From Eledone cirrhosa (taxonomy: Eukaryota): DNA of 64,000 nucleotides. This document shows positions 1 to 64,000 of the stretch, in pieces. The notes beneath the pieces were generated by a model. The model saw only the letters and a list, made by a program, of their open reading frames with translations, was not told the origin of the DNA and made no database searches. Position 1 is the stretch's first letter. Each line of letters begins with the position of its first letter. A program made the position numbers and the translations under genes. The stretch covers positions 43,276,001 through 43,340,000 of the forward strand of contig OZ024747.1 of the NCBI GenBank assembly GCA_964016885.1, in the 5' to 3' direction.

Positions 1-278
1 TAAGACCTAATGATTGCGAAGTTAACTTGTTAACCATTCGTCAAAGCTGTGAGAACTAATAAGACTAATAAAGAAGATATAAACTAGTTCTTTAATAAAA
101 CAGTTAAAATGAAGCTTGTATTATTGAAAACATGATTTATGTTTTCAATAATACATGTTTTACTTATATACATAATGAACTTATCGATTTAAGAAAACAT
201 TTTGGTAATGGTTAACCTAGAATATAAGCACATATGTATGTATTTATGTATGTATGGATGTTTCTATGTATCAATGTA

Positions 279-348
<70 letters not shown>

Positions 349-427
349 ACCGTATTTATTGTTTTTAAAAACTATTTATCATTAAATTTATAAGAAAGCA
401 CGCACGTTTATTATTTTTCTGCTGTAA

Positions 428-618
428 GGCGGTGGAATGGCACTATCGGTAGAGGGTCGGACGCCATGCTTTGAAGCATAGAGTTACCTCCCTTTATGAT
501 CTGAGTTCAAATCCCGCTGAGGTTAACTTTGCCTTTCATCCTTACGGAGTCGATAAAATAAAGTACCAGTAATGCACTGGATAATTGCTGGCCTTGTGCC
601 AAAAGTAGAAACAATTAT
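428..618 (+). mobile_element. tRNA-derived SINE, family A (octopod-type), full length with TSD
   Basis: A-box-like TGGCACTATCGG, B-box GAGTTCAAATCCC, 3' end GGCCTTGTGCCAAAAGTAGAAACAATTA. TTATTTTTCTGCTGT is duplicated on both sides. At least 8 related copies in the window. Confidence 0.9.
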
Positions 619-1230
619 TTTTCTGCTGTGTACAAAACAACATCCTTCATGGCATGAGACCACTAAGTTTATTATTAAAATAGATTTAATTATTATTATA
701 TAGCTATGTTTAACGTTTTTACGATTAATATTATTCTTTTGTTTATTAAATACATATATATATAATTATTTCCAATATAGAAATGTTTTAGTAGATACAT
801 AGTCGACAGCAAATAAATAAATAAACAAGCGTGCTCTCTCTCTTCTTAAGCACTCAATATATTTAATTCCGAAATATGTTTAACTCTAAATACACATATT
901 ATTCCACACCACTATTAATAATTTTTTAATATTGTCCTTTATTTTTTTAAACACATTTTCTCAGAACTTTATCACGGAAAACTGCATCTTATCATGAATA
1001 TGAACAGTTGAAGCACACACTACTAACGTAGACATCATAAACTATAATTAAATTGACTATTGATGATATTGTCTCACTTTTAATTTTGTTAAAGAACATT
1101 TGAAAAAGACTCGTAGGGAGGCATGTAGTTCTTCCAGTTGAGGATTTCCCATGATTTTGCATCCTATTTGTTTATAATTATTGATATCGTCATCATAGTA
1201 AGTGATATATATATATATATATATATGAAT

Positions 1231-1422
1231 TAATTGTTTCTACTTTTGGCACAAGGCCAGCAATTATCCCAGTGCATTACTGGTACTTTATTTTATCGAC
1301 CCCGTAAGGATGAAAGGCAAAGTTAACCTAGGCGGGATTTGAACTCAGAATGGCAAGGGCCGTAACTCTATGCATCAAAGCATGGCGTCCAACCCTCTAC
1401 CGATACTGCCAATTCACCGCCC
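1231..1422 (-). mobile_element. SINE family A, full length
   Basis: Reverse complement of the 428-618 copy along its whole length. Confidence 0.9.
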
Positions 1423-1756
1423 TATATATGAATTAAAAATATGTAAAAATAAACTCTGATGACGCTGATTTTGAAGCAATTCCCGATGGTCTCAGTATAA
1501 AACATATGTAAATTTTAGAAAAGCAGTTTTTGAAAAATTAGAAAAATTTTTTTTAGAAAATAAAAAAATGTTTAAATATGTAACTATACAACCCTGAGAT
1601 GAAGTTCGATCGACTGAAAGACGTGTTAGTTTGAAAACTCATTGATTCTTTGGTGTTTTTTATGAATATTATAGATCAGCTCTGCATGAAGCTTAGAGCT
1701 TTCTGGTAAAGTTTCATCCTAATAATAACAATACTGTTATTAATATTATATATATA

Positions 1757-1965
1757 TTTCGTTTCTGAATTTGTTTAGCAAGATTCTTTATCTGAAATCG
1801 TGTGTTGAAACCGATATTGTTATACTTTGGGAGGGTCATGTTGCCAACCAGAAATTTATAAATTTATAAATTTGTAAATTTATAAATATATAATAAATTG
1901 AAGTGAAAGCAGCTGGTGCGTGTGTTTCTTATTGGCAACATGACCCTCCCAAAGTATAACAATAT
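1757..1965. mobile_element. Short fold-back copy of a TA-targeting terminal repeat (PLE pLTR-like family B)
   Basis: 34-bp inverted repeat 1814-1847/1932-1965. Same sequence as 4909-5453 with the centre missing. Flanked by (TA)n. Confidence 0.65.
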
Positions 1966-2133
1966 TATATATATATATAGAAAGGGTAGCACACTAGAGA
2001 GAGCGGGTGCGTGTGCCATCAATAAAACAGGGAGACCACCAGTGTATGGAATCTATAACCTATGGAAGGCAGGGTAGATACACAATAATTAAAAATATAA
2101 ATTAAAATGCGTATACGCACCTCTAAAACTATA

Positions 2134-2226
2134 TAACACACACGTGCAAATCCAAAAAGAGATCTGTTTCACCAAGAAATTATTGACTGAAATGGAAGCA
2201 CCTATGGTTCATCAGCGTGTGTGTTA
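2134..2226 (-). ncRNA. Type I hammerhead ribozyme motif with one core substitution (U16.1 to C)
   Basis: Minus strand: TAACACACACG CTGATGA ACCA..TGGT GAAA CAGATCT..GGATTTG C A CGTGTGTGTTA. Stem I 11 bp, stem II 4 bp, stem III about 7 bp. Triplet is GCA rather than GUA. Confidence 0.75.
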
Positions 2227-2552
2227 ATTTACAAATCTGCAGACTCAATTTCCGGGCCCCCTTTAAAATATGTAGTGACCCATACCATTCACTGAAATCA
2301 TACTAAACATTTTTCCCGAGGGCCGGAACCCCCCCCCCCCCCTGTACATACCCCCTGAAGTTGAGAATGGTCGAAAAGAAGGAAAAGTCCGCTATTATTG
2401 CACCTATACTCGATATTTTTTCGTCACAAGGGGGGTTTTGGGGGTCGATAAACTCATTTATGGTATTGTTTTTGCATTACGACCATCCAATATGCCAGAA
2501 ATCCAGGATGCCGGATATGGGAAACTGTTATTGGACCAACTATATTGACTAA

Positions 2553-3227
2553 CTAGCAGTAAAGCCCGGCGTTGCTCGGGGTCGCTCAGTAGCTGTGTTA
2601 AAGTTACAATGTTAAGTTTCTTTTTTGGCTTAAAGTCTGTCTGCACGACTGTCTGTCTGCACGACTGTCTGTCTGCACGCCTAACGAAATTTACAGATAC
2701 ATATATTTTAAATAAACTTATATAATTTTTGCTTTTTTTTACGAAATATTTGCTTGTTTTACGTAGTCTTTAAATAGACTTGTTTTCAAGTAAAAATATT
2801 GTTTTAAAAGGCTTTTAAATGGAAATGAAGCAAAACGGAAGCTTAGTGTTCGAACTGATGAATTTTGCAGGTCAAAATTTTGCTGGCTCGACAACTGTTC
2901 GTGTATTGTGTTAATGTCATTTTAAACGCTGAGAAAGTCAGCGTAATTTTTTTAATTTTTGCACGCAGAAAATGTAAACAGAACGTAAGACGCTCAATGT
3001 AAACAGAACAAAGGGAAATAACTCGTCACTTACGCTCAAAAATCGATACATTAGATTCGATTTCGTCACATAGGGTGGGTCAATTTGAAATATTTTTTTC
3101 CGATGTCTTCGCTAGGGCTCAATGTACAAGTATAGCAATTTCGGTGCAATTCCGTCAGAGATTCTAAGAGGAGATGTGTGCCAAAAATCGATAGACAGAC
3201 AGACAACCACAGCTTTATATATATAGA
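2553..3227 (-). mobile_element. Non-autonomous Helitron
   Basis: Minus strand starts TCTATATATATAAAGC and ends with GC-rich hairpin CCCGAGCAACGCCGGG then CTAG. It sits between A and T with no TSD and contains internal (GTCT)n-type repeats at about 2635-2680 and 3194-3205. Confidence 0.8.
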
Positions 3228-3346
3228 TATATCATTTTTCATGAATGGCATATTTTAAACGCATTTCCGAAGACAAAATGAGCTTAACTCTAGTCTATGG
3301 CTTGAAAAAATTATTATGCATGATTCATTGGTACATTATCATTGGT

Positions 3347-4300
3347 TTATTTTAAATTATAATTGTTCAACAAGTGATCTAAAGCATCTTTAAAGTCCTG
3401 AACAGTAGCATCCGCTTTGCAGCTGACTTTCTCCAGATAAACCCTTAGATTTCGCACGTAAGTATCCACATCTAGTTTCTGATAATTCCTTTTCAGTTTT
3501 AAAACGTCGCTTGTTTTTGGTATCGATAGCGAAGTGTCCCTTGCATATCTAATTTCTAAATACAACCTTTCTATTTTATCTGTTTCCGAAGCTGTATCGC
3601 TCTCCATATATGTATCTATCTTCTCCTTTTTAGTGAAAGGACCACCTACAGATTTTAGATAATCAAGGTCCTTGTTTCGTCGCTTGTCGGTGGCGATATT
3701 GGCATCTTCCTTGGTTGCGAGGCCTTCGCGTGTCAACTCCTCCTGTCTTACAGTCCATGCTTTCATAATTTCAGGTATTTGGCCGCCTTTTCTAACCAAC
3801 TTCCTGTATTTGACGAAAGACCCCGATTCATTTTCGATCAGGTCTTTAGCCTTCATCTTTACTTGAGATGAAGAAGCGGCAGCCAATTGTTTCGCGCCTC
3901 GGCGAGTCAATTTGTAATTAATAAAGCCCACGCCTCTTTCTGAATCGAGGTTGTGAATAGGCGCTTTTTCAAGTTTGGCAGTGTCTATCTTTGATAAGGC
4001 GTATGGAGAATCGCGAGCTTCTCCAAATCCGAATATGTCGCCCTTTTGCTTCTGGAAGCCATCACCCAACTTTGGTAAGAGTACCTTTATGACTTTGAGT
4101 ACATCATCTCTCAACTCGCAGGTCGCCGCATTTATCGCATCGCACATTTCGTCATCATATCGGATCTGTCTGAAACGTTCTTCTGATACGAAACTCAAAG
4201 CTGGTTGGTCGGTAGATAATAATTTGCTGGGATCAATATGTATCAAATCGTCGTATATCTTATTGAATGTTATCGCCAGTTTGGGATAGCCCGTCGCTTG
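3347..4300 (-). pseudogene. 5'-truncated C-terminal part of a probable DDE transposase (superfamily unassigned)
   Basis: Stop-free, protein-like frame. It extends upstream of the TTG at 4246 (QATGYPKLAITFNKIYDDLIH) to the foot of the palindrome at 4302. Motif APIHNLDSERGVG resembles the catalytic-Glu region of DDE transposases. No ATG start. Family assignment is from recall only. Confidence 0.6.
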
Positions 4301-4301
4301 T

Positions 4302-4615
4302 CAGACCTTCTATGTTATATATATAAAGGAGCGAACGACTTTCGTCAAATCGGACCGAGGAAACAATGTTTCCATCGGTTTTTTCCAATTGCTAATACTA
4401 TCTATTGGTCGCAACTCCAGGTAGAAGGAGCAACGTGAAATAAAGTGTCTCATTATGTCCTTGAGCAAGACACTTTATTTCACGTTGCTCCTTCTACCTG
4501 GATTTGCAACCAATAGATAGTATTAGCAATTGGAAAAACCGATGGAAACATTGTTTCCTCGGTCCGATTTGACGAAAGTCAATCGCTCCTTTATATATAT
4601 AACATAGAAGGTCTG
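4302..4615. repeat. Long inverted repeat (about 148-bp arms, about 18-nt spacer) overlapping a SINE central domain
   Basis: 4302-4450 is the near-perfect reverse complement of 4469-4615. The centre has TCCTTGAGCAAGACACTTTATTTCACGTTGCTCC, shared with the SINE at 9777-9810. Confidence 0.9.
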
Positions 4616-4668
4616 GTAAGATACCAGGTGGACTATAACGCACCAGAGTACTCAATACTTAGGGTAGT

Positions 4669-4780
4669 AGAGTCAGGACCCCGACTGCTGAGCTCTGGTC
4701 GTTTCGAGAGGTAGATCCGAACAGTTCGGGTCTAACTGTTGAAACGGTCGGAGCTCAGCCGTCGGGGTCCTGACTCTTTT
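4669..4780 (+). other. 109-nt GC-rich hairpin followed by TTTT (candidate structured RNA end)
   Basis: AGAGTCAGGACCCCGAC pairs with GTCGGGGTCCTGACTCT. The stem continues to the centre with 5 G-U pairs and 3 mismatches. Confidence 0.7.
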
Positions 4781-5497
<717 letters not shown>

Positions 5498-5499
<2 letters not shown>

Positions 5500-5582
5500 T
5501 TGCTCTACAGTTCTTATATATTTGATATATATTTATCCTTATCGAGCCCTCTTTGGATTTTAGTCTTCAAATTTATTATTAT

Positions 5583-5586
<4 letters not shown>
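5498..5586 (+). mobile_element. Extreme 3' tip of PLE family C terminal region
   Basis: Near-identical to the reverse complement of 11351-11443 and flanked by (TA)n. Confidence 0.75.
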
Positions 5587-5624
<38 letters not shown>

Positions 5625-5964
5625 ATACAAGCATATTAATGGAAAATTTAACTTCTTTCATCCAAAAATCATATTTATTTTTTTACACATATTTCAAAAG
5701 ATATATGAATTCTATTCTATAAAATGTTGGTAAACATTTCACATAACCTATGCCATCTATAGGTGTGGATATATTGTAATAGAGTCATATTCCTTCTATT
5801 CAGATAGACGATAAAAGTTTTTATATTGAATAAGGTTGTCAATGAAACATCAATTTTACCTTTAAACCAATAACCCCACAAATATTATTAACTCATTAAA
5901 AAATCATGTACCTAAACCTAATAATAATATCAAAAACCCTAATATATACCCTATCAATATTATA

Positions 5965-6142
5965 GCAGTATTGGTAGAGGGTCTGACGCCATGCTTTGCA
6001 GCATAGAGTTACAGCCCTTTATGGTCTGAGTTCAAATCCCACTGAAGTTAACTTTGCCTTTCATCCTTACGGGGTCCATAAAATAAAGTAGCAGTAATGC
6101 ACTGGGTAATTGCTGGCCTTGTGCCAAAAGTAGAAACAATTA
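5965..6142 (+). mobile_element. SINE family A, slightly 5'-truncated
   Basis: Matches 428-618, including B box and 3' end. Confidence 0.88.
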
Positions 6143-6415
6143 TAAATAAATATGCTGGTTTGCTTCTCACATCTAACAATAAGTTTTGTATACATATAAA
6201 TAACAATCCTAAATGTCAAGTAAAACCACCTAATTGTAACATTGATAGAAGCAACCTTAGCCTGATGACAAACACCCACCTATCACATATTCCTCAGAAT
6301 AAGAAAAAATGGTAGATCAATTAGAATAACAAACATTATATACATTATATAGGTATCTCCTTGGGCCCTGGTTTTATTTGTTATTCAATGTGAAATAACT
6401 AAGCATGTGTATTAA

Positions 6416-6862
6416 CCCTTTCATGACTACATTTTCAATGCAATACACTCTATTTTAATGAATTAATGCAAAATATTGAGGGATTTACTAAAATTATTAA
6501 TTATTCCATTATTAAGATAGTAACTTAATGTAAGGTTTTATATAAAATTATGTTGGAAGATTTAAATTTAACCCTTTAGCATTTACATTACTCTACATTT
6601 ACTATTATATTTTCACAGTAGAGGCTTTATCTCACTTAATTATCTCACATAATATCGAATCTATGAGATTTTTATTTTGAGAACAATACCTTAACATCAG
6701 TATGAGTGGCCAGTTACAGACAGTTTGAACATAAAGAGGTGAGAGAATTTGGGCCTGATACGGCCAGTTTAAATGCTAAAGGGTTTAATTGGAAACCTTT
6801 AAAATGGGTGGTTTTGTTTCATTGAATCAGAGCTGGTTTAGGCCAGGTTGGTAACTAAAGGG
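6416..6862. mobile_element. piggyBac-like MITE (outer) containing a second piggyBac-like MITE at 6572-6783
   Basis: TTAA|CCCTTT...AAAGGG|TTAA outer termini. Inner TIRs CCCTTTAGCATTTA/TAAATGCTAAAGGG at a TTAA site. Confidence 0.75.
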
Positions 6863-7369
6863 TTAAGTGCACTTATAAGTAGATTGGATTGTGAAAATGG
6901 CAGAATTTTCTTGAAGTAAAAGTAATGAAACTAGAACTGCAAAAATCAAATGAAAACATAGTCACCAGCAATGTCATAATTGGTTTTAAGAATTGACTTT
7001 GGGAAATAGTCTGACTTCTTTCCATTCAACCATATAAATGTCTTTATATCTTCTTAATTCCAATCAGTTACAGCTGGAATTCATTTGGGTAGGTGGATGT
7101 AGTCAGCACTTTCTGCTTTCTCCTGAAAATTTCAAATCAGATTTTATAGAGTGCACCGAGGAGACTTAGAGTGTCATTCTGCCATTAAATTCCAATTACT
7201 ATTTCTATGTTGGAACAAAGGCCCAAATTTATTGATATTTAATTTTTAGCAAACTACTTCACAACCCCCCCCCCCCCTCACCACACACATACACACACGT
7301 TATATTCTTTTGCACTTGAACGCCTAGACATTAACAAACCTGCCATACAAACTTTGTTGATGCTATTGA

Positions 7370-7583
7370 GGCTGTTTTTGTAGTTGTTGCTGCTACTACT
7401 ACTACTACTGTTGTTGATATTGTTGTTGTTGCTACTGCTGTTTTTGTTGTTGCTGGTGTTGTTGATGTTGTTGTTGCTGATGTTGTTGATGTTATTGTTG
7501 TAGTGGCTGCTGCTGCTGTTGTTGTTGTTGCTGTTGTTGGTGATGTTGTCGATGTTGCTGTTGCTGTTGCCGCTCCTGTTGTC
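7370..7583. repeat. Degenerate (GTT/GCT/GAT)n trinucleotide tract
   Basis: Direct reading. Confidence 0.9.
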
Positions 7584-8046
7584 TAATCTGTATCAGAATT
7601 GAACAATTCTATAATTAAAGACATCTAAGCCATGATCATTCCAGGCGAGTGAATCTAGGCAAACAACTTACTGAGCTTAATTATCCAGAGACACCATCTG
7701 CATGAAAAACAATAGTCAAGTGAATGATAACATATTCAATGCAGTGAGCATTAAATAACTAATTAGAAATGATAATGCATTGAGAAAAAGACGAGATTGT
7801 TTTAATCACTAATATTGTTTTAATCATATGAGGACTAAGGTAAAAAACTTTGTACGTTTCATTCTTATTAAGCCTCATCTTCAGAGCATAGTGTTTCATC
7901 ATATTAATATGACTAGAACTACATTTAGTGTGCCCTTCTTCCTTTAAAGTAGTTTGGTTTAATTTGAGGGAGTATAATTTCAAGATGGACGGATAGACAT
8001 TCTCAAAGTATATTTAACTGATCAATGATACCCCAGTACATCATGG

Positions 8047-8390
8047 TTTCTATGGTTGGGTACTCTTCTTAATGCCAACTATCTTACAGGGTGTATTGAG
8101 TGTGTTTATATTTTCATGGCACCACCACTATCACTTTACTGGCTGTACTGAGTGAATTTTTCTGTGGCACTGACACTAACACTAACACTTTACAGGATGT
8201 ACTGAGTATGTTTTATTCATGGAACCACCACTATCATTTTACTGGCTGTACTGAGTGAATTTTTCTGTGGCACTGACAGTAACACTAACACTTTACAAGA
8301 TGTACTGAGTATGTTTTATTCATGGCACCATCACTATCACTTTATGAATTGTACTGGGTGAAAGTTTTCCTGACACCAGAGCTAACACAG
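8047..8390 (-). repeat. SINE-tail-derived tandem repeat, about 103-bp period made of two about 50-bp subunits, about 3 periods
   Basis: CCAYCACTATCA and GTACTGAGT motifs recur. The unit resembles the reverse complement of 9884-9960 of the SINE. Confidence 0.65.
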
Positions 8391-9155
8391 GGTATACTGT
8401 AGAGAGGTTGTCACATGCTTGTCTAGATGGAATAGTCTTCTCAAGCTCTATATTGTCTCTGTATGATCACCTAACTGTAGCTTCCAGTCTCTCACAACAT
8501 ACATGTTTTGTACATGTACAGTATATGTAAAAAAAGGTGGGGTATGGGTAGTAGATGGAGAGATTGTGAGACACAGAAAGCAAGGAGTGGGAGGTGAAAT
8601 GAACCATTCACCAATATTTGGTAAGCTGTCAGTGATTCTAGTAAAAGTAATCTATTATTATATCTCCATCCAATTACCTTTATTCTCACAACAATGCTCA
8701 TTGCAAATGATTCATCATTATCACATGACCACTCAAAATCACAAGAAGCAATGACTGTAAATGTTTGTAAAATATTTATTGTTCAACAGAAATATTCAAT
8801 AATGAAAGTATTTTAATTAAAAAAAAATATATTAATATAATAAGCAAGAAGAGAGGAAATAGATAAAAAGGGGGCAAGTGAAAATATCAAATAATGAAAA
8901 TGGGAAAGGAGGGGAAGAATTAACACTGGTGATGATGTGGTATATCACAGTTTTGTCCTATGGGTTAGATAGTGAAATCATTGCCAAGGACGGTAAATTA
9001 GTTTCCAACTTCTAGTATTCACTTGAGAATATTTTTACAACTAAAACCTTGCCAGAACTAGTGAGGATACATTTACATGTCTGTTTGACATAATGGACTA
9101 TCTGGTCATATATCAGGCATTATCAACATCATCATCATTTTTATGCCCAATTTTA

Positions 9156-9231
9156 CAGCTGGATGCCCTTTATGATGCTAACCCATAAAAAGGGACTAAA
9201 ATGGGTTAGCATCATAAAGGGCATCCAGCTG
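9156..9231. repeat. Perfect 31-bp inverted repeat, 14-nt spacer
   Basis: CAGCTGGATGCCCTTTATGATGCTAACCCAT (9156-9186) and its reverse complement (9201-9231). Confidence 0.95.
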
Positions 9232-9675
9232 AAGATCCCGTTAAGGGTGAAAGCAGCGATTCTTTACTTAAGATCCCGTTAAGGATGAAAGCAGAGATTC
9301 TTTGCTTAAGATTCCGTTAAGGGTGAAAGCAGCGATTCTTTGCTTAAGATCCCGTTAAGGGTGAAAGCAGCGATTCTTTGCTTAAGATCCCGTTAAGGGT
9401 GAAAGCAGCGATTCTTTGCTTAAGATCCCGTTAAGGGTGAAAGCAGCGATTCTTTGCTTAAGATCCCGTTAAGGGTGAAAGCAGCGATTCTTTGCTTAAG
9501 ATCCCGTTAAGGATGAAAGCAGAGATTCTTTGCTTAAGATCCCGTTAAGGATGAAAGCAGAGATACTTTGCTTAAGATCTCGTTAAGGGTGAAAGCAGCG
9601 ATTCTTTGCTTAAGATCCCATTAAGTGTGAAAGCAGCGATTCTTTGCTTAAACTTTAATCTGTTATTTTAATAAA
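9232..9675 (+). repeat. 11 x 38-bp minisatellite derived from PLE family C terminus, ending in the unique PLE 3' sequence
   Basis: Unit AAGATCCCGTTAAGGGTGAAAGCAGCGATTCTTTGCTT (starts at 9232, 9270 ... 9612), then AAACTTTAATCTGTTATTTTAATAAAT(TA)n as at 13860-13885. Confidence 0.92.
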
Positions 9676-9690
9676 TATATATATATATAA

Positions 9691-10038
9691 TGGAGACACA
9701 TGGCTTACTGGTTAGAGCATTGGCCTTGCAATCGAAAGGTTGTGAGTTCAATTCTAAGACCGGGTGATGTGTTGTTTCCTTGAGCAAGACACTTTATTTC
9801 ACATTGCTCCAGTTTACTCAGCTGTAGAAATGAGATGATAGGGACTGAGGTCCCTATCATTCCACTGCAAAGTGGTCGTGGAGGTGCCACGGCAAAAAAA
9901 AGCACCCAGCACTCACTGTAAATGAGGTTGGTGTTAGGAAGGGCATCCAGCTATAGAAATCAAGCCAGAATCAGTTCCCGTCCCACCCTTGCAAGCAGGG
10001 AAAAAGTGGACGTAAAATGAAATTATGATGATGATGAT
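9691..10038 (+). mobile_element. tRNA-derived SINE family D with CORE-like domain and RTE-derived 3' tail
   Basis: A box TGGCTTACTGG, B box GAGTTCAATTC, CCTTGAGCAAGACACTT domain, 11-bp hairpin at 9835-9860, 3' end matching the RTE end at 10260-10301, (GAT)n tail. Confidence 0.85.
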
Positions 10039-10192
10039 ATACATATATATATTACTCCAGTAAACTGTTGAGTGCTCTATATCAGTTATAAACCTTTAAG
10101 TTTGTTGGAATCCCAACAAATTAAATAAAACTTCTGCATATATATATATATAAATATATATATGTAAGGTATATATATATATATATATATGT

Positions 10193-10230
<38 letters not shown>

Positions 10231-10246
10231 AGGTGTATATATATAT

Positions 10247-10600
10247 ATCATCATCACATCATTTTACGTCCGCTTTTCCCTGCTTGCAAGGGTGGGACGG
10301 GTCTCATTCAGCACAGCATCTCTCCACTTGTCACGGTCCTTCGTCATCTCCACTGTGAGCTTCAGCGATCTGAGGTCTGTTCTCACCACCTCCGCCCATG
10401 TTTTTCATGGTCTACCTCTACCATGTCTTCATTCAACTGGCATTTGCTGGCACTTCTTCACCCATTGGTCATCCTCCATGCACATCACATGTCCATACCA
10501 CCTCAGTCTCCTCTCTCAAACACTACATTCTATCCCTCTCAGACACAGTTTCTTTCTCAACACATCCATGCTGGGTCTTTCACGCACATTAACATTGCAA
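10247..10600 (-). mobile_element. RTE-clade LINE 3' fragment
   Basis: Minus-strand translation ERRLRWYGHVM...HGRGRP*KTWAEVV..DRDKWR, typical of the RTE C-terminus. In-frame stops and a (GAT)n tail. Confidence 0.88.
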
Positions 10601-10957
10601 TATATATATAGATATATAGCTATACAAGATATTGTCTTTGGTTTCTCTAGTTCAGAGTTAAAGTAACCTATATCGATGAAACATGTAAATGCTACAAATA
10701 AATCGTACTGTATTGCTTATCTGTGTAAACATTTTTATTTAGCTATCTATCTATATATATGTATATATATATACAAATATAATTTCAGCGAGATTCGTAT
10801 TTCGGCAGGGTCAAAAACAAGCGAAACGTAATATCCGAGTTATGCTGGCAAGCGCTCCATGGACCAAAAAGAGACCAGAGCAATAAACATAGGTTATAAA
10901 GGCCAAACAAAAAGAGATGGCGGTTAAGAAGCCATCAACCACCATATATGTATATAT

Positions 10958-11072
10958 CAGGGGCGAAGCGTCCGTGCATGCGTTATAGAATCTTGAGTTG
11001 ATCAATTGCGTCGGTTGAAGCAAGCAGAATTGTGGCTGCTTGTATAGACACAAAAAAAGATAAAACACACAC

Positions 11073-11116
<44 letters not shown>

Positions 11117-11318
11117 TTTGACTGCTTACTAATTCGTAGACACATAAAAATATAACACACACACACACTAGATAACACTACATGCGGCTTTGACCGGGAT
11201 TGTCATTTAGAGGGAATTGGAGTTGGGGGGAGAGGGGCGGGGTAAGGCTGCACAGCCCCACTTTCCGCCATGGCGATTGGACTGCATGCCCTGCTTTCCA
11301 GGTTACCCTTCGCCACTG
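10958..11318. mobile_element. hAT-like MITE
   Basis: TIRs CAGGGGCGAAG / CTTCGCCACTG (1 mismatch in 11), inserted in (TA)n, so the TSD length is ambiguous. Confidence 0.65.
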
Positions 11319-11350
11319 ATATATATATATATATATATATACATATATAT

Positions 11351-12110
11351 ATAGTAATAATAATAAATTTGAAGACTAAAATCCAAAGAGGGCTCGGTAA
11401 GGATAAATATATATCAAATATATAAGAACCGTAGAGCAAAGATTTATTAAAATAACATTAAAGTTTAAGCAAAGAATCGCTACTTTCACCCTTAACGGCA
11501 TCTTCTGAAACTAAAAAAGTCAATCTGTGAACGCAGAAGTATTTCAAAAAGCGTTGCAACCGAAGGAAGACAAGAAGACAATACTTTGGTTCGTGGAAAC
11601 GTTCCCTGGCAAAGAACAGAAAAAAACGAAGATAATACGTTATTAATTGGAGAGATGAAAACAATTACACGCAAAGACAAAACAACGTTTATAGTATAAA
11701 TGAAGTCATAGACTAATATTATGTTAGGTGGTTCGTGGAGACGTTCTGTGGCAATGAACGGAAAAAACGAAGATAATGTGGAGCGGTGAGAACAATTACA
11801 CGCAATGAGAAAACCACGTAAATGGTATAACTGAAGTCGTAGACGAAAATTCTATTTAGGAAACCGAATGATTCTCGACTTCAGAGTTAAGAAATGTAAA
11901 TAAAATACAGAGGTAATTGAAATAAATATATACATACATGTATCCATATACGTACATACACAAGCATACGTGAAAACACTCGCCATGGGTATGCAAATAC
12001 AAGCACATACACAAAAAAACACGCACACACATACAGAACACACGCAACCCCTGTACCCACACACATACGAGCGTATACACCAAATACACATAAAAATATA
12101 TATATATGTG
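11351..12110 (-). mobile_element. Inverted terminal region (pLTR/3' UTR) of PLE family C
   Basis: Segments 11443-11613 and about 12030-12105 are reverse complements of 13710-13885 and 13630-13708. Confidence 0.8.
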
Positions 12111-12649
12111 TGTGTGGGTGTATACATATAATTAAATAAACGTATATAAATATACACACATAAATACGTATATAACGCGCGCACACACATACCTACATGT
12201 AAATACACATATGTTCGCAGACGTACGTCAACCAAAACACAAAGTACACATATACACACACCCTACATACGTACGAACCCGCATACTCACACAGTCGCAA
12301 AACTCGAGTATACACATAACCAAATGCACATGTACCAGTTTATATAATATATACGCCATAACATCTACAAGCAAATGTACGTATGAGAAAGTATACGTAC
12401 CTTCACAAAACATACAGGTAATATATACTTACCTATACAAATAAATAATGGTATAAACATAACATATACTTAGCTACCACATCAAGACGTAAAATATCCA
12501 CGTATAGTTCGTACTATCCGTTAGGGTATAATGTGGGGCTGTAATACAGGAAAGTTTTGTGCAATTTATGTTTACAAGCCAAAATTGCCTCAGATTTTTT
12601 GTTTAAGATGTGGTCTTTGGCGTAGAGTATTTCCAGGGCCTCAGTGGCG

Positions 12650-13600
12650 CAGAGGTCACCCTCAATTTGTCAAATGGCTTGCACTACCCATATAGAAAGC
12701 CGAATGATACGCTTAATTACATAAGTAAGCATTCTAACCATCCTGCCAGCATAACCAAGAACCTGGTAAGAAACGTTTCTTTGAGGCTTTCCCGTCTATC
12801 TACAAACGAGTATATTTTCAACGACCATTCCACATATTACAATGAAGCTCTTGCTCGGAGTGGATTTGTCGATAAGGTAGCATATACTGAGTACGAGAAT
12901 AAACCTAGGAAAAATAGATCCCGATGAATTATATGGTATAACCCACCATATAATATGGAGGTGGCCACACCATTAGCTAAGATCTTTCTCTCCCTTATTA
13001 TGAATCATTTCCCCCCACCACATAAATATAGTAAAATTTTTAATAGAAATACCATTAAAATTTCTTACTCTTCGACTCCTAACCTTGCACATAACATCAC
13101 AGCTTCAAATTTAGCTAAACTACCTAGCCGTAGGAACACGTGCAACCCTGTAGTTAGTACTAACTGTAATTGAGGAATCGGGTTGACTGCCCCCTATCAG
13201 GGAAATGCCTCTCTAGTAACATTGTCTACAAATGTAAGGTTGAAACACCCACGTCCCGTAGGGCCTACATAGGGTTAACCGCCAATAGATTCAAGCAGCG
13301 TCTTTACATGCATACTCATTCTTTTCTTAACCCTTTAAGAAGGAATATGACGTCACTTTCAGCTTATATCTGGAGTCTAAAAGACACAACCACACCCAAT
13401 ATAAGTTACACTGGGAGATCCTAGCTAAGGCTAGATCGTATAACGGAAATAAAAGACCATGTGACCTCTGCGCCGCTGAGGTCCTGGAAATACTCTACGC
13501 CAAAGACCACATCTTAAACAAAAAATCTGAGACAATTTCGGCTTGTAAACATAAATTGCACAGAACTTTCCTGTATTACAGACCCACATTATACCCTAAT
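12650..13600 (+). pseudogene. Penelope-like element ORF remnant: RT thumb/C-terminus plus C-terminal GIY-YIG endonuclease
   Basis: PYRKPND..YI..HSNHP, IIWYNPPY, KIFNRNTIKISYS, CN(C)R..CPLSGKCL..IVYKC, AYIGLT..FKQRL..H, CDLC..E, LNKKSE..CKH. One in-frame TGA (12925) and two frameshifts (about 13172 and 13410). Confidence 0.9.
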
Positions 13601-13885
13601 GGTCACAAACACATATATATATATTTTTTTAATATATATTTTTATGTGTATTTGGTGTATACGCTCGTATGTGTGCGGGTACAGGCGTTGCGTGGGTTCT
13701 ATATGTGCTTTGCCAGGGAACGTTTCCACGAACCAAAGTATCGTCTTCTTGTCTTCCTTCGGTTGCAACGTTTTTTTAAATATTTACTTCTGCGTTCACA
13801 GATTGACTTTTTTAGTTTCAGAAGATCCCGTTAAGGGTGAAGGCAGCGATTCTTTGCTTAAACTTTAATCTGTTATTTTAATAAA
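13601..13885 (+). mobile_element. PLE family C 3' UTR/pLTR with hammerhead-like fold at 13814-13864
   Basis: AGTTT CAGAAGA TCCC-GTTAA-GGGT GAAG GCA..TGC TT AAACT, followed by AATAAA and microsatellite. Confidence 0.75.
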
Positions 13886-13887
13886 AT

Positions 13888-13920
<33 letters not shown>

Positions 13921-14611
13921 AAATATATGGAGAATAGGATTGGCTGTGTAGTTGCTAGTTAAGTTAGGCTTAAAATTGGAATGAGAATAAGAAGAAAGCA
14001 AGAATGTGTGTACACACACACACACACACACACACACAGATATATATATTATAGTAGTAATCGGTTTCCATTTGTTGAATTTGAAATCAAAACTATGTCA
14101 ACGTGCAGTGGATTTTGACTCAACAAATGAATTGCTTATCATAGAGTTTCTGAAGTGAACAACTGTAGGTACAATGAAGTTAATTCCTGGAGTATTTATA
14201 TAGATATTAATAAATCACATGAATACACCAATTTTGCAGTTGAAGGATTAAGATTTATTACATAAATGACAAGTGTTTCATTGATATGTAGGTGAGCATA
14301 TCTAGAATCGCCGCTAATCTCATGTTTTTTTTCAGAGAACTTGAATTCAAATATTTTGTGTCAGCCCCATGACGTATCAGCTTATCAAAGTTTAACAAAG
14401 TTTTCGTTCATACCGGGTAGTGTTTGTATATATTGAGAGAAGGCATGTCACTAAAGAGAAATCTAAGTTGTATAAATTTAAACCCATATCAAAATATATT
14501 GAGAGACAAGAGATGTGAATATATAGTAAAGTAGCCTGGCAATGTCAGTTGTCACAATTCTATCTCTAGCATTGGTAGTATCAACAATATTAATATTATT
14601 ATTTTTCCATC

Positions 14612-14800
14612 GGCGGTGGAATGGCAGTATCGGTAGAGGGTCGGACGCCATGCTTTGACGCAAAGAGTTACGACCCTTTCCATTCTAAGTTCAAATCCCG
14701 CCGAGGTTAACTTTGCCTTTCATCCTTACGTAGTGATAAAATAAAGTACCAGTAATACACTGGATAATTGCTGGCCTTGTGCCAAATGTAGAAACAATTA
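14612..14800 (+). mobile_element. SINE family A, full length with about 17-bp TSD
   Basis: ATTATTATTTTTCCATC on both sides; A and B boxes present. Confidence 0.92.
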
Positions 14801-14959
14801 TTATTTTTCCATCATCATCACTGTTTAACATTCATTTTTCTATGCTGGCATGGGTTAGATGAATTATTCTGTTGTGAGTAATGCCAGATCAGGTAACCAT
14901 GTCTTGCTCATACAGAACCGATTCTCACTTGGTTTCTACAGCCAGATGCCCTTGGCATC

Positions 14960-16200
14960 TGTCATTCTTGAAAGACCATGGATCTGTACCTAGAGAATTT
15001 TGTGTCAGCTGCTGATGGTGGTGCAGCATCTTCTCTGGCTCTACGTGCCCACACGGAAGTGGCAGTCTTGTATACAATGACTATATTTGAAGATGCTCTC
15101 CTCTGGTGTTACAGCGTTGTCCTTTCTTTGAGCACAGTTTTCTTCAGTGGCAAGTTTCAGTTTCTCTTCCCCTTGCTCCATGCCTTTGCACAGTACTCAT
15201 CTCCATCATGGGTGATCATTAGTGGCCTCACAAAGACAATGAGAGACCGCTTGGAAACTGGAATGTCTTCAAGTGCTCACAGCCCTCAGCTAGTCATGCA
15301 CAGTGATTGGTGGAAACTCCACCTTGGCATTCCATAGAGGATTAGTGGTAGGGAAAAGAAACAATATTCCTGGGGAGACCCTGGGTGTTGAAGACAAGCA
15401 ACTAGCTGCTCTCTTCCGGTGTACTTTTGGTCCAGAGTTGATGGATAACTTCTAGAAATCCCTGGCCTGGCAATGTTACTGAGGAGATTTGCCAGTTCAA
15501 GATAAACGTTAAAGGCATGGAAGTGCCATCAGCTGAATATGTCCAAGATGCACACAGGGGGATGAGACTGTCCTGCATGCAGTTATTCAGTGTCCAAGCA
15601 ATGCTGACCTGTGTGTTTATGCTGAACATGTTATCACATGTAGAATGGATCTGGCTATCAATTGAATCCATTATAAAGATTGCCCTGCTACCTTCCTTTA
15701 ACTGAGAAAGGCAGGCAATTTTTATCTGCCTGGTGGAGATGGCAAAAGGGGTTGTACAGTAGACATGACTGAAGGGGCTGAAAACAAACACATTCTTCTT
15801 TGGCGAATCCTTCATCAATTTCTTCAAGTGAAACTTGAAGAGGAAAATGAGGGGTGAGTGGGAAGTATTGCCTTCCATTCATTTTGTTAAAAGGTAGATG
15901 AAAGTGGCAAGCATGGTCCACGTGAACAGGCCTGCCCTGAGTATCCGCCTGGAAGTCAGAGCTGAAGAACTGCAAGAAGGCCCTAGTGATCTGAGCAAAT
16001 GTGGTTTTATGGCCCCTCACTATTGAGGAATACTTATTGTTAAAATTTTATTGTTACCTCCTTTATTCTATTAAACCTCATAAAACACACAAAACTTTCA
16101 TAAACCAACACACACAATTAATGTCTTGTCCTGTGCTTTTTTAAATGTTTCTCTTGATGTACACCCTTTGTGCTTAATAAAGAAATAATTATTATTATTA
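14960..16200 (+). mobile_element. Degraded 3' part of L1/Tx1-type LINE
   Basis: KSLAWQCY..LPV..ICPRC..DETVLHAVIQCP (zf-RVT-like). Homologous to 18895-19530, with AATAAA and (ATT)n tail. The 5' boundary is approximate. Confidence 0.75.
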
Positions 16201-16202
16201 TT

Positions 16203-16543
16203 AGGATGGTGGATTGGCAGAACCATTACAGCATTCTGTTGCATTCCAGTTCTTTACATTCTGAGTTCAAATTTGGCTGTGGTCAATCTTGCCTTTCATC
16301 CTTCCAGGGTCAATAAAATGAAGTACCAGCTAAATACTGGATTGATTTAATCGACTTCCCACTTCTTTTCAAATTGCTGGCCTTGAGCCAAAAGTAGAAA
16401 CAATTATTATTATCAATATCCCCATCACCATTATTATTGATAAGAGCTTCGATAAAATAAAGTACCAGTAACACACTGGGATTTATTTAATCGACTTTCC
16501 CCTACCACAAAAATTGCTGGACTTCTGCCTAAATCAGAAACCA

Positions 16544-16545
<2 letters not shown>
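16203..16545 (+). mobile_element. Older SINE family A relative plus a 3' fragment (about 16450-16545)
   Basis: B box GAGTTCAAATT, GCCTTTCATCC, 3' end motif; both copies end in (ATT)n. Confidence 0.8.
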
Positions 16546-16578
<33 letters not shown>

Positions 16579-19530
16579 GGTCTGTTTGGACGTCTTTTTT
16601 GCTCGCTCCCAGTAAAGCACTTTATTTACCTGTTATAATTATTTGTTGTTAAATTTTCTTGTTGTGTAAGGGATATAAGCCCTTGGACTTTATTCTGCGA
16701 AGGGGTAAGTATAATATTTGGGCCTTTTGGCCCAAATATTTGAACAATATTTAAACATTTTACTTTTGAAAATAAAAAAAATAAAAAACATAGCTGAGCC
16801 ACGCCCTCCAGCAATATAGACAATGGCGTAAAAGTTGAGAGGAGGGTTAGTGAAATTCATACAACAAACACCACCACAAACAACGTGAACAAAGACAACA
16901 ACACTGAGAACACTAAGTTAAAAAAAATTACAACACCAACTACAACAATAACAGTGACAACCAAAATACAGACAACAGAAAAAAATGACAACAAATGCAA
17001 CAACGATATTAACATCACTAACAAGAAAATAAACAACGACAACAGCAACAGCAACAATACAAATTGCACTGAAAACAACAACAACGGTGACACCAAAAAC
17101 ACAACCAACTACAACAGTGATAACAGCAACAACACCAACAACACCATTTGTAGCAGTAGCAACAGCACCAACAACAAGACCAGTAGCAGCAGTAGCGGCA
17201 GGAATAATGGTGCCACTGAAAAAGGGGCCACTTCTTTCGCAGGTGTGGCCCGAAATATAGAGACAGTGCTAGTCACGGAGGAGGAGATGGCAGTCGCAAG
17301 AGCCATGGTGTCAAGATATGACAATAGAGTTTCCCTGAAACTTCCACCCGATTTCTTCAAGGACCAGCAGCTACGCACGGTGACTTACCGCACCGTAAGC
17401 AAGATGTCATATCGGGTGGAGAGAGCCATGGAGGCTCAAATCCAAAAAGCCTTGGGGTGCGTCTGGGTGTGCAAAACCTACATCACCCGAGGCAAAAAGT
17501 ACGCCACAGTAGACATACTTTTCGCCACCCCCCTAGAGGTGAAGTCTCACTCTTTGGAAACCCTAAAGAGCGAGGAGATAGTCTTGGTGCACTCCTACTG
17601 CGGGCAGAAAATTGTGAGAGTCAAAGTGACCCAGGCCCCACCCGACATGCCCATACCTTGGCTGGCCATGTCTGAACTGGCTGGAATTGAGGAGAAGACC
17701 ACCATACTGCAAATACAGAGAATGGGAAGAGAGAACTGGTGAGGAATAGGCATGCAAATGCTAATACAGACTGACCAGGAGTGCATAGAGGCCATCCCAG
17801 ATATCATAGACTTCGAAGAAGGACTCCAACTCCCTATAAGTGTGGAGGGAAGGCGCCCAAAGTGCTATCTCTGTGGGCAGAAGGGTTACCTCAGGGCCTT
17901 CTGACCGCAGAAGACAGCCAAGAAGAGCCCCCCCCCTCCTTCTGACGCCGGATCCGCTGCTACCAAGAGCAGGGCAGGCAACAGAGGCAGAAGACCCTTC
18001 CATGGTGAATAGGAGGGCAACGTCCATGGCACCCATACCAAGGCCATGGACAACTAAAACAGTAGCAGCAGTGGTGGCAACACCAACAGTCGCAGTAGCT
18101 ACACCAGCGGCAAAATCGCCAGAGCGGGCTCTACTACTACCAACAGCATTGGAGCTTATACCCCTCCCAGATGCCACGGAATCCGATATGGAGTATGAGG
18201 TGGGAGGGAAGTGGCAAACAGTCTGCCACAAAAAACAAAAAAGGAAAAACCCCTTAGCTTCACCCTCCAAAAGCCAAGGCAAACAAAGAGGAGTAAAGGC
18301 TGCAAGGAGACTTGCAGCAACACCGCCACCATCACCATCACCACCACAAGCATCACCACCAACAACAACCACACCACCACCAGCATCACCAAAAACACCA
18401 ACATCGCAAACACAACAAAACACACACACCCAACAGCAACAACAAGAAAACAGCAACAAAATTACCCCTCCTCCCAAAAAGTACACAGCCATAAACATGG
18501 CAAATAAAGAACTTTTACAACATATAAAGCAGCACACAGACATCACAGAAAATCTACTACACCCCACCAACACCAAGAACTATCCCGACAAACATAAATA
18601 TAATTGAAATCAAAATATAACATTACTAACTTTTAAAACAAAAATTCCCCAACGCAGTTGGAGACTTCAGAGGGTCCGTTACCAAGAGGATATACACCGA
18701 CATCCTCTTGGAAACACCAATGACCAGCCAAAGAGACGGTTCTATTGTCCCTTCACCACACGATCAAGGTAAGTGATCATTTCTCACTTACTTCGTTTCT
18801 CATCCAACATGGCTATACTTAGAATAGGCAGTATAAATGTATGTGGGCTGGGGTCATCTTGGAAGCAGGGTCACCTGCTTAACGACCTTAGGTCACTCGT
18901 TCAATGCCCGAGGATAGCTGACTTGTGGAGCTATGTCGAACAGCTGCTGTCGCGTGTAGGACTGATCTGAGTCCATTGTGCAGATAGCCCCGCCACCCTC
19001 CTTTAAAGAGGAGGAAGGTCAGGCAGTTTTCATCTGCCTGGTGGCAATGACGAAAGAGATTGTGTGATGGACAAGGTTGAAAGGGTTGAAGGCGGACACT
19101 TTCCTCTTTGGCCAATCCCTGGTTAACTTTTTCAAGTTTCACTTGAAGAGGAAAATCAGGGTGGAGAGGCAAGTGCTGTCTTCTAGTAAGTTTGTTGAAA
19201 GGTGGGTGAAAGTGGCGAGTCTGGTCCGAGTGAACGGGCCTGCTCTGAGTATGCGCCTGTAGACTGAGGAGTGGGAAAACTGAGAGAAGGCGCTTTCCCT
19301 GGTGGTCAGGGTGACCATGGTCTTTTTGTGTGGTTTTCACCACGAGTGACCCTCGGAGGTTTCCCCCTTCTTGGGGAATTTTTGTTGTTTGAATTTTTTT
19401 TTGATTTCTATCCTAATTTTGTTATAACCTGTTTACACAACCAAAACCCACTTTGTATCGTCCTGTACTGTTCTGTGCCGTCTCTAATGTTTTTCTTCTT
19501 GTTAGCCCTTGTGGCCAATAAAGAAACCAT
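16579..19530 (+). mobile_element. L1/Tx1-type LINE, both ends apparently present, ORF2 almost wholly deleted, inserted in (ATT)n
   Basis: ORF1 remnant about 16885-18607 with VEGRRPKCYLCGQKGYLRAF* (decayed CCHC knuckle). ORF2 start MAILRIGSINVCGL (APE motif, 18809) is fused at about 18896 to the C-terminal LVQCPRIADLW...ERWVKV. AATAAA plus (ATT)n tail. Confidence 0.85.
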
Positions 19531-19734
19531 TATTATTATTATTATTACTATTACTAATATTAGTATTATTATTAGCATACTTACAAGAAATTGGCTCAGT
19601 TAAAAGCTTTAGTTGACATCTACTTTTGCATCAGCTTCTGTACTAAATGTATTATTGATCCTGTCTTGTTCCTCTTCTGCAAATATCTTCATACATACAC
19701 TTGACAGTTTTTATGAGTCACTTGTCTCCATCAG

Positions 19735-19780
19735 ACACACACACATATATATATGTATGTGTGTGTATATATGTAAATCA

Positions 19781-19817
<37 letters not shown>

Positions 19818-19851
19818 TATATGTGTATATATATATGTGTATCTATATATA

Positions 19852-19896
<45 letters not shown>

Positions 19897-20070
19897 GCAT
19901 ATATATATGTGTATATATACATGTATATATGTATGTATATATGTATGTATGTATATATATATGTGTATATATACATGTATATATGTATGTATATATGTAT
20001 ATATATATGTATATATGTACACACACATATATATATAAATATGTATGTCTGTATGTATTTTATATGTATG
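19735..20070. repeat. Compound (TA)/(TG)/(TATG)n microsatellite
   Basis: Direct reading. Confidence 0.95.
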
Positions 20071-21514
20071 TCTTGTTCACTTTGCTGGACGGTGGACACT
20101 GAACATTGAACAACACTGTATCTAATGCATTTTCCAGATTGATAAAAGCAAAATACTGTAATTTATTTGAAATCAAGTATTTTTGCCTTAAGTTTCATTT
20201 CTATTAGTATGGCATCTTAGTCCCAAGTGTCACCTTAAAAATAATTGTTCTTCCCTTTAAAACATTTTCCCCTCTGAGTTGATGTATTAGTTTTAGTCAT
20301 TTGAAGAATTCACTATAAGACACTCATTCAAATGAGTGCAAAGCATTGTTCCAGCTATTTTACTCCAGCTTTCAGTTATCCATTCATTCATGGAAGAAAA
20401 TGGATGGAAAACACAGAGAAAAATAAGTGAGGAAAAGATATAAAAGACAAAAGGGCAAGGTGTGAGTATAGGTGTGTAGTTAGGAAGTTTGCTTCAATGT
20501 TATTTCTTCCTGGGATCAATTCCACAATGCAGCATTTTAAGATAATATCTTTGACTGTAACAAAAAAGAAATATTTTAATACAAAATAAGAATAGTGCAG
20601 CAGTTTGTGAGAAATAGATTTTATATAAGATATTTGAAAACACTCATGAATATATCAGAGAATGTAAGTTGGACTAGCCAGGTGTTGGTATAGTTTACAA
20701 TTGGACTAGTCAAGTGTTGGATCAGATGAGTTTGGTATAGTTGATAGTCAGAGTATCCAAGTGTTGGTACAGAAAAATGAAGAGCAAATTGAATATGTGA
20801 TATAGATTTTGTTTTGAAAATAAAGACAGTATAGTTATAACTGAAATGTCTTGGTTAAGACTGACCTCCATTTGCTGGCAGTGGTGAGGTGAGGTCCTAC
20901 TAAGAGTATAGTTTCAAGATTCATGGACTAACCATCTCAGAATATATTAAATTGATCAATGATACCCCAATAATCCAATGTTTTATGGAACACACCATCA
21001 TTTTATACATGATAGCTTCACTTACTAGAAATAGAGGCCAATGCTCCCTAAAAAAGGGAGAGACCTAAGAGTATAGTTTCAAGATTGATGGACGGACCTT
21101 CTCAGAATATATTAAACTGATCAATGATATTCCTAGGGTCAATATGGGATGGTCACAGTTAGAATATATTTAATTATAACCCATGTAAACATGGTAAAAT
21201 GGACGTTAAATGATGGTAATGATGCTCAATCAGTATTCATCTTGAACTAAGCAACAACAACAATAACATCTCATAGTAAATGGCGACTTCTAAAACATTA
21301 GATATGGAATGCATATTTGAAATATTTGTGTTTATAACTAAAGCTGTTCGACATTTAGATGCTCAGCCTTACTAAATTAATTATTAAGGGTCTTCCTCTG
21401 ATTGGCTATTAACTTCATTTTCAGTAGAACTAAAAATTTGGGAGACAAATTTCTTTCTCGATAAGATGCTCGTTTATCAAATAAAAATAATATAAGTAAT
21501 TATGATTTCAGGAA

Positions 21515-21838
21515 TAGTTGTGACACCTTCTTTGGTGGTAAACTAATGTATTCAGCTACCAGCCAGACTCTGCTGCCAACCAGACCAAAGAAGACAAACT
21601 GTCCAAGTATCAGTCACTCCCTGATAGGTTTGTGGTAGAGCCTGTAGATTTGGAGACACCCGGTGTTCTTGGTCCACGGTCCACATCCCTACTCACTGCT
21701 ATTGGAACAGAGTTGGTTGCCTGCAGGTGTGAGCCACATGAGGTGGAGTGGCTGTTGCAGCATGTCTCCCTTGTTATCCTCTGGGGCAATGTATTCTCCA
21801 TCCTGTCAACCAGTAACCAGAGGTGGAGGGTAAATTAG
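21515..21838 (+). pseudogene. Restriction-like endonuclease C-terminus of a CRE-type non-LTR retrotransposon (degraded)
   Basis: CDT..AA..KEDKLSKYQSL..FVVEPVDLETPGVLGP..IG..WLLQHVSLVILWGN fits the K-x2-KY..P-x3-ET-x-G..Q-x2-S-x5-GN pattern. Frameshift near 21570. Confidence 0.7.
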
Positions 21839-22087
21839 TTGCAGGTGGAGGATACTTCTTCAGATGTCACACATTTCCTCTTCTTTCCAGAAGTTATTTC
21901 TGGAAAGGAATTTCTTACATAGAAAAGTACACACTTTGTGTGGTTAATTATTACTTTAAAAACTTTAAAAAGAAAGTTTGAAAATAACAATATCATGTTT
22001 TAGTCAGTAGGTGTGCTCAGTTTAGTGCATATTTTCTACCCCGTTTAATTCTAACATAAATGTTTTGTGCCACATGAAGTCACAATT

Positions 22088-22372
22088 GCAAGACATTCTT
22101 GAAAAGTATAAAACAGCACTATGACTGTATTACATAAAAATTCAAGTCTTTATTCTATTATTAAAAATGTTCACAACAATCTGTAAAGTAAAGAAACTAT
22201 AAACATTTGAATTATCAAATCACATGAAACCACATTAGCAAGACATTCTTGAAAAATACAAAACACTATGACTACATCATATTCAATATTAAAGCTTTAC
22301 TCTAATACTGCAAATTTTCACTTTAATTTGTCCACTAGTAAAGATATTATAAGCATTTGAATTAACAAACCT
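22088..22372. repeat. Old tandem duplication, about 150-bp period
   Basis: GCAAGACATTCTTGAAAA..CACTATGACT..CATTTGAATTA occurs twice. Confidence 0.75.
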
Positions 22373-22479
22373 GTTTAGATATCTTTTGCTAAACCATTAA
22401 AAGATGTTAAGAGTTAATTATTTTGAGGACAAACATTTTCTGTAACATCCACTTCTGTCATGATACTGGATCTTTCTTA

Positions 22480-22850
22480 TCCCACAATAAACTATTTGCT
22501 CTCACTTCCTTTAGAAAGTCCTAGAGAATAGCTTGTTAAATGGAATGGATACAGCAATTGCAGGCATGTTCCCTACTAATGACATTAATTAGGATAGTTG
22601 TCATTCACTTTTGTTAGCATTTGTGTCACTCATTTCACCCAATATTCTAACACAAACCACACTCTCATTTCCTGTGCTATTTCCTTCTCAGTTGATCTCA
22701 GATTTACTATCTTTACTAATGATCATTTCCACAAATGCCGTATGTTGAATACTGAATGCTTTGCTTCTTGTAAAACAACATGTACAAATATTCAAAACTA
22801 CTATCTATAACTTTTGTTGATTTACACAGCACGATTCTGACATTTAACTG
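22480..22850 (+). mobile_element. Possible very degraded LINE RT fragment
   Basis: ITFVDL near 22805-22825 and an upstream NDH resemble RT motifs; no continuous frame. Confidence 0.3.
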
Positions 22851-23730
22851 ACCTAGTTGTATCGCTGTTATATACTCAATAATACTATGGATTAATAGCT
22901 AGGGGAATGATGAAGAGGCCTGTAAACTGGCAATGCACTCTTAGGGTGAATAACAGAATCAGTTGGTAGGAATAATGATCTTGCTATTTGTTTTACATTT
23001 CTAAAGGTTAATGAATTTGAAGGAAGTGCTCGAACTCGTGAACAGGAAAATAATTTCAGATATCATATTTGATGGGTGGGGAGAAATGTACTTCCTGTTT
23101 AAGGTAAATTTTCGTTGTTTAAGATAAAGCATTGTTTTTTAAGCTGATGTTTAGTTGCTTATGGTAAGGGGTTGTTGCTTCAGATGAAAGATTTCTTATG
23201 TTTAATGTTCATATTTCTTTCATGTTAAGCATTAATGTTTCAAGTAATCTAGTGGGTTTAATATAAAATATTGACATATAAGATAAGCTATTGTTGTTTA
23301 AGGTAGAGCATTGATGTTTAAGACACACTATTAGTGTCTCAAGATATCATTGCATAGGGGCTTGCTTATTTTTTCAATTTAATATAGCATACAGAACGAT
23401 TAAAGAAGAAATTCCCAAATTACTGCAACAATTGGAAAGGTATTATACTGTTGATTGAACAACTAAGAAAATAATTAGACAAAAATCTGTGTTAACCTTT
23501 TCACTACCAAACTGCCTGAAACAACCATAAACCAATAGAGAGACTAGGTCATGCCTGGAGAATAACTTTTGTGAAGGTTTTACAGCATATGGTAGTAGGT
23601 TGAAGGGATGTGAAAAAAAGTGGCAAATGACTAGCAGGGATAAAAATAATCTGGTGTCTTCCTTGTGATAATGGGGATGGACAGACTTAACTAACTTAAC
23701 TTACAATTGTTGTCTAGAATAAATGATTAT

Positions 23731-24125
23731 TTGTTTAATGTAACATAGTGGTGTTTATTATAGGGGGCTGTATTTAGTGTAAGGTGGTGGTGTTTAATAT
23801 AAGGTGGTGGTGTTTAGTGTAAGGTGGTAGTGTTTAGTGTAAGATATTAGTGTTTAATGTAAGGTGGTGGTATTTATTGTAGGGGGCTGTATTTAATGTA
23901 AGGTGGTGGTGTTTAGTGTAAGATGGTGGTGTTTAGTGTAAGGTGGTGGTGTTTAATGTATGGTTGTGGTGTTTATTGTAGAGGGTAGTGTTTAGTGTAA
24001 GATATTAGTGTTTAATGTAAGGTGGTGGTATTTATTGTAAATGGTGGTGTTTAATGTAAGGTGGTGGTGTTTAGTGTAAGATGGTGGTCTGTAATGCCAG
24101 ATATTGGTGTTTAATGTAAGGTGTT
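23731..24125. repeat. 20-bp G/T-rich minisatellite, about 19 copies
   Basis: Unit approximately GTGTTTARTGTAAGGTGGTG. A more decayed version of similar period lies at about 23095-23340. Confidence 0.85.
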
Positions 24126-24849
24126 ACTTATGTTAAGTCCTTATATTTGTGGAAAGTTTTCATAGCTTTTAATTGAAAGTTTTCTTAATTAATTTAAGGT
24201 TTTACTAAAGAAATATTCTCCACTTCTAGTAAGTAAATAGGGCATAACATTGAGTTCAGGTATTAAGTAAGAGAGTGCAGAGTACTTTACTTTATAGAGA
24301 CATCCAAATGGCAAAGTGCAGTAATCAATCTGAAACCAAGAGTTAAGCATGTGAGCAAAACCATCGATGTATTATAGTTGTTAAACAATGTGTTATTGAA
24401 ACTGAAAACATCTTGCAGTGAATTAATAGAGAGCACTAGAGGAAGAGAGATATTCTGGCTTATTGAAGCTGAGGGTATGTGTGTGTATTATAATTATCGT
24501 GAGATGTTTAGAAATATAGGAAATTGTTTTGGCAAACACAGAAACCTGAGGCAGAAGTCTTTCTGAAGATTTTGAATATAAAGGCCTTTGTGGTAGTTAC
24601 AAATATTTGATAGCTATCATATTTTAATTATGTATTAGTTCTAGACTGTAGCATTGTGTATATTTTCACAAAGTGTCTATCATATACAAACATGCCTACA
24701 AGCATACATATGTACATACATACATACACCCATACATGCACATACATACATACATATCATGCCAATGGCAACTTTTCCATCTTTAAGGGTCTTCACTCTA
24801 TTTTATAGCAGCACCCTGCTCTTTATATTAAATACATATATATATGAAG

Positions 24850-25110
24850 AGAGGAGAATCCCCAGATGCATCATTGGTAGCAAGTGTGGAGGAGGGCTTC
24901 TTATTATGAAGTCAGTGGATGGTCTGCCAAGAACACTTTATTTGCTGATGTCAAGTTGGATTCCAGCTTAACCCCAAAGTCCTCCCATGTCTTAACTTTG
25001 GATGCCTTTACTGTCCCTGTTGTGATTTTTCATGTCAGCTTATACTGCAAGTGCAAGAAGGGGGACTTATTTCGAAGCCAAGCTTTGTAAGCCTCTTTCT
25101 TCCTAAATCA
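24850..25110 (-). mobile_element. RTE LINE internal fragment (EN-RT linker)
   Basis: Minus-strand RKKEAYKAWL..Y..VKASKVKTWEDFGVKLE..ANKVF-WQTI with stop and frameshift. Confidence 0.65.
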
Positions 25111-25420
25111 TGATGCATTTCTACCTGACATCTGAGGCAAAATTTGATAATACATATATTTTACAATCAGTTGTCATACAAATGATGTCTTTGGAAGGTT
25201 TTTAAATTGATAACACCCTTCTCAGGTCATGACCAGTAACAGTCAGCACTATTTTCTGTATCTCTTGCAGAGATGACTTTCCAGGTGTCTGGTCCAAATA
25301 TTTTCCACTTCCATTTTTTATCATTCCAAGTGCACTGAATACTACTGGTATTGTACAGGCTTTAAGATACCACATTTTCTCAATTTCATTTGATAGATCT
25401 TAATATTTACTGAGCTTTTT

Positions 25421-25980
25421 TGGCAGAATTGGTAGAGCGTCAGACCAAGCTTCGTCGCATAGAGTTACGGTTCTTTACGTTCTGATTTCAAATCCTGCCA
25501 AGGCTAGCTTTGCTTTTCATCTTCACATGGTTGATAAAATAAAGTACCAGTCATGCACTGGGTCGATTTACTTGACTTTCCCCTACCACAAAAATTTCTG
25601 GCCTTGTGCCTAAATCAGGAACCATTATTATTATTATTATGAGTTCAAATCCCGCCGAGGTTAACTTTGCCTTTCATCCTTACGGGGTCGATGAAATAAA
25701 ATACACTGGGTAATTGCTGGCCTTGTGCCAAAAGTAGAAACAAATATTATTATTATTATTATTATTTTATAAAGTACCAGTAATACACTGGAATAATTGC
25801 TGGCCTTGTGCCAAAAGTAGAAACAATTATTATTTTGTTGTTGTTGTTGTTGCTGTTGATGATGGTGGTGGTAGTAGTAGTAGTAGTAGTTGTCATTTTT
25901 TTGTGTTGAATAAATACATAAATCATTATTGTTGTTGTTATTATTATCATTATGTCGGCCCTTGTGGCTAATAAATGAAA

Positions 25981-25990
<10 letters not shown>
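25421..25990 (+). mobile_element. Stack of three SINE-A-type copies (25421-25625, 25640-25745, 25770-25830) plus LINE 3' tip (about 25957-25985)
   Basis: Each SINE copy ends GGCCTTGTGCC..(ATT)n. CCCTTGTGGCTAATAAA matches the LINE end at 19506-19522. Confidence 0.85.
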
Positions 25991-26038
<48 letters not shown>

Positions 26039-26420
26039 AGCTGCATTTATCTTGTATTATTATTATTATTATTATTATTATTGTTACTATTATTATCATC
26101 ACTATTCTGTTGTTTTATTGTTGTCCCCATACACCAAAATAGACTCAAGCATTGTCTGTCTCACTAAAACTAATTAATATTTATTTTATGAACTGTATTT
26201 GTATAATTGAATCTGGAACCAGTGATATTTAGAACTAATCAGTTATAGATAGATAAATACAACTGAAAACTGTAGCCACTACAGACAGGGGACAGTCGTT
26301 GGTTTTGGTTCAGAGAAGAGTTCTAACCTATATCAGGTTGGTACTAGTGGCAGAATTAGAAATATACCAGTACATAAATCTTACTAACTAGTTACTCATT
26401 TTTTATTCTCTTTCATTTAA

Positions 26421-26910
26421 GCCCTTCATATCTACATTTTGTTTAACCCTTTCTAATAAAATACACTGCTAATGATTTTAAGATAATTTTGAAATTAATC
26501 AAGAATTTTGAGGTATTTAGTAATATGGTTAATTTTCTTTTTATTAAGCTGGTATTTGGAACAAGTTAATGAAGAGTCTTACATAAAATTATTATGGAAA
26601 GCTTTTAGATGAATATAATCACTTTAACCCTTTAGCATTTAAACTGGCCATATCTGACCAGAATTCTCTCATCTCTTTCAGTTCAAACCCGCTTAACCGG
26701 CTGTTCAACTGATCTTAAGGTATTGTTCTCAAAATAAATAATATAAAAATCTCATAGATTTGATATTATGTGAGATAATTATATGAGGTAAAGCCTTTAC
26801 TGTGAAAATACAATAGTAAATTTAGAATAATGTAAATGTTAAAGGGTTAAAATGAATAAGTTTGAACTGTAGATGGAGGGAGAGTTACAGATGGTTTGGG
26901 ATCAAAAGGG
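26421..26910. mobile_element. piggyBac-like MITE (outer) with inner MITE at 26628-26846 in opposite orientation to the 6.5-kb pair
   Basis: Inner TTAA|CCCTTTAGCATTTA...TAAATGTTAAAGGG|TTAA is the reverse complement of 6572-6783. The outer element is similar to 6416-6862 and ends AAAGGG|TTAA. Confidence 0.72.
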
Positions 26911-27611
26911 TTAAAATACAGAAAATGTTCTCATTAGAACAGAAAAAGGAATTTGGTTTAATTTTGGAATTCATAGAAAGCAAATAGAAAAAAATTTAGT
27001 CTTTGTCAAACTTAGTCTTTAGTTAAAGATGACTGAATACAGTTAAGATCTGGGGAGGGAGAACAGGAAGGAAAATTAGACTTGATGGAGAGGAATTTGC
27101 TTGAATGAACCTGAAGCATAATAACATGGGATAGACATAAATACAAAACTGAAGCTAATCATGATGACGATGGTGATGATAATAATGTTTATACCCATCA
27201 CCACCATCACCATCATCAATGGACCACCACCATTATCATCATCACCATCACCATCACCAGGAGCAGCAGCAACATCAGCAGTATTAACAGCACCATCACC
27301 ATCAACAGATCATCTTCCAAACAATGTTTGTTTTAAATAATCAGCTCCATAGCTCTAGCAGAGATACTGTTACCCCATGTGTTGGAAATGGCAAATCTAA
27401 ATATTAAAATCGATAGCTGAAGAAAATTACCTCCAATAAAATATCTGTGTTTGCAATACACATATCTATATTTATAAGACTTCTCTTCTTTGCACCGCCC
27501 CCCTCTACCTTTCCTCGCACACTCACACACACATATATATATTGGTATGGGTGTTTATAGTTTATAATGCCATAAAGCGTTCAAATATACACTCAAAACG
27601 TATAGGTAGAG

Positions 27612-27651
<40 letters not shown>

Positions 27652-27697
27652 GCACACATATATGCATCTATATATATACATATACATATACATACAC

Positions 27698-27796
<99 letters not shown>

Positions 27797-28539
27797 CTGT
27801 GTATATATGTTGTATTCATCTTCAGAGGTTTATAGCTCAGAGAGCTGGTGGTTAGTTGTTGAAAGGAAACTGTAATGAATCAAAGATATTTGATCACAGA
27901 AAACAACACCCATTCACCTCCACCACCACCACCACCACCAGCACCACCACTTCCACCACCACCAGCACCACCACCTCCACCACCAACAACAATGACAACT
28001 CACTTAGATATATAGATATGTAGATAGTGAGGTGGTTCAGTCGTATAAATAAAGTTGAGACATTAAAGAGTGCAATGTTGCAGCGTAATTATTTCGTATC
28101 AGCAGTAAATGAGTGTGTTGATTGAGCCATTAATGGAAGGGAGGTAAAAGTATCAAGTTTGTGAGTTTTGGGAAATAGTTGTATTGGAAAGTATTGATCA
28201 TATCTTGGTGTCTGTTTGGTAGGCCACAAACTTGAAATATCCTGTCAAAATAGGATCATTTCCAACTGGGAAGCCATGAAATAATTACTACTCTGGCTTT
28301 CAGTGGACAAACAATTTAATTACGAAACACCAACTATCACTTCTCTAGAAATCCAAAAGGAACACATCAATGCCATTGTTTTCATTACAAGTTCATTACT
28401 TGAGAAACTTCAGTAACATCTTCATATATTTCATGTTTTCTTTATTTTCTCTTATTTCAGATTTGTTTCTTAATCATTTCATCTTGTAAAACTAAAGCAA
28501 ACGTTTCAGCTTTTTATTCTAACGTTGATAGGATGTGAA

Positions 28540-28845
28540 GTGGTGGTTATGTGGTGGTTATGATGGTGGTGGTGGTGGTTGTGGTGGTGGTTGTGGTGAT
28601 TGTGGTAGTGTTGATGGTGGTGGTGGTGTTGATGGTGGTGGTGGTAGTGGTGGTGATTGTGGAGGTGGTTGTTTGGTTGTTGTTGATGGTGGTATTGTTG
28701 TTGTTGTAGTAGTGTTGGTGGTGTTGGTGATGGTGATGACGGTAGTGATTGTGATGGTGGTGGAGGGGATGATTGTGGTGGTGGTGGAGACAGGGGCGAT
28801 GGTGATGGAGGTGAGGGTGGTTGCAATGGTGGTGGTGGTGGCTGG
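28540..28845. repeat. Degenerate (GGT)n tract
   Basis: Direct reading. Related (CAC/CAT)n tracts at 27160-27310 and 27915-27990. Confidence 0.9.
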
Positions 28846-28964
28846 TTTTCTTTTGTTGTTCTTCAGTTGTTATTTAATCCAGGCTACAACTAATATTCAT
28901 AAGTTTCTATATTGATTTCAAGATCTTTGTCCATGATAGCAAACACACACACACAGACACACAC

Positions 28965-28997
<33 letters not shown>

Positions 28998-29099
28998 TGT
29001 ATGTATGTATGTATGTATGTATGTATGTGTTTATATATATATATGCATGTGTATATGTATGTATATATGTATGTATGTACATATATATATAAGCATGTG

Positions 29100-29133
<34 letters not shown>

Positions 29134-32100
29134 GATGGTATCAAGAAAGCTAATAATATATTAGTATCAAATTAGCAAGTAAAATATTTACAATAACAAG
29201 CAAGTTACTCAAAGAGAAAATAGAGTTTAATTATAATATCAAATTCATGAGGAATCTCATTGAATTATAAAGCTATTAACAAGTTTCAGTAATCCCAAAG
29301 GATGAGATTCTAAGAGTTAAAGAAAGCTGAAGCTATAACTGTTGTGTGTGGTTTTCATTGACAATTATTGTGGAATAAAGAACACCAAACATGTTGTTAT
29401 ATCAGATGATTTAATAGATATTAATCTAATTATAATACTTGAAATGTTTCAACAAAAGTCGTCGAGTTATTTTCACATATTAACGAAATAGAATTTGTTG
29501 TTTTGGTCAAGACAAATACTTGTATGAGAAATATTGGTTATAATATTGGTATAAAATTAAATACTAACAAAGCAATGGCTCAACTCCTGCTGAGAAAAAC
29601 TTCTCTGGGCAACTGCTTCATTAGTATGTTGGTTTTATTAATGTAATTATTTGTTCTATCTAAGCCAACCACTTGCATTCATGTTTACAGATATTGTCTG
29701 TGTTTACTGAAGGATTTCCATTGACATTGCCTACTTACATTCAGTTTTACATACATTTCCCCTTATTTATTGCAGATATGTTTCTGTGTGTCTTATGGAA
29801 GGTTTCCTTTGCTTTCAGGTTAGTCAATTATTCATGTCTGCTTCACTCAGTTTATTTAAGCCTTCGGCCAGTTCATGTTTCCTCTCATTAATTAAAAGAA
29901 AAATGTACTCTATTCACAAAACTTTATTATTCTTATTAGGATATCATTACTCTTATAAGAATTGATAACCAGATTATTGAAAAGACCAGACAGATATATT
30001 CTAGAATCTACTAGCAACAGAATAATGCTTTCCAGTTGTTTAAATATACAGTACATTTATAGGCCAGACAACTGGGTTATATTAACAATTAGTTTTCGCC
30101 AAAGAGCTCAAACAATAAATACCATCCAAATTGGTGGGCAAACTAACTAGAATCACTTTACAATTTACAATATACACTAATCAAAATAAAGCTAGACATT
30201 ATGCAGTAACTGGCCAATTGCTGGCAATAAATGAGTATAATTTTCTGCATTCAGGGAATGTATTTCCATTTTTTAAGAACTCTTGATTTGGGATAGAAAT
30301 TCTTTTAAAGCAAACTGATGAAGTTTTGAGTTAGTGAAGAGCTAATTATATCAGTCTAATTGTACATGTTTATTTGTTCAAGATCAGTTGGTACAAAGCA
30401 TGTTATTTAGGTATTTAACTCTAGAATATCAAAACTCTTTCTATGGTGTAGATAAAAGATAGTGTGTCGAATATCTCTCAACTTAGCAGTTTTAATTTAT
30501 ATTGTTCAGTTATAGTATTATAATTTAATTATTGCACTCGAGTGAAAGTTTTATCCCATTTATTGGTCATGTAAATTAGTTATTTTTAATCATATATATC
30601 CTGGTTTTAGTAAAAGTGCACTGTGTCCCTGCATGTTATAAGAGTTGGTGATAGGAAAGGTATCTAACCATAAAACTCTGCATCAAAAATCCTATTAAGC
30701 CCATGCCAGCATAGATGGAAACAGAATGATAGGAATTCTGCTAGAAGATGATCAATTATATCCTAAAGACACTTGTGGATCTCAATATAATTCTTGTGAT
30801 TCAGTCTGAAAGAACAAGGCAGGACAAAATGAAACTTTATTTGAAACAAAGAAAGCTGTTTCTTTTCAATAAGTATTTAATTAAAGAAAATTCTCATGCT
30901 ATTTGCAAATTCCCCCAGTCTGAAGAAGTCAATGGAGGCTCATGTTCAGTACAACTGGATTTAGGCGTAAGCTTAAACAAGCTACAGTTTAGAATCTCTC
31001 AATGTGCTGCAGCTTAACATTTTTTTTTTCTTGAATAAAAAGAAAAAGAAAATTGCTGCATCGTGCTCATTTCTGCTTTTTTTTCTTTTCTCTCTCTACA
31101 CTTCTCTCATTCCTCAACATATGCTTTAGACTCTCTTTCTTTCATTCTTTCTCCCCTTTTTTGATCATTCTTCCAATCTCATGGGGTTATATTTCAACAG
31201 AACTTTTGGTATGCTTAATAGCTGCTGGCTATTTTCCCAGCTTCTTCCATGATTGAGATACCTACAATTTTGTGATATTTCTCATACACCCATCACTTTA
31301 ATCCTGTTTAGAATAATGTATATATTTACAATTTTTGTGAAAGCTTTTGGTGTATTTTTTTATAAACAAAAAGCCCCCAAGCTTTATATAGCTAAGGGCA
31401 CCATCAGATCTAAATCCAGCACTGTCTAGAGAGATGAAAGACAAAGTTGACCTCAGTACTTGATTGAATACAAGCAGTATATAAAAAAAGACAAGTAACT
31501 AAATACAGCAAAGTATTTTGTCCCAATACTCCACCCTTATCACCTTATCAATTCTGTCATTCACCACTCTCTCATCAATAATAATAACAATACCATTCAC
31601 CATTGTCATAATAGCATCAAAAGAATATCATAGCTGGCAGTATGCCAGTTCTTTTGTCAACAGAGCTGCCCTCTTTTCTACTCTATCATATTATCTAGGT
31701 CATTGCATATGGATAATCCAGATTCATAGAATAATAAAAGTATTTTCCTTTTGATCTTCTCATCAAATGACTCCTTATGAGTGTGTGTGATTAATCAGTC
31801 AACTGTAATAATCAACCATAATGTTTGTGAGACAGGCCATAATATTTCAGCCACCTTCCCTAGGTACCTCCCTTTACAAGAAGGTTGTTAGTTCTACTTG
31901 ATTGCTCTGAACATTGACTAAATATATCACTGTTAATTTTACATTATAGAAAGCAAGCAAATAAGTGTTGGCAAAGCATTTAAATGAAGTTACGATTAAA
32001 TTACTGTAATTAATTTGAATATACAAACATTATATATATATATATAAGTACTTAATACATTAACAGAGAAAGCTTTTAGCGATACTCCGACCAACTCCCA

Positions 32101-32235
32101 TCTCACTCAACAAACATTAGGATATACCTGAGTATAATCCCAATTATGCGTTCAGGGTGTTAACTATATTGTATTTCGTGGATAGTTGGCTGTATTATTT
32201 TATATGAGACATAATTAAATAAATCTCTCTTTCTT

Positions 32236-32357
32236 TCCATACGATCGTTTCGTTATAAGATTTCTACAAGGTGGGAAAATAATGTCCAAGTTATGTAGAA
32301 GCTTGCATATAATCCATAGATATCCATGCAAGAAGGCCCTTATAACTCATCAGTGGA
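32236..32357 (-). ncRNA. Type I hammerhead ribozyme, canonical core, branched stem II
   Basis: Minus strand: TCCA CTGATGA GTTATAAG [79 nt] CTTATAAC GAA ACGATCGT A TGGA. GUA cleavage triplet; palindromic stem III as in minimal PLE hammerheads. Confidence 0.8.
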
Positions 32358-32358
32358 T

Positions 32359-32581
32359 TATATATATAAGTATAAAGAAAGTGCTCAAGCACAGACATGC
32401 TATTAAGATAGCTTATAAAATAGGGTGAAGACCCTTAGAAGATAGAAAAAGAAGTTGCCATTGGCTTGCTATGAAGAATTGAACTCCATATTTTTCGTTT
32501 TTTAAGGGTCTTTACCCTATTTTATAAGCTATCTTTATATCATTTCTGTGCTTGAGCACTTTCTTTATACTTATATATATA
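32359..32581. repeat. Imperfect inverted repeat, about 78-bp arms, abutting the hammerhead
   Basis: 32359-32437 versus 32503-32581 (AAGTATAAAGAAAGTGCTCAAGCACAGA / TCTGTGCTTGAGCACTTTCTTTATACTT). Confidence 0.88.
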
Positions 32582-32586
32582 TGATG

Positions 32587-32618
<32 letters not shown>

Positions 32619-32979
32619 GTGTGTGTGTGTATATATATGTGTGTGTGTGTGCAAACCCCTTTAAAAGAACTATATTATGTAAATTAATTACAGAGATTTA
32701 CTAGGTGGTTAAACCAATGTCATCAGTTACACTAACATTTCCCTGTAGTATATATTTTAATACCACTTTAGCATTTATTTATTCAATAAAAAATATTTCA
32801 TCTTCTCTTCAGGGATGATAAATCTGGTGGGATGATAAAGATAAGGCAGTGGTGGGGGAAAATATTTAAATACTCAGTCAAACATTTTCCATTCTTTTCT
32901 TCTGAAATAATGATAATCTACTTTTTGTTTGATGTTTTAATTTTTTTTTTCTTGTTTATTTTTATATAACAATAAATGA

Positions 32980-33172
32980 TTTCTAATTTAGGCACAAGGT
33001 CGGCAATTTTGGGTTGCAAAAAGGGAATGTTGATAGAATCGACCTCAGTACTTGGCTGGTACTTTACTTGTAAGTTGACCATAGCCAGATTTGAACTCAA
33101 AACGAAATGAGTCAGAACAAATACTGCTAAGCATTTACCTGATTTTCTAATGACTCTGCTATTCCACCACCT
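32980..33172 (-). mobile_element. Diverged SINE family A relative
   Basis: GGCACAAGG, GATTTGAACTCA and TTCCACCACC match the reverse complement of the SINE. Confidence 0.7.
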
Positions 33173-33489
33173 CAATTTTTATTGCATTAAATGAACACCA
33201 ATTTTCAGGACTGTCAAAAGAAATTCAGCAAGACTGAACAAGACTGCTTTGAGGAAGCTAAGAGGCTTTTTATTTGGTAGATCAGATATTCTTGAGCCTC
33301 TCCATGGTTTTTTGAGTCCCACAACCAATCTACCTGCCTATTTTATATATCTTATATAATTTTAATTATTCTAAACTTTCAATTATTTGAGAAGGATACA
33401 AAACTAATACTTTCAGATTTTCAAAAGTTATATAATGATTAAAACTTATTTTCTATTGTATATTTATTGTCTAAGTCTAAAGTCTGTCT

Positions 33490-33770
33490 CAAGCCAGGAG
33501 GCTCGTCAAGCCAGTGCTTATCCCGGTTTCATGGTGTGAAGTGACTGAGAGTACAAGACTTCCCCCTGGACAGGATGCCAGTCCATTGCAAGGGTTAACC
33601 ACCCAGATATTGATGGTATTCATTTTCAACTGAGTATACTGGAGCAGTATGAAGTGTTTGGCTCAAAAGCACAACACACAACCCAGCCCGGGAATCAAAC
33701 ACACAGTAGTATAGTATGACGTTATGATAATAAATCCAACACCCTAATCACTAGGCCACACACCTCCGCA
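33490..33770 (-). mobile_element. tRNA-derived SINE family E with conserved central domains (CORE-like plus Meta-like)
   Basis: Minus strand: TGGCCTAGTGATTAGG A box, GTTTGATTCCC B box, then GCAATGGACTGGCATCCTGTCCAGGGGG..GAAACCGGGATAAGC. Domain names are from recall. Confidence 0.65.
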
Positions 33771-33789
33771 TATTTATTGTCTTTACCTT

Positions 33790-34052
33790 TCCTCCTTACA
33801 TGGTCAATAAAATAAAGTACTAGTAATGCACTAGGTAATTTCTGGTCTTGTGCCAAAAGTATAAACAATAATATTAGCAGTATTGGTAGAGAGTCGGACG
33901 CCATACTTTCCAGCATAGTTATGTCTCTTTACGGTCTGAGTTCAAATCCCGCCGAGGTTAACTTTGCCTTTCATCCTTACAGGGTCGATAAAATAGAGCA
34001 CCAGTAATGTACTGGGTAATTGCTGGCCTTGTGCCAAAAGTAGAAACAATTA
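33790..34052 (+). mobile_element. SINE A 3' fragment (33790-33870) followed by near-full SINE A (33877-34052)
   Basis: Matches 428-618. Confidence 0.88.
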
Positions 34053-34087
34053 TATTTATTTTTCATAGTCCCTTCTGTTGTGAATTA

Positions 34088-37000
34088 CACAGAATCCAGC
34101 TGCTGTATTACATCTTATTTATTAGTAACTATCTTACTCACAGAATCCAGCTGCTGTATTACACCTTATTTGTTAGTAACTATCTTACTCACAGAATCCA
34201 GCTGCTGTATTACATCTTATTTGTTAGTAACTATCTTACTTATAGAATCCAGCTGCTGTATTACACCTTATTTGTTAGTAACTATCTTACTCACAGAAGC
34301 CAGCTGCTGTATTACATCTTATTTATTAGTAACTATCTTACTCACAGAATCCAGCTGCTGTATTACATCTTATTTGTTAGTAACTATCTTACTTATAGAA
34401 TCCAGCTGCTGTATTACACCTTATTTGTTAGTAACTATCTTACTCACAGAAGCCAGCTGCTGTATTACATCTTATTTATTAGTAACTATCTTACTCACAG
34501 AATCCAGCTGCTGTATTACATCTTATTTGTTAGTAACTATCTTACTTATAGAATCCAGCTGCTGTATTACACCTTATTTGTTAGTAACTATCTTACTCAC
34601 AGAAGCCAGCTGCTGTATTACATATTATTTATTAGTAACTATCTTACTCACAGAATCCAGCTGCTGTATTACATCTTATTTGTTAGTAACTATCTTACTT
34701 ACAGAATCCAGCTGCTGTATTACATCTTATTTGTTAGTAACTATCTTACTCATAGAATCCAGTTACTGTATTACACCTTATTTGTTAGTAACTATCTTAC
34801 TCATAGAATCCAGCTGCTGTATTACATCTTATTTGTTAGTAACTATCTTACTCATAGAATCCAGCTACTGTATTACATCTTATTTGTTAGTAACTATCTT
34901 ACTCATAGAATCCAGTTACTGTATTACATCTTATTTGTTAGTAACTATCTTACTCACAGAATCCAGCTGCTGTATTACATCTTATTTGTTAGTAACTATC
35001 TTACTCATAGAATCCAGCTGCTGTATGCTGTATTACATCTTATTTGTTAGTAACTATCTTACTTATAGAATCCAGCTGCTGTATTACATCTTTTTTGTTA
35101 GTAACTATCCTACTCATAGAATCCAGCTACTGTATTACATCTTTTTTGTTAGTAACTATCTTACTTACAGAATCCAGCTGCTGTATTACATCTTATTTGT
35201 TAGTAACTATCTTAAAAATAGAATTCAGCTGCTGCATTACAACTTATTTGTTAGTAACTATCTTACTCATAGAATCCAGCTACTGTATTACATCTTATTT
35301 GTTAGTAACTATCTTACACATAGAATCCAGCTGCTGTATTACAACTTATTTGTTAGTAACTATCTTACTCACAGAATCCAGCTGCTGTATTACATCTTAT
35401 TTGTTAGTAACTACCTTACTCACAGAATCCAGCTACTGTATTACATCTTATTTGTTAGTAACTATCTTACTCATAGAATCCAGCTGCTGTATTACATCTT
35501 ATTTGTTAGTAACTATCTTACTCACAGAATCCAGCTGCTGTATTACATCTTATTTGTTAGTAACTACCTTACTCACAGAATCCAGCTGCGTATTACATCT
35601 TATTTGTTAGTAACTATCTTACTCATAGAATCCAGCTGCTGTATTACATCTTATTTGTTAGTAACTATCTTACTTATAGAATCCAGCTGCTGTATTACAT
35701 CTTTTTTGTTAGTAACTATCTTACTTACAGAATCCAGCTGCTGTATTACATCATATTTGTTAGTAACTATCTTACTCATAGAATCCAGCTGCTGTATTAC
35801 ATCTTATTTGTTAGTAACTATCTTACTCACAGAATCCAGCTGCTGTATTACATCTTATTTGTTAGTAACTATCTTACTCATAGAATCCAGATGCTGTATT
35901 ACAACTTATTTGTTAGTAACTATCTTACACATAGAATCCAGCTGCTGTATTACAACTTAATTGTTAGTAACTATCTTACTCATAGAATCCAGCTGCTGTA
36001 TTACATCTTATTTGTTAGTAACTATCTTACTCACAGAATCCAGCTGCTGTATTACATCTTATTTGTTAGTAACTATCTTACTCACAGAATCCAGCTGCTG
36101 TATTACATCTTATTTGTTAGTAACTATCTTACTCACAGAATCCAGCTGCTGTATTACATCTTATTTGTTAGTAACTATCTTACTCACAGAATCCAGCTGC
36201 TGTATTACATCTTATTTGTTAGTAACTATCTTACACATAGAATCCAGCTGCTGTATTACAACTTATTTGTTAGTAACTATCTTACTCACAGAATCCAGCT
36301 GCTGTATTACATCTTATTTGTTAGTAACTACCTTACTCACAGAATCCAGCTACTGTATTACATCTTATTTGTTAGTAACTATCTTACTCATAGAATCCAG
36401 CTGCTGTATTACATCTTATTTGTTAGTAACTATCTTACTCACAGAATCCAGCTGCTGTATTACATCTTATTTGTTAGTAACTACCTTACTCACAGAATCC
36501 AGCTGCTGTATTACATCTTATTTGTTAGTAACTATCTTACTCATAGAATCCAGCTGCTGTATTACATCTTATTTGTTAGTAACTATCTTACTTATAGAAT
36601 CCAGCTGCTGTATTACATCTTTTTTGTTAGTAACTATCTTACTTACAGAATCCAGCTGTTGTATTACATCATATTTGTTAGTAACTATCTTACTCATAGA
36701 ATCCAGCTGCTGTATTACATCTTATTTGTTAGTAACTATCTTACTCACAGAATCCAGCTGCTGTATTACATCTTATTTGTTAGTAACTACCTTACTCACA
36801 GAATCCAGCTGCTGTATTACATCTTATTTGTTAGTAACTATCTTACTCATAGAATCCAGCTGCTGTATTACATCTTATTTGTTAGTAACTATCTTACTTA
36901 TAGAATCCAGCTGCTGTATTACATCTTTTTTGTTAGTAACTATCTTACTCACAGAATCCAGCTGCTGTATTACAACTTATTTGTTAGTAACTATCTTACT

Positions 37001-40000
37001 CATAGAATCCAGCTGCTGTATTACAACTTATTTGTTAGTAACTATCTTACACATAGAATCCAGCTGCTGTATTACAACTTAATTGTTAGTAACTATCTTA
37101 CTCATAGAATCCAGCTGCTGTATTACATCTTATTTGTTAGTAACTATCTTACTCACAGAATCCAGCTGCTGTATTACATCTTATTTGTTAGTAACTATCT
37201 TACTCACAGAATCCAGCTGCTGTATTACATCTTATTTGTTAGTAACTATCTTACTCATAGAATCCAGCTGCTGTATTACATCTTATTTGTTAGTAACTAT
37301 CTTACTTATAGAATCCAGCTGCTGTATTACATCTTTTTTGTTAGTAACTATCCTCTCATAGAATCCAGCTAGTGTATTACATCTTATTTGTTAGAAACTA
37401 TCTTACTCATAGAATCCAGCTGCTGTATTACAACTTATTTGTTAGTAACTATCTTACTCACAGAATCCAGCTGCTGTATTACATCTTATTTGTTAGTAAC
37501 TATCTTACTCATAGAATCCAGCTGCTGTATTACATCTTATTTGTTAGTAACTATCTTACTCACAGAATCCAGCTGCTGTATTACATCTTATTTGTTAGTA
37601 ACTATCTTACTCATAGAATCCAGCTGCTGTATTACATCTTATTTGTTAGTAACTATCCTACTCACAGAATCCAGCTGCTGTATTACATCTTATTTGTTAG
37701 TAACTATCTTACTCACAGAATCCAGCTGCTGTATTACATCTTATTTGTTAGTAACTATCTTACTCATAGAATCCAGCTGCTGTATTACATCTTATTTGTT
37801 AGTAACTATCTTACTCATAGAATCCAGCTGCTGTATTACATCTTATTTGTTAGTAACTATCTTACTTATAGAATCCAGCTGCTGTATTACATCTTTTTTG
37901 TTAGTAACTATCTTACTCACAGAATCCAGCTGCTGTATTACAACTTATTTGTTAGTAACTATCTTACTCATAGAATCCAGCTGCTGTATTACAACTTATT
38001 TGTTAGTAAATATCTTACACATAGAATCCAGCTGCTGTATTACAACTTAATTGTTAGTAACTATCTTACTCATAGAATCCAGCTGCTGTATTACATCTTA
38101 TTTGTTAGTAACTATCTTACTCACAGAATCCAGCTGCTGTATTACATCTTATTTGTTAGTAACTATCTTACTCATAGAATCCAGCTGCTGTATTACATCT
38201 TATTTGTTAGTAACTATCTTACTTATAGAATCCAGCTGCTGTATTACATCTTTTTTGTTAGTAACTATCCTCTCATAGAATCCAGCTAGTGTATTACATC
38301 TTATTTGTTAGAAACTATCTTACACATAGAATCCGGCTGCTGTATTACATCTTATTTGTTAGTAACTATCTTACTCATGGAATCCAGCTGCTGTATTACA
38401 ACTTATTTGTTAGTAACTATCTTACTCATAGAATCCAGCTGCTGTATTACATCTTATTTGTTAGTAACTATCTTACTCATAGAATCCAGCTGCTGTATTA
38501 CATCTTATTTGTTAGTAACTATCTTACTCACAGAATCCAGCTGCTGTATTACATCTTATTTGTTAGTAACTATCTTACTCATAGAATCCAGCTGCTGTAT
38601 TACATCTTATTTGTTAGTAACTATCTTACTCACAGAATCCAGCTGCTGTATTACATCTTATTTGTTAGTAACTATCTTACTCACAGAATCCAGCTGCTGT
38701 ATTACATCTTATTTGTTAGTAACTATCTTACTCATAGAATCCAGCTGCTGTATTACATCTTATTTGTTAGTAACTATCTTACTTATAGAATCCAGCTGCT
38801 GTATTACATCTTATTTGTTAGTAACTATCTTACTCACAGAATCCAGCTGCTGTATTACATCTTATTTGTTCGTAACTATCTTACTCATAGAATCCAGCTG
38901 CTGTATTACATCTTATTTGTTAGTAACTATCTTACTTATAGAATCCAGCTGCTGTATTACATCTTTTTTGTTAGTAACTATCCTCTCATAGAATCCAGCT
39001 AGTGTATTACATCTTATTTGTTAGAAACTATCTTACACATAGAATCCGGCTGCTGTATTACATCTTATTTGTTAGTAACTATCTTACTCATAGAATCCAG
39101 CTGCTGTATTACAACTTATTTGTTAGTAACTATCTTACTCATAGAATCCAGCTGCTGTATTACATCTTATTTGTTAGTAACTATCTTACTCATAGAATCC
39201 AGCTGCTGTATTACATCTTATTTGTTAGTAACTATCTTACTCACAGAATCCAGCTGCTGTATTACATCTTATTTGTTAGTAACTATCTTACTCATAGAAT
39301 CCAGCCGCTGTATTACATCTTATTTGTTAGTAACTATCTTACTCACAGAATCCAGCTGCTGTATTACATCTTATTTGTTAGTAACTATCTTACTCACAGA
39401 ATCCAGCTGCTGTATTACATCTTATTTCTTAGTAACTATCTTACTCATAGAATCCAGCTGCTGTATTACATCTTATTTGTTAGTAACTATCTTACTTATA
39501 GAATCCAGCTGCTGTATTACATCTTATTTGTTAGTAACTATCTTACTCACAGAATCCAGCTGCTGTATTACATCTTATTTGTTAGTAACTATCTTACTCA
39601 TAGAATCCAGCTGCTGTATTACATCTTATTTGTTAGTAACTATCTTACACATAGAATCCAGCTGCTGTATTACATCTTTTTTGTTAGTAACTATCTTACT
39701 TACAGAATCCAGCTGCTGTATTACATCATATTTGTTAGTAACTATCTTACTCATAGAATCCAGCTGCTGTATTACATCTTATTTGTTAGTAACTATCTTA
39801 CTCACAGAATCCAGCTGCTGTATTACATCTTATTTGTTAGTAACTACCTTACTCACAGAATCCAGCTGCTGTATTACATCTTATTTGTTAGTAACTATCT
39901 TACTTATAGAATCCAGCTGCTGTATTACATCTTTTTTGTTAGTAACTATCTTACTCACAGAATCCAGCTGCTGTATTACAACTTATTTGTTAGTAACTAT

Positions 40001-43000
40001 CTTACTCATAGAATCCAGCTGCTGTATTACAACTTATTTGTTAGTAACTATCTTACACATACAATCCAGCTGCTGTATTACATCTTATTTGTTAGTAACT
40101 ATCTTACTCACAGAATCCAGCTGCCGTATTACATCTTATTTGTTAGTAACTATCTTACTCACAGAATCCAGCTGCTGTATTACATCTTATTTGTTAGTAA
40201 CTATCTTACTCATAGAATCCAGCTGCTGTATTACATCTTATTTGTTAGTAACTATCTTACTTATAGAATCCAGCTGCTGTATTACATCTTTTTTGTTAGT
40301 AACTATCCTCTCATAGAATCCAGCTAGTGTATTACATCTTATTTGTTAGAAACTATCTTACACATAGAATCCGGCTGCTGTATTACAACTTATTTGTTAG
40401 TAACTATCTTACTCATAGAATCCAACTGCTGTATTACAACTTATTTGTTAGTAACTATCTTACTCACAGAATCCAGCTGCTGTATTACATCTTATTTGTT
40501 AGTAACTATCTTACTCATAGAATCCAGCTGCTGTATTACATCTTATTTGTTAGTAACTATCTTACTCACAGAATCCAGCTGCTGTATTACATCTTATTTG
40601 TTAGTAACTATCTTACTCATAGAATCCAGCTGCTGTATTACATCTTATTTGTTAGTAACTATCTTACTCATAGAATCCAGCTGCTGTATTACATCTTATT
40701 TGTTAGTAACTATCTTACTTATAGAATCCAGCTGCTGTATTACATCTTTTTTGTTAGTAACTATCTTACTCACAGAATCCAGCTGCTGTATTACAACTTA
40801 TTTGTTAGTAACTATCTTACTCATAGAATCCAGCTGCTGTATTACAACTTATTTGTTAGTAACTATCTTACACATAGAATCCAGCTGCTGTATTACAACT
40901 TAATTGTTAGTAACTATCTTACTCATAGAATCCAGCTAGTGTATTACATCTTATTTGTTAGTAACTATCTTACTCACAGAATCCAGCTGCTGTATTACAA
41001 CTTATTTGTTAGTAACTATCTTACTCACAGAATCCAGCTGCTGTATTACATCTTATTTGTTAGTAACTATCTTACTCACAGAATCCAGCTGCTGTATTAC
41101 ATCTTATTTGTTAGTAACTATCTTACTCATAGAATCCAGCTGCTGTATTACATCTTATTTGTTAGTAACTATCTTACTTATAGAATCCAGCTGCTGTATT
41201 ACATCTTTTTTGTTAGTAACTATCCTCTCATAGAATCCAGCTAGTGTATTACATCTTATTTGTTAGAAACTATCTTACTCACAGAATCCAGCTGCTGTAT
41301 TACAACTTATTTGTTAGTAGCTATCTTACTCATAGAATCCAGCTGCTGTATTACAACTTATTTGTTAGTAACTATCTTACTCATAGAATCCGGCTGCTGT
41401 ATTACAACTTATTTGTTAGTAACTATCTTACTCACAGAACCCAGCTGCTGTATTACATCTTATTTGTTAGTAACTATCTTACTTATAGAATCCAGCTGCT
41501 GTATTACATCTTATTTGTTAGTAACTATCTTACTCACAGAATCCAGCTGCTGTATTACATCTTATTTGTTAGTAACTATCTTACTCATAGAATCCAGCTG
41601 CTGTATTACATCTTATTTGTTAGTAACTATCTTACTTATAGAATCCAGCTGCTGTATTACAACTTTTTTGTTAGTAACTATCTTACTTACAGAATCCAGC
41701 TGCTGTAATACATCTTATTTGTTAGTAACTATCTTACACATAGAATCCAGCTGCTGTATTATAACTTATTTGTTAGTTACTATCTTACTCACAGAATCCA
41801 GATGCTGTATTACATCTTATTTGTTAGTAACTATCTTACACATAGAATCCAGCTGCTGTATTACAACTTATTTGTTAGTAACTATCTTACACATAGAATC
41901 CAGCTGCTGTATTACAACTTATTTGTTAGTAACTATCTTACACATAGAATCCAGCTGCTGTATTACAACTTATTTGTTAGTAACTATCTTACTCATAGAA
42001 TCCAGCTGTTGTATTACATCTTATTTGTTAGTAACTATCTTACTTATAGAATCCAGCTGCTGTATTACATCTTATTTGTTAGTAACTATCTTACTCATAG
42101 AATCCAGCTGCTGTATTACATCTTATTTGTTAGTAACTATCTTACTTATAGAATCCAGCTGCTGTATTACATCTTTTTTGTTAGTAACTATCCTCTCATA
42201 GAATCCAGCTAGTGTATTACATCTTATTTGTTAGTAACTATCTTACTCACAGAATCCAGCTGCTGTATTACAACTTATTTGTTAGTAACTATCTTACTCA
42301 TAGAATCCAGCTGCTGTATTACAACTTATTTGTTAGTAACTATCTTACTCATAGAATCCGGCTGCTGTATTACAACTTATTTGTTAGTAACTATCTTACT
42401 CACAGAACCCAGCTGCTGTATTACATCTTATTTGTTAGTAACTATCTTACTTATAGAATCCAGCTGCTGTATTACATCTTATTTGTTAGTAACTATCTTA
42501 CTCACAGAATCCAGCTGCTGTATTACATCTTATTTGTTAGTAACTATCTTACTCATAGAATCCAGCTGCTGTATTACATCTTATTTGTTAGTAACTATCT
42601 TACTTATAGAATCCAGCTGCTGTATTACAACTTTTTTGTTAGTAACTATCTTACTTACAGAATCCAGCTGCTGTAATACATCTTATTTGTTAGTAACTAT
42701 CTTACACATAGAATCCAGCTGCTGTATTATAACTTATTTGTTAGTTACTATCTTACTCACAGAATCCAGATGCTGTATTACATCTTATTTGTTAGTAACT
42801 ATCTTACACATAGAATCCAGCTGCTGTATTACAACTTATTTGTTAGTAACTATCTTACACATAGAATCCAGCTGCTGTATTACAACTTATTTGTTAGTAA
42901 CTATCTTACACATAGAATCCAGCTGCTGTATTACAACTTATTTGTTAGTAACTATCTTACTCACAGAATGCAGCTGCTGTATTACATCTTATTTGTTAGT

Positions 43001-46000
43001 AACTATCTTACTCCAGAATCCAGCTGCTGTATTACATCTTATTTGTTAGTAACTATCTTACTCACAGAATCCAGCTGCTGTATTACAACTTATTTGTTAG
43101 TAACTATCTTACTCATAGAATCCAGCTGCTGTATTACAACTTATTTGTTAGTAACTATCTTACTCATAGAATCCGGCTGCTGTATTACATCTTATTTGTT
43201 AGTAACTATCTTACTTATAGAATCCAGCTGCTGTATTACAACTTTTTTGTTAGTAACTATCTTACTTACAGAATCCAGCTGCTGTAATACATCTTATTTG
43301 TTAGTAACTATCTTACACATAGAATCCAGCTGCTGTATTACAACTTAATTGTTAGTAACTATCTTACTCATAGAATCCAGCTAGTGTATTACATCTTATT
43401 TGTTAGTAACTATCTTACTCACAGAATCCAGCTGCTGTATTACAACTTATTTGTTAGTAACTATCTTACTCACAGAATCCAGCTGCTGTATTACATCTTA
43501 TTTGTTAGTAACTATCTTACTCACAGAATCCAGCTGCTGTATTACATCTTATTTGTTAGTAACTATCTTACTCATAGAATCCAGCTGCTGTATTACATCT
43601 TATTTGTTAGTAACTATCTTACTTATAGAATCCAGCTGCTGTATTACATCTTTTTTGTTAGTAACTATCCTCTCATAGAATCCAGCTAGTGTATTACATC
43701 TTATTTGTTAGTAACTATCTTACTCACAGAATCCAGCTGCTGTATTACAACTTATTTGTTAGTAACTATCTTACTCATAGAATCCAGCTGCTGTATTACA
43801 ACTTATTTGTTAGTAACTATCTTACTCATAGAATCCGGCTGCTGTATTACAACTTATTTGTTAGTAACTATCTTACTCACAGAACCCAGCTGCTGTATTA
43901 CATCTTATTTGTTAGTAACTATCTTACTCATAGAATCCAGCTGCTGTATTACATCTTATTTGTTAGTAACTATCTTACTTATAGAATCCAGCTGCTGTAT
44001 TACAACTTTTTTGTTAGTAACTATCTTACTTACAGAATCCAGCTGCTGTAATACATCTTATTTGTTAGTAACTATCTTACACATAGAATCCAGCTGCTGT
44101 ATTATAACTTATTTGTTAGTTACTATCTTACTCACAGAATCCAGATGCTGTATTACATCTTATTTGTTAGTAACTATCTTACACATAGAATCCAGCTGCT
44201 GTATTACAACTTATTTGTTAGTAACTATCTTACACATAGAATCCAGCTGCTGTATTACAACTTATTTGTTAGTAACTATCTTACACATAGAATCCAGCTG
44301 CTGTATTACAACTTATTTGTTAGTAACTATCTTACTCATAGAATCCAGCTGTTGTATTACATCTTATTTGTTAGTAACTATCTTACTCACAGAATGCAGC
44401 TGCTGTATTACATCTTATTTGTTAGTAACTATCTTACTCCAGAATCCAGCTGCTGTATTACATCTTATTTGTTAGTAACTATCTTACTCACAGAATCCAG
44501 CTGCTGTATTACAACTTATTTGTTAGTAACTATCTTACTCATAGAATCCAGCTGCTGTATTACAACTTATTTGTTAGTAACTATCTTACACATAGAATCC
44601 AGCTGCTGTATTACAACTTAATTGTTAGTAACTATCTTACTCATAGAATCCAGCTAGTGTATTACATCTTATTTGTTAGTAACTATCTTACTCACAGAAT
44701 CCAGCTGCTGTATTACAACTTATTTGTTAGTAACTATCTTACTCACAGAATCCAGCTGCTGTATTACATCTTATTTGTTAGTAACTATCTTACTCACAGA
44801 ATCCAGCTGCTGTATTACATCTTATTTGTTAGTAACTATCTTACTCATAGAATCCAGCTGCTGTATTACATCTTATTTGTTAGTAACTATCTTACTTATA
44901 GAATCCAGCTGCTGTATTACATCTTTTTTGTTAGTAACTATCCTCTCATAGAATCCAGCTAGTGTATTACATCTTATTTGTTAGTAACTATCTTACTCAC
45001 AGAATCCAGCTGCTGTATTACAACTTATTTGTTAGTAACTATCTTACTCATAGAATCCAGCTGCTGTATTACAACTTATTTGTTAGTAACTATCTTACTC
45101 ATAGAATCCGGCTGCTGTATTACAACTTATTTGTTAGTAACTATCTTACTCACAGAACCCAGCTGCTGTATTACATCTTATTTGTTAGTAACTATCTTAC
45201 TTATAGAATCCAGCTGCTGTATTACATCTTATTTGTTAGTAACTATCTTACTCACAGAATCCAGCTGCTGTATTACATCTTATTTGTTAGTAACTATCTT
45301 ACTCATAGAATCCAGCTGCTGTATTACATCTTATTTGTTAGTAACTATCTTACTTATAGAATCCAGCTGCTGTATTACAACTTTTTCGTTAGTAACTATC
45401 TTACTTACAGAATCCAGCTGCTGTAATACATCTTATTTGTTAGTAACTATCTTACACATAGAATCCAGCTGCTGTATTATAACTTATTTGTTAGTTACTA
45501 TCTTACTCACAGAATCCAGATGCTGTATTACATCTTATTTGCTAGTAACTATCTCACACATAGAATCCAGCTGCTGTATTACAACTTATTTGTTAGTAAC
45601 TATCTTACACATAGAATCCAGCTGCTGTATTACAACTTATTTGTTAGTACCTATCTTACACATAGAATCCAGCTGCTGTATTACAACTTATTTGTTAGTA
45701 ACTATCTTACTCATAGAATCCAGCTGTTGTATTACATCTTATTTGTTAGTAACTATCTTACTCACAGAATGCAGCTGCTGTATTACATCTTATTTGTTAG
45801 TAACTATCTTACTCCAGAATCCAGCTGCTGTATTACATCTTATTTGTTAGTAACTATCTTACTCATAGAATCCAGCTGCTGTATTACATCTTATTTGTTA
45901 GTAACTATCTTACTCACAGAATCCAGCTGCTGTATTACATCTTATTTGTTAGTAACTATCTTACTCACAGAATCCAGCTGCTGTATTACATCTGATATGT

Positions 46001-49000
46001 TAGTAACTATCTTACTCACAGAATCCAGCTGCTGTATTACATCTTATTTGTTAGTAACTATCTTACTCACAGAATCCAGCTGCTGTATTACATCTTATTT
46101 GTTAGTAACAATCTTACTCACAGAATCCAGCTGCTGTATTACATCTTATTTGTTAGTAACTATCTTACTCATAGAATCCAGCTGCTCTATTACATCTTAT
46201 TTGTTAGTAACTATCTTACTTATAGAATCCAGCTGCTGTATTACATCTTATTTGTTAGTACCTAACTTACTCATAGAATCCAGCTGCTGTATTACATCTT
46301 ATTTGTTAGTAACTATCTTACTCACAGAATCCAGCTGCTGTATTACATCTTATTTGTTAGTAACTATCTTACTCATAGAATCCAGCTGCTGTATTACATC
46401 TTATTTGTTAGTAACTATCTTACTCATAGAATCCAGCTGCTGTATTACATCTTATTTGTTAGTAACTATCTTACTCACAGAATCCAGCTGCTGTATTACA
46501 TCTTATTTGTTAGTAACTACCTTACTCACAGAATCCAGCTGCTGTATTACATCTTATTTGTTAGTAACTATCTTACTCATAGAATCCAGCTGCTGTATTA
46601 CATCTTATTTGTTAGTAACTATCTTACTTATAGAATCCAGCTGCTGTATTACATCTTTTTTGTTAGTAACTATCTTACTCACAGAATCCAGCTGCTGTAT
46701 TACAACTTATTTGTTAGTAACTATCTTACTCATAGAATCCAGCTGCTGTATTACATCTTACTTGTTAGAAACTATCTTACTCACAGAATCCAGCTGCTGT
46801 ATTACATCTTATTTGTTAGAAACTATCTTACTCACAGAATCCAGCTGCTGTATTACAACTTATTTGTTAGTAACTACCTTACTCACAGAATCCAGCTGCT
46901 GTATTACATCTTATTTGTTAGTAACTATCTTACTCATAGAATCCAGCTGCTGTATTACATCTTATTTGTTAGTAACTATCTTACTTATAGAATCCAGCTG
47001 CTGTATTACATCTTTTTTGTTAGTAACTATCCTACTCATAGAATCCAGCTAGTGTATTACATCTTATTTGTTAGAAACTATCTTACACATAGAATCCGGC
47101 TGCTGTATTACAACTTATTTGTTAGTAACTATCTTACTCACAGAATCCAGCTGCTGTATTACATCTTATTTGATAGTAACTATCTTACTCATAGAATCCA
47201 GCTACTGTATTACATCTTATTTGTTAGTAACTATCTTACTTATAGAATCCAGCTGCTGTATTACATCTTTTTTGTTAGTAACTATCTTACTCACAGAATC
47301 CAGCTGCTGTATTACAACTTATTTGTTAGTAACTATCTTACTCATAGAATCCAGCTGCTGTATTACAACTTATTTGTTAGTAACTATCTTACACATAGAA
47401 TCCAGCTGCTGTATTACAACTTATTTGTTAGTAACTATCTTACTCATAGAATCCAGCTGCTGTATTACATCTTATTTGTTAGTAATTATCTTACTCACAG
47501 AATCCAGCTGCTGTATTACATCTTATTTGTTAGTAACTATCTTACTCACAGAATCCAGCTGCTGTATTACATCTTATTTGTTAGTAACTATCTTACTCAT
47601 AGAATCCAGCTGCTGTATTACATCTTATTTGTTAGGAACTATCTTACTTATAGAATCCAGCTGCTGTATTACATCTTTTTTGTTAGTAACTATCCTACTC
47701 ATAGAATCCAGCTAGTGTATTACATCTTATTTGTTAGAAACTATCTTACACATAGAATCCGGCTGCTGTATTACAACTTATTTGTTAGTAACTATCTTAC
47801 TCATAGAATCCAGCTGCTGTATTACATCTTATTTGTTAGTAACTATCTTACTCACAGAATCCAGCTGCTGTATTACATCTTATTTGATAGTAACTATCTT
47901 ACTCATAGAATCCAGCTACTGTATTACATCTTATTTGTTAGTAACTATCTTACTCACAGAATCCAGCTGCTGCATTACATCTTATTTGTTAGTAACTATC
48001 TTACTCATAGAATCCAGCTGCTCTATTACATCTTATTTGTTAGTAACTATCTTACTTATAGAATCCAGCTGCTGTATTACATCTTATTTGTTAGTACCTA
48101 ACTTACTCATAGAATCCAGCTGCTGTATTACATCTTATTTGTTAGTAACTATCTTACTTACAGAATCCAGCTGCTGTATTACATCTTATTTGTTAGTAAC
48201 TATCTTACTTACAGAATCCAGCTGCTGTATTACATCTTATTTGTTAGTAACTATCTTACTCATAGAATCCAGCTGCTGTATTACATCTTATTTGTTAGTA
48301 ACTATCTTACTTATAGAATCCAGCTGCTGTATTACAACTTTTTTGTTAGTAACTATCTTACTTACAGAATCCAGCTGCTGTAATACATCTTATTTGTTAG
48401 TAACTATCTTACACATAGAATCCAGCTGCTGTATTACAACTTATTTGTTAGTAACTATCTTACACATAGAATCCAGCTGCTGTATTACAACTTACTTGTT
48501 AGTAACTAACTTACACATAGAATCCAGCTGCTGTATTACAACTTATTTGTTAGTAACTATCTTACTCATAGAATCCAGCTGCTGTATTACAACTTATTTG
48601 TTAGTAACTATCTTACACATAGAATCCAGCTGCTGTATTACAACTTATTTGTTAGTAACTATCTTACTCATAGAATCCAGCTGTTGTATTACATCTTATT
48701 TGTTAGTAACTATCTTACTCACAGAATCCAGCTGCTGTATTACATCTTATTTGTTAGTAACTATCTTACTCACAGAATCCAGCTGCTGTATTACATCTTA
48801 TTTGTTAGTTACTATCTTACTCACAGAATCCAGCTGCTGTATTACATCTGATATGTTAGTAACTATCTTACTCACAGAATCCAGCTGCTGTATTACATCT
48901 TATTTGTTAGTAACTATCTTACTCACAGAATCCAGCTGCTGTATTACATCTTATTTGTTAGTAACTATCTTACTCACAGAATCCAGCTGCTGTATTACAT

Positions 49001-52000
49001 CTTATTTGTTAGTAACAATCTTACTCACAGAATCCAGCTGCTGTATTACATCTTATTTGTTAGTAACTATCTTACTCATAGAATCCAGCTGCTGTATTAC
49101 ATCTTATTTGTTAGTAACTATCTTACTCACAGAATCCAGCTGCTGTATTACATCTTATTTGATAGTAACTATCTTACTCATAGAATCCAGCTACTGTATT
49201 ACATCTTATTTGTTAGTAACTATCTTACTCACAGAATCCAGCTGCTGCATTACATCTTATTTGTTAGTAACTATCTTACTCATAGAATCCAGCTGCTCTA
49301 TTACATCTTATTTGTTAGTAACTATCTTACTTATAGAATCCAGCTGCTGTATTACATATTATTTGCTAGTACCTAACTTACTCATAGAATCCAGCTGCTC
49401 TATTACATCTTATTTGTTAGTAACTATCTTACTTACAGAATCCAGCTGCTGTATTACATCTTATTTGTTAGTAACTATCTTACTCATAGAATCCAGCTGC
49501 TCTATTACATCTTATTTATTAATAACTATCTTACTCACAGAATCCAGCTGCTCTATGACATCTTATTTGTTAGTGACTATCTTACTCACAGAATCCAGCT
49601 GCTGTATTACATCTTATTTGTTAGTACCTAACTTACTCATAGAATCCAGCTGCTCTATTACATCTTATTTGTTAGTAACTATCCTAATCATAGAATCCAG
49701 CTACTGTATTACATCTTATTTGTTAGTAACTATCTTACTCACAGAATCCAGCTGCTGTATTACATCTTATTTGTTAGTTACTATCTTACTCACAGAATCC
49801 AGCTGCTGTATTACATCTGATATGTTAGTAACTATCTTACTCACAGAATACAGCTGCTGTATTACATCTTATTTGTTAGTAACTATCTTACTCACAGAAT
49901 CCAGCTGCTGTATTACATCTTATTTGTTAGTAACTATCTTACTCACAGAATCCAGCTGCTGTATTACATCTTATTTGTTAGTAACAATCTTACTCACAGA
50001 ATCCAGCTGCTGTATTACATGTTAGTTGTTAGTAAATATCGTACTCATAGAATCCAGCTGCTGTATTACATCTTATTTGTTAGTAACTATCTTACTCACA
50101 GAATCCAGCTGCTGTATTACATCTTATTTGATAGTAACTATCTTACTCATAGAATCCAGCTACTGTATTACATCTTATTTGTTAGTAACTATCTTACTCA
50201 CAGAATCCAGCTGCTGCATTACATCTTATTTGTTAGTAACTATCTTACTCATAGAATCCAGCTGCTCTATTACATCTTATTTGTTAGTAACTATCTTACT
50301 TATAGAATCCAGCTGTTGTATTACATCTTATTTGTTAGTACCTAACTTACTCATAGACTCCAGCTGCTCTATTACATCTTATTTGTTAGTAACTATCTTA
50401 CTTACAGAATCCAGCTGCTGTATTACATCTTATTTGTTAGTAACTATCTTACTCACAGAATCCAGCTGCTGTATTACATCTTATTTGTTAGTAATTATCT
50501 TACTCATAGAATCCAGCTGCTGTATTACATCTTATTTGTTAGTAACTATCTTACTTATAGAATCCAGCTGCTGTATTACATCTTTTTTGTTAGTAACTAT
50601 CTTACTTACAGAATCCAGCTGCTGTATTACATCTTATTTGTTAGTAACTATCTTACACATAGAATCCAGCTGCTGTATTACAACTTATTTGTTAGTAACT
50701 ATCTTACTTACAGAATCCAGCTGCTGTATTACATCTTATTTGTTAGTAACTATCTTACACATAGAATCCAGCTGCTGTATTACAACTTATTTGTTAGTAA
50801 CTATCTTACTCACAGAATCCAGCTGCTGTATTACATCTTATTTGTTAGTAACTATCTTACACATAGAATGCAGCTGCTTTATTACAACTTACTTGTTAGT
50901 AACTATCTTACACATAGAATCCAGCTGCTGTATTACAACTTATTTGTTAGTAACTATCTTACTCATAGAATCCAGCAGCTGTATTACATCTTATTTGTTA
51001 GTAATTATCTTACTCACAGAATCCAGCTGCTGTATTACATCTTATTTGTTAGTAACTATCTTACTCACAGAATCCAGCTGCTGTATTACATCTTATTTGT
51101 TAGTAACTATCTTACTCATAGAATCCAGCTGCTGTATTACATCTTATTTGTTAGGAACTATCTTACTTATAGAATCCAGCTGCTGTATTACATCTTTTTT
51201 GTTAGTAACTATCCTACTCATAGAATCCAGCTAGTGTATTACATCTTATTTGTTAGAAACTATCTTACACATAGAATCCGGCTGCTGTATTACAACTTAT
51301 TTGTTAGTAACTATCTTACTCATAGAATCCAGCTGCTGTATTACATCTTATTTGTTAGTAACTATCTTACTCACAGAATCCAGCTGCTGTATTACATCTT
51401 ATTTGATAGTAACTATCTTACTCATAGAATCCAGCTACTGTATTACATCTTATTTGTTAGTAACTATCTTACTCACAGAATCCAGCTGCTGCATTACATC
51501 TTATTTGTTAGTAACTATCTTACTCATAGAATCCAGCTGCTCTATTACATCTTATTTGTTAGTAACTATCTTACTTATAGAATCCAGCTGCTGTATTACA
51601 TCTTATTTGTTAGTACCTAACTTACTCATAGAATCCAGCTGCTGTATTACATCTTATTTGTTAGTAACTATCTTACTTACAGAATCCAGCTGCTGTATTA
51701 CATCTTATTTGTTAGTAACTATCTTACTTACAGAATCCAGCTGCTGTATTACATCTTATTTGTTAGTAACTATCTTACTCATAGAATCCAGCTGCTGTAT
51801 TACATCTTATTTGTTAGTAACTATCTTACTTATAGAATCCAGCTGCTGTATTACAACTTTTTTGTTAGTAACTATCTTACTTACAGAATCCAGCTGCTGT
51901 AATACATCTTATTTGTTAGTAACTATCTTACACATAGAATCCAGCTGCTGTATTACAACTTATTTGTTAGTAACTATCTTACACATAGAATCCAGCTGCT

Positions 52001-55000
52001 GTATTACAACTTACTTGTTAGTAACTAACTTACACATAGAATCCAGCTGCTGTATTACAACTTATTTGTTAGTAACTATCTTACTCATAGAATCCAGCTG
52101 CTGTATTACAACTTATTTGTTAGTAACTATCTTACACATAGAATCCAGCTGCTGTATTACAACTTATTTGTTAGTAACTATCTTACACATAGAATCCAGC
52201 TGCTGTATTACAACTTACTTGTTAGTAACTAACTTACACATAGAATCCAGCTGCTGTATTACAACTTATTTGTTAGTAACTATCTTACTCATAGAATCCA
52301 GCTGCTGTATTACAACTTATTTGTTAGTAACTATCTTACACATAGAATCCAGCTGCTGTATTACAACTTATTTGTTAGTAACTATCTTACTCATAGAATC
52401 CAGCTGTTGTATTACATCTTATTTGTTAGTAACTATCTTACTCACAGAATCCAGCTGCTGTATTACATCTTATTTGTTAGTAACTATCTTACTCACAGAA
52501 TCCAGCTGCTGTATTACATCTTATTTGTTAGTTACTATCTTACTCACAGAATCCAGCTGCTGTATTACATCTGATATGTTAGTAACTATCTTACTCACAG
52601 AATCCAGCTGCTGTATTACATCTTATTTGTTAGTAACTATCTTACTCACAGAATCCAGCTGCTGTATTACATCTTATTTGTTAGTAACTATCTTACTCAC
52701 AGAATCCAGCTGCTGTATTACATCTTATTTGTTAGTAACAATCTTACTCACAGAATCCAGCTGCTGTATTACATCTTATTTGTTAGTAACTATCTTACTC
52801 ATAGAATCCAGCTGCTGTATTACATCTTATTTGTTAGTAACTATCTTACTCACAGAATCCAGCTGCTGTATTACATCTTATTTGATAGTAACTATCTTAC
52901 TCATAGAATCCAGCTACTGTATTACATCTTATTTGTTAGTAACTATCTTACTCACAGAATCCAGCTGCTGCATTACATCTTATTTGTTAGTAACTATCTT
53001 ACTCATAGAATCCAGCTGCTCTATTACATCTTATTTGTTAGTAACTATCTTACTTATAGAATCCAGCTGCTGTATTACATATTATTTGCTAGTACCTAAC
53101 TTACTCATAGAATCCAGCTGCTCTATTACATCTTATTTGTTAGTAACTATCTTACTTACAGAATCCAGCTGCTGTATTACATCTTATTTGTTAGTAACTA
53201 TCTTACTCATAGAATCCAGCTGCTCTATTACATCTTATTTATTAATAACTATCTTACTCACAGAATCCAGCTGCTCTATGACATCTTATTTGTTAGTGAC
53301 TATCTTACTCACAGAATCCAGCTGCTGTATTACATCTTATTTGTTAGTACCTAACTTACTCATAGAATCCAGCTGCTCTATTACATCTTATTTGTTAGTA
53401 ACTATCCTAATCATAGAATCCAGCTACTGTATTACATCTTATTTGTTAGTAACTATCTTACTCACAGAATCCAGCTGCTGTATTACATCTTATTTGTTAG
53501 TTACTATCTTACTCACAGAATCCAGCTGCTGTATTACATCTGATATGTTAGTAACTATCTTACTCACAGAATACAGCTGCTGTATTACATCTTATTTGTT
53601 AGTAACTATCTTACTCACAGAATCCAGCTGCTGTATTACATCTTATTTGTTAGTAACTATCTTACTCACAGAATCCAGCTGCTGTATTACATCTTATTTG
53701 TTAGTAACAATCTTACTCACAGAATCCAGCTGCTGTATTACATGTTAGTTGTTAGTAAATATCGTACTCATAGAATCCAGCTGCTGTATTACATCTTATT
53801 TGTTAGTAACTATCTTACTCACAGAATCCAGCTGCTGTATTACATCTTATTTGATAGTAACTATCTTACTCATAGAATCCAGCTACTGTATTACATCTTA
53901 TTTGTTAGTAACTATCTTACTCACAGAATCCAGCTGCTGCATTACATCTTATTTGTTAGTAACTATCTTACTCATAGAATCCAGCTGCTCTATTACATCT
54001 TATTTGTTAGTAACTATCTTACTTATAGAATCCAGCTGTTGTATTACATCTTATTTGTTAGTACCTAACTTACTCATAGACTCCAGCTGCTCTATTACAT
54101 CTTATTTGTTAGTAACTATCTTACTTACAGAATCCAGCTGCTGTATTACATCTTATTTGTTAGTAACTATCTTACTCACAGAATCCAGCTGCTGTATTAC
54201 ATCTTATTTGTTAGTAATTATCTTACTCATAGAATCCAGCTGCTGTATTACATCTTATTTGTTAGTAACTATCTTACTTATAGAATCCAGCTGCTGTATT
54301 ACATCTTTTTTGTTAGTAACTATCTTACTTACAGAATCCAGCTGCTGTATTACATCTTATTTGTTAGTAACTATCTTACACATAGAATCCAGCTGCTGTA
54401 TTACAACTTATTTGTTAGTAACTATCTTACTTACAGAATCCAGCTGCTGTATTACATCTTATTTGTTAGTAACTATCTTACACATAGAATCCAGCTGCTG
54501 TATTACAACTTATTTGTTAGTAACTATCTTACTCACAGAATCCAGCTGCTGTATTACATCTTATTTGTTAGTAACTATCTTACACATAGAATGCAGCTGC
54601 TTTATTACAACTTACTTGTTAGTAACTATCTTACACATAGAATCCAGCTGCTGTATTACAACTTATTTGTTAGTAACTATCTTACTCATAGAATCCAGCA
54701 GCTGTATTACATCTTATTTGTTAGTAATTATCTTACTCACAGAATCCAGCTGCTGTATTACATCTTATTTGTTAGTAACTATCTTACTCACAGAATCCAG
54801 CTGCTGTATTACATCTTATTTGTTAGTAACTATCTTACTCATAGAATCCAGCTGCTGTATTACATCTTATTTGTTAGGAACTATCTTACTTATAGAATCC
54901 AGCTGCTGTATTACATCTTTTTTGTTAGTAACTATCCTACTCATAGAATCCAGCTAGTGTATTACATCTTATTTGTTAGAAACTATCTTACACATAGAAT

Positions 55001-58000
55001 CCGGCTGCTGTATTACAACTTATTTGTTAGTAACTATCTTACTCATAGAATCCAGCTGCTGTATTACATCTTATTTGTTAGTAACTATCTTACTCACAGA
55101 ATCCAGCTGCTGTATTACATCTTATTTGATAGTAACTATCTTACTCATAGAATCCAGCTACTGTATTACATCTTATTTGTTAGTAACTATCTTACTCACA
55201 GAATCCAGCTGCTGCATTACATCTTATTTGTTAGTAACTATCTTACTCATAGAATCCAGCTGCTCTATTACATCTTATTTGTTAGTAACTATCTTACTTA
55301 TAGAATCCAGCTGCTGTATTACATCTTATTTGTTAGTACCTAACTTACTCATAGAATCCAGCTGCTGTATTACATCTTATTTGTTAGTAACTATCTTACT
55401 TACAGAATCCAGCTGCTGTATTACATCTTATTTGTTAGTAACTATCTTACTTACAGAATCCAGCTGCTGTATTACATCTTATTTGTTAGTAACTATCTTA
55501 CTCATAGAATCCAGCTGCTGTATTACATCTTATTTGTTAGTAACTATCTTACTTATAGAATCCAGCTGCTGTATTACAACTTTTTTGTTAGTAACTATCT
55601 TACTTACAGAATCCAGCTGCTGTAATACATCTTATTTGTTAGTAACTATCTTACACATAGAATCCAGCTGCTGTATTACAACTTATTTGTTAGTAACTAT
55701 CTTACACATAGAATCCAGCTGCTGTATTACAACTTACTTGTTAGTAACTAACTTACACATAGAATCCAGCTGCTGTATTACAACTTATTTGTTAGTAACT
55801 ATCTTACTCATAGAATCCAGCTGCTGTATTACAACTTATTTGTTAGTAACTATCTTACACATAGAATCCAGCTGCTGTATTACAACTTATTTGTTAGTAA
55901 CTATCTTACTCATAGAATCCAGCTGTTGTATTACATCTTATTTGTTAGTAACTATCTTACTCACAGAATCCAGCTGCTGTATTACATCTTATTTGTTAGT
56001 AACTATCTTACTCCAGAATCCAGCTGCTGTATTACATCTTATTTGTTAGTAACTATCTTACTCATAAAATCCAGCTGCTGTATTACATCTTATTTGTTAG
56101 TAACTATCTTACTCACAGAATCCAGCTGCTGTATTACATCTTTTTTGTTAGTAACTATCCTACTCATAGAATCCAGCTACTGTATTACATCTTATTTGTT
56201 AGTAACTATCTTACTCACAGAATCCAGCTGCTGTATTACATCTTATTTGTTAGTTACTATCTTACTCACAGAATCCAGCTGCTGTATTACATCTGATATG
56301 TTAGTAACTATCTTACTCACAGAATCCAGCTGCTGTATTACATCTTATTTGTTAGTAACTATCTTATCACAGAATCCAGCTGCTGTATTACATCTTATTT
56401 GTTAGTAACTATCTTACTCACAGAATCCAGCTGCTGTATTACATCTTATTTGTTAGTAACAATCTTACTCACAGAATCCAGCTGCTGTATTACATCTTAT
56501 TTGTTAGTAACTATCTTACTCATAGAATCCAGCTGCTGTATTACATCTTATTTGTTAGTAACTATCTTACTCACAGAATCCAGCTGCTGTATTACATCTT
56601 ATTTGATAGTAACTATCTTACTCATAGAATCCAGCTACTGTATTACATCTTATTTGTTAGTAACTATCTTACTCACAGAATCCAGCTGCTGCATTACATC
56701 TTATTTGTTAGTAACTATCTTACTCATAGAATCCAGCTGCTCTATTACATCTTATTTGTTAGTAACTATCTTACTTATAGAATCCAGCTGCTGTATTACA
56801 TATTATTTGCTAGTACCTAACTTACTCATAGAATCCAGCTGCTCTATTACATCTTATTTGTTAGTAACTATCTTACTTACAGAATCCAGCTGCTGTATTA
56901 CATCTTATTTGTTAGTAACTATCTTACTCATAGAATCCAGCTGCTCTATTACATCTTATTTATTAATAACTATCTTACTCACAGAATCCAGCTGCTCTAT
57001 GACATCTTATTTGTTAGTGACTATCTTACTCACAGAATCCAGCTGCTGTATTACATCTTATTTGTTAGTACCTAACTTACTCATAGAATCCAGCTGCTCT
57101 ATTACATCTTATTTGTTAGTAACTATCCTAATCATAGAATCCAGCTACTGTATTACATCTTATTTGTTAGTAACTATCTTACTCACAGAATCCAGCTGCT
57201 GTATTACATCTTATTTGTTAGTTACTATCTTACTCACAGAATCCAGCTGCTGTATTACATCTGATATGTTAGTAACTATCTTACTCACAGAATCCAGCTG
57301 CTGTATTACATCTTATTTGTTAGTAACTATCTTACTCACAGAATCCAGCTGCTGTATTACATCTTATTTGTTAGTAACTATCTTACTCACAGAATCCAGC
57401 TGCTGTATTACATCTTATTTGTTAGTAACAATCTTACTCACAGAATCCAGCTGCTGTATTACATGTTAGTTGTTAGTAAATATCGTACTCATAGAATCCA
57501 GCTGCTGTATTACATCTTATTTGTTAGTAACTATCTTACTCACAGAATCCAGCTGCTGTATTACATCTTATTTGATAGTAACTATCTTACTCATAGAATC
57601 CAGCTACTGTATTACATCTTATTTGTTAGTAACTATCTTACTCACAGAATCCAGCTGCTGCATTACATCTTATTTGTTAGTAACTATCTTACTCATAGAA
57701 TCCAGCTGCTCTATTACATCTTATTTGTTAGTAACTATCTTACTTATAGAATCCAGCTGTTGTATTACATCTTATTTGTTAGTACCTAACTTACTCATAG
57801 ACTCCAGCTGCTCTATTACATCTTATTTGTTAGTAACTATCTTACTTACAGAATCCAGCTGCTGTATTACATCTTATTTGTTAGTAACTATCTTACTCAC
57901 AGAATCCAGCTGCTGTATTACATCTTATTTGTTAGTAATTATCTTACTCATAGAATCCAGCTGCTGTATTACATCTTATTTGTTAGTAACTATCTTACTT

Positions 58001-61000
58001 ATAGAATCCAGCTGCTGTATTACATCTTTTTTGTTAGTAACTATCTTACTTACAGAATCCAGCTGCTGTATTACATCTTATTTGTTAGTAACTATCTTAC
58101 ACATAGAATCCAGCTGCTGTATTACAACTTATTTGTTAGTAACTATCTTACTTACAGAATCCAGCTGCTGTATTACATCTTATTTGTTAGTAACTATCTT
58201 ACACATAGAATCCAGCTGCTGTATTTCAACTTATTTGTTAGTAACTATCTTACTCACAGAATCCAGCTGCTGTATTACATCTTATTTGTTAGTAACTATC
58301 TTACACATAGAATCCAGCTGCTTTATTACAACTTACTTGTTAGTAACTATCTTACACATAGAATCCAGCTGCTGTATTACAACTTATTTGTTAGTAACTA
58401 TCTTACTCATAGAATCCAGCTGCTGTATTACATCTTATTTGTTAGTAACTATCTTACACCAGAATCCAGCTGCTGTATTACATCTTATTTGTTAGTAACT
58501 ATCTTACTCATAGAATCCAGCTGCTGTATTACGTCTTATTTGTTAGTAACTATCTTACTCACAGAATCCAGCTGCTGTATTACATCTTATTTGTTAGTAA
58601 CTATCTTACACATAGAATCCAGCTGCTGTATTACATCTTATTTGTTAGTAACTATCTTACACCAGAATCCAGCTGCTGTATTACATCTTATTTGTTAGTA
58701 ACTAACTTACTCATAGAATCCAGCTGCTGTATTACATCTTATTTGTTAGTAACTATCTTACTCACAGAATCCAGCTGCTGTATTACATCTTATTTGTTAG
58801 TAACTATCTTACACCAGAATCCAGCTGCTGTATTACATCTTATTTGATAGTAACTATCTTACTCATAGAATCCAGCTGCTGTATTAAATCTTATTTGTTA
58901 GTAACTATCTTACTCACAGAATCCAACTGCTGTATTACATCTTTTTTGTTAGTAACTATCCTACTCATAGAATCCAGCTACTGTATTACATCTTATTTGT
59001 TAGTAAATATCTTACTCACAGAATCCAGCTGCTGTATTACATCTTATATGTTAGTAACTATCTTACTCACAGAATCCAGCTGCTGTATTACATCTTATTT
59101 GTTAGTAACTATCTTACTCACAGAATCCAGCTGCTGTATTACATCTTATTTGTTAGTAACTATCTTACTCACAGAATCCAGCTGCTGTACTACATCTTAT
59201 TTGTTAGTAACTATCTTACTCACAGAATCCAGCTGCTGTATTACATCTTATTTGTTAGTAACTATCTTACTCACAGAATCCAGCTCTCTGTATTACATCT
59301 TATTTGTTAGTAACTATCTTACTCATAGAATCCAGCTGCTGTATTACATCTTATTTGTTAGTAACTATCTTACAGAATCCAGCTGCTGTATTACATCTTA
59401 TTTGTTAGTATCTTACTCCCAGAATCCAGCTGCTGTATTACATCTTATTTGTTAGTAACTATCTTACTCATAGAATCCAGCTGCTGTATTACATCTTATT
59501 TGTTAGTAACTATCTTACTCACAGAATCCAGCTGCTGTATTACATCTTATTTGATAGTAACTATCTTACTCATAGAATCCAGCTGCTCTATTACATCTTA
59601 TTTGTTAGTAACTATCTTACACCAGAATCCAGCTGCTGTATTACATTTTATTTGTTAGTAACTATCTTACTCACAGAATCCAGCTGTTGTATTACAACTT
59701 ATTTGTTAGTAACTATCTTACTCATAGAATCCAGCTGCTGTATTAAATCTTATTTGTTAGTAACTATCTTACTCACAGAATCCAGCTGCTGTATTACATC
59801 TTTTTTGTTAGTAACTATCCTACTCATAGAATCCAGCTACTGTATTACATCTTATTTGTTAGTAACTATCTTACTCACAGAATCCAGCTGCTGTATTACA
59901 TCTTATTTGTTAGTAACTATCTTATTCATAGAATCCAGCTGCTGTATTACATCTTATTTGTTAGTAACTATCTTACTCACAGAATCCAGCTGCTGTATTT
60001 CATCTTATGTGATAGTAACTATCTTACTCATAGAATCCAGCTACTGTATTACATCTTATTTGTTAGTAACTATCTTACTCACAGAATCCAGCTGCTGCAT
60101 TACATCTTATTTGCTAGTAACTATCTTACTCATAGAATCCAGCTGCTCTATTACATCTTATTTGTTAGTAACTATCATACTTATAGAATCCAGCTGCTGT
60201 ATTACATCTTATTTGTTAATAACTATCTTACTCACAGAATCCAGCTGCTGTATTACATCTTTTTTGTTAGTAACTATCCTACTCATAGAATCCAGCTACT
60301 GTATTACATCTTATTTGTTAGTAACTATCTTACTCACAGAATCCAGCTGCTGTATTACATCTTATTTGTTAGTAACTATCTTACTCACAGAATCCAGGTG
60401 CTGTATTACATCTTATTTGTTAGTAACTATCTTACTCACAGAATCCATCTGCTGTATTATATCTTATTTGTTAGTAACTATCTTACTCACAGAATCCAGC
60501 TGCTGTATTACATCTTACTTGTTAGTAACTATCTTACTCATAGAATCCAGCTGCTGTATTACATCTTATTTGTTAGTAACTATCTTACTTATAGAATCCA
60601 GCTACTGTATTACATCTTATTTGTTATTAACTATCTTACTCACAGAATCCAGCTGCTGTATTACATCTTATTTGTTAGTAACTATCTTACTCACAGAATC
60701 CAGCTGCTGTATTACATCTTATTTGTTAGTAACTATCTTACTCACAGAATCCAGCTGCTGTATTACATCTTATTTGTTAGTAACTATCTTACTCACAGAA
60801 TCCAGCTGCTGTATTACATCTTACTTGTTAGTAACTATCTTACTCATAGAATCCAGCTGCTGTATTACATCTTATTTGTTAGTAACTATCTTACTTATAG
60901 AATCCAGCTGCTGTATTACATCTTATTTGTTAGTAACTATCTTACTCACAGAATCCAGCTGCTGTATTACATCTTATTTGTTAGTAACTATCTTACTCAC

Positions 61001-64000
61001 AGAATCCAGCTGCTGTATTACATCTTATTTGTTAGTAACTATCTTACTCATAGAATCCAGCTGCTGTATTCCATCTTTTTGTTAGTAACTATCTTACTTA
61101 CAGAATCCAGCTGCTGTATTACATCTTTTTTGTTAGTAACTATCCTACTCATAGAATCCAGCTGCTGTATTACATCTTATTTGTTAGTAACTATCTTACA
61201 CATAGAATCCAGCTGCTGTATTACAACTTACTTGTTAGTAACTATCTTACACATAGAATCCAGCTGCTGTATTACAACTTATTTGTTAGTAACTATCTTA
61301 CACATAGAATCCAGCTGCTGTATTACATCTTATTTGTTAGTAACTATCTTACACATAGAATCCAGCTGCTGTATTACAACTTATTTGTTAGTAACTATCT
61401 TACACATAGAATCCAGCTGCTGTATTACATCTTATTTGTTAGTAACTATCTTACACATAGAATCCAGCTGCTGTATTACAACTTACTTGTTAGTAACTAT
61501 CTTACACATAGAATCCAGCTGCTGTATTACAACTTATTTGTTAGTAACTATCTTACTCATAGAATCCAGCTGCTGTATTACATCTTATTTGTTAATAACT
61601 ATCTTACTCACACAATCCAGCTGCTGTATTACATCTTATTTGTTAGTAACTATCTTACTCATAGAATCCAGCTGCTGTATTCCATCTTTTTGTTAGTAAC
61701 TATCTTACTTACAGAATCCAGCTGCTGTATTACATCTTTTTTGTTAGTAACTATCTTACTCACAGAATCCAGCTGCTGTATTACATCTTATTTGTTAGTA
61801 ACTATCTTACTCATAGAATCCAGCTACTGTATTACATCTTATTTGTTAGTAACTATCTTTCTCATAGAATCCAGCTGCTGTATTACAACTTATTTGTTAG
61901 TAACTATCTTACACATAGAATCCAGCTGCTGTATTACATCTTATTTGTTAGTAACTATCTTACACATAGAATCCAGCTGCTGTATTACAACTTATTTGTT
62001 AGTAACTATCTTACACATAGAATCCAGCTGCTGTATTACATCTTATTTGTTAGTAACTATCTTACACATAGAATCCAGCTGCTGTATTACAACTTATTTG
62101 TTAGTAACTATCTTACTTATAGAATCCAGCTGCTGTATTACATCTTATTTTTTAATAACTATCTTACTCACACAATCCAGCTGCTGTATTACATCTTTTT
62201 TGTTAGTAACTATCCTACTCATAGAATCCAGCTACTGTATTACATCTTATTTGTTATTAACTATCTTACTCACAGAATCCAGCTGCTGTATTATATCTTA
62301 TTTGTTAGTAACTATCTTACTCACAGAATCCAGCTGCTGTATTACATCTTATTTGTTAGTAACTATCTTACTCACAGAATCCAGCTGCTGTATTACATCT
62401 TACTTGTTAGTAACTATCTTACTCAGAGAATCCAGCTGCTGTATTACATCTTATTTGTTAGTAACTATCTTACTCACAGAATCCAGCTGCTGTATTACAT
62501 CTTATTTGTTAGTAACTATCTTACTCACAGAATCCAGCTGCTGCATTACATCTTATTTGTTAGTAACTATCTTACTCATAAAATCCAGCTGCTCTATTAC
62601 ATCTTATTTGTTAGTAACTATCTTACTTATAGAATCCAGCTGCTGTATTACATCTTATTTGTTAATAACTATCTTACTCACACAATCCAGCTGCTGTATT
62701 ACATCTTTTTTGTTAGTAACTATCCTACTCATAGAATCCAGCTACTGTATTACATCTTATTTGTTATTAACTATCTTACTCACAGAATCCAGCTGCTGTA
62801 TTACATCTTATTTGTTAGTAACTATCTTACTCACAGAATCCAGCTGCTGTATTACATCTTATTTGTTAGTAACTATCTTACTCACAGAATCCAGCTGCTG
62901 TATTACATCTTATTTGTTAGTAACTATCTTACTCACAGAATCCAGCTGCTGTATTACATCTTATTTGTTAGTAACTATCTTACTCACAGAATCCAGCTGC
63001 TGTATTACATCTTACTTGTTAGTAACTATCTTACTCATAGAATCCAGCTGCTGTATTACATCTTTTTTGTTAGTAACTATCTTACTCATAGAATCCAGCT
63101 GCTGTATTCCATCTTTTTGTTAGTAACTATCTTACTTACAGAATCCAGCTGCTGTATTACATCTTTTTTGTTAGTAACTATCCTACTCATAGAATCCAGC
63201 TACTGTATTACATCTTATTTGTTAGTAACTATCTTACTCATAGAATCCAGCTGCTGTATTACAACTTATTTGTTAGTAACTATCTTACACAAAGAATCCA
63301 GCTGCTGTATTACATCTTATTTGTTAGTAACTATCTTACACATAGAATCCAGCTGCTGTATTACAACTTATTTGTTAGTAACTATCTTACACATAGAATC
63401 CAGCTGCTGTATTACATCTTATTTGTTAGTAACTATCTTACACATAGAATCCAGCTGCTGTATTACAACTTACTTGTTAGTAACTATCTTACACATAGAA
63501 TCCAGCTGCTGTATTACAACTTATTTGTTAGTAACTATCATACACATAGAATCCAGCTGCTGTATTACAACTTATTTGTTAGTAACTATCTTACTCATAG
63601 AATCCAGCTGCTGTATTACATCTTATTTGTTAGTAACTATCTTACTCACAGAATCCAGCTGCTGTATTACATCTTATTTGTTAGTAACTATCTTACATCA
63701 GAATCCAGCTGCTGTATTACACCTTATTTGTTAGTAACTATCTTACACATAGAATCCAGCTGCTGTATTAAATTTTATTTGTTAGTAACTATCTTACTCA
63801 CAGTATCCAACTGCTGTATTACATCTTTTTTGTTAGTAACTATCCTACTCATAGAATCCAGCTACTGTATTACATCTTATTTGTTAGTAACTATCTTACT
63901 CACAGAATCCAGCTGCTGTATTACATCTTATTTGTTAGTAACTATCTTACTCACAGAATCCAGCTGCTGTATTACATCTTATTTGTTAGTAACTATCTTA
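34088..64000. repeat. 51-bp satellite array, about 585-590 monomers, open at the right edge
   Basis: Consensus CAYAGAATCCAGCTGCTGTATTACATCTTATTTGTTAGTAACTATCTTACT, head-to-tail. Mostly 0-3 differences per monomer; I saw no insertions or inversions. Confidence 0.99.

Follow-up and report, generated by a model that had tools for sequence, protein, structure and literature searches.

A minisatellite of eleven 38-bp units begins at position 9232 of the window, the 64,000-nucleotide stretch of Eledone cirrhosa DNA analysed here. The reading that we favour, with moderate confidence, places this array at the 5' junction of a very short Penelope-like element (PLE) copy, whose first 38 bases were duplicated once at end joining, followed by expansion to 11 units at the DNA level. 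Each unit ends at the predicted cleavage site of a hammerhead-like motif, and the repeat was probably not set by this site. The non-random feature is the unit start, which falls where ordinary copies of the family end at their 5' side.

We used element coordinates in which position 0 is the last T of GCTT, corresponding to U17 of the predicted hammerhead and to window position 13859 in the plus-strand pLTR. The start of a unit is denoted x and its end y. The array and its flanks are composed as follows.

9156–9186 (plus strand): host flank, the end of a host repeat copy with related copies elsewhere; template of the inverted duplication
9201–9231 (minus strand): perfect 31-bp inverted copy of 9156–9186 after a 14-nt spacer, seen in the sequence and in contig depth
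9232–9649 (plus strand): eleven 38-bp units, PLE positions −37 to 0, with AA microhomology at each junction
9650–9675 (plus strand): true PLE 3' end in its tail-less form, +1 to +26, passing into TA by +29
9676–9689 (no strand): (TA)7, the target type found at the 3' end of family copies

Alignment and TRF (period 38, 11.2 copies, score 757) confirmed the array reported by the initial annotation; its units are each exactly 38 bp and start at 9232, 9270 and so on to 9612. The unit is indeed present once in each PLE terminus of the window, with one mismatch to the modal unit at 13822–13859 (plus strand) and two at 11467–11504 (minus strand). Copying of the array from these neighbouring pLTRs was rejected because both differ from the modal unit. 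Unit 11 runs into AAACTTTAATCTGTTATTTTAATAAA (to 9675) and then into (TA)7, so that the last unit continues into true PLE 3' sequence, as had been noted. The unit end can be placed at the last T of GCTT or at either of the two A's that follow, the 2-nt ambiguity already noted. The unit had also been equated with stem II, GAAA and stem III of the motif; it does contain these parts, and in addition the final 4 nt of the core, with none of stem I.

Seven bases vary across the 11 units, and two linked changes are common to units 2, 8 and 9. This double variant has only 5 other matches in the genome, versus 21,859 for the modal type, and hence it arose once within the array and was then copied. The later slippage that had been read from these variants is therefore upheld. 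A second RNA template as the source of the shared variants was rejected, the double variant being nearly confined to the array.

The PLE copy carrying the array has its 5' end at −38 and no PLE sequence upstream of it. The last base of the inverted host copy at 9201–9231 is a G shared with PLE position −38, and we infer that this 31-bp copy is a snap-back at the 5' junction. This flank was absent from the first description of the array. Three public runs of a single sample have contigs identical to it, and one short-read contig spans its hairpin at 9157–9230 with single-copy depth (8–14). The copy number of 11 rests on the assembly, as none of the contigs from these runs spans the array. The array is without sign of function or of mobility.

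Two further minisatellites in the window, at 8084–8388 (period about 103, 3 copies) and 23732–24123 (period 20, 20 copies), bear no relation to the PLE unit. From 34091 to 64000, the rest of the window is taken up by about 587 copies of a 51-bp satellite (94% matches), whose long open frames are repeat-derived. A 317-aa open frame at 3347–4300 (minus strand) has no Pfam match and may be a piece of another transposon.

The element from which the unit derives is represented in the window by a head-to-head pair, a separate insertion of the same family.

11351–12659 (minus strand): minus arm of the pair, with a tail of about 90 nt and the module once (11467–11504)
12660–13885 (plus strand): plus arm of the pair, pLTR, with the module once (13822–13859)
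12661–13558 (plus strand): broken RT-thumb, Zn-linker and GIY-YIG coding pieces in the plus arm, 73–94% to the family ORF by tblastn

Fifteen copies were chosen for long open frames, full elements among them. The full element L219 has a 709-aa ORF in which YRDD and IVY..YIG motifs were recognised by eye, with RT followed by a GIY-YIG endonuclease, and a Cys-rich linker, CNCRNRADCPLSGKC, that resembles CX2-5CxxC and lies upstream of the GIY-YIG motif. The ORF has its ATG 159 nt after position 0, and direct pLTRs flank it on both sides in L219, L220, L222 and L223. Its Atlas neighbours (0.96–0.99) carry HTH_animal, GIY-YIG and RVT_1 domains. Pfam gave no significant match for the ORF pieces of the window or for the full 709-aa ORF, and a PDB search with the family ORF gave no match. 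Judged from its sequence, the source of the unit is an EN+ PLE of the Neptune/Nematis type by the definitions in PMC8557442, which include a Cys linker between RT and EN.

The family is abundant, with 41,618 exact matches to a 3' terminal 21-mer and 21,859 to a 25-mer within the unit; an upstream 20-mer has 1,371 exact genome matches, a count lowered by polymorphism. Elsewhere in the window, a lone piece of the tail region of this family (5492–5588, 92% to L219) lies beside (TA)n tracts, and the PLE 3' UTR at 11587–11856 holds an older internal duplication of about 130–140 bp.

The motif at whose predicted cleavage site the unit ends has the following form.

13814–13864 (plus strand): hammerhead-like motif (−45 to +5) with stem I AGUUU/AAACU, core CAGAAGA, 3-bp stem II, GAAA, 5-bp stem III and CUU

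A type I hammerhead topology can be drawn here, with three stems (5-bp stem I, 3-bp stem II and 5-bp stem III) around the core, GAA and NUH in place and the cut after GCUU, so that the site had been correctly placed in the initial annotation. The core mostly departs from the canonical CUGANGA: 91 of 99 copies have CAGAAGA and one has CTGAAGA. The base pair closing stem II (10.1–11.1) is U.U in 97 of the 99 copies instead of G-C; the G10.1-C11.1 pair is described as highly conserved in hammerheads (PMC4209133). The predicted share of the hammerhead fold was 0.0007, and free folding of the pLTR end gave a z near 0 and did not yield the hammerhead. Rfam at gathering score gave no match in the whole window. 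By E-value, 32 sub-cut-off matches were obtained on 9100–14000, with no hammerhead among them, and the two highest-ranking ones correspond to the flank hairpin, scored as a generic miRNA stem. Judged by these features, self-cleavage of the predicted pLTR hammerhead is doubtful; PLE ribozymes have been described as weak or protein-assisted (PMC4209133 and PMC11167929). As stem I and three core bases are missing from the array unit, it holds no complete ribozyme and cannot fold the hammerhead, and the array is no retrozyme.

The unit boundary had been attributed to this cleavage site. We searched the 3.0 Gb genome for the array junction in its exact register, with at most 1 mismatch, and obtained 9 matches, all 9 at this locus. 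Two gap patterns with exact anchors (unit lengths 24–54 and 20–50) yielded 33 other loci (21 and 12) that reiterate the same PLE segment, other-repeat loci having been dropped by eye (15 from the first pattern and 2 from the second). Across all 33, each of them parsed, the units are 12 to 54 bp long and end anywhere from −24 to +29. The unit end is compatible with position 0 at 3 of the 33 loci (L047, L083 and L088; L092 is a doubtful fourth), against an expectation of 1.3 (uniform) to 2.1 (microhomology-weighted) from a model in which x was fixed and y was drawn from what the gap patterns could detect (P 0.14–0.34, or 0.04–0.15 with L092 counted). Position +3 is compatible with 4 loci, as many as or more than position 0. 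Among the 34 loci a register is shared in only two pairs (L049/L076 and L079/L081), neither at the cut site. The same 38-bp unit and register were thus found at no independent locus, the unit ends of the other arrays are scattered, and a boundary set by the cleavage site finds no support.

Six arrays besides this one have at least 4 clean units (the irregular L095 was excluded), and 2 of the 6 fit position 0, compared with 0.34–0.46 expected (P 0.04–0.07, post hoc). One of these, L083 (G000:C27:5646200-5649200), has 21 units of 46 bp that are readable as exactly −45 to 0; a 3-nt microhomology explains its register equally well, its first unit starts at −47, and its right side has neither the PLE 3' end nor (TA)n. 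The further PLE-junction minisatellites, L075, L072, L091, L089 and L047, have 20, 6, 6, 4 and 4 units with periods of 35, 51, 33, 47 and 35, respectively. A three-unit variant block is repeated in L075, and a variant is common to four units in L072.

The setting of the 34 loci points to the insertion junction. An inverted arm immediately precedes the reiteration at 23 of them, and host DNA or (TA)n at 8; these 31 mark the 5' junction of a short copy, and the other 3 lie within long copies (22, 10 and 2 by script, before L073 and L094 were moved by eye). Copies extending past −85 make up 3 of the 34 reiterated loci compared to 37 of 66 ordinary arms (Fisher P 3e-6). The first piece is partial at 14 loci, has the same start as the other units at 8 (the array locus included), is longer at 9 and internal at 3. 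Because of the partial first pieces, slippage of one copy would be insufficient without a further deletion. Only two pieces are present at 21 of the 34 loci, and fillers or inverted snippets (negative overlap) occur at 11 of 33 junctions.

We compared these loci with 69 ordinary arms anchored at their 3' end in the first 20 Mb of one contig; paired arms are included, so that the arms are not independent. Twenty of their 5' ends fall in the 16 nt from −48 to −33 and only 1 in the 37 nt from −85 to −49. The remaining ends lie at −155 to −86 (18), beyond this (19), at −32 to −3 (10) and at the cut site (1). A second sample of 46 arms agrees with this distribution. The 3' ends are at +28/29 in 47 arms, without tail, and at +111 to +117 in 22 arms, with tail. 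Among unit starts of the reiterated loci at −31 or further upstream, 23 of 25 lie in −47 to −33; this clustering follows from that of the ordinary 5' ends and is not independent evidence. Five of the 69 arms (L143, L157, L158, L161 and L183) end at −91 behind a common GTGTAAC after TA/TG repeats, and probably form a subfamily of short non-autonomous elements or mark a second fixed end.

Arms ending at −45 carry an extra base: 5 of 6 are preceded by G where the element has T, as against 1 of 12 arms ending at −42 to −36. The genome has 2,507 matches with a base other than T before −45. Of the first 100, tallied by hand, 80 are junctions (52 G, 19 A and 9 C) and 20 are intact point variants, none of which has G. 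The G excess has a binomial P of 6e-6 or less, even with 40% G expected, and the G is also present on pure (TA)n flanks. A variant master copy as its origin was rejected, since 0 of the 20 intact variants have G. A 3' splice site at the −45 hot spot was likewise rejected, as AG is kept in the copies and the upstream flanks differ.

These junctions suggest a capped RNA start at −45 (window 13814), with the RT running off the capped 5' end. The TTAGTT at this site resembles the initiator consensus. An internal Inr/DPE promoter has been described in the 5' region of Drosophila Penelope (PMC2377424), and an extra cap-derived G at full-length L1 insertion junctions (PMC11702581). Against this reading, an untemplated base added to an uncapped end would leave the same trace, and the 5' pLTRs of full-length copies extend past −156, so that a start at −45 is not directly visible in them. 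Our search of the openly available PLE literature, by listings and abstracts, found neither cap-G run-off ends nor junction-seeded minisatellites.

At least 10 of the first 100 non-T matches (e.g. L147, L197, L049 and L079) have the head-to-head junction GGGATCTTCTG joined to AGTTTC. A cap-derived base together with a 2-bp fold-back with a 3-nt loop may give this junction, the commonest among these matches, and is a candidate origin of the inverted arms of PLEs.

In the junction model that we favour, reverse transcription would start inside the 5' UTR at two internal sites and run off the capped RNA end at −45. The resulting cDNAs would be about 75 or 160 nt long and often trimmed by a few bases, the copy at the array presumably to −38. 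The host end would fold back and copy 31 bp of its own sequence, and would then pair with the cDNA end at −38 and be extended to GCTT(AA), positions 0 to +2, before release. Re-pairing by AA at −37/−36 and synthesis through would follow, as in a templated insertion of the polymerase theta type; PLE RT acting on DNA would give the same product. The two-unit seed would later have expanded, as the linked variants testify, probably by ordinary slippage or unequal exchange. Several of these steps have precedents: internal RT start at two sites with extension of both target strands for a PLE in anole (PMC11167929), snap-back at R2 5' junctions (PMC11371274) and iterative templated insertions in microhomology-mediated joining (PMC12426944). 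It had been proposed that the tandem DNA was generated at integration. This stands for the seed duplication, which most likely arose then in view of the under-representation of long copies, and not for the rest, which is probably later expansion at the DNA level.

The array resembles, on the evidence of its junctions, a polymerase theta-type templated insertion, with this enzyme as a candidate. Its locus has AA and G microhomologies and a 31-bp inverted flank copy, and the same pattern is seen at many of the 33 other loci. Polymerase theta insertions and the snap-backs of R2 and L1, as described in PMC12426944, PMC11371274 and PMC11702581, are alike in a microhomology of 1–3 nt, copies of nearby DNA in inverted orientation, filler sequence, several rounds of abortive synthesis and an extra G at full-length ends. 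The array differs from such insertions in that its piece is longer and was later amplified to a minisatellite; its 38 bp exceeds the usual templated insertion (<25 bp, PMC12426944), which counts against the junction model. So do the 2 of 6 long arrays that fit the cleavage site, with L083 readable as −45 to 0. Moreover, second-strand realignment on cDNA and first-strand realignment on RNA would leave the same sequence.

The latter is the strongest of the alternatives, and we consider it unlikely. In such a first-strand stutter, the cDNA end near the RNA 5' end would re-pair at a downstream microhomology on the same or a second RNA, with later expansion; there would be a fixed 5' template boundary, as in telomerase, and no fixed 3' boundary, and the stretch would be recopied once or a few times. 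The concentration of unit starts in the run-off zone, the 8 loci at which the first unit starts where the other units do, and the G before −45 at an internal junction of L078, L079 and L081 are consistent with it. However, the clustering of starts follows from any junction model, and the first piece usually has another start (14 partial, 9 longer). At 14 loci the first piece is contained in the inverted arm, from which a snap-back could have copied it, the snap-back of host DNA at the array locus is DNA-templated, and most of the loci have two pieces only.

Replication slippage after insertion is less probable still. A clean short copy starting at −38 would have slipped between AA dinucleotides 38 bp apart and then expanded. 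The reiterated share of about 0.1% of copies (22 loci per 21,859 exact 25-mers) is similar to that of the upstream pLTR control (1 per 1,371), where the control anchors gave about 4 PLE-derived loci by eye in 74 rows (unnormalised) and 1 in 3 rows, too few for a firm rate comparison. Three loci are inside long copies, part of the junction itself is reiterated in L071 and L077, and the later expansion of the array is of the slippage kind anyway. Slippage leaves unexplained why the unit start falls within 1 nt of the 5' end of the copy at the array locus, as well as the shortage of long copies and the 14 partial first pieces.

The mechanism put forward in the initial annotation appears improbable. 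There, hammerhead cleavage gives a short RNA ending at U17, and repeated jumping or realignment of the RT, or rolling on a tiny circle, lays down the whole array. The array unit, L047, L083 and L088 can all end at 0, the 21-unit L083 is readable as the whole predicted 5' fragment, long arrays are in weak excess, and Cervera and de la Pena proposed circles templating more-than-unit copies (PMC4209133). However, the 3 of 33 loci at position 0 are close to expectation, and the position-0 cases have four different starts, each explained by 1–3 nt of microhomology. The core is degenerate, with the low fold share and absence of Rfam match given above, and 1 of 69 ordinary arms starts at the cut site. 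For the anole PLE the main substrate was uncleaved RNA, and none of the reads ended at the cut site (PMC11167929). The linked variants imply that the units stem from more than one round, and in a rolling circle made by hammerhead cleavage the joint would be 0/+1 instead of 0/−37. Cleavage-bounded copying, whether of the telomerase kind or rolling, thus finds no support in the lack of a common register across the 34 loci and in a unit that cannot fold the hammerhead, and keeps a small probability for long arrays.

An equally improbable variant has the PLE transcript starting capped on the first hammerhead base; the freed 46-nt fragment (−45 to 0) would stay on the RT and be copied in the manner of telomerase, with the array, L047 and L083 as products. 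An assembly or read artefact is very improbable: no public contig spans the array, but its units carry distinct and linked variants, short-read contigs match the flank and hairpin, and 33 comparable loci exist.

Telomerase has a fixed 5' template boundary, and its product 3' end realigns on a short repeat. The PLE reiterations differ in having no fixed 3' boundary across loci and mostly one round, with the unit number set later in DNA. Copying of the telomerase kind should show the same two template boundaries at independent loci; across the 34 loci the unit ends range from −24 to +29. PLE RTs are sister to telomerase RT (PMC8557442). Non-LTR retrozymes and hammerhead satellites (bioRxiv 10.64898/2026.07.22.740005 and PMC4209133) are alike in being a tandem pLTR repeat around a type I hammerhead motif. 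As outlined in bioRxiv 10.64898/2026.07.22.740005, a non-LTR retrozyme has a complete hammerhead in at least two consecutive units, while the array unit spans only −37 to 0; a dispersed family of the same unit is also expected, and 9 of 9 junction matches are at one locus.

The family itself is like the Neptune-clade EN+ PLEs described in PMC8557442 and PMC3846280 in its ORF of RT, Cys linker and GIY-YIG, its pLTRs, optional tail and (TA)n targets, and in head-to-head inverted 5'-truncated arms and microhomology at 5' joins. It differs in its tail (about 90 nt versus 30–40) and in an ORF start 159 nt after the predicted cut site. The sharp 5'-end hot spot, the untemplated G and the small junction reiterations are particular to the present family relative to the available descriptions in these two sources. 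As such, PLE insertions of complex tandem and inverted form are already known, as are hammerhead repeats derived from pLTRs and templated insertions at junctions (PMC8557442, PMC3846280, PMC6765202 and bioRxiv 10.64898/2026.07.22.740005).

With more than 41,000 copies in the family, the array belongs to a few dozen accidents of joining, and the family-wide pattern of 5' ends matters more. If −45 is the capped RNA start, PLE RT would often start near the transcript 5' end and make a short run-off cDNA like retroviral strong-stop DNA. The origin of the tandem and inverted structures of PLEs has been named as open (PMC8557442 and PMC3846280). Such run-off, if true, would account for the many tiny copies and offer a cause for the head-to-head inverted arms, and it would show one route by which retroelements seed minisatellites.

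What the first reader, a model, noticed from the sequence alone, without database searches (positions are those of the whole stretch)
32236..32357. Intact hammerhead ribozyme whose stem II opens into a two-hairpin branched domain
Seen (minus strand): complete core (CUGAUGA, G10.1-C11.1, GAAA, GUA), 8-bp stem II, palindromic stem III ACGAUCGU, 4-bp stem I. The 79-nt stem II insert folds into TTGCAT/ATGCAA and TTCTACA/TGTAGAA hairpins. It lies between a 78-bp-arm fold-back and about 190 nt of unique sequence ending in (TA)n, with no ORF nearby. Known: minimal PLE hammerheads with palindromic stem III act as dimers and usually have short stem II loops. Inference: an unusual hammerhead architecture from an unannotated PLE or retrozyme family.
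Basis: partly seen in the sequence, partly recalled or inferred. Interest (0 to 1): 0.75.

Follow-up and report, generated by a model that had tools for sequence, protein, structure and literature searches.

The report
Long-armed hammerhead in Penelope-type repeat
This is a complete hammerhead (self-cutting RNA) motif with an unusually large two-hairpin side arm, lying in a cut-down copy of a very abundant non-coding jumping repeat that likely borrows the enzymes of Penelope-like retrotransposons; the motif and its host are of known kinds, the big arm is a new variant, and cutting is predicted but untested.

Summary
My descriptor hits it once in the window; 200 shuffles gave 1 loose and 0 strict hits.

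It is not an isolated oddity. It is the ribozyme module of a 5'-truncated copy (32030-32358) of a 733-bp non-coding retroposon (F1). F1 gave 1,564-3,804 first-look candidates in the 3.0-Gb genome, by query. F1 has a constant 3' end with a (TA)n tail, variable 5' truncation and (TA)n targets. All 5 full-length loci follow a partial head-to-tail copy, a Penelope-like (PLE) signature.

A sister family (F2, about 996 bp) keeps the core, both hairpins and the palindromic helix III through compensatory changes. Three unrelated families have the same layout. One (F4) encodes a Hydra-clade PLE reverse transcriptase-endonuclease.

Published Hydra-clade hammerheads match in everything except helix II: 3-7 bp plus a 3-10 nt loop there, 8 bp plus 79 nt here.

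The fold-back is an unrelated MITE, and the "unique" 190 nt is the element's tail. Cleavage is untested, and no RNA run was listed. The 5' ends of copies cluster just 3' of the predicted cut. Verdict: a new variant of a known kind.

The parts
32030..32358 (-). 5'-truncated copy of the 733-bp non-coding retroposon F1 (unit positions 404-733), including its TA tail
   Evidence: blastn of the full unit (L028:1098-1830) against the window: unit 404-731 = window 32358-32031, 95.4% identity. This is the only F1 copy in the window.
32236..32357 (-). type I hammerhead motif (helix I open)
   Evidence: sequence; the MFE fold equals the proposed fold; only descriptor hit in the window; shuffles
32354..32357 (-). 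helix I, 5' strand UCCA
   Evidence: pairs with UGGA 32239-32236; invariant in 10 of 10 aligned F1/F2 copies
32347..32353 (-). core strand C3-A9, CUGAUGA
   Evidence: kept in F1, F2, F3, F4 and F5; position 7, which is free in hammerheads, is C in an F2 subgroup (3 copies)
32339..32346 (-). helix II, 5' arm GUUAUAAG (G10.1 first)
   Evidence: 8 bp with 32259-32252; 7 of 8 pairs invariant between F1 and F2. The 10.1/11.1 pair is G-C in this copy, A.C in 7 of 30 F1 copies and U.U in F2.
32260..32338 (-). 79-nt insert in helix II: two hairpins joined by short linkers
   Evidence: MFE fold; the same two-hairpin domain is present in sister family F2
32302..32332 (-). hairpin a (7-bp stem CUUGCAU/AUGCAAG, 17-nt loop)
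   Evidence: two pairs change on both sides between F1 and F2 (U-A to C-G, G-C to A-U). By my reading of A1 a third (C-G to A-U) appears if one alignment gap is moved; as run scores that pair as unpaired in 5 of 10 sequences.
32262..32300 (-). hairpin b (7-bp stem UUCUACA/UGUAGAA, 25-nt loop)
   Evidence: MFE fold; stem sequence identical in F1 and F2, so no covariation
32252..32259 (-). helix II, 3' arm CUUAUAAC (C11.1 last)
32248..32251 (-). core strand G12 A13 A14 A15.1
   Evidence: kept in F1-F5
32241..32248 (-). palindromic helix III ACGAUCGU (A15.1 to U16.1), loopless as a monomer
   Evidence: F2 has ACAAUUGU, a G-C to A-U change on both sides that keeps the palindrome (5 versus 5 sequences). 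F3-F5 have ACUAAUUAGU, ACACGUGU and ACGUACGU.
32239..32240 (-). predicted cleavage site: after A17 (32240), before U1.1 (32239)
   Evidence: position by hammerhead numbering (inference). H17 is A in F1 and U in F2. The 5' ends of F1 copies cluster at unit 521-541, where U1.1 = 523.
32236..32239 (-). helix I, 3' strand UGGA
32051..32235 (-). 3' part of the retroposon, ending ...GUUAAUGUAUUAAG
   Evidence: shared by all F1 copies; 73% identical to the F2 tail region
32030..32050 (-). TA-rich tail or target microsatellite
   Evidence: nearly all F1 copies listed end in (TA)n

Best explanation
The 122-nt segment is a sequence-complete type I hammerhead motif inside a 5'-truncated copy of a 733-bp non-coding retroposon (family F1), which is likely copied by Hydra-clade Penelope-like (PLE) enzymes; in transcripts of source copies the motif is predicted to cut the RNA after GUA.

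Shown directly:
- the motif and its fold;
- the family structure: a constant 3' end with a (TA)n tail, insertion into (TA)n, variable 5' truncation, and every full-length copy preceded head-to-tail by a partial copy;
- conservation of the whole architecture in a sister family (F2) through paired changes.

Inferred mechanism:
1. Helix III is an 8-nt palindrome with no loop, so one motif cannot close it. Two motifs, either two units of one transcript or two transcripts, would pair through it to make an extended helix III and two active sites, as proposed for PLE hammerheads.
2. Cutting would leave a 5'-OH at U1.1 and would trim longer-than-unit transcripts to unit length.
3. Such RNA, linear or re-ligated to a circle, would be reverse-transcribed from a (TA)n nick by a PLE reverse transcriptase/GIY-YIG endonuclease supplied in trans. 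That would give the partial tandems seen.
4. The 79-nt two-hairpin domain replaces the usual 3-10 nt loop of helix II. It is kept by selection, at least in hairpin a. It most likely acts as a stabilising scaffold or protein-binding handle, not as part of the catalytic core. This last point is the weakest inference.

The window copy stands alone and lacks everything 5' of the motif, so it is most likely an inert product and not a source copy.
For: Motif and chance.

Family:
- 2,408 first-look candidates for the motif region, and 40 of 40 scored at 94-100% identity. The tail queries gave 3,804 and 1,564 candidates.
- Constant 3' end ...GTATTAAG(TA)n and scattered 5' ends, many directly after (TA)n.
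- Five distinct full-length loci (L005=L140, L027, L028=L147=L170, L151=L189, L190). All 5 are preceded by the 3' end of another copy.

Sister family F2 (707 candidates), unit about 996 bp:
- The 5 F2 loci that reach furthest upstream, of 30, are partial tandems, some with two complete motifs.
- Between L028 (F1) and L075 (F2), identity is 56% in the 200 nt upstream, 95% in helix I + core + helix II 5' arm, 74% in the insert, 83% in the 3' 24 nt and 73% downstream.
- On 30 base pairs, 94.7% of cells pair, against 35-47% with slid partners. Three pairs change on both sides: two in hairpin a and one in helix III.
- By my reading of A1, every family-level difference in a helical column lies in a pair whose partner also differs. 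One of these pairs, in hairpin a, is standard in F2 only if an alignment gap is moved.

Same architecture elsewhere:
- 55 descriptor sites in 375,581 nt of fetched loci, against a mean of 0.1 in 20 shuffles. Forty-nine are F1/F2, which I had selected. Six hits at 5 distinct sites, in 3 further families, were not selected.
- F4: 810 candidates, with 40 full-length matches all 100% identical plus one partial match at 99%. The motif lies 45 nt before (TA)n.
- The upstream F4 ORF resembles the Hydra-1_Obim protein motif by motif, by eye. Atlas neighbours carry RVT_1, HTH_animal and GIY-YIG. BLASTP of the endonuclease region against a PLE ORF of this genome gives E 1e-4.
- F5: 443 candidates, many head-to-head inverted pairs.

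Published Hydra-clade hammerheads share helix I of 3-11 nt per strand (mostly 4-7), helix III ac..gt of 3-4 bp with a 0-3 nt loop, G..C or U..U flanking helix II, a position near the 3' end and (TA)n targets.

5' ends:
- 8 of 30 F1 copies sampled by unit 547-716 start at unit 521-541, where the cut is at 523.
- In the sample by unit 640-716, 5 of 30 start in these 21 nt, against 4-5 in the next 99 nt and 6 in the preceding 117 nt. By my arithmetic this is binomial p of about 0.01.

The unit-length RNA from cut site to cut site (L028:912-1619) folds with z -4.3, and 0 of 20 shuffles fold as well.
Against: - No cleavage data exist. No RNA run was listed, so expression, RNA ends and circles could not be examined.
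- No hammerhead family of Rfam matches, at gathering score in the window or at E up to 10 around the site. This carries little weight: a short Hydra-type hammerhead used as a control (L064) was also missed at E up to 1.
- The 10.1/11.1 pair, the most conserved helix pair of canonical hammerheads, is not kept. A subgroup of F1 (7 of 30 copies, on different chromosomes) has an uncompensated A.C. F2 has U.U. F3-F5 have C.A, A.A and U.U. So families amplify without it. U.U is tolerated in natural hammerheads by the passages read and is common in Hydra-clade motifs.
- Helix I is only 4 bp, and I found no loop-loop contact.
- PLE hammerheads cleaved poorly in vitro, and only as dimers or with a lengthened helix III (passages of PMC4209133).
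- In the F2 sample no 5' end lies exactly at the cut (0 of 30). In F1 one junction (L135=L172, blast boundary unit 521) is ambiguous over the TA dinucleotide and would allow it; the other seven lie 4-18 nt downstream. That fits reverse-transcriptase stalling at the folded motif as well as cleavage.
- No autonomous partner sharing sequence with F1 was found among 30 GIY-YIG loci and 5 long PLE loci.
- The F1/F2 comparison is two lineages, so each covarying pair is one evolutionary event.
Confidence: 0.72

Rival explanations
1. A hammerhead-derived structural relic. The motif descends from a PLE hammerhead but no longer cuts. It is kept because the folded domain (helix II arm, palindrome) serves another step, such as recognition by the reverse transcriptase or RNA dimerisation.
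For: Families amplify with A.C, U.U, A.A or C.A at 10.1/11.1. The large insert removes any standard loop II contact. PLE hammerheads cut poorly in vitro (passages). Craig et al. note that hammerhead-free Naiads proliferate well (passages). The 5' ends cluster a few nt after the motif and at most one ambiguous junction lies on the cut, as expected for stalling at a structure.
Against: The catalytic letters have no pairing role, yet C3-A9, G12-A14 and U16.1 H17 are identical in five families whose other sequence cannot be aligned. The positions that do vary are the ones hammerheads leave free: N7 is U or C, and H17 is A, U or C. U.U at 10.1/11.1 supports cleavage in natural examples (passages).
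Confidence: 0.2
2. A classical animal retrozyme. The element lives mainly as long tandem arrays that are transcribed, self-cut and circularised, and the dispersed copies are by-products.
For: Non-coding unit with a type I hammerhead. The unit size (733 and about 996 bp) is within the 51-972 bp range or just above it (preprint 10.64898/2026.07.22.740005, Results). The unit-length RNA is well folded. Retrozymes are argued there to be PLE derivatives, so this overlaps the best explanation.
Against: Only partial tandems of up to about 1.5 units were seen. No array of 3 or more units occurred among the roughly 100 F1/F2 loci fetched across the five sampling calls, several of them the same place fetched twice. 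Most copies are solitary and 5'-truncated with a fixed 3' end, which points to target-primed copying from a defined 3' site. Circles could not be tested.
Confidence: 0.05
3. A chance match. An AT-rich repeat happens to contain CUGAUGA ... GAAA with complementary flanks, and it looks conserved only because the copies are young.
For: The motif is simple. By my rough estimate the strict descriptor would occur about 0.3 times in 6 Gb of random sequence, so one case in a very large scan is not impossible. Copies within F1 are 94-100% identical and by themselves say nothing about selection.
Against: Sister family F2 keeps it, with paired changes and with higher identity than its flanks. Three unrelated families place the same motif at the same distance class from a (TA)n tail. 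The shuffles give 0.1 expected sites against 55 observed, of which 6 were unselected. One carrier is a PLE, the element class known to carry hammerheads.
Confidence: 0.03

Closest known systems
Hammerheads of Hydra-clade C-terminal EN+ Penelope-like elements (Craig et al. 2021, PMC8557442; File S2 table and Hydra sheet of File S1 read, main-text passages)
   Same: Type I motif. Helix I of 4 bp (for example atgg/ccat). Core ctgaNga. A G..C or U..U pair flanking a helix II of up to 7 bp. gaa + 'ac..gt' helix III of 3-4 bp with a 0-3 nt loop, so nearly palindromic. A, U or C at the cut. Position near the 3' end of an element that inserts into (TA)n.
   Different: Published helix II is 3-7 bp closed by a 3-10 nt loop. 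Here it is 8 bp closed by 79 nt that fold into two hairpins. Helix III is a perfect 8-nt palindrome with no loop. The carrier has no ORF.
Minimal hammerheads of metazoan PLE pseudo-LTRs (Cervera and de la Pena 2014, PMC4209133; passages read)
   Same: Long helix II (7-8 bp), short helix I (4-5 bp), palindromic 15.2-16.2 or helix III, proposed action as dimers, thousands of dispersed copies.
   Different: Those motifs are minimal (small loop II, often no helix III at all) and usually have an unpaired base between A9 and 10.1 plus a conserved G10.1-C11.1. Here there is no extra base in the window copy, a large branched arm, and a variable 10.1/11.1.
Animal non-LTR retrozymes (Cervera and de la Pena 2020, PMC7229834, passages; Li, Clavereau and Pollet 2026 preprint 10.64898/2026.07.22.740005, abstract and Results part 1)
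   Same: Non-coding, AT-rich, hammerhead-bearing, non-autonomous retroelements that co-occur with PLEs and are related to their pLTRs. Monomer copies are common.
   Different: Retrozymes are defined by tandem repeats and canonical type I motifs, often with loop-loop contacts. F1 is mostly solitary and 5'-truncated, with at most about 1.5-unit partial tandems, and its motif is of the PLE kind with a giant helix II.
PLE-X1 hammerheads of spike mosses (PLE-X1_sMoe, PLE-X1_sTam; File S2 of PMC8557442)
   Same: The longest loop II in that table (35 and 29 nt), marked there as deviating from the canonical structure. This shows that PLE hammerheads can tolerate a longer arm.
   Different: Plant EN-minus elements inserted in 28S rDNA. 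The loops are less than half as long. Branching and palindromic helix III of the kind seen here are not indicated.

Membership tests
Hammerhead ribozyme (type I) | Conserved core C3 U4 G5 A6 N7 G8 A9 ... G12 A13 A14 | tested here: met
   CUGAUGA 32353-32347 and GAA 32251-32249; kept in F1-F5
Hammerhead ribozyme (type I) | A15.1-U16.1 pair and a non-G residue 17 before the cut | tested here: met
   A 32248, U 32241, A17 32240; H17 is A, U or C across families
Hammerhead ribozyme (type I) | Three helices around the core, with helix I open-ended | tested here: met
   MFE fold; 94.7% of cells paired on 30 pairs. Helix III closes only between two copies (8-nt palindrome, no loop).
Hammerhead ribozyme (type I) | G10.1-C11.1 at the base of helix II | tested here: inconclusive
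   Present in the window copy; A.C in 7 of 30 F1 copies; U.U in F2; mismatches in F3-F5
Hammerhead ribozyme (type I) | Tertiary contact between helix I and loop II | not testable with these tools
   No standard loop II exists; no contact was evident by eye
Hammerhead ribozyme (type I) | Match to an Rfam hammerhead covariance model | tested here: not met
   0 matches at gathering score; none at E up to 10 in 31900-32700. The short Hydra-type control in L064 was also missed, so this test has little power.
Hammerhead ribozyme (type I) | Site-specific self-cleavage | not testable with these tools
   Needs a bench assay or RNA end mapping; no RNA run was listed
Hydra-clade / PLE pseudo-LTR hammerheads | Lies near the 3' end of an element that inserts into (TA)n and forms partial tandems or inverted pairs | tested here: met
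   Motif at unit 405-526 of 733; (TA)n at both ends of copies; 5 of 5 full-length loci are tandem
Hydra-clade / PLE pseudo-LTR hammerheads | Short helix I and a short, near-palindromic helix III (ac..gt) | tested here: met
   UCCA/UGGA and ACGAUCGU, compared with File S2
Hydra-clade / PLE pseudo-LTR hammerheads | Compact helix II (3-8 bp with a loop of about 3-10 nt) | tested here: not met
   8 bp + 79 nt against File S2
Hydra-clade / PLE pseudo-LTR hammerheads | Carried by an element that encodes RT and GIY-YIG endonuclease | tested here: not met
   F1 and F2 units have no long ORF. Family F4 with the same motif design does encode one. No sequence link from F1 to an autonomous element was found.
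Animal non-LTR retrozymes | Non-coding unit with a type I hammerhead | tested here: met
Animal non-LTR retrozymes | Head-to-tail tandem repeats of the unit | tested here: inconclusive
   Only partial tandems of up to about 1.5 units; most copies are solitary
Animal non-LTR retrozymes | Expressed as unit-length circular RNA | not testable with these tools
   No RNA run listed

The most novel reading that the evidence does not exclude
The branched 79-nt arm is a selected, functional addition that defines a structural subclass of hammerheads ('long-armed' PLE hammerheads). These cut in vivo as palindrome-joined dimers, leave their mark in the 5' ends of genomic copies, and have escaped all descriptor-based and Rfam-based censuses. 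If so, hammerhead numbers in invertebrate genomes are substantially undercounted.
Probability: 0.3. Interest if true: 0.65.

Novelty: new variant of a known kind. Interest (0 to 1): 0.5.

Why it matters
Hammerheads in Penelope-like elements and retrozymes are known, but their role is still open. Published censuses use descriptors with short helix II loops. Here the same core carries an arm about ten times longer, in thousands of copies and several families of one genome. The arm has been kept through compensatory changes.

If these motifs cut, three things follow:
- Hammerhead counts in animal genomes are too low.
- Helix II can host a whole folded domain, which is useful for ribozyme engineering and suggests protein or regulatory handles.
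- The clustered 5' ends of copies offer a genomic read-out of where the RNA template ends.

If they do not cut, they are a case of a ribozyme fold kept for another job in retrotransposition.

Tried and rejected
- RNA evidence: the look-up of sequencing runs listed 3 runs of one study, kind unknown, kept as contigs, each holding 0.47-0.49 of the words; no RNA holder was listed. I did not lay them, because contigs cannot show RNA ends.
- Rfam: no hammerhead hit. The short control was missed too.
- Autonomous partner of F1: a GIY-YIG (PF01541) search gave 10,596 candidates. The F1 unit matched the 30 loci fetched and 5 longer PLE loci only in TA-rich stretches. tblastn with PLE ORFs found no coding remnant beside F1/F2 copies apart from an unrelated fragment in L075.
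- Pfam found nothing in the F4 ORF at E up to 0.01, and only noise at E up to 10.
- A 75%-identical tail copy in L017 was followed upstream for an ORF and none was found. It led instead to sister family F2.
- Craig et al. supplement searched for F1 words: 0 hits. F4 peptide words: 0 hits.
- Pfam on 10 window ORFs: nothing. Those from 34 kb onward belong to a 51-bp satellite.
- Homodimer cofolding did not return the simple helix III duplex for F1; it preferred swapped hairpins. It did return palindrome pairing for F2. I do not count this either way.
- A pseudoknot between the loop of hairpin b and the 3' strand of helix I was considered by eye. It is not kept in F2, so I dropped it.
- Literature searches for a natural hammerhead with a long or branched helix II found none beyond the 29-35 nt loops in File S2.
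Full report
**1. The observation**

On the minus strand the window reads UCCA-CUGAUGA-GUUAUAAG-(79 nt)-CUUAUAAC-GAAA-CGAUCG-UA|UGGA at 32357-32236.

- The predicted cut lies between 32240 and 32239.
- The minimum-free-energy fold of 32230-32365 reproduces helix I, helix II and both hairpins (-28.8 kcal/mol; z -1.99; 7 of 200 shuffles fold as well).
- A descriptor I wrote (CUGANGA, helix II, GAAA, a palindrome beginning at A15.1, H17, helix I) finds this site and no other on either strand of the window.
- In 200 dinucleotide-preserving shuffles of the window its loose form hit once in all and its strict form never.
- Rfam finds no hammerhead. A short hammerhead of the published Hydra type in locus L064 was missed as well, so this negative says little.

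**2. What the segment belongs to**

The motif region has 2,408 first-look candidates in the window's own 3.0-Gb genome, and all 40 scored are 94-100% identical. Queries from the 3' tail gave 3,804 and 1,564 candidates.

- Thirty loci with 1.5-kb flanks share one 3' end, ...GTTAATGTATTAAG followed by (TA)n.
- Their 5' ends are scattered, and many come directly after (TA)n.
- The full unit is 733 bp (L028:1098-1830) and has no long ORF.
- The window copy covers unit 404-731 (window 32358-32031, 95.4%). It is cut off one base before helix I.
- Over three samples I saw five distinct full-length loci. All five are directly preceded by the 3' end of another copy, with the junction ...GTATTAAGT|ATTATACTCTTGG.

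A constant 3' end, variable 5' truncation, (TA)n targets and partial head-to-tail copies are the insertion signature described for Penelope-like elements (passages of PMC8557442).

- The 190 nt of "unique" sequence is the element's tail.
- The fold-back is a separate MITE-like family with 2,035 candidates at 72-96% identity over full or partial matches. It sits in the TA repeat next to the truncated copy.

**3. Is the motif under selection?**

Copies within F1 are too alike to tell. A diverged tail copy in L017 led to a sister family, F2. It has 707 candidates, a unit of about 996 bp, the same kind of 5' and 3' ends, and partial tandems in the five loci that reach furthest upstream. F2 carries the homologous motif UCCA-CUGAUGA-UUUAUAAG-(80 nt)-CUUAUAAU-GAAA-CAAUUG-UU|UGGA.

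| Segment, L028 (F1) vs L075 (F2) | Identity |
|---|---|
| 200 nt upstream | 56% |
| helix I + core + helix II 5' arm | 95% |
| helix II insert | 74% |
| 3' 24 nt | 83% |
| tail | 73% |

On an alignment of five copies of each family, 94.7% of the cells of the 30 proposed pairs are standard pairs, against 35-47% when partners are slid. Three pairs change on both sides:
- U-A to C-G in hairpin a;
- G-C to A-U in hairpin a;
- G-C to A-U in helix III, which turns ACGAUCGU into ACAAUUGU and keeps the palindrome.

A third pair of hairpin a does the same (C-G to A-U) if one alignment gap is moved. As run, scores that pair as unpaired in 5 of 10 sequences. The 10.1/11.1 pair changes on both sides too, but to U.U.

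By my reading of the alignment, no helical column carries a family-level change without a change in its partner. This is one divergence between two lineages, so it counts as a handful of events, not many. Hairpin b is identical in stem sequence, so it is neither supported nor contradicted. Position 7 (free in hammerheads) varies within F2, and residue 17 is A in F1 and U in F2.

**4. The design recurs, and one carrier is a PLE**

Over the 99 loci then in hand (375,581 nt), a slightly looser descriptor found 55 sites, all with a palindrome of 8 nt or more, against a mean of 0.1 in 20 shuffles. Forty-nine are F1/F2, which I had selected. Six hits, at five distinct sites, lie in flanks I had not selected and belong to three other families.

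| Family | Helix II loop | Helix III | Notes |
|---|---|---|---|
| F3 | about 40 nt | ACUAAUUAGU | two inverted copies in L018; family status not tested |
| F4 | about 75 nt | ACACGUGU | see below |
| F5 | about 80 nt | ACGUACGU | 443 candidates; many head-to-head inverted pairs |

In each family the motif lies 45-125 nt before a (TA)n tail.

F4 has 810 candidates. Forty full-length matches are 100% identical and one partial match is 99%. Upstream of its motif is an ORF (599 aa in L131).
- Shown: the ORF has a YRDD motif, a C-rich linker and a C-terminal segment. I read that segment as GIY-YIG-like.
- By eye it matches the Hydra-1_Obim protein printed in the supplement of PMC8557442 block by block.
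- Its Atlas neighbours carry RVT_1, HTH_animal and GIY-YIG (scores 0.95-0.98).
- Its endonuclease block aligns with a PLE ORF of this genome at E 1e-4.
- Pfam itself gave nothing.

So at least one Hydra-clade PLE of this genome carries a long-armed hammerhead at its 3' end.

**5. Comparison with what is published**

File S2 of Craig et al. 2021 tabulates Hydra-clade hammerheads:
- helix I of 3-11 nt per strand, mostly 4-7 (often atgg/ccat);
- ctgaNga;
- a flanking U..U or G..C;
- helix II of 3-7 bp with a loop of 3-10 nt;
- gaa;
- helix III "ac..gt" of 3-4 bp with a 0-3 nt loop;
- a, t or c at the cut;
- elements of about 1.1-3.0 kb (complete ones about 2.1-2.7 kb), with (TA)n targets where one is given.

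The window motif agrees in every respect except helix II, which is 8 bp closed by 79 nt in two hairpins, and helix III, which has no loop at all. The longest loop II in that table is 35 nt, in a spike-moss element flagged there as deviating.

- Cervera and de la Pena 2014 describe PLE motifs with a 7-8 bp helix II, a 4-5 bp helix I and a palindromic helix III. These are proposed to act as dimers and cleave only weakly in vitro (passages).
- A 2026 preprint argues that animal retrozymes are non-autonomous PLE derivatives, with units of 51-972 bp and monomer shares from 0 to 1.
- My six literature searches for a long or branched helix II found nothing further.
Any tables there that bear on arm length were not seen.

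**6. How it most likely works**

Shown: the motif, its conservation and the PLE-type insertion pattern. Inferred: the steps below.
1. Because helix III is a loopless palindrome, one motif cannot fold it. Two motifs would pair to give an extended helix III and two active sites.
2. The two motifs would lie in one longer-than-unit transcript (F2 loci L092 and L098 hold two complete motifs about 1 kb apart) or in two RNAs.
3. Cutting after GUA would give unit-length RNA.
4. A PLE enzyme supplied in trans would copy that RNA from a nick in (TA)n, starting at the TA-rich unit junction.
5. Copying a circular or multimeric template past one unit would give the partial tandems seen.

The arm's role is unknown. 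Conservation of hairpin a by paired changes argues that it is not junk. I favour a scaffold or protein handle.

**7. A genomic trace of the cut?**

- In F1 copies sampled by unit 547-716, 8 of 30 have their 5' junction at unit 521-541, where U1.1 = 523.
- In copies sampled by unit 640-716, so that both sides of the site are visible, 5 of 30 lie in those 21 nt. That compares with 4-5 in the following 99 nt (one junction unresolved) and 6 in the preceding 117 nt. This is about a five-fold excess, with p near 0.01 by my own binomial arithmetic. The two samples overlap.
- In F2, 7 of 30 junctions lie 6-23 nt after the cut and none lies exactly on it.

In F1 one junction (blast boundary unit 521) is ambiguous over TA and would allow the cut itself; the rest are a few nt downstream. 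Stalling of the reverse transcriptase at the folded motif explains the cluster as well as cleavage does. I count it as support for a folded or processed RNA at this place, not as proof of cutting.

**8. What speaks against activity**

- A subgroup of F1 (7 of 30 copies, on different chromosomes) has an uncompensated A.C at 10.1/11.1.
- F2 has U.U, and F3-F5 have mismatches there.
- Helix I is short and no loop-loop contact is visible.
- No RNA data could be had.
- I found no autonomous partner sharing sequence with F1.

**9. Verdict**

The window copy is a truncated, probably inert copy of a non-autonomous element of PLE type. Its hammerhead is a genuine, selected member of the PLE (Hydra-type) hammerhead group and differs by a very large, branched helix II. 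That is a new variant of a known kind.

Earlier notes of this scan on the same genome had reached similar readings for other windows. They pointed me to File S2, but they are not independent evidence.

Noticed in passing
window 32378-32563 (arms 32359-32449 / 32491-32581): The fold-back beside the hammerhead is a MITE-like inverted-repeat element of its own family (2,035 first-look candidates; full or partial matches 72-96% identical). It is inserted in the TA repeat and is unrelated to the retroposon.
   Followed up: yes
window 34091-64000: A satellite array of a 51-bp unit, about 587 copies, 94% matches, running off the window end. Because 51 is a multiple of 3, it produces long open frames in several frames, none with a Pfam match.
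   Followed up: partly
window 5136-5164 (-), with a long hairpin at about 5165-5260: CUGAUGAG-GUCACA-GAAUG-UGUGAC-GAAA, a hammerhead-like core with an extra base after A9 and a 6-bp helix II. It lies directly 3' of a roughly 40-bp-arm hairpin. Helices I and III do not fit a standard type I or type III layout by eye.
   Followed up: no
L067-L099 (for example L099:8027-9390): Sister family F2: non-coding unit of about 996 bp, 707 candidates, homologous long-armed hammerhead with U.U at 10.1/11.1 and helix III ACAAUUGU, partial tandems, and the same style of 5' and 3' ends as F1.
   Followed up: yes
L109:1511-1690; L130:6424-7545; L131:1158-2954 (-): Family F4: very young (40 full-length matches all 100% identical over 141 nt, plus one partial at 99%). 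It is a Hydra-clade-like PLE whose 3' UTR ends in a hammerhead with a helix II loop of about 75 nt, helix III ACACGUGU and A.A at 10.1/11.1, 45 nt before (TA)n. Minus/plus inverted pairs lie 1.3-3.4 kb apart.
   Followed up: partly
L071:1953-2245; L118-L129: Family F5: 443 candidates. A hammerhead with a helix II loop of about 80 nt and helix III ACGUACGU, about 57 nt before (TA)n. It very often occurs as head-to-head inverted pairs truncated about 10 nt upstream of the motif.
   Followed up: partly
L018:1917-1987 (-) and 2401-2471 (+): Family F3: a hammerhead-like motif with a helix II loop of about 40 nt and a 10-nt palindrome ACUAAUUAGU. The plus-strand copy is flanked by a roughly 110-nt inverted repeat that would extend helix I into a long rod. 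Copy number was not tested.
   Followed up: no
L064 and L065, about 390-410 nt after the PLE ORF stop: A short hammerhead of the published Hydra type (CUGAAGA-U-UGC-GAAA-GCA-U-GAAA-GUAC-UU|GUUC) downstream of an RT-containing ORF. Rfam misses it at E up to 1.
   Followed up: partly
whole genome G000: At least 10,596 first-look candidates for the GIY-YIG domain, 150 of 150 scored above the Pfam cut-off, several inside ORFs of 840-1,096 aa with an RT motif. The genome is very rich in PLEs.
   Followed up: partly
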